Source: a virus (Duplodnaviria > Heunggongvirae > Uroviricota > Caudoviricetes). From it: a stretch of 6,751 bases of DNA. Below the pieces are notes generated by a model, which searched no databases, was not told where the DNA came from, and was given only the letters and a program-made list of their open reading frames with translations. Positions 1-6,751 of the stretch are shown here, one piece after another (within the stretch, counting starts at the first letter, position 1; each line of letters opens with the position of its first letter). The position numbers and the translations under genes are program-made. The DNA lies in the IMG/VR virus record IMGVR_UViG_2609459836_000001; one strand, 5' to 3'.

Positions 1-1
1 C

Positions 2-217
2 AACGTAGATTTTATTCAGGAACAACAGGCTGAATTACTGGAGCGCCAGATTAACGCGGCAAGGGTAAAGCATTGCGGTGTTTCTGCGCTGGTTTGCGAA
101 GAGTGTGACGCGCCAATACCTGCTGCCCGTCGTGCGGCTTATCCGTCAGCCACGCGTTGTGTTTCCTGTCAGTCAGTCTTTGAAGCAAAAAACAAACATT
201 ACCGGAGAATGGCATGA
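2..217 (+). CDS. TraR/DksA-family C4 zinc-finger protein, C-terminal fragment (5' end lies before the window); position matches P2 Orf82-like gene
   Basis: Frame 2 is open from the window edge to TGA at 215..217. Translation ...RVKHCGVSALVCEECDAPIPAARRAAYPSATRCVSCQSVFEAKNKHYRRMA has a CxxxxxxCxxC...CxxC zinc-finger arrangement. Its stop overlaps the next ATG (ATGA at 214..217). Family assignment is from motif and synteny, not a search. Confidence 0.6.
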   Translation, partial: NVDFIQEQQAELLERQINAARVKHCGVSALVCEECDAPIPAARRAAYPSATRCVSCQSVFEAKNKHYRRMA

Positions 218-489
218 GTATTCGTATCGAAATTGGCGAACGTTATGTCGTTACCAGTGACAGCTTTCAGTTTATTCTCCACGAGAAAAAGAGAGCGGAA
301 AGCGGTAAAAACGCCGGTCAGGAATGGCTGTCGGTGGTTGGTTATTACCCGAAATTAAGCCAGCTCGTTTCCGGCCTGATGCATCACGATATTCTGACCG
401 GAAGCGCAAAGTCTTTTGCTGATTTAAACGCGCAGGTTGAGCAACTCAGCAAGCGTTGTTCAGAGGCTTTTGGCTCATATGGCCGTTAA
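214..489 (+). CDS. small hypothetical protein of the P2 early replication operon (Orf83-like by position)
   Basis: 91-codon ATG-initiated ORF from the ORF track. It is coupled upstream by an ATGA overlap and overlaps the gene A start by 11 nt (A ATG at 479, this ORF's TAA at 487..489). The peptide is protein-like; function is unknown. Confidence 0.55.
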   Translation: MSIRIEIGERYVVTSDSFQFILHEKKRAESGKNAGQEWLSVVGYYPKLSQLVSGLMHHDILTGSAKSFADLNAQVEQLSKRCSEAFGSYGR

Positions 490-2764
490 AGCCTCCGGGC
501 GTTTTGTCCCTCCGTCAGCATTTGCCGCAGGCACCGGTAAGGCGTTTACCGGTGCTTATGCATGGAACGCGCCACGCGAGGCCGTCGGGCGCGAAAGACC
601 CCTTACACGTGACGAGATGCGTCAGGTGCAAGGTGTTTTATCCACGATTAACCGCCTGCCTTACTTTTTGCGCTCGCTGTTTACTTCACGCTATGACTAC
701 ATCCGGCGCAATAAAAGCCCGGTGCACGGGTTTTATTTTCTCACATCCACTTTTCAGCGTCGTTTATGGCCGCGCATTGAGCGTGTGAATCAGCGCCATG
801 AAATGAACACCGACGCGTCGTTGCTGTTTCTGGCAGAGCGTGACCATTATGCGCGTCTGCCGGGGATGAATGACAAGGAGCTGAAAAAGTTTGCCGCCCG
901 TATCTCATCGCAGCTTTTCATGATGTATGAGGAACTCTGCGATGCCTGGGTGGATGCGCATGGCGAGAAAGAATCGCTGTTTACGGATGAGGCACAGGCT
1001 CACCTGTATGGTCATGTTGCTGGCGCTGCACGAGCTTTCAATATTTCCCCTCTCTACTGGAAAAAATACCGTAAAGGGCAGATGACCACGAGGCAGGCAT
1101 ATTCTGCCATTGCCCGTCTGTTTAACGATGAGTGGTGGATTAGTCAGCTTAAAGGCCAGCGTATGCGCTGGCATGAGGCGTTACTGATTGCTGTCGGGGA
1201 GGTCAATAAAGACCGTTCTCCTTATGCCAGTAAACATGCCATTCGTGATGTGCGTGCACGCCGCCAGGCAAATCTGGAATTTCTTAAATCGTGTGATCTC
1301 GAAAACAGGGAAACCGGCGAGCGCATCGACCTTATCAGTAAGGTGATGGGCAGTATTTCTAATCCTGAAATTCGCCGGATGGAGCTGATGAACACCATTG
1401 CCGGTATTGAGCGTTACGCCGCAGCAGAGGGTGATGTGGGGATGTTTATCACGCTGACCGCGCCGTCAAAGTATCACCCGACACGTCAGGTTGGAAAAGG
1501 CGAAAGTAAAACCGTCCAGCTAAATCACGGCTGGAACGATGAGGCATTTAATCCAAAGGATGCGCAGCGTTATCTCTGCCGTATCTGGAGCCTGATGCGC
1601 ACGGCATTCAAGGATAATGATTTACAGGTCTACGGTTTGCGTGTCGTCGAGCCACACCACGACGGAACGCCGCACTGGCATATGATGCTTTTTTGTAATC
1701 CGCGCCAGCGTAACCAGATTATCGAAATCATGCGTCGCTATGCGCTCAAAGAGGATGGCGACGAAAGAGGAGCCGCGCGAAACCGTTTTCAGGCAAAACA
1801 CCTTAATCGGGGCGGTGCTGCGGGGTATATCGCGAAATACATCTCAAAAAACATCGACGGCTATGCACTGGATGGTCAGCTCGATAACGATACCGGCAGA
1901 CCTCTGAAAGATACTGCCGCGGCTGTTACTGCATGGGCGTCAACGTGGCGCATCCCGCAATTTAAAACGGTTGGTCTGCCGACAATGGGGGCTTACCGTG
2001 AACTACGCAAATTGCCTCGCGGCGTCAGCATTGCTGATGAGTTTGACGAACGCGTCGAGGCTGCACGCGCTGCCGCAGACAGTGGCGATTTTGCGTTGTA
2101 TATCAGTGCGCAGGGTGGGGCAAATGTCCCGCGCGATTGTCAGACTGTCAGGGTCGCCCGTAGTCCGTCGGATGAAGTTAACGAGTACGAGGAAGAAGTC
2201 GAGAGAGTGGTCGGCATTTACGCGCCGCATCTCGGCGCGCGTCATATTCATATCACCAGAACGACGGACTGGCGCATTGTTCCGAAAGTGCCGGTCGTTG
2301 AGCCTTTGACTTTAAAAAGCGGCATCGCCGCGCCTCGGAGTCCTGTCAATAACTGTGGAATGCTCACCGGTGGTGATACTTCGTTACCGGCTCCCACACC
2401 TTCTGAGCACGCCGCAGCAGTGCTTAATCTGGTTGATGACGGAGTTATCGAATGGAATGAGCCGGAGGTCGTGAGGGCGCTCAGGGGCGCATTAAAACAC
2501 GGCCTGAGAACACCTAATCGTCAGCAAAGAAACGGAAGCCCGTTAAAACAGCATGAAATAGCGCCATCGGCCAGACTGACCCGGTCGGAACGAATGCAAA
2601 TCACCCGTATCCGTGTTGACCTTGCTCAGAACGGTATCAGGCCGCAGCGATGGGAGCTTGAGGCGCTGGCGCGTGGCGCGACCGTAAATTATGACGGGAA
2701 AAAATTCACGTATCCGGTCGCTGATGAGTGGCCGGGATTCTCAACGGTAATGGAGTGGATATAA
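479..2764 (+). CDS. A: rolling-circle replication initiator endonuclease gpA (P2 gene A family, HUH superfamily)
   Basis: Long ORF; I place the start at the first ATG (479, MAVKASGRF...) rather than the in-frame TTG at 437 given in the ORF track. This gives 761 aa, the length I recall for P2 A. HUH motif H399-W-H401 (TPHWHMMLF) is at 1673..1681. The two-tyrosine motif GYIAKYISK puts Y450 at 1826..1828 and Y454 at 1838..1840, the residue numbers I recall for the P2 A active-site tyrosines. A possible AGAGG Shine-Dalgarno lies at 462..466. Confidence 0.9.
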   Translation: MAVKASGRFVPPSAFAAGTGKAFTGAYAWNAPREAVGRERPLTRDEMRQVQGVLSTINRLPYFLRSLFTSRYDYIRRNKSPVHGFYFLTSTFQRRLWPRIERVNQRHEMNTDASLLFLAERDHYARLPGMNDKELKKFAARISSQLFMMYEELCDAWVDAHGEKESLFTDEAQAHLYGHVAGAARAFNISPLYWKKYRKGQMTTRQAYSAIARLFNDEWWISQLKGQRMRWHEALLIAVGEVNKDRSPYASKHAIRDVRARRQANLEFLKSCDLENRETGERIDLISKVMGSISNPEIRRMELMNTIAGIERYAAAEGDVGMFITLTAPSKYHPTRQVGKGESKTVQLNHGWNDEAFNPKDAQRYLCRIWSLMRTAFKDNDLQVYGLRVVEPHHDGTPHWHMMLFCNPRQRNQIIEIMRRYALKEDGDERGAARNRFQAKHLNRGGAAGYIAKYISKNIDGYALDGQLDNDTGRPLKDTAAAVTAWASTWRIPQFKTVGLPTMGAYRELRKLPRGVSIADEFDERVEAARAAADSGDFALYISAQGGANVPRDCQTVRVARSPSDEVNEYEEEVERVVGIYAPHLGARHIHITRTTDWRIVPKVPVVEPLTLKSGIAAPRSPVNNCGMLTGGDTSLPAPTPSEHAAAVLNLVDDGVIEWNEPEVVRALRGALKHGLRTPNRQQRNGSPLKQHEIAPSARLTRSERMQITRIRVDLAQNGIRPQRWELEALARGATVNYDGKKFTYPVADEWPGFSTVMEWI
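2330..2349 (+). other. candidate rolling-circle origin (ori) nick-site region inside gene A
   Basis: In P2 the ori lies inside the A coding sequence and A acts in cis (established). The sequence GCGCCTCGGAGTCCTGTCAA contains a near-palindrome GGAGTCC and matches my unverified recollection of the P2 ori oligonucleotide. Its position about 1.85 kb into A is roughly where the P2 ori (about 89% of the genome) should fall. Low confidence. Confidence 0.3.
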
Positions 2765-2800
2765 TGGCAAAAATTCACGAGATCTTAGATAGTTTCGTAC

Positions 2801-2875
2801 TGTATATATTTAGTTGTTACTTGCAGTTTGGTATTGTTTGCCATGGTTGTTTGTTAAGTGCTTTAAAGGTGAGGA
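2801..2875 (+). promoter_or_regulatory. putative promoter and ribosome-binding region of the AT-rich cargo gene
   Basis: The 111-bp AT-rich intergenic spacer after the A stop contains TG + TATATAT (2801..2809) as a -10-like element, with TTGTTA (2814..2819) and TTGCAG (2821..2826) as candidate -35-like hexamers. AAAGGTGAGGA (2865..2875) is a Shine-Dalgarno immediately before the ATG at 2876. No convincing -35/-10 pair with 17-bp spacing was found, so the promoter is tentative. Confidence 0.25.
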
Positions 2876-4714
2876 ATGAGCGAGTTCGATGTTTTTTCTA
2901 TTTCAGTTGATGATTTTAAAAAAAGTGAGTACGCCAGTATATTGTTACCACCAAGAAGCCATTCTTATTTTGAAATGGAATCTTATTTTTTTCAGTTGTT
3001 GTTATTTTATAAGCAAAAAAAAGATGTGAGTTCTTGGAGGGTTTGCTATTTATTACGTTCGTTATTTAGTTTAAAATTTTCTAAGTCTGGTGATATTATC
3101 GACTTTGAGTCTAAAATCATTCTCTATCCTAAGCGAGGTTATAGACCTTCAGATTACAAGGATAATTATTTAACCATATTAACTTGTATTAAAGAAAATA
3201 CTGATAACCCTTATATTATATCTAGGGTGTGTGATGTTTTATGGATAAATAACCGTAAGGATATAGATTCTGCTAATAAAGCAATAGAGTCATATGCTCT
3301 AATGATTAATGATGCTTGTGATACTTTGTTAGAAAAAAAGGAATCAGGTGACATCCATGTTTTTGATGTTGTTGACTGCTTGGATAGAGGTATTACAATA
3401 TCGCGCATGCTTATTGGCAGGAAAAAACAACTGCAAGGAGGGATAGTTGACTCGACGTTAAGGCTATATCATATATTAATAGATTCTAGTATATTTATCG
3501 GTGTTTTAAGAATTTCTGAAATTCTTTATAAGAATAATTTATTGTGCCCCTTACAATTGGCTAAGAATGCAGAAAAGATAGCTGATGAGCATTGTGGAGC
3601 TTCTTATTTTGATGCTGTGAAAAAATTGTTTTATTTTGCGTCTGAATTATATGTTAAAAATGATATGGAAGAGCAAGGAAGAAGGTGCAAAATGAAAGCG
3701 ACAGAAATAACATTGGCTCAATTTGAACAGTCTTCATCTCCAACATTGAAGGCTCATTGGCTAAGAGTTGCTCTTGGGGAATTTAGAGCGATTGGTGGAA
3801 TGAGTGAAAGGATTAAAGAGATTAAAGAGGAATTAAATTCTATTCGAGATCAAATCAATGATGAAATGTATTCCTTTGCAATACCAATGGATCTTAGTGA
3901 TGTTATCGCTCAGAAAGAGCATATTTATAATCAATTAAATTTCTCAGAAATAATTAAAAAATTAATCTCTAGATTTAAGGTTGTAAGTGCCAGTGAGATT
4001 ATGGAAAGAGTTCGCTCTGATGCTAAGAGATATTTTTTTGTTAATGTGAGTGATACGGTTTTTTATGATGACAGAGGACGCGTTGTGGCAAGGCAACCAC
4101 CTTTAGATTCTGCTGGGGATATAAGTCTAGATGATGCCTGTGTAAATTATTTAAGAACTAGTAATATTGAGCATCAGTTTTATGTTTATGGTGAGTTTGA
4201 AGTTGTTAGGCAAAGAGTGTTGTCTAGGTATTCATTAAATGAGAATACATTTGACCCAATCTCACAACAAAGTCTATTTGTTCCTCCTGGGTATGCGGAA
4301 ATATTTTCTTTAGGATTTCTTAAGCTTTGGCAGGGGGATTATGTGTCTGCCTGTTATTTGTTGTTGCCGCAGTTGGAGAATTCAATTAGATGGATTTTAG
4401 AATTAAGAAGAAAAGAAACAACGAAAATAGATGTGTCACTTTTTGAGGAGGCTACTAGTCTATCTCAAATGCTTGCAAATTATAAGAGTGAAATGGAAGG
4501 TATTTTTGGGAGTGATCATGTATTGACTATGGATTTATTGTTCAATATGAAAGGTGGTGCTGCAATTAGACACACGATGGCTCATGGCAGGTATACTGTA
4601 AATCATTGTTATCAACCAACTTCAGTTTTTGCCTGTGTCTTTATCTTTTATTTAACTTGTTTGCCTTTATTTAGTGTATGGGAAGATAAAGTTGAACCTT
4701 ATCTGACTGATTAA
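2876..4714 (+). CDS. hypothetical 612-aa protein: horizontally acquired cargo in the A-to-cos variable locus; candidate anti-phage defence protein with possible C-terminal HEPN-like motif
   Basis: Uninterrupted 612-codon ORF with a strong Shine-Dalgarno. Base composition is visibly AT-rich (roughly one third GC by eye; not computed) against clearly more GC-rich flanks. No Walker A/P-loop is visible. An Rx4H motif (AIRHTMAHG, R565..H570) lies at 4568..4585 and a hydrophobic C-terminal segment SVFACVFIFYLTCLPLFSVW follows. I do not recognise the protein as tin, old or any named system. Confidence 0.8.
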   Translation: MSEFDVFSISVDDFKKSEYASILLPPRSHSYFEMESYFFQLLLFYKQKKDVSSWRVCYLLRSLFSLKFSKSGDIIDFESKIILYPKRGYRPSDYKDNYLTILTCIKENTDNPYIISRVCDVLWINNRKDIDSANKAIESYALMINDACDTLLEKKESGDIHVFDVVDCLDRGITISRMLIGRKKQLQGGIVDSTLRLYHILIDSSIFIGVLRISEILYKNNLLCPLQLAKNAEKIADEHCGASYFDAVKKLFYFASELYVKNDMEEQGRRCKMKATEITLAQFEQSSSPTLKAHWLRVALGEFRAIGGMSERIKEIKEELNSIRDQINDEMYSFAIPMDLSDVIAQKEHIYNQLNFSEIIKKLISRFKVVSASEIMERVRSDAKRYFFVNVSDTVFYDDRGRVVARQPPLDSAGDISLDDACVNYLRTSNIEHQFYVYGEFEVVRQRVLSRYSLNENTFDPISQQSLFVPPGYAEIFSLGFLKLWQGDYVSACYLLLPQLENSIRWILELRRKETTKIDVSLFEEATSLSQMLANYKSEMEGIFGSDHVLTMDLLFNMKGGAAIRHTMAHGRYTVNHCYQPTSVFACVFIFYLTCLPLFSVWEDKVEPYLTD

Positions 4715-4875
4715 TGGAAGTTGATTTAGGTATTTTGGCATTTATCTTTCTGCGTGCAATATGTGCATGGTTTTGCATGTGCCGGAGTTGCATGTTCCGG
4801 CCGTGCGTCCGCCAGAACGGGCGTGGCTCAAAAGCGGTATTGCACCTGCATTAAAAACACCCCATGAAGCGGGCG

Positions 4876-4894
4876 GGCGAGGCGGGGAAAGCAC
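4876..4894. other. cos site: 19-nt P2-type cohesive-end sequence GGCGAGGCGGGGAAAGCAC
   Basis: Exact match to the 19-nt cohesive-end sequence I recall for P2. It sits about 190 bp from the Q stop, in the same orientation and relative position as in P2, where Q is the first gene next to the left cos end. Confidence 0.7.
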
Positions 4895-5036
4895 TGCGCG
4901 CTGGCGGTGGTGCTGATTTTATTTTTTCAGCGTCTGAGCGCGTCGTGATGGCGTTTAGATTGTTAGCCGGGGCGTTGGTGTGTCTGCGGGCTGTTTTGTG
5001 CGGTGGTGAGCGTGTGAGGGCGTGATGGCGGGTTGT

Positions 5037-5058
5037 AAAAAAGCCGCCCGCAGGCGGC
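5037..5058 (-). terminator. Rho-independent terminator downstream of Q (end of the P-Q operon)
   Basis: On the minus strand, a GCCGCC / GGCGGC stem (5043..5048 and 5053..5058, 4-nt loop) is followed immediately by a run of six T (complement of A 5037..5042). It begins 5 nt after the Q stop codon at 5064..5066. Confidence 0.55.
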
Positions 5059-5063
5059 GATGT

Positions 5064-6098
5064 TCAGCCGTTGTCAGTGTCCAGTGAGTAGTTTTTAAAG
5101 CGGATGACCTCCTGACCGAGCCAGCCGTTTATCTCGCGGATCCTGTCCTGTAACGGGATAAGCTCATTGCGGACAAAGACCTTTGCCACTTTCTCAATAT
5201 CACCCAGCGACCCGACGTTCTCCGGCTTGCCCCCCATCAACTGAAAGGGGATGCGGTGCGCGTCCAGCAGGTCAGCGGCGCTGGCTTTTTTGATATTAAA
5301 AAAATCGTCCTTCGTTGCCACTTCACTGAGCGGGATAATTTTAATGCCGTCGGCTTTCCCCTGTGGGGCATAGAGAAACAGATTTTTAAAGTTATTGCGG
5401 CCTTTCGACTTAACCATGTTTTCGCGAAGCATTTCGATATCGTTGCGATCCTGCACGGCATCAGTGACGTACATGATGTATCCGGCATGTGCGCCGTTTT
5501 CGTAATACTTGCGGCGGAACAGCGTGGCCGACTCATTCAGCCAGGCAGAGTTAAGGGCGCTGAGATATTCCGGCAGGCCGTACAGCTCCTGATTAATATC
5601 CGGCTCCAGCAGGTGAAACACGGAGCCGGGCGTGAAAGGTGTCGGCTCGTTGAAGGACGGCACCCACCAGTAAACATCCTCCTCCACCCCACGGCGGGTA
5701 TATTTTGCCGGTGAGGTTTCCAGTCTGATGACCTTACCGGTAGTGCTGTAACGCTTTTCCAGAAACGCATTACCGAACACCAGAAAATCCAGCACAAAGC
5801 GGCTGAAATCCTGCTGAGAAAGCCACGGATGCGGGATAAATGTCGAGGCCAGAATATTGCGTTTGACGTAAATTGGTGAGCTGTGATGCACGGCAGCACG
5901 CAGGCTTTTTGCCAGACCAGTAAAGCTGACCGGTGGCTCATACCATCTGCCGTTACTGATGCACTCGACGTAATCCAGAATGTCACGGCGGTCGAGTACC
6001 GGCACCGGCTCACCAAAGGTGAATGCTTCCATTTTCGGGGCGCTGGCGGTCATTTTTTTTGCCGCAGGTTGCGGTGTTTTCCCTTTTTTCTTGCTCAT
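5064..6098 (-). CDS. Q: capsid portal protein gpQ (P2 gene Q family)
   Basis: 344-codon ORF, the same length as P2 Q by my recollection. It lies next to cos on the complement strand as in P2. Its start overlaps the stop of the upstream minus-strand ORF by 1 nt, the arrangement I recall for P2 P/Q. The translation reads as a globular phage structural protein. Confidence 0.8.
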   Translation of the reverse strand: MSKKKGKTPQPAAKKMTASAPKMEAFTFGEPVPVLDRRDILDYVECISNGRWYEPPVSFTGLAKSLRAAVHHSSPIYVKRNILASTFIPHPWLSQQDFSRFVLDFLVFGNAFLEKRYSTTGKVIRLETSPAKYTRRGVEEDVYWWVPSFNEPTPFTPGSVFHLLEPDINQELYGLPEYLSALNSAWLNESATLFRRKYYENGAHAGYIMYVTDAVQDRNDIEMLRENMVKSKGRNNFKNLFLYAPQGKADGIKIIPLSEVATKDDFFNIKKASAADLLDAHRIPFQLMGGKPENVGSLGDIEKVAKVFVRNELIPLQDRIREINGWLGQEVIRFKNYSLDTDNG

Positions 6099-6436
6099 CA
6101 GTAAAACTCCAGAATGGTGGATGTCAGCGGGGTGCTGATACCGGCGGTGAGTGGCTCATTTAACAGGGCGTGCATGGTCGCCCAGGCGAGGTCGGCGTGG
6201 CTGGCTTCCTCGCTGCGGCTGGCCTCATAGGTGGCACTGCGTCCGCTGCTGGTCATGGTCTTGCGGATAGCCATAAACGAGCTGGTGATGTCGGTGGCGC
6301 TGACGTCATATTCCAGACAGCCACGGCGGATAACGTCTTTGGCCTTGAGCACCATTGCGGTTTTCATTTCCGGCGTGTAACGGGAGTATTGCCTCCACAC
6401 TGGCGACGTCGCTGTCATTTGAAAAGCGTTACACGC
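6098..6436 (-). pseudogene. P: 3' fragment of terminase large (ATPase) subunit gene P; 5' portion missing
   Basis: A minus-strand frame ending in TGA coupled to the Q start is where the C-terminus of P should be. The frame is open only back to a stop at 6437..6439 (ORF track 6098..6418, 106 aa), whereas P2 P is about 590 aa. Sequence beyond about 6420 instead encodes a + strand ORF. Identity as P rests on synteny only. Confidence 0.45.
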
Positions 6437-6751
6437 TCAATGTCATTGTGACCGACTTTACCGGTGATTTTGACCTGCTCATCGTGCCGGTGCTGGCGTG
6501 GCTGCGGGAAAATCAGCCCGACATCATGACCACTGACGAAGGCCAGAAAAAGGGCTTCACGTTTTATGCAGACATCAACAATGACAGCAGCTTTGATATC
6601 AGCATCAGCCTGATGCTGACCGAGCGCACGCTGGTCAGTGAGGTGGACGGCGCGCTGCATGTGAAGAATATCCCGGAACCCACGCCGCCGGAGCCGGTCA
6701 CCCGCCCGATGGAGCTTTATATCAATGGCGAACTGGTGAGCAAGTGGGATG
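6349..6751 (+). CDS. partial + strand ORF running off the window; possibly a P2 late-operon tail protein (tentatively tail-completion gpR-like), true start undetermined
   Basis: The frame is open from just after TGA 6346..6348 to the window end. Translation ...NGSIASTLATSLSFEKRYTLNVIVTDFTGDFDLLIVPVLAWLRENQPDIMTTDEGQKKGFTFYADINNDSSFDISISLMLTERTLVSEVDGALHVKNIPEPTPPEPVTRPMELYINGELVSKWD is strongly protein-like. Orientation matches the P2 late operon O..S, but it is not scaffold gene O, which is what should follow P. The gpR assignment is an unverified recollection. Candidate starts are TTG 6355, GTG 6448 and ATG 6521. Confidence 0.35.

What the first reader, a model, noticed from the sequence alone, without database searches (positions are those of the whole stretch)
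2765..4714. AT-rich 612-aa orphan gene fills the P2 A-to-cos (orf91/tin/old) hotspot: candidate new anti-phage defence gene
In P2 the segment between replication gene A and cos carries orf91, tin and old; tin and old are phage-exclusion genes expressed from the lysogen. In P2-like prophages this locus is a recognised hotspot for swapped defence cargo. Here tin and old are absent and a single 612-codon ORF with its own AT-rich upstream region takes their place. Its base composition differs sharply from the backbone, consistent with recent horizontal acquisition. I cannot assign the protein to any defence family I know: it has no Walker A and no obvious nuclease, methylase or RT signature. This makes it the most likely undescribed system in the window.
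Basis: partly seen in the sequence, partly recalled or inferred. Interest (0 to 1): 0.85.

Follow-up and report, generated by a model that had tools for sequence, protein, structure and literature searches.

The report
Catalogued HEPN candidate defence gene, P2 hotspot
The AT-rich 612-codon gene between the P2 replication gene and the cos site is real and probably an RNA-cutting anti-phage gene, but it belongs to a large, already catalogued and still untested family, not to an orphan or undescribed system.

Summary
A 612-aa ORF (2876..4714, GC 33% against about 53% in the flanks) is the only cargo between P2 gpA and cos/gpQ. This slot carries different cargo in other P2-like phages.

The gene is already catalogued three times:
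- PADLOC candidate PDC-S39 (E 2e-73, untested).
- P2-hotspot system #55 "DUF4209" in Rousset et al. 2022; the near-identical WP_042964140 is in their locus table.
- ORF612 of prophage P2-EC46.

A 33%-identical paralog from the same hotspot was cloned and tested against eight phages by Rousset et al. and was not among the validated systems.

Best reading: a single-protein abortive-infection RNase, with a helical-repeat sensor and a HEPN effector. Its activity and target are unproven. Moderate interest; a new member of a known kind.

The parts
479..2764 (+). Left conserved flank: P2 gpA replication endonuclease. The longest ORF runs from TTG at 437; the RefSeq start in the 99%-identical locus L001 maps to 479.
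   Evidence: Pfam Phage_GPA E 9e-124. Annotated 'replication endonuclease' in L001.
2732..2875 (+). Cassette-specific left end. It holds the last ~11 codons of gpA, a sigma-70-like site (-35 at 2738-2743, -10 at 2760-2765), an AT-rich spacer and the RBS AAGGTGAGG at 2866-2874.
   Evidence: Homology to a P2-like phage with different cargo (L003) stops at 2731. Promoter scan (10 sites found against 8.2 expected, so weak evidence on its own). Sequence. An RBS is annotated at the same place in AM157366.1.
2876..4714 (+). 612-aa gene: DUF7380, helical repeats and a DUF4209-type HEPN domain. PADLOC candidate PDC-S39.
   Evidence: dN/dS 0.23. AF2 full-length model pLDDT 91.3.
2897..3427 (+). N-terminal DUF7380 domain (aa 8-184), with nearly invariant R87, D93, R117, D120, W123 and R171. 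Inferred sensor or regulatory module.
   Evidence: Pfam PF24098, 91.2 bits against a cut-off of 27. 60 of 60 family members match. Conservation.
3428..4228 (+). Middle alpha-helical, TPR-like repeat region (aa 185-451).
4229..4711 (+). C-terminal HEPN domain (aa 452-612; DUF4209/C6orf70 type). Inferred RNase effector.
4376..4390 (+). Codons E501-N-S-I-R505. E501 and R505 are invariant and lie in the long helix aa 489-510 of the HEPN domain.
   Evidence: Alignments A2 and A4.
4568..4588 (+). Codons R565-H-T-M-A-H570-G571, the Rx4H HEPN catalytic motif. R565, H570 and G571 are invariant; H566 and A569 are conserved in at least 90% of sequences.
4715..4838 (+). Cassette-specific right end, with a weak terminator-like hairpin at 4753-4769.
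   Evidence: Homology to other-cargo phage L003 resumes at 4839. Terminator scan.
4876..4894 (.). P2 cos cohesive-end sequence GGCGAGGCGGGGAAAGCAC.
   Evidence: Exact match found at 4876. That this is the cos sequence rests on my own knowledge of P2. Rousset et al. place the hotspot next to cos.
5064..6098 (-). Right conserved flank: portal protein gpQ.
   Evidence: Pfam Phage_portal. Annotated as portal protein in L001.

Best explanation
The gene is a horizontally acquired cargo cassette of a P2-like prophage. It encodes a single-protein candidate abortive-infection nuclease of the DUF7380-DUF4209 family (PADLOC PDC-S39).

Shown here:
- The gene is an intact gene under purifying selection and sits in the gpA-cos hotspot.
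- Its C-terminal 160 residues form a HEPN fold carrying the family-invariant Rx4H motif and an invariant E...R pair.
- The N-terminal 450 residues are DUF7380 followed by TPR-like helical repeats.
- No conserved partner gene accompanies it.

Inferred, not shown:
- The lysogen expresses the protein from the cassette's own promoter.
- The helical N-terminal part holds the HEPN domain inactive until a product or consequence of infection by another phage is sensed.
- Two HEPN domains then pair into a composite active site, as in other HEPN RNases, and cut RNA (tRNA, rRNA or mRNA).
- Translation stops, and the infecting phage is aborted at the cost of the infected cell.

The target range is probably narrow.
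For: - Hotspot position, with swapped cargo in relatives.
- Full-length PADLOC PDC-S39 match, E 1.9e-73. PDC candidates were derived from genes embedded in BREX, DISARM and type I RM systems.
- E501, R505, G561, R565, H570 and G571 are invariant in 60 sequences down to 19% identity.
- DUF4209 was assigned to the HEPN superfamily and predicted to be catalytically active, with a note that it occurs in RM-related operons (PMC3710099).
- Distant homologs sit in mobile or defence contexts. One lies after two integrases beside QatABCD and an MmeI-type RM. One lies beside a type III-like methylase and helicase on a conjugative plasmid. Across nine other loci the neighbours include SoFic, Pycsar, DRT and other PDC genes.
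- The gene stays intact in degraded P2 remnants where gpA is fragmented. dN/dS is 0.23.
- Other HEPN single-protein systems lose defence when the Rx4-6H motif is mutated: HEC-08 and DS-11.
Against: - No member of the family has a published defence phenotype in the literature I could search.
- The 33%-identical paralog from the same hotspot (E. coli S88, pFR103) was cloned with its native promoter and tested on eight phages. It is listed only among 'additional tested systems', not the validated ones.
- Not all cargo at this hotspot is defensive. About a quarter of loci carry partition systems and about 2% carry cdt toxin genes.
- This protein itself does not reach the Pfam DUF4209 model.
- The neighbourhood evidence is anecdotal and was not tested for enrichment. 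Many neighbours are housekeeping genes.
- RNase activity, dimerisation, the trigger and expression were not tested.
Confidence: 0.55

Rival explanations
1. The gene is a weapon for competition among P2-like phages and their P4-like satellites, or for superinfection exclusion of close relatives, rather than a general anti-phage system. The HEPN RNase would fire only on a P2/P4-type trigger, which would explain why standard coliphage panels show nothing.
For: - The hotspot lies next to cos, which P2 and P4 share.
- Rousset et al. showed that one hotspot system (TIR plus transmembrane proteins, from phage AC1) restricts P2 itself.
- The paralog showed no validated activity against the eight-phage panel.
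Against: Family members also occur far from P2-like phages: on integrative elements, on plasmids, in Alphaproteobacteria, a cyanobacterium and an archaeal plasmid. A P2/P4-specific trigger cannot be general for the family.
Confidence: 0.15
2. The gene is a non-defence 'moron'. The protein would be an RNA-processing or regulatory factor that changes host or prophage physiology, for example stress-dependent RNA decay by analogy with eukaryotic ERMARD/C6orf70. Alternatively its HEPN domain binds a nucleotide or ligand and does not cut RNA.
For: - The hotspot also carries non-defence cargo such as partition systems and cdt toxin genes.
- Many neighbours of distant homologs are housekeeping genes.
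Against: - Non-catalytic HEPN domains usually lack a conserved Rx4-6H motif (established knowledge; Anantharaman et al. 2013). Here the motif and the E/R pair are invariant.
- The distribution is patchy and tied to mobile elements.
- The gene was picked up by guilt-by-embedding in RM/BREX/DISARM systems.
Confidence: 0.15
3. The gene is a selfish addiction or toxin module that stabilises the prophage remnant. A constitutively toxic HEPN RNase would be kept in check in cis by its own N-terminal domain or by an unrecognised small antitoxin.
For: - The gene stays intact in degraded prophages.
Against: - There is no adjacent MNT-type or other conserved partner ORF in the cassette.
- Partner genes differ between loci.
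- No Rfam RNA family matches the window.
- The paralog was cloned alone (listed with one gene and one protein) on a low-copy plasmid.
Confidence: 0.08
4. The gene is a decaying, non-functional passenger in a defective prophage.
For: The prophage in the window is deleted for the capsid and lysis genes.
Against: - The 612-codon frame is intact.
- dN/dS is 0.23 overall and 0.20 in the HEPN part.
- All catalytic-motif residues are retained.
- The protein differs by two residues from the copy in strain VE-V10-F (L001), and the locus is 99.8-99.9% identical in six complete genomes.
Confidence: 0.03

Closest known systems
PADLOC phage-defence candidate PDC-S39 (Payne et al., guilt-by-embedding set of 145 candidates)
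   Same: Full-length HMM match: aa 8-599 against model positions 7-583 of 595, E 1.9e-73, plus a second model at 5.4e-68. Both are single-gene.
   Different: PDC candidates were found embedded in BREX, DISARM and type I RM loci and are untested. This copy is cargo of a P2-like prophage hotspot.
Rousset et al. 2022 P2-hotspot systems #55 and #13 ('DUF4209'), and the tested clone pFR103 'Putative HEPN' from E. coli S88
   Same: - System #55's representative protein begins with the same sequence as the 88%-identical allele P0002.
- WP_042964140, which differs from the window protein at two residues, is in their Table S5A.
- All occupy the same gpA-gpQ slot.
- System #13/pFR103 is a 33%-identical full-length paralog with the same E...R and RHxxAHG motifs.
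   Different: Only the #13 paralog was cloned and tested, and it was not validated. The #55 type, to which this gene belongs, appears never to have been tested.
ORF612 of prophage P2-EC46 (GenBank AM157366.1; survey of the P2 tin-old region in the ECOR collection)
   Same: 87.6% protein identity, the same length and the same RBS position.
   Different: It was deposited as a hypothetical protein, with no domain or function assigned.
Validated single-protein HEPN defence systems: HEC-08 (DUF3644 HEPN plus zinc ribbons), DS-11 (CBS plus HEPN), PD-T7-4 and DS-38 (HEPN plus zinc finger)
   Same: They share the logic of one polypeptide that joins a HEPN Rx4-6H effector to a non-catalytic sensor or regulatory module. 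In HEC-08 and DS-11 defence is lost when the motif or the HEPN catalytic residues are mutated.
   Different: The HEPN family differs (DUF4209 type), and so does the partner module (DUF7380 plus TPR-like repeats). No PADLOC model of a named system matched.
Eukaryotic C6orf70/ERMARD family (Pfam PF13910)
   Same: Anantharaman et al. 2013 place it in the same HEPN family as the bacterial DUF4209 proteins and predict it to be catalytically active.
   Different: The eukaryotic proteins carry a transmembrane region and are predicted to sit in the ER. The relationship of this particular protein rests on homologs that hit PF13910, not on a direct hit.
P2 tin and old, the cargo of the reference P2 at this slot
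   Same: Same genomic slot, and the same presumed role of excluding other phages from the lysogen.
   Different: No sequence or domain relationship. This protein has no ABC ATPase Walker A motif, no TOPRIM domain and no PADLOC hit other than PDC-S39.

Membership tests
HEPN superfamily | Compact all-alpha helical-bundle fold shared with solved HEPN domains | tested here: met
HEPN superfamily | Conserved Rx4-6H motif, usually with a polar residue directly after the arginine | tested here: met
   R565-H566-T-M-A-H570-G571. R565, H570 and G571 are invariant in 60 sequences down to 19% identity; H566 and A569 are conserved in at least 90%.
HEPN superfamily | Metal-independent RNase activity from a dimeric composite active site | not testable with these tools
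Pfam DUF4209 (PF13910; C6orf70/ERMARD-type HEPN) | Match to the PF13910 model | tested here: inconclusive
   This protein has no hit at E<=1. However, 43 of 60 aligned family members match, including homologs at 49% and 28% identity. The 33-36% paralog is annotated as a DUF4209 protein, and Rousset Table S5B labels the 88% allele DUF4209.
Pfam DUF7380 (PF24098) | Match above the gathering score | tested here: met
   91.2 bits against a cut-off of 27, aa 8-184. RefSeq names the protein 'DUF7380 domain-containing protein'.
PADLOC PDC-S39 | Full-length match to the PDC-S39 HMM as a stand-alone gene | tested here: met
   PDLC05011 at E 1.9e-73, covering aa 8-599; PDLC05012 at 5.4e-68. No conserved neighbouring gene.
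Experimentally validated anti-phage defence system | Reduced plating or abortive infection when expressed, dependent on the catalytic motif | not testable with these tools
   No report was found for any family member. The 33% paralog pFR103 was tested on eight phages and not validated.
HEPN-MNT or RnlAB/LsoAB-type toxin-antitoxin module | An adjacent cognate antitoxin gene (MNT nucleotidyltransferase, RnlB or LsoB) | tested here: not met
   There is no second ORF of 60 aa or more in the cassette 2732..4838 apart from short overlapping ones. The protein has no nucleotidyltransferase Pfam hit. Neighbours vary between loci.
P2 Old (ABC ATPase plus TOPRIM) and Tin | Walker A ATPase and TOPRIM nuclease domains, or similarity to Tin | tested here: not met
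   No Walker A motif. No ATPase or TOPRIM Pfam hit. PDC-S39 is the only PADLOC hit.
P2 gpA-cos/gpQ cargo hotspot | Conserved gpA and cos/gpQ flanks with unrelated cargo in related phages | tested here: met
   Flanks are more than 96% identical in dozens of P2-like phages whose cargo differs. The boundaries of the variable block are 2731/2732 and 4838/4839. The hotspot is described in PMC9122126.

The most novel reading that the evidence does not exclude
DUF7380 could be a new kind of infection sensor. Its nearly invariant R87/D93/R117/D120/W123/R171 cluster would bind a phage-derived ligand or protein, and binding would license dimerisation of a DUF4209 HEPN RNase. Because Anantharaman et al. 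2013 trace DUF4209 (C6orf70/ERMARD) back to the last eukaryotic common ancestor, validating this family would add a prokaryotic immune RNase with a conserved eukaryotic descendant of unknown biochemistry. It would also turn an untested PADLOC candidate into a mechanistically new single-gene system.
Probability: 0.25. Interest if true: 0.6.

Novelty: new member of a known kind. Interest (0 to 1): 0.35.

Why it matters
If the gene is active, it would be the first functional evidence for a widespread family. That family has more than a thousand clusters at 50% identity and occurs in prophages, plasmids, integrative elements and an archaeal plasmid. At present it exists only as a computational candidate (PDC-S39, or 'DUF4209' cargo of the P2 hotspot).

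It would also give a biochemical handle on the DUF4209 HEPN domain shared with eukaryotic ERMARD/C6orf70, and on the uncharacterised DUF7380 module.

As it stands, the finding is a sensible experimental target but not a discovery. The gene, its location and its candidate status are already in public catalogues, and the one tested relative gave no phenotype.

Tried and rejected
- Sequence searches against solved structures gave only chance-level hits. This was true for the single protein, the full-length profile and the C-terminal profile.
- A second homologous-protein search using the 60-sequence profile returned the same seven proteins and added nothing.
The closer alignment A1 gave only 10 loci.
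- NCBIfam had no model. PHROGs only gave an unknown-function family, phrog_5183.
- Rfam found no RNA family in the window, so a retron-like or RNA-antitoxin component is not supported.
- The repeat search found only short two-copy matches.
- The Odegrip 2006 paper could not be read. The NAR 2026 P2/P4 paper has no supplement held.
- Literature searches for DUF7380, DUF4209, PDC-S39, ERMARD plus HEPN, and the protein accessions found no functional study.
- A transmembrane reading of the hydrophobic C-terminal helix was considered and judged unlikely. The family mean hydropathy is 1.22, and the helix is part of the confidently modelled HEPN domain.
Full report
**1. What is in the sequence**

The window contains a single long ORF at 2876..4714 on the + strand (612 aa, ATG start). 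The finding's start coordinate, 2765, is the first base after the stop codon of the upstream gene, so its span is the ORF plus the 111-bp spacer in front of it.

The composition shift is sharp and real. Every 300-nt window across 2700-4800 has GC 0.29-0.38, against 0.50-0.59 on both sides. The ORF has GC 0.331 and GC3 0.257, whereas the upstream gene has 0.536 and 0.550.

- The upstream gene is the P2-type replication endonuclease gpA (Pfam Phage_GPA, E 9e-124).
- The downstream gene on the minus strand (5064..6098) is the portal protein gpQ.
- The 19-nt string I know as the P2 cohesive end, GGCGAGGCGGGGAAAGCAC, is at 4876-4894.
- No tin, old or orf91 equivalent is present.

The spacer has an RBS (AAGGTGAGG, 2866-2874). 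A sigma-70-like site, TTCTCA-16-TATAAT, lies at 2738-2765. The scan found 10 promoter-like sites against 8.2 expected by chance, so this site is only suggestive.

**2. Is this the hotspot, and where are its edges?**

It is the hotspot.
- Against complete E. coli genomes, the 2.1-kb locus is present at 80% coverage or more in 21 of 5,426 genomes. It always lies between 'replication endonuclease' and 'phage portal protein' of P2-like prophages.
- Against phage records, dozens of P2-like phages match the flanks at 96-97% identity but carry unrelated cargo. Examples are VbhT/Fic, ParaMORC3+Dcm, cdtABC, DUF4238, retron Ec48, DUF3850 and a PAPS reductase.
- Rousset et al. 2022 (PMC9122126) describe this gpA-gpQ, cos-adjacent hotspot. 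They counted 1,650 arrangements in 18,150 E. coli loci.
- Comparison with a P2-like phage that carries different cargo (L003) places the variable block at 2732..4838. The cassette therefore brings its own last ~11 codons of gpA and its own upstream region.

**3. The protein is not an orphan**

- Pfam finds DUF7380 at aa 8-184 (91 bits against a cut-off of 27).
- PADLOC-DB matches the untested candidate PDC-S39 end to end (E 1.9e-73).
- PHROGs has a family of unknown function. NCBIfam has nothing.
- A word-indexed search found only seven clusters, with identities of 100, 88, 76, 52, 52, 49 and 28%. The two most distant also carry Pfam DUF4209 (PF13910).
- A full HMMER profile search of 1.84 billion cluster representatives found 3,709 hits at E<=1e-3 and 1,116 at E<=1e-30. 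Most of the listed hits are 600-640 aa and matched over the whole length.
- In a 60-sequence alignment reaching 19% identity, all 60 members match DUF7380 and 43 match DUF4209.

The family architecture is therefore DUF7380, then a helical region, then DUF4209.

**4. The nuclease signature**

Only six positions besides the start methionine are invariant in that alignment: E501, R505, G561, R565, H570 and G571. H566 and A569 are conserved in at least 90% of sequences. R565-H-T-M-A-H570 is an Rx4H motif, the hallmark of HEPN ribonucleases.

Anantharaman et al. 2013 (PMC3710099) assigned DUF4209, the C6orf70 family, to the HEPN superfamily. They predicted it to be catalytically active, noted that bacterial members occur in RM-related operons, and traced the family back to the last eukaryotic common ancestor.

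I tested the fold independently:
- The full-length AF2 model is confident (pLDDT 91.3, pTM 0.77). Its fold searches return only TPR-like solenoids such as BamD, Rap phosphatases and SNAPs. These describe the N-terminal two thirds of the protein.

**5. Already catalogued**

- The protein of strain VE-V10-F (L001), annotated WP_042964140.1, differs from the window protein at two residues. The same accession appears in Rousset Table S5A under genome NZ_CP030281.
- The 88% allele is the representative of their hotspot system #55, labelled Pfam 'DUF4209', with 76 occurrences. A second DUF4209 type, system #13, has 193 occurrences.
- The 88% allele was deposited as 'ORF612' of prophage P2-EC46 from strain ECOR46 (AM157366.1).
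- PADLOC's PDC set consists of 145 candidates found embedded in BREX, DISARM and type I RM loci. The authors state that they are untested.
- Papers that mention PDC-S39 only list it in genome inventories.
- I found no functional study of any family member.

**6. The one relevant experiment is negative**

Rousset's Table S2B ('additional tested systems') contains pFR103, named 'Putative HEPN', from the P2 locus of E. coli S88 (one gene). Its protein starts MNDIFVLTREEL..., which is system #13. The same type of protein in phage vB_EcoM-569R9 is 33% identical to the window protein over the full length and keeps the E...R and RHxxAHG motifs.

The paper states that systems were cloned with their native promoters on a pSC101 vector and tested against eight phages. 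It lists validated systems in Table S2A and the remaining tested systems in S2B. A relative from the same slot therefore showed no validated defence on that panel. This does not exclude a narrow range, since many systems act on only a few phages, but it lowers confidence.

**7. Context elsewhere**

- The 52% homolog occupies the same gpA-to-portal slot in an Enterobacter-type P2 remnant. There gpA is split into three fragments while the DUF7380 gene is intact.
- The 28% homolog follows two integrases and sits beside QatABCD and an MmeI-type RM enzyme.
- On plasmids the family occurs in Salmonella, Pantoea, Cedecea, Aeromonas, Klebsiella, Bradyrhizobium and the archaeon Natrinema. The Aeromonas copy is bracketed by recombinases next to a methyltransferase and a DEAD-box helicase. 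The Cedecea copy is near genes of a three-component ABC system.
- Among 121 ORFs around nine distant genomic homologs, PADLOC models hit SoFic (3 ORFs), PDC-S24 (2), PDC-S04, a reverse transcriptase matching DRT models, Pycsar cyclase and effector, and PD-Lambda-2_B. Pfam also shows integrases, a T4SS coupling protein and many housekeeping genes.
- This is anecdotal support for a mobile, defence-associated lifestyle, not a statistical test. No partner gene is conserved, so the unit is a single gene.

**8. Selection**

Against the 92%-identical allele of E. coli ECC-1470, dN/dS is 0.23. By region it is 0.20 for the N-terminal part, 0.27 for the middle and 0.20 for the HEPN part. The gene is maintained by purifying selection even though the prophage in the window is defective (see section 10).

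**9. Mechanism, with the basis for each step**

Shown:
- The domain architecture.
- The invariant HEPN motif.
- The hotspot location.
- The absence of a conserved partner gene.

Inferred from knowledge of HEPN systems (Csm6, RnlA/LsoA, HEPN-MNT, HEC-08, DS-11):
- Two HEPN domains pair to form the active site.
- The N-terminal module keeps the enzyme off until infection is sensed.
- RNA cleavage halts translation and aborts the infection.

I put this at 0.55. The rivals are a weapon specific to P2/P4 competition (0.15), a non-defence or non-catalytic role (0.15), an addiction toxin (0.08) and a decaying relic (0.03).

**10. Verdict**

The gene is a plausible defence gene in the right place. It is, however, a member of a large, catalogued, HEPN-containing candidate family (PDC-S39, or Rousset system #55), not an orphan and not an undescribed system.

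Novelty: a new member of a known kind, namely a single-protein HEPN effector with a helical sensor. Interest is about 0.35. It is a reasonable target for experiment, mainly because the family is untested, widespread and related to eukaryotic ERMARD. A specialist would not be surprised by it.

Noticed in passing
window 6098..6751 (junction near 6378-6383): The prophage is defective. A C-terminal remnant of the terminase gpP gene (minus strand) is joined directly to the gpR tail-completion gene. Window 6378-6751 matches L001 15064-15437, so the scaffold, capsid, small-terminase and lysis genes are missing. None of the 5,426 complete E. coli genomes carries this exact junction.
   Followed up: partly
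L006, L007 and L008 (Enterobacter-type loci), genes around 8146-15444 of L006: The 52% homolog sits in a P2 remnant with a similar 'portal, Terminase_6C fragment, GpR' layout and a gpA split into three fragments. The DUF7380 gene itself is intact, which suggests retention of the cargo after the prophage decayed.
   Followed up: no
window 2697-2779: The left recombination boundary of the cassette lies inside the last ~11 codons of gpA, because homology to other-cargo phages stops at 2731. A 14-nt direct repeat, GG[A/C]AAAAATTCACG, occurs at 2697 and 2766 on either side of that tail. It could be a recombination scar or a chance match.
   Followed up: no
window 3134-3388 (codons R87, D93, R117, D120, W123, R171): The DUF7380 domain has a nearly invariant polar cluster: R87, D93, R117, D120, W123 and R171, each conserved in at least 90% of 60 diverse sequences. 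Its role is unknown. It could be a ligand or trigger-binding pocket, or a second active site.
   Followed up: no
window 4616-4681 (aa 581-602): The last long helix (TSVFACVFIFYLTCLPLFSVW) is very hydrophobic in this allele, with Kyte-Doolittle 2.17 over 19 residues. The family mean is 1.22, and only 10 of 60 members exceed 1.6. It is probably a buried HEPN helix or a dimer interface, but membrane association is not excluded. Eukaryotic C6orf70/ERMARD is membrane-anchored.
   Followed up: partly
L002 10222-10954; Rousset Table S5A rows containing WP_001288417: The 88% allele often shares the hotspot with further cargo. In some loci this is two small hypothetical ORFs (WP_087891114 and WP_023567683). 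In others it is a hypothetical protein plus a reverse-transcriptase (RVT_1) gene. Hotspots therefore stack several cassettes.
   Followed up: no
L019 (Aeromonas hydrophila plasmid NZ_CP095282.1) 6040-14736; H56 (Natrinema sp. J7-2 plasmid): A distant DUF4209 homolog on a conjugative plasmid is bracketed by two recombinase genes and lies next to a methyltransferase plus a DEAD-box helicase (type III RM-like). The family also reaches an archaeal plasmid.
   Followed up: no
window 2700-4800: GC skew is strongly positive throughout the AT-rich cargo (0.17-0.36), against about 0-0.1 in the flanks. This is a further compositional mark of foreign origin.
   Followed up: no

Follow-up and report, generated by a model that had tools for sequence, protein, structure and literature searches.

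HEPN domains have been defined as four-helix bundles in which helix 3 ends with an Rx4-6H motif whose arginine is followed by a polar N, D or H, helix 2 often carries another acidic residue within an Ex3[KR] motif, and an insert separates helix 2 from helix 3; helix 4 is described as kinked in several of them (Anantharaman et al. 2013, PMC3710099). The same work listed DUF4209 as a HEPN family in which the motif is conserved, with human C6orf70 (ERMARD) as its prototype, reported fusions of this HEPN domain to TPR repeats, and described the bacterial versions as catalytically active. Our search of the literature found no RNase assay or biochemical data on any DUF4209 protein.

In P2-like phages, the locus between gpA and gpQ near cos forms a hotspot: P2 itself has old and tin there, other defence systems take this place elsewhere, and validated defence systems are strongly over-represented among its contents (Rousset et al. 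2022, PMC9122126). [quoted passage not shown] Reading such proteins as HEPN proteins is therefore prior art, since DUF4209 was called HEPN in 2013 and the hotspot paralogue pFR103 was cloned as "Putative HEPN" in 2022. The related PADLOC entry PDC-S39 is a computational candidate, for which we found no experimental validation in the literature.

Here we analysed a window of 6,751 bp, which is the entire contig JNQM01000052.1 of an E. coli draft assembly and part of a P2-like prophage, and found a single cargo gene in its gpA-cos-gpQ hotspot (Table 1). The window was 99.9% identical to locus L001, in which gpA is annotated as "replication endonuclease". The cargo gene is followed by the 19-mer GGCGAGGCGGGGAAAGCAC, which we take to be the P2 cohesive end, and is preceded by a good Shine-Dalgarno sequence, GGTGAGGA, 3 nt before the ATG at 2876. 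The cargo ORF forms an AT-rich island (GC 0.30-0.37 versus about 0.53 in the flanks) that stops short of 4839, the point from which the window is again homologous to other P2-like phages. The gene has the setting of hotspot cargo: it lies beside cos, flanked by gpA and gpQ of a P2-like prophage, at a site whose content varies among relatives; in other P2-like phages the same slot was occupied by a Fic protein, by MORC plus Dcm or by a cytolethal distending toxin. The island was rare, being present in only 21 of 5426 complete E. coli genomes.

Table 1. Coordinates of the genes, sites and protein regions of the cargo locus, numbered along the 6,751-bp window.
Feature	Position	Strand	Basis
Replication endonuclease gpA (P2-type), left border of hotspot	479..2764	+	Pfam Phage_GPA; annotation in L001
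Promoter-like site TTCTCA-16-TATAAT upstream of cargo gene	2738..2765	+	Consensus match only
Cargo ORF, 612 aa, single-gene DUF7380 + DUF4209 (HEPN) protein	2876..4714	+	phrog_5183, PADLOC PDC-S39
DUF7380 region (aa 8-184)	2897..3427	+	Pfam PF24098, E 8.7e-26
TPR/SNAP-like alpha-helical repeat region (~aa 96-330), contains invariant R171	3161..3865	+	
Predicted C-terminal HEPN domain, DUF4209/C6orf70 type (aa 466-612)	4271..4711	+	
E501-N-S-I-R505, Ex3[KR] motif, HEPN helix 2 (helix 489-510)	4376..4390	+	Conservation, model
Insert between HEPN helix 2 and helix 3 (aa 511-545): beta-hairpin 516-526 + short helices	4406..4510	+	Model
R565-H-T-M-A-H570-G571, putative Rx4H catalytic motif, end of helix 3	4568..4588	+	Conservation, model secondary structure
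HEPN helix 4 (aa 581-611), including hydrophobic stretch 583-602 and P597	4616..4708	+	Model, conservation
P2 cos 19-mer (as assigned here)	4876..4894	+	Exact match; 162 bp downstream of cargo stop codon
Portal protein gpQ, right border of hotspot	5064..6098	-	Pfam Phage_portal; "phage portal protein" in L001

The exact cargo protein is listed as "hypothetical" under accession WP_042964140 (NZ_CP030281) in the supplement of Rousset et al. (PMC9122126), where an 88%-identical relative constitutes the rank-55 P2 system ("DUF4209", 76 occurrences); as far as that supplement shows, neither was found among the tested systems. Like pFR103, the cargo protein occupies the gpA-gpQ slot and has the same full-length architecture (33% identity over 603 residues), but it belongs to a different subfamily and carries IRHTMAHG where pFR103 has LRHKLAHG. 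It resembles P2 old and tin in its cos-proximal gpA-gpQ locus and as prophage-borne cargo that would act against competing phages, although the proteins are unrelated.

Profile searches placed the cargo protein in a catalogued family. The PDC-S39 HMMs matched it over its full length (E 1.9e-73, residues 8-599, and E 5.4e-68). An exhaustive homologue search recovered 2164 representative relatives at E ≤ 1e-3, and conservation was counted in an alignment of 130 full-length homologues with 19-88% identity; a repeat search with this 130-sequence alignment returned the same seven proteins again. The N-terminal two-thirds of the protein form the TPR/SNAP-like helical repeat region, presumed to be its sensor or regulatory part, and DUF7380 was present in all 72 homologues scanned. 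[quoted passage not shown] An NCBIfam search gave no match, and the full-length protein had no match to Pfam DUF4209 (PF13910) at E ≤ 1; the isolated domain scored 14.7 bits over residues 500-587 (E 0.032), below the gathering threshold of 22.3 bits. Two homologues, P0006 (49% identity) and P0007 (28% identity, E 2e-70, 98% coverage), passed this threshold with 26.1 and 25.4 bits, and in both the match covered residues 499-594 at the aligned position. DUF4209 was likewise found at the aligned position in 62 of 72 full-length homologues and, at E ≤ 10, in all 41 trimmed homologue domains, so that the cargo protein is homologous over its full length to proteins that pass the threshold and its own domain lies at the matching place. 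With the DUF4209/C6orf70 family it shares the PF13910 match of its homologues from helix 2 to helix 4, the conserved Rx4H motif and the TPR-like fusion; it differs in its own sub-threshold Pfam score and in being prophage cargo as opposed to an ER-associated eukaryotic protein, ERMARD being known here by description. No match to Abi-named HEPN models (Abi_2/AbiD-F, AbiU2, AbiV, AbiJ, AbiA-CTD) was obtained from Pfam or PADLOC. Judged by these profiles, its family is DUF4209/C6orf70 and not any Abi-named HEPN family. A homologue with DUF7380 and DUF4209 in a Ca. Binatus soli MAG (L011:5944-8265) carried an extra C-terminal DUF29 (E 2e-45), a fusion absent from the other relatives examined.

The first-pass annotation had flagged R-H-T-M-A-H at residues 565..570 as a possible HEPN motif, and its coordinates proved exact: the motif lies at 4568-4585 (+), with AGA at 4568-4570 encoding R565 and CAT at 4583-4585 encoding H570, in the context GGAAIRHTMAHGRY. 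Its warning that one short motif may arise by chance was well placed, as at least one Rx4H string occurred in 48% of composition-preserving shuffles of the cargo protein, and the bare string is not significant for that reason; the stricter form R[NDH]xxAH occurred in 0.5% of shuffles. RHTMAH is lifted above chance by its conservation across the 130 homologues. R565 and H570, whose loss among homologues had been named as grounds for dropping the proposal, were kept in 130 of 130, and the only other invariant columns of the alignment were R171 and E501. Near-invariant positions included R505 (129/130, and invariant in the trimmed 41-sequence domain set), G571 (127/130) and A569 (118/130), while position 566 was H in 103 homologues, N in 25 and D in 1. 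The 612-aa protein contains one further Rx4H string, RYTVNH at 572, which we attribute to chance because neither R572 nor H577 was conserved in the 130 homologues. A second HEPN motif around the invariant R171 was also rejected, as the alignment consensus shows no conserved histidine after R171.

Structure prediction agreed with this motif placement. AlphaFold2 models of the whole protein (pLDDT 94.8, pTM 0.85) and of residues 410-612 alone (pLDDT 95.4, pTM 0.91) were both confident, and the model mapped onto the published HEPN definition, the structural check that had been proposed for the motif. Helix 3 consisted of residues 546-557 and 564-569 and ended in RHTMAH followed by a loop, so that R565-x4-H570 is borne on the short helix 564-569, ahead of the loop to helix 4. 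The domain thus combines a family-wide conserved Rx4-6H motif that closes helix 3, a polar residue directly after the arginine (H566), an Ex3[KR] motif on helix 2 (E501 in 130/130 homologues, R505 in 129/130), and an up-and-down bundle of four helices whose insert falls after helix 2 and before helix 3. Of the earlier proposal, the fit to the Rx4-6H HEPN signature stands, with the caveat that the protein had no Pfam match to an Abi-named HEPN family.

The values tabulated for HEPN proteins beside this mapping were 7.3 for AF0298 (2hsb), 6.8, 6.5 and 6.3 for Csm6 (6tug, 8jbc and 5yjc), 6.6 for TTHA0636 (1wwp), 6.4, 6.4 and 5.6 for the HEPN toxins 8xdj, 5yep and 7ae2, 6.4 for HI0074 (1jog), 6.3 for AbiA (8oz7), 6.2 for YutE (1ylm), 6.0 for the sacsin HEPN domain (3o10), and 5.5 and 5.4 for LsoA and RnlA. 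Foldseek with the domain model gave nothing significant against the PDB (best E 0.78). Searches of PDB sequences with the cargo protein and its full-length profile returned no HEPN protein, giving insignificant bromodomain and TPR matches only, and the C-terminal-domain profile returned no HEPN protein and a spurious His-tag match only. This lack of a significant structural match or of a sequence-level link to solved HEPN proteins, together with the frequency of Rx4H strings by chance, would fit a coincidental resemblance, in which the helices at the C-terminus make up a generic bundle that is structural or binds proteins and does not act as a nuclease. We regard such a coincidence as very improbable, and the C-terminal region of the cargo protein is very probably a HEPN domain.

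The hydrophobic stretch of about 20 residues reported downstream of the motif is real. It corresponds to SVFACVFIFYLTCLPLFSVW (residues 583-602, 4622-4681, +) and contains the most hydrophobic 19-residue window of the cargo protein, with a Kyte-Doolittle value of 2.17, which is also the maximum of the family. This exceeds 1.6, the usual cut-off for a membrane segment over 19 residues, and the segment lies 10 residues from the C-terminus; in addition, the hotspot table of Rousset et al. (2022, PMC9122126) gives "1 TM" for the 88%-identical protein and for the paralogue, and eukaryotic C6orf70 has been described with one TM region (Anantharaman et al. 2013, PMC3710099). These points would suit a tail-anchored membrane protein, in which residues 583-602 span the inner membrane and hold a cytoplasmic nuclease or sensor there. 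Against this, the aligned segment fell below 1.6 in 96 of 130 homologues (median 1.41), at least one charged or His residue occurred within it in 122 of 130, and position 592 was R or H in 94 of 130. Individual residues were also conserved (Y585 in 117 of the 130 homologues, C587 in 104, W588 in 114, P597 in 106, and W602), unlike in a simple anchor.

Both AlphaFold2 models, moreover, packed the segment as helix 4 within a single helix 581-611 (pLDDT 97-98; pTM 0.91 for the isolated domain) in a confident globular domain, and the HEPN bundle would be one helix short without it; as a hydrophobic stretch of TM length, the segment is neither conserved across the family nor placed outside the predicted globular fold. 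The proline at 597 is consistent with the kink described in helix 4 of several HEPN domains. From the hydrophobicity of the family, the charged and His residues, the conserved specific residues and both models, we conclude that the tail is predicted to be the buried core helix 4 of the HEPN bundle. Of the two options first offered for this stretch, the buried helix is the one retained, and a membrane anchor, which is not what the segment looks like in most relatives, is very unlikely. The "1 TM" given for both DUF4209 systems of the P2 hotspot (PMC9122126) most likely reflects the hydrophobic HEPN helix 4.

Taken together, the modelled fold and the conservation point to a soluble protein of TPR repeats and a HEPN domain whose catalytic set (E501, R505, R565, H566 and H570) is intact, and these five residues are clear targets for mutagenesis. 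This corrects a weak annotation: RefSeq has "DUF7380 domain-containing", Pfam misses DUF4209, and the published table gives "1 TM" for close relatives. The result adds no new type of system, as the family is an ordinary and already catalogued one.

The surroundings of the gene gave information on whether it acts with a partner. In Escherichia phage vB_EcoM-569R9 (L002:3279-5210), the gpA-gpQ slot holds a DUF4209 paralogue with 33% identity and matching architecture. Homology between the window and this phage breaks at 2731 and 4839, and the shared slot indicates that divergent members of one family are swapped at one hotspot. Ten distant loci, from Enterobacter, Yersinia, Sphingomonadales, Ca. 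Binatus and a cyanobacterium, were collected by a search with a 7-sequence alignment. Four of them lay beside phage, relaxase or Fic genes and six among housekeeping genes; a conserved neighbour gene was sought and none was found, the neighbours differing in all ten, and we therefore propose that the protein acts alone. The conserved adjacent partner typical of type II toxin-antitoxin (HEPN-MNT-like) modules was likewise absent, the island consisting of one gene. The small ORFs at 4742-5025 were considered as a source of an antitoxin and rejected, because they lie mostly in or beside the cos-region backbone, which from 4839 onwards is common to P2-like phages with other cargo. In a P2-like prophage of Enterobacter sp. 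ECC-219, a 52%-identical homologue was followed inside the hotspot by a DUF2971 protein on the same strand (L003:7852-8763), which may be a second cargo gene of that hotspot and is absent from the window.

Compared with characterised HEPN RNases, the cargo protein showed no detectable sequence relationship to MNT-associated HEPN toxins, Csm6, RnlA/LsoA or the AbiA C-terminal domain, and it has neither a cognate antitoxin or MNT gene nor a CARF domain or reverse transcriptase; in contrast to those enzymes, it is presumably regulated by its own N-terminal repeats. As a whole, the observations are best explained, and we think probably correctly, by the motif and helix 4 of a DUF4209/C6orf70-type HEPN domain in a stand-alone P2-hotspot cargo protein that would serve as an anti-phage RNase. 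Within this explanation, RNase activity and an abortive-infection or anti-phage function are inferred, and our confidence in activity and defence is lower than that in the domain assignment. The invariant catalytic-type residues argue for an active enzyme.

By analogy with characterised HEPN RNases, the HEPN domain would be a metal-independent endoribonuclease in which H570 acts as the general base with the assistance of R565, H566 and E501, and it would probably be active on dimerisation. The N-terminal repeats may hold the HEPN domain silent until an infecting phage supplies a trigger, after which RNA cleavage would stop growth of the infected lysogen, resulting in an abortive-infection-type exclusion of competing phages. 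We put forward only tentatively that the cargo protein works as a single-chain abortive-infection RNase, with a TPR-like N-terminus that recognises a specific phage product, a DUF7380-DUF4209 defence in which the annotated TM is helix 4. If so, it would represent a defence built on a HEPN module common to human ERMARD/C6orf70, and the TM region ascribed to C6orf70 might itself be HEPN helix 4, a helix-4 reading that rests on the bacterial protein.

A HEPN fold could also serve purposes other than defence, with the gene acting as a prophage addiction or toxin module, as an RNA regulator in the P2 life cycle or as an effector between P2 helper and P4 satellite. Such roles would accord with the failure of the 33%-identical paralogue to be validated against eight phages, with the status of PDC-S39 as a candidate only, with the six of ten distant homologues found among housekeeping genes, and with non-defence cargo such as cytolethal distending toxin in the same slot elsewhere. 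The negative eight-phage panel is nevertheless weak evidence, because many defence systems work against particular phages only, and both the strong enrichment of the hotspot in validated defence systems and the invariance of the catalytic-type residues speak for defence. We consider a non-defence role rather unlikely and retain the anti-phage RNase as the preferred reading. Should phage restriction be shown, the PADLOC candidate would become a defence system, and the bacterial protein a tractable model for the HEPN domain, so far uncharacterised, in human ERMARD.

Beyond gpQ, the terminase ATPase gene is reduced in the window to a C-terminal fragment of 85 aa (6098-6355, -), joined directly to a gpR-like tail-completion gene (6355-6751, +), whereas in intact relatives (L001) the terminase is complete and the head genes come after it. 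The same terminase-gpR junction was seen in three draft assemblies (L013-L015), and it reflects either deletion of the head/lysis module, which would leave a defective prophage still equipped with its cargo, or a join introduced during assembly where P2 sequence is repeated.

What the first reader, a model, noticed from the sequence alone, without database searches (positions are those of the whole stretch)
6098..6751. Terminase gene P is truncated to its last ~110 codons and abutted by a + strand ORF: probable internal deletion and defective prophage
Q is intact and its start is coupled to the stop of an upstream minus-strand frame as expected for P. That frame is closed by a stop at 6437..6439, so most of the roughly 590-aa terminase is missing. 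From about 6349 onward the + strand carries an open, protein-like frame that is not scaffold gene O. If that ORF is a tail gene from deeper in the late operon (tentatively gpR-like), a deletion has fused the 3' end of P to the interior of the tail cluster. This would remove terminase ATPase, scaffold, major capsid, small terminase, head completion and lysis functions. The element would then be a cryptic prophage retaining replication genes, the cargo hotspot, cos and portal, a state in which cargo is typically kept by selection on the host.
Basis: partly seen in the sequence, partly recalled or inferred. Interest (0 to 1): 0.55.

Follow-up and report, generated by a model that had tools for sequence, protein, structure and literature searches.

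The report
Head-and-lysis deletion in P2-like prophage
A P2-type prophage of E. coli has lost about 7 kb (most of the terminase gene, both late promoters, and all head and lysis genes), an ordinary kind of prophage decay, but the left breakpoint is a spot in the terminase gene where many unrelated P2-like prophages have broken.

Summary
Window 6098-6379 (minus) holds the last 93 codons of the 590-codon large terminase gene P. From 6380 the plus strand is tail-completion gene R, codons 31-154. The join is clean: GTGTA|ACGGGAG, with 2 nt of certain overlap (6 nt if the parent P allele read TAACGG), no filler and no IS. Against an intact relative that is 99.9% identical on the left side (E. coli E308), 7,037 bp are missing: the P N-terminus, promoters pP/pO, O, N, M, L, X, Y, K, lysA/B/C and the R 5' end. 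gpA, the defence cargo (PDC-S39/DUF7380), cos and portal Q remain. The window is a whole 6,751-bp contig, so the rest of the prophage is unseen.

The unexpected part is that the identical junction occurs in three other assemblies with different cargo genes and different flanking haplotypes, yet in none of 5,426 complete E. coli genomes. The same P breakpoint is also joined to at least seven other partner sites (P-internal twice, M, FI twice, U). Control positions showed none. Several partner sites are reused too, and TA-containing overlaps are about 14-fold enriched. The cause of this site preference is unknown: Int att core, gpA nick site, hairpin and REP likeness were tested and not supported.

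The parts
437..2764 (+). gpA replication endonuclease (context; retained). The P2 ori nick-site sequence is conserved near 2337.
   Evidence: Pfam Phage_GPA E = 8.9e-124 [8]. The P2 ori region matches at 97.7%, and its 20-mer is found at window 2323 [54, 55].
2876..4714 (+). Cargo gene in the gpA-gpQ hotspot: 612-aa DUF7380 protein, PADLOC candidate defence system PDC-S39, G+C 29-38%.
   Evidence: Pfam DUF7380 8.7e-26 and phrog_5183 over the full length [8, 9]. PADLOC PDC-S39 1.9e-73 [27]. Composition [3]. The exact protein is WP_032250846/KDX61797 [31].
4876..4894 (+). cos: the 19-nt cohesive-end sequence, identical to that of P2.
   Evidence: Exact match to GGCGAGGCGGGGAAAGCAC [91].
5043..5058 (-). 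Terminator after Q (tQ equivalent).
   Evidence: G+C-rich hairpin followed by a T run [90]. P2 annotates tQ at the same relative place [13].
5064..6098 (-). Portal gene Q, intact. Its late promoter pP has been deleted.
   Evidence: ORF of 344 aa [1]. phrog_68 3e-176 over 1-343 of 344 [9]. 0 differences from intact E308 [80].
6098..6379 (-). Remnant of large terminase gene P: the last 93 codons plus the stop, out of 590.
   Evidence: Collinear with P2 1221-1502/1506 and E308 [16, 17, 24, 25]. Terminase_6C profile positions 85-154 of 155 [8].
6378..6383 (.). Deletion junction. TA (6378-6379) is shared by both parents. TAACGG is shared if the parental P allele had A at 6380; such alleles exist.
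   Evidence: Three-way alignments with P2, E308 and VE-V10-F [17, 25]. P alleles reading GTGTAACGGAT occur in IMG/VR [40].
6380..6751 (+). Remnant of tail-completion gene R: codons 31-154 of 155, cut by the contig end. It lacks its start codon and promoter pO.
   Evidence: Pfam P2_Phage_GpR profile positions 46-133 of 133 [8]. Alignment to P2 gpR [91]. 98.4-99.2% identity to R in phages [11].
6098..6418 (-). Chimeric 106-aa ORF: 13 codons of antisense R followed by 93 codons of P. No Shine-Dalgarno-like sequence and no promoter were found, so it is probably not expressed.
   Evidence: [1, 7, 90, 91]. The exact protein is on 4 contigs elsewhere [26, 31].
6437..6439 (-). TGA that closes the P reading frame upstream. 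It lies in antisense R sequence.
   Evidence: [7, 17]

Best explanation
The window is the replication, cargo, cos and portal end of a P2-like (Peduovirus-type) prophage of E. coli. This prophage has suffered one clean deletion of about 7.04 kb. The deletion joins codon 497/498 of terminase gene P to codon 30/31 of tail-completion gene R.

The deletion removed:
- the ATPase and most of the nuclease domain of P;
- the divergent Ogr-dependent promoters pP and pO;
- O, N, M, L, X, Y, K, lysA, lysB and lysC;
- the start of R.

Consequences (inferred from P2 genetics): the element cannot make heads, package DNA, lyse the cell or complete tails. Q, R' and S are left without their late promoters. The element keeps gpA with ori, cos and the defence-type cargo gene, so it is a 'grounded' prophage that still carries its cargo.

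How the join formed (inferred): illegitimate, short-overlap joining of two directly oriented sites, with 2-6 nt of overlap, no filler and no IS.

The join is not at a random place (shown). The P-side breakpoint, ...TTTCCGGCGTGTA|, lies 282 nt from the P stop. It is a recurrent and apparently one-sided deletion endpoint in P2-like prophages. The very same P-to-R junction has most likely arisen more than once.

The agent that makes this site and its partners preferred is not identified.
For: Deletion:
- Window 1-6383 is 99.9% identical to E308, whose prophage is annotated as complete from P to R. Window 6380-6751 is E308's R gene, 7,037 bp downstream [23, 24, 25]. The same geometry holds against P2 [13, 16, 17].
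- Domain hits cover only the C-terminal parts of P and R [8, 9, 91].
- cos, the terminator and Q are intact [9, 90, 91].

The junction is real and not an assembly error:
- The identical junction is in three other assemblies (ENA 73.5-kb contig L008, Logan L009, metagenome scaffold L010) [26, 28, 29].

Recurrence of the P breakpoint:
- Partners are P-internal 26992 in ETEC4069 [84, 86] and P-internal about 27413 in L035 [43, 44].
- M start in protein P0014 [32, 36, 37], at protein level only.
- R [25, 29].
- FI 40914 in L021 and FI 41195 in L076 [44, 47, 48].
- U 44743 in L030 and in O157:H16 98-3133 [44, 65, 69-71].

Sampling and controls:
- In an unselected sample of 120 IMG/VR loci, 4 had a deletion with its left end in P. 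One of the 4 was at this site [45-48].
- The same pattern search at three better-conserved control positions in P found 0, 0 and 0 [59-61]. At the hot site it found 3 junctions [38, 40].
- The mirror search, with the right side kept, found 0 [62].

Independent origin of the P-to-R junction:
- The window's Q plus P remnant is identical to intact E308 (0 differences in 1,316 nt). It differs from the other carriers at sites as close as 38 nt to the junction.
- The carriers are no closer to each other than to random P2-like phages.
- The carriers have three different cargo genes [26, 29, 80].
Against: - The window is a whole contig [31]. Integration, the state of the remaining late genes, and the presence of a second intact P2-like prophage in the same genome are all unknown.
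- The junction was found in 0 of 5,426 complete E. coli genomes, 0 GTDB representative genomes and 0 IMG/VR contigs [12, 18-20], so it is rare.
- Most hot-site junctions were found by searches aimed at that site, which inflates their share. In the unselected samples other P breakpoints also occur: 178, 486, 632, 897 and 1285 nt [15, 46-48, 85].
- Independent origin rests on flanking SNPs. Recombination very close to the junction cannot be excluded.
- No mechanism for the site preference passed a test [42, 55, 56, 76, 97].
Confidence: 0.85

Rival explanations
1. The junction is an assembly chimera. Two P2-like prophages in one draft genome were wrongly joined by the assembler, and P is actually intact.
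For: The window is a complete short contig whose two ends both lie in P2-like sequence [31]. That is typical of a genome with more than one P2-like element. No complete E. coli genome has the junction [12].
Against: The two parents share only 2-6 nt at the join [25], far below any assembler overlap. The identical junction is present in three independent assemblies from other samples and pipelines [26, 28, 29].
Confidence: 0.02
2. There was one ancient deletion. All carriers of the P-to-R junction descend from it, and the different cargo genes and flanking haplotypes came later, by homologous recombination with incoming P2-like phages. On this view the other junctions at the same P site are unrelated coincidences.
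For: - Cargo in the gpA-gpQ hotspot is known to be swapped rapidly between P2-like elements (PMC9122126, PMC13586616).
- L008 sits at the cpxP-fieF att site used by E308 and VE-V10-F [15, 23, 26, 42], and L009 carries a P2-type integrase at its contig end [26].
- In the R arm the window is as close to carrier L009 as to anything else (4 differences) [80].
Against: - The window's left flank is identical to an intact prophage right up to the junction. It differs from the other carriers 38 and 47 nt from it [25, 29, 80].
- L008 and L009 differ 41 nt to the right of the junction [29].
- An old vertically inherited remnant should be present in some of the 5,426 complete genomes, yet none has it [12].
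- At least seven other partners at the same nucleotide cannot be coincidence (0/0/0 at control positions) [38, 40, 59-61].
Confidence: 0.15
3. The deletions are made by a sequence-directed enzyme acting on a degenerate site (about G-G-N-T-A| on the plus strand, often RTAAC). Candidates are a type II topoisomerase, whose cuts carry a 4-nt stagger, or an unidentified recombinase. On this view the head-lysis block is removed by quasi-site-specific events rather than by random slippage.
For: - Endpoints are reused in different pairings at the same nucleotide [44, 48, 71, 79, 86, 98]. P1 has at least 7 partners and P2s (26334) has 3.
- FI-a was used with both P1 and P2s. FI-b was used by L076 and by VE-V10-F. 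T-a was used by L107 and L008. P@897 was used by L107 and ETEC4069.
- About 12 of 25 distinct junctions have TA in the overlap, against 3.5% for random pairs [79, 98].
- Several overlaps are exactly 4 nt: TAAC, TAAC, GTAG, GGTG [79, 86].
- Gyrase is known to cleave preferred sites, including REPs (PMC6379681).
Against: - The enzyme could not be named.
- The cpxP-type att core [42], the P2 attP core (P1 is not among the best core-like sites) [73, 76] and the gpA nick sequence [55] gave no match to the sites.
- No unusual hairpin was found [56]. REP-likeness does not single out the junction sites [97].
- The gyrase position matrix was not available [88, 89].
- A prediction test for the second site, P2s, found no junction in IMG/VR [99, 100].
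- The junction set is small and partly collected by targeted search.
Confidence: 0.35
4. The truncated element is a functional derivative rather than debris. It could be a cos-bearing element that a co-resident P2-like helper packages in trans. Alternatively, the 106-aa terminase tail could act as a decoy against incoming P2-like phages.
For: cos is exact, and gpA with the ori nick sequence is intact [55, 91]. The exact chimeric ORF recurs on four contigs [26]. Short terminase C-terminal ORFs are common: the cluster has 182 members, and one 89-aa form is on 490 contigs [31, 32].
Against: - No promoter-like site and no ribosome-binding sequence was found for the ORF [90, 91], and pP is deleted [13].
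- Recurrence of the ORF follows from recurrence of the junction.
- Carrier L008 is further degraded, with deletions in J, the I-H-G region, FI, T, U and D [26, 98], as expected of decay.
- Nothing here tests packaging.
Confidence: 0.05

Closest known systems
Bacteriophage P2 (Peduovirus P2, NC_001895) and P2-like prophages of E. coli, e.g. the prophage at cpxP-fieF in strain E308 (NZ_CP030281)
   Same: - Gene order gpA, variable hotspot, cos, Q, P.
- The 19-nt cos is identical.
- The overlap of the Q start with the P stop is the same.
- Identity is 97-99.9% across Q, the P 3' end and R [10, 11, 13, 24, 91].
   Different: P2 coordinates 1507-8549 are absent. The cargo is a DUF7380/PDC-S39 gene instead of old and tin [13, 27].
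Defective ('grounded', cryptic) prophages that keep defence cargo, as surveyed for P2-like elements in PMC13586616 and reviewed in PMC6379469
   Same: Loss of morphogenesis and lysis functions through deletion, while the hotspot defence gene stays identical to that of intact relatives. The cargo protein is exact in other E. coli isolates [31].
   Different: [quoted passage not shown] Here one nucleotide position in P is a repeated deletion endpoint.
Other decayed P2-like prophages found here: VE-V10-F (P 486 nt joined to M), W13-16 (P 178 nt joined to ogrK), O157:H16 98-3133 (P 282 nt joined to U), EH01-18-02 (P 237 nt joined to FI)
   Same: Each retains Q plus a short 3' piece of P, and each has deleted rightwards into the late genes with a few nt of overlap [15, 67-71, 85].
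   Different: The right-hand endpoints differ, and in some the left-hand endpoints too. None has the P-to-R junction.
One-ended deletion hot spots at enzyme cleavage sites (rolling-circle Rep nick sites, IS-adjacent deletions, P2 Int-dependent eduction). These comparisons are from my own knowledge.
   Same: One fixed endpoint, many distal partners, and very short overlaps.
   Different: No IS is present at the junction. There is no similarity to the P2 gpA nick site or to the att cores [42, 55, 73, 76]. The fixed point lies inside a coding region with no known site.

Membership tests
P2-like (Peduoviridae) temperate phage/prophage | gpA rolling-circle initiator with its ori inside the gene | tested here: met
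   Phage_GPA E = 8.9e-124 [8]. The P2 ori nick sequence is conserved in the window [54, 55].
P2-like (Peduoviridae) temperate phage/prophage | P2-type cos between the variable region and Q | tested here: met
   Exact 19-nt cos at 4876-4894 [91].
P2-like (Peduoviridae) temperate phage/prophage | Q and P transcribed leftwards and overlapping by one base, with O to S transcribed rightwards | tested here: met
   Q and the P remnant share base 6098. R is on the plus strand [1, 2, 13].
Defective (cryptic) prophage | Loss or disruption of genes essential for particle production | tested here: met
   P is truncated to 93 of 590 codons. O, N, M, L, X, Y and K are absent and R lacks 30 codons, by alignment to P2 and E308 [13, 17, 23-25].
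Defective (cryptic) prophage | Integrated in a chromosome | not testable with these tools
   The contig holds no att site or host gene [1, 31]. The carrier of the same junction, L008, lies between cpxP and fieF [26, 42].
Defective (cryptic) prophage | No infectious particles on derepression | not testable with these tools
   This needs an experiment. A second, intact P2-like prophage in the same genome cannot be excluded.
Short-overlap illegitimate deletion | Both flanks collinear with an intact relative, a few shared nt at the join, no filler and no mobile element | tested here: met
   Three-way alignments show TA shared for certain, and TAACGG shared 5 of 6 or 6 of 6 [17, 25, 40].
Int-mediated secondary-site recombination (as in P2 eduction) | Breakpoints resemble the att core of the resident integrase | tested here: not met
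   The cpxP-type core GACACCATCCCTGTCTTCCCCCACATGATGTGGGGGTTTTTTT shows no resemblance [42]. With the P2 core, P1 shares only CGTGTA (CGTGTAA in A-allele copies) and is not among the best core-like sites in E308; better matches are not junctions [73, 76].
Rep (gpA) nick-site recombination | The fixed endpoint resembles the ori nick sequence GCGCCTC|GGAGTCC | tested here: not met
   No similarity on either strand [54, 55].
Palindrome- or REP-associated (gyrase) breakage | An unusually stable hairpin or a REP-like sequence at the endpoints | tested here: inconclusive
   Folding z-scores are -0.2 to -1.6 [56]. REP-likeness does not enrich for junction sites [97]. The gyrase motif matrix was not obtainable [88, 89].
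PDC-S39 candidate defence system (cargo gene) | Full-length match to the PADLOC PDC-S39 model, at a known defence hotspot | tested here: met
   E = 1.9e-73 over residues 8-599 [27]. The gpA-gpQ hotspot location is described in PMC9122126. Anti-phage activity was not tested.

The most novel reading that the evidence does not exclude
P2-like prophages are inactivated again and again by deletions that start at one nucleotide position in the terminase gene (and at a few other reused sites sharing G-G-N-T-A|). This would imply a sequence-directed breakage or joining activity. That activity repeatedly cuts out the head, packaging and lysis block while leaving cos and the adjacent defence hotspot in the chromosome. 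The identical P-to-R junction would then be a recurrent product, not a single inherited accident.
Probability: 0.35. Interest if true: 0.65.

Novelty: new member of a known kind. Interest (0 to 1): 0.42.

Why it matters
As a single locus this is routine. It is a defective P2-like prophage that can no longer kill or leave its host but still carries a candidate anti-phage gene.

It matters more if the recurrence holds up. A preferred breakpoint would mean that the conversion of P2-like phages into fixed, defence-carrying chromosomal islands is partly channelled by sequence, not only by random decay plus selection. It would also give a simple PCR-testable junction (primers near window 6250 and 6500) for measuring prophage grounding rates and finding the responsible pathway.

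It also warns annotators that the many short 'terminase' ORFs of 84-106 aa in Enterobacterales are deletion scars.

Tried and rejected
1. Searches for the junction elsewhere:
- The 32-mer and 22-mer junction patterns found nothing in GTDB representative genomes or IMG/VR [18-20].
- Four JGI metagenome hits to the 22-mer are unrelated soil sequences with no other similarity to the window [21, 22].
- A megablast of 6250-6550 against 5,426 complete E. coli genomes gave no spanning match [12].

2. Integrase hypothesis:
- I derived the att core of the cpxP-fieF prophage group from attL and attR. It shows no resemblance to the breakpoints [42].
- I read the P2 attP core from NC_001895. It shares CGTGTAA with the breakpoint (A-allele copies only; E308 reads CGTGTAG), but the breakpoint does not rank among the best core-like sites of the prophage [72, 73, 75, 76].

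3. gpA pseudo-ori: the nick sequence is unrelated [54, 55].

4. Hairpin or cruciform: folding energies are not unusual [56].

5. REP or BIME likeness: a scan with REP consensus pieces does not enrich for junction sites [97].

6. Gyrase motif: the position matrix (table DS10 of PMC6379681) is not in the held supplement, so this was not tested [88, 89].

7. XerC arm, DnaA box, Ter, invertase and IS200/IS605 target resemblances were considered by eye only. None fits all sites, and they are not counted as evidence.

8. Second hot site P2s (26334): the prediction test in IMG/VR found one polymorphic allele and no junction [99, 100].

9. The predicted P-to-M junction and the L035-type P-internal junction were found in 0 complete E. 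coli genomes [81, 82].

11. Liu & Haggard-Ljungquist 1994 is not held in the library [52].
Full report
Numbers in brackets are tool call numbers.

**What is in the window**

The 6,751-bp window carries the following features.
- gpA (437-2764, plus): Pfam Phage_GPA E = 8.9e-124.
- A low-G+C cargo gene (2876-4714, plus): DUF7380, and PADLOC candidate system PDC-S39 at E = 1.9e-73.
- An exact P2 cos 19-mer (4876-4894).
- A terminator (5043-5058, minus).
- Portal gene Q (5064-6098, minus), which is full length against phrog_68.
- A 106-aa minus-strand ORF (6098-6418).
- A plus-strand frame open from 6349 to the end of the window [1, 3, 6, 8, 9, 27, 90, 91].

This is the gpA, hotspot, cos, Q, P arrangement of P2 [13] and of the P2-like defence hotspot described in PMC9122126.

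The exact cargo protein (WP_032250846; KDX61797, KDX69444, KDX74176) was seen on contigs whose longest is 6,751 bp. The window is therefore an entire contig of an E. coli draft genome [31].

**Checking the observation**

- The Q start and the stop of the upstream minus frame share base 6098, exactly as Q and P do in P2 [2, 13].
- The minus frame is closed by TGA at 6437-6439 [7, 17].
- The 106-aa ORF matches only the C-terminal end of large terminases (Terminase_6C profile positions 85-154 of 155) [8, 9].
- The plus-strand frame is gpR: Pfam P2_Phage_GpR positions 46-133 of 133, PHROG tail terminator. It equals P2 gpR residues 31-154 [8, 9, 91].

**The breakpoint**

- Megablast against phages aligns window 5000-6383 with Q and P, and window 6378-6751 with R and S, in the same records [10, 11].
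- Against P2 the two diagonals are offset so that P2 1507-8549 is missing [16, 17].
- The closest relative of the left 6,383 bases is the prophage at cpxP-fieF in E. coli E308, with 6 mismatches. Its genes from P to R are all annotated as complete. In E308 coordinates 7,037 bp are missing [14, 23-25].
- The parents read GTGTA|GCGGAT (P side) and GGATA|ACGGGAG (R side). The window reads GTGTAACGGGAG.
- TA is therefore shared for certain. TAACGG is shared if the parental P allele had A at 6380, and such alleles exist [25, 40].
- There is no filler and no IS.

The deletion removes the first 497 codons of P, the pP and pO start sites with the shared activator site, and O, N, M, L, X, Y, K, lysA, lysB, lysC and codons 1-30 of R [13].

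No sigma-70-like promoter is found in 4700-6751, and the chimeric ORF has no Shine-Dalgarno-like sequence [90, 91]. From P2 genetics (established knowledge), the element cannot form heads, package, lyse or finish tails.

**Is the junction real?**

The junction is absent from 5,426 complete E. coli genomes, from GTDB representative genomes, from IMG/VR and, apart from chance hits, from JGI metagenomes [12, 18-22].

The exact 106-aa chimeric protein, however, is encoded on four other contigs, three of which were shown. DNA alignment shows the same junction in L008 (ENA, 73.5 kb), L009 (Logan) and L010 (a metagenome scaffold) [26, 28, 29]. An assembler artefact is excluded.

L008 shows what may lie beyond such a junction: S, orf30, V and W, then further deletions affecting J, the I-H-G region, FI, T, U and D, then ogr and fieF-pfkA [26, 98].

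**The unexpected part: recurrence**

The three other carriers have different cargo genes, an AAA_13 protein in L008 and a Fic protein in L009 [26].

They also have different flanking haplotypes.
- The window's Q plus P remnant has 0 differences from intact E308 over 1,316 nt.
- It has 32-33 differences in Q and 4-5 in the P remnant from the other carriers. The nearest differences are 38 and 47 nt from the junction.
- L008 and L009 differ 41 nt to its right.
- Each carrier has closer relatives among intact phages than among the other carriers [29, 80].

Short terminase ORFs in the same 90% cluster show several different N-terminal extensions fused at the same residue: ...R|YTPEMK [31, 32]. Their extensions are antisense translations of other late genes, namely M, U and T [36, 37].

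A pattern search for the 21 bases left of the breakpoint followed by a non-native base found 27 IMG/VR contigs. Of these, 24 are allelic variants and 3 are junctions: to FI (L021), to U (L030) and to P-internal (L035) [38, 40, 43, 44].

Further cases came from other searches.
- L076: P to FI at a second FI site.
- O157:H16 98-3133: P to U.
- ETEC4069: an in-frame 615-bp deletion inside P starting at the same site [47, 48, 65, 69-71, 84, 86].

With R and the protein-level M case, that makes at least eight partners for one left endpoint.

Controls:
- Three better-conserved positions in P gave 0, 0 and 0 hits of any kind [58-61].
- The mirror search, with the right side kept, gave 0 [62].
- In an unselected sample of 120 IMG/VR loci holding the Q/P boundary, 93 had full P and 23 were cut by the locus end.
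- The other 4 had deletions with left ends at 281, 632, 897 and 1285 nt, so one of the four is at the hot site [45-48].

**Other reused sites**

- A second P site 45 nt away (26334 in E308 coordinates, GGCGGATA|AC) is joined to two FI sites in complete genomes. It is also joined to T in a Salmonella protein [66-68, 70, 71, 32, 37].
- FI 40912-40915 serves both P sites.
- FI 41195 is a right end in L076 and a left end in VE-V10-F.
- T 43973/4 is a right end in L107 and a left end in L008.
- P at 897 nt is a left end in L107 and a right end in ETEC4069 [79, 86, 98].

About 12 of 25 distinct junctions have TA inside the overlap, typically in G-G-N-T-A| context and often RTAAC. Random site pairs with at least 2 nt of overlap contain TA in 3.5% of cases [79, 98].

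A prediction test for the second P site in IMG/VR found no junction [99, 100]. Its hot-site status is therefore weaker.

**What might cause the preference**

Tested and not supported:
- the att core of the resident integrase type [42];
- the P2 attP core [72, 73, 76];
- the gpA nick sequence [54, 55];
- unusual DNA hairpins [56];
- REP-likeness [97].

A type II topoisomerase origin is attractive because several overlaps are exactly 4 nt and gyrase has preferred sites (PMC6379681). It could not be tested because the motif matrix is not held [88, 89]. The cause is left as unexplained.

**Comparison with what is known**

Defective P2-like elements with conserved defence genes are documented. PMC13586616 notes no obvious pattern in which core genes are inactivated. 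General reviews of grounded prophages exist (PMC6379469).

The locus is thus a new member of a known kind. The reuse of one nucleotide position in P, and the probable repeated origin of an identical 7-kb deletion, are not described in the papers I could read. This rests on a small and partly targeted sample.

**Verdict**

- Interest is low for the deletion itself. It becomes moderate because of the recurrent breakpoint.

Noticed in passing
window 1-6751: The window appears to be a complete contig. The exact cargo protein is recorded on contigs whose longest is 6,751 bp, from E. coli drafts (KDX61797, KDX69444, KDX74176). Both contig ends lie in conserved P2-like genes, which suggests a second P2-like element in the same genome.
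   Followed up: partly
window 2876-4714: The cargo gene has 29-38% G+C and a strong positive GC skew. It is a DUF7380 protein matching PADLOC candidate PDC-S39, in the gpA-gpQ defence hotspot. Its function is untested.
   Followed up: partly
L008 11786-13993; L009 2364-3404: The same P-to-R junction sits next to different cargo genes in other assemblies: a 735-aa AAA_13 protein and a 346-aa Fic protein.
   Followed up: partly
L007 (E308) 26334, 26379, 26990, 40913, 41195, 43973: A small set of positions is reused as deletion endpoints in different pairings, in unrelated P2-like prophages, to the same nucleotide or within 1-4 nt. Some are reused as a left end in one genome and a right end in another.
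   Followed up: partly
junction set from L002, L008, L021, L030, L035, L076, L107, L109, L159-L161, L164: About half of the distinct deletion junctions have TA inside the short overlap (context G-G-N-T-A|, often RTAAC). Random pairs do so in 3.5% of cases. Several overlaps are exactly 4 nt.
   Followed up: partly
L002 (VE-V10-F) 18098-19119, 22134-25172, 32651-33942: A prophage with the same cargo gene has an independent deletion joining P (486 nt left) to M. It also has an IS21-family insertion in S and a sheath-to-D deletion.
   Followed up: partly
L165 (W13-16) 2501-2879: Here a P remnant of only 178 nt abuts ogrK next to fieF, so essentially the whole late region from P to D is gone.
   Followed up: no
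L164 (ETEC4069) 2369-3526: An in-frame 615-bp deletion inside P, from the hot site to the 897-nt site with overlap GTAG, leaves a 385-aa ORF. It is annotated as a terminase-domain protein in an otherwise intact-looking head region.
   Followed up: partly
protein cluster of P0001: The 90% cluster of short terminase C-terminal ORFs has 182 members. One 89-aa form was seen on 490 contigs across Enterobacterales, and an 84-aa form on 168 Salmonella contigs. Such scars are common and are usually annotated simply as 'terminase'.
   Followed up: partly
L007 44745-44772; L095: The best match to the P2 attP core in the E308 prophage (19 of 28) lies at the start of gene U. One junction (L095, O to U) crosses at its centre, and the P-to-U junction lies at its left edge. 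This may be coincidence.
   Followed up: no
L003-L006: Four soil metagenome contigs share the 22-mer TCCGGCGTGTAACGGGAGTATT within a conserved stretch of their own and have no other similarity to the window. These are chance hits.
   Followed up: yes
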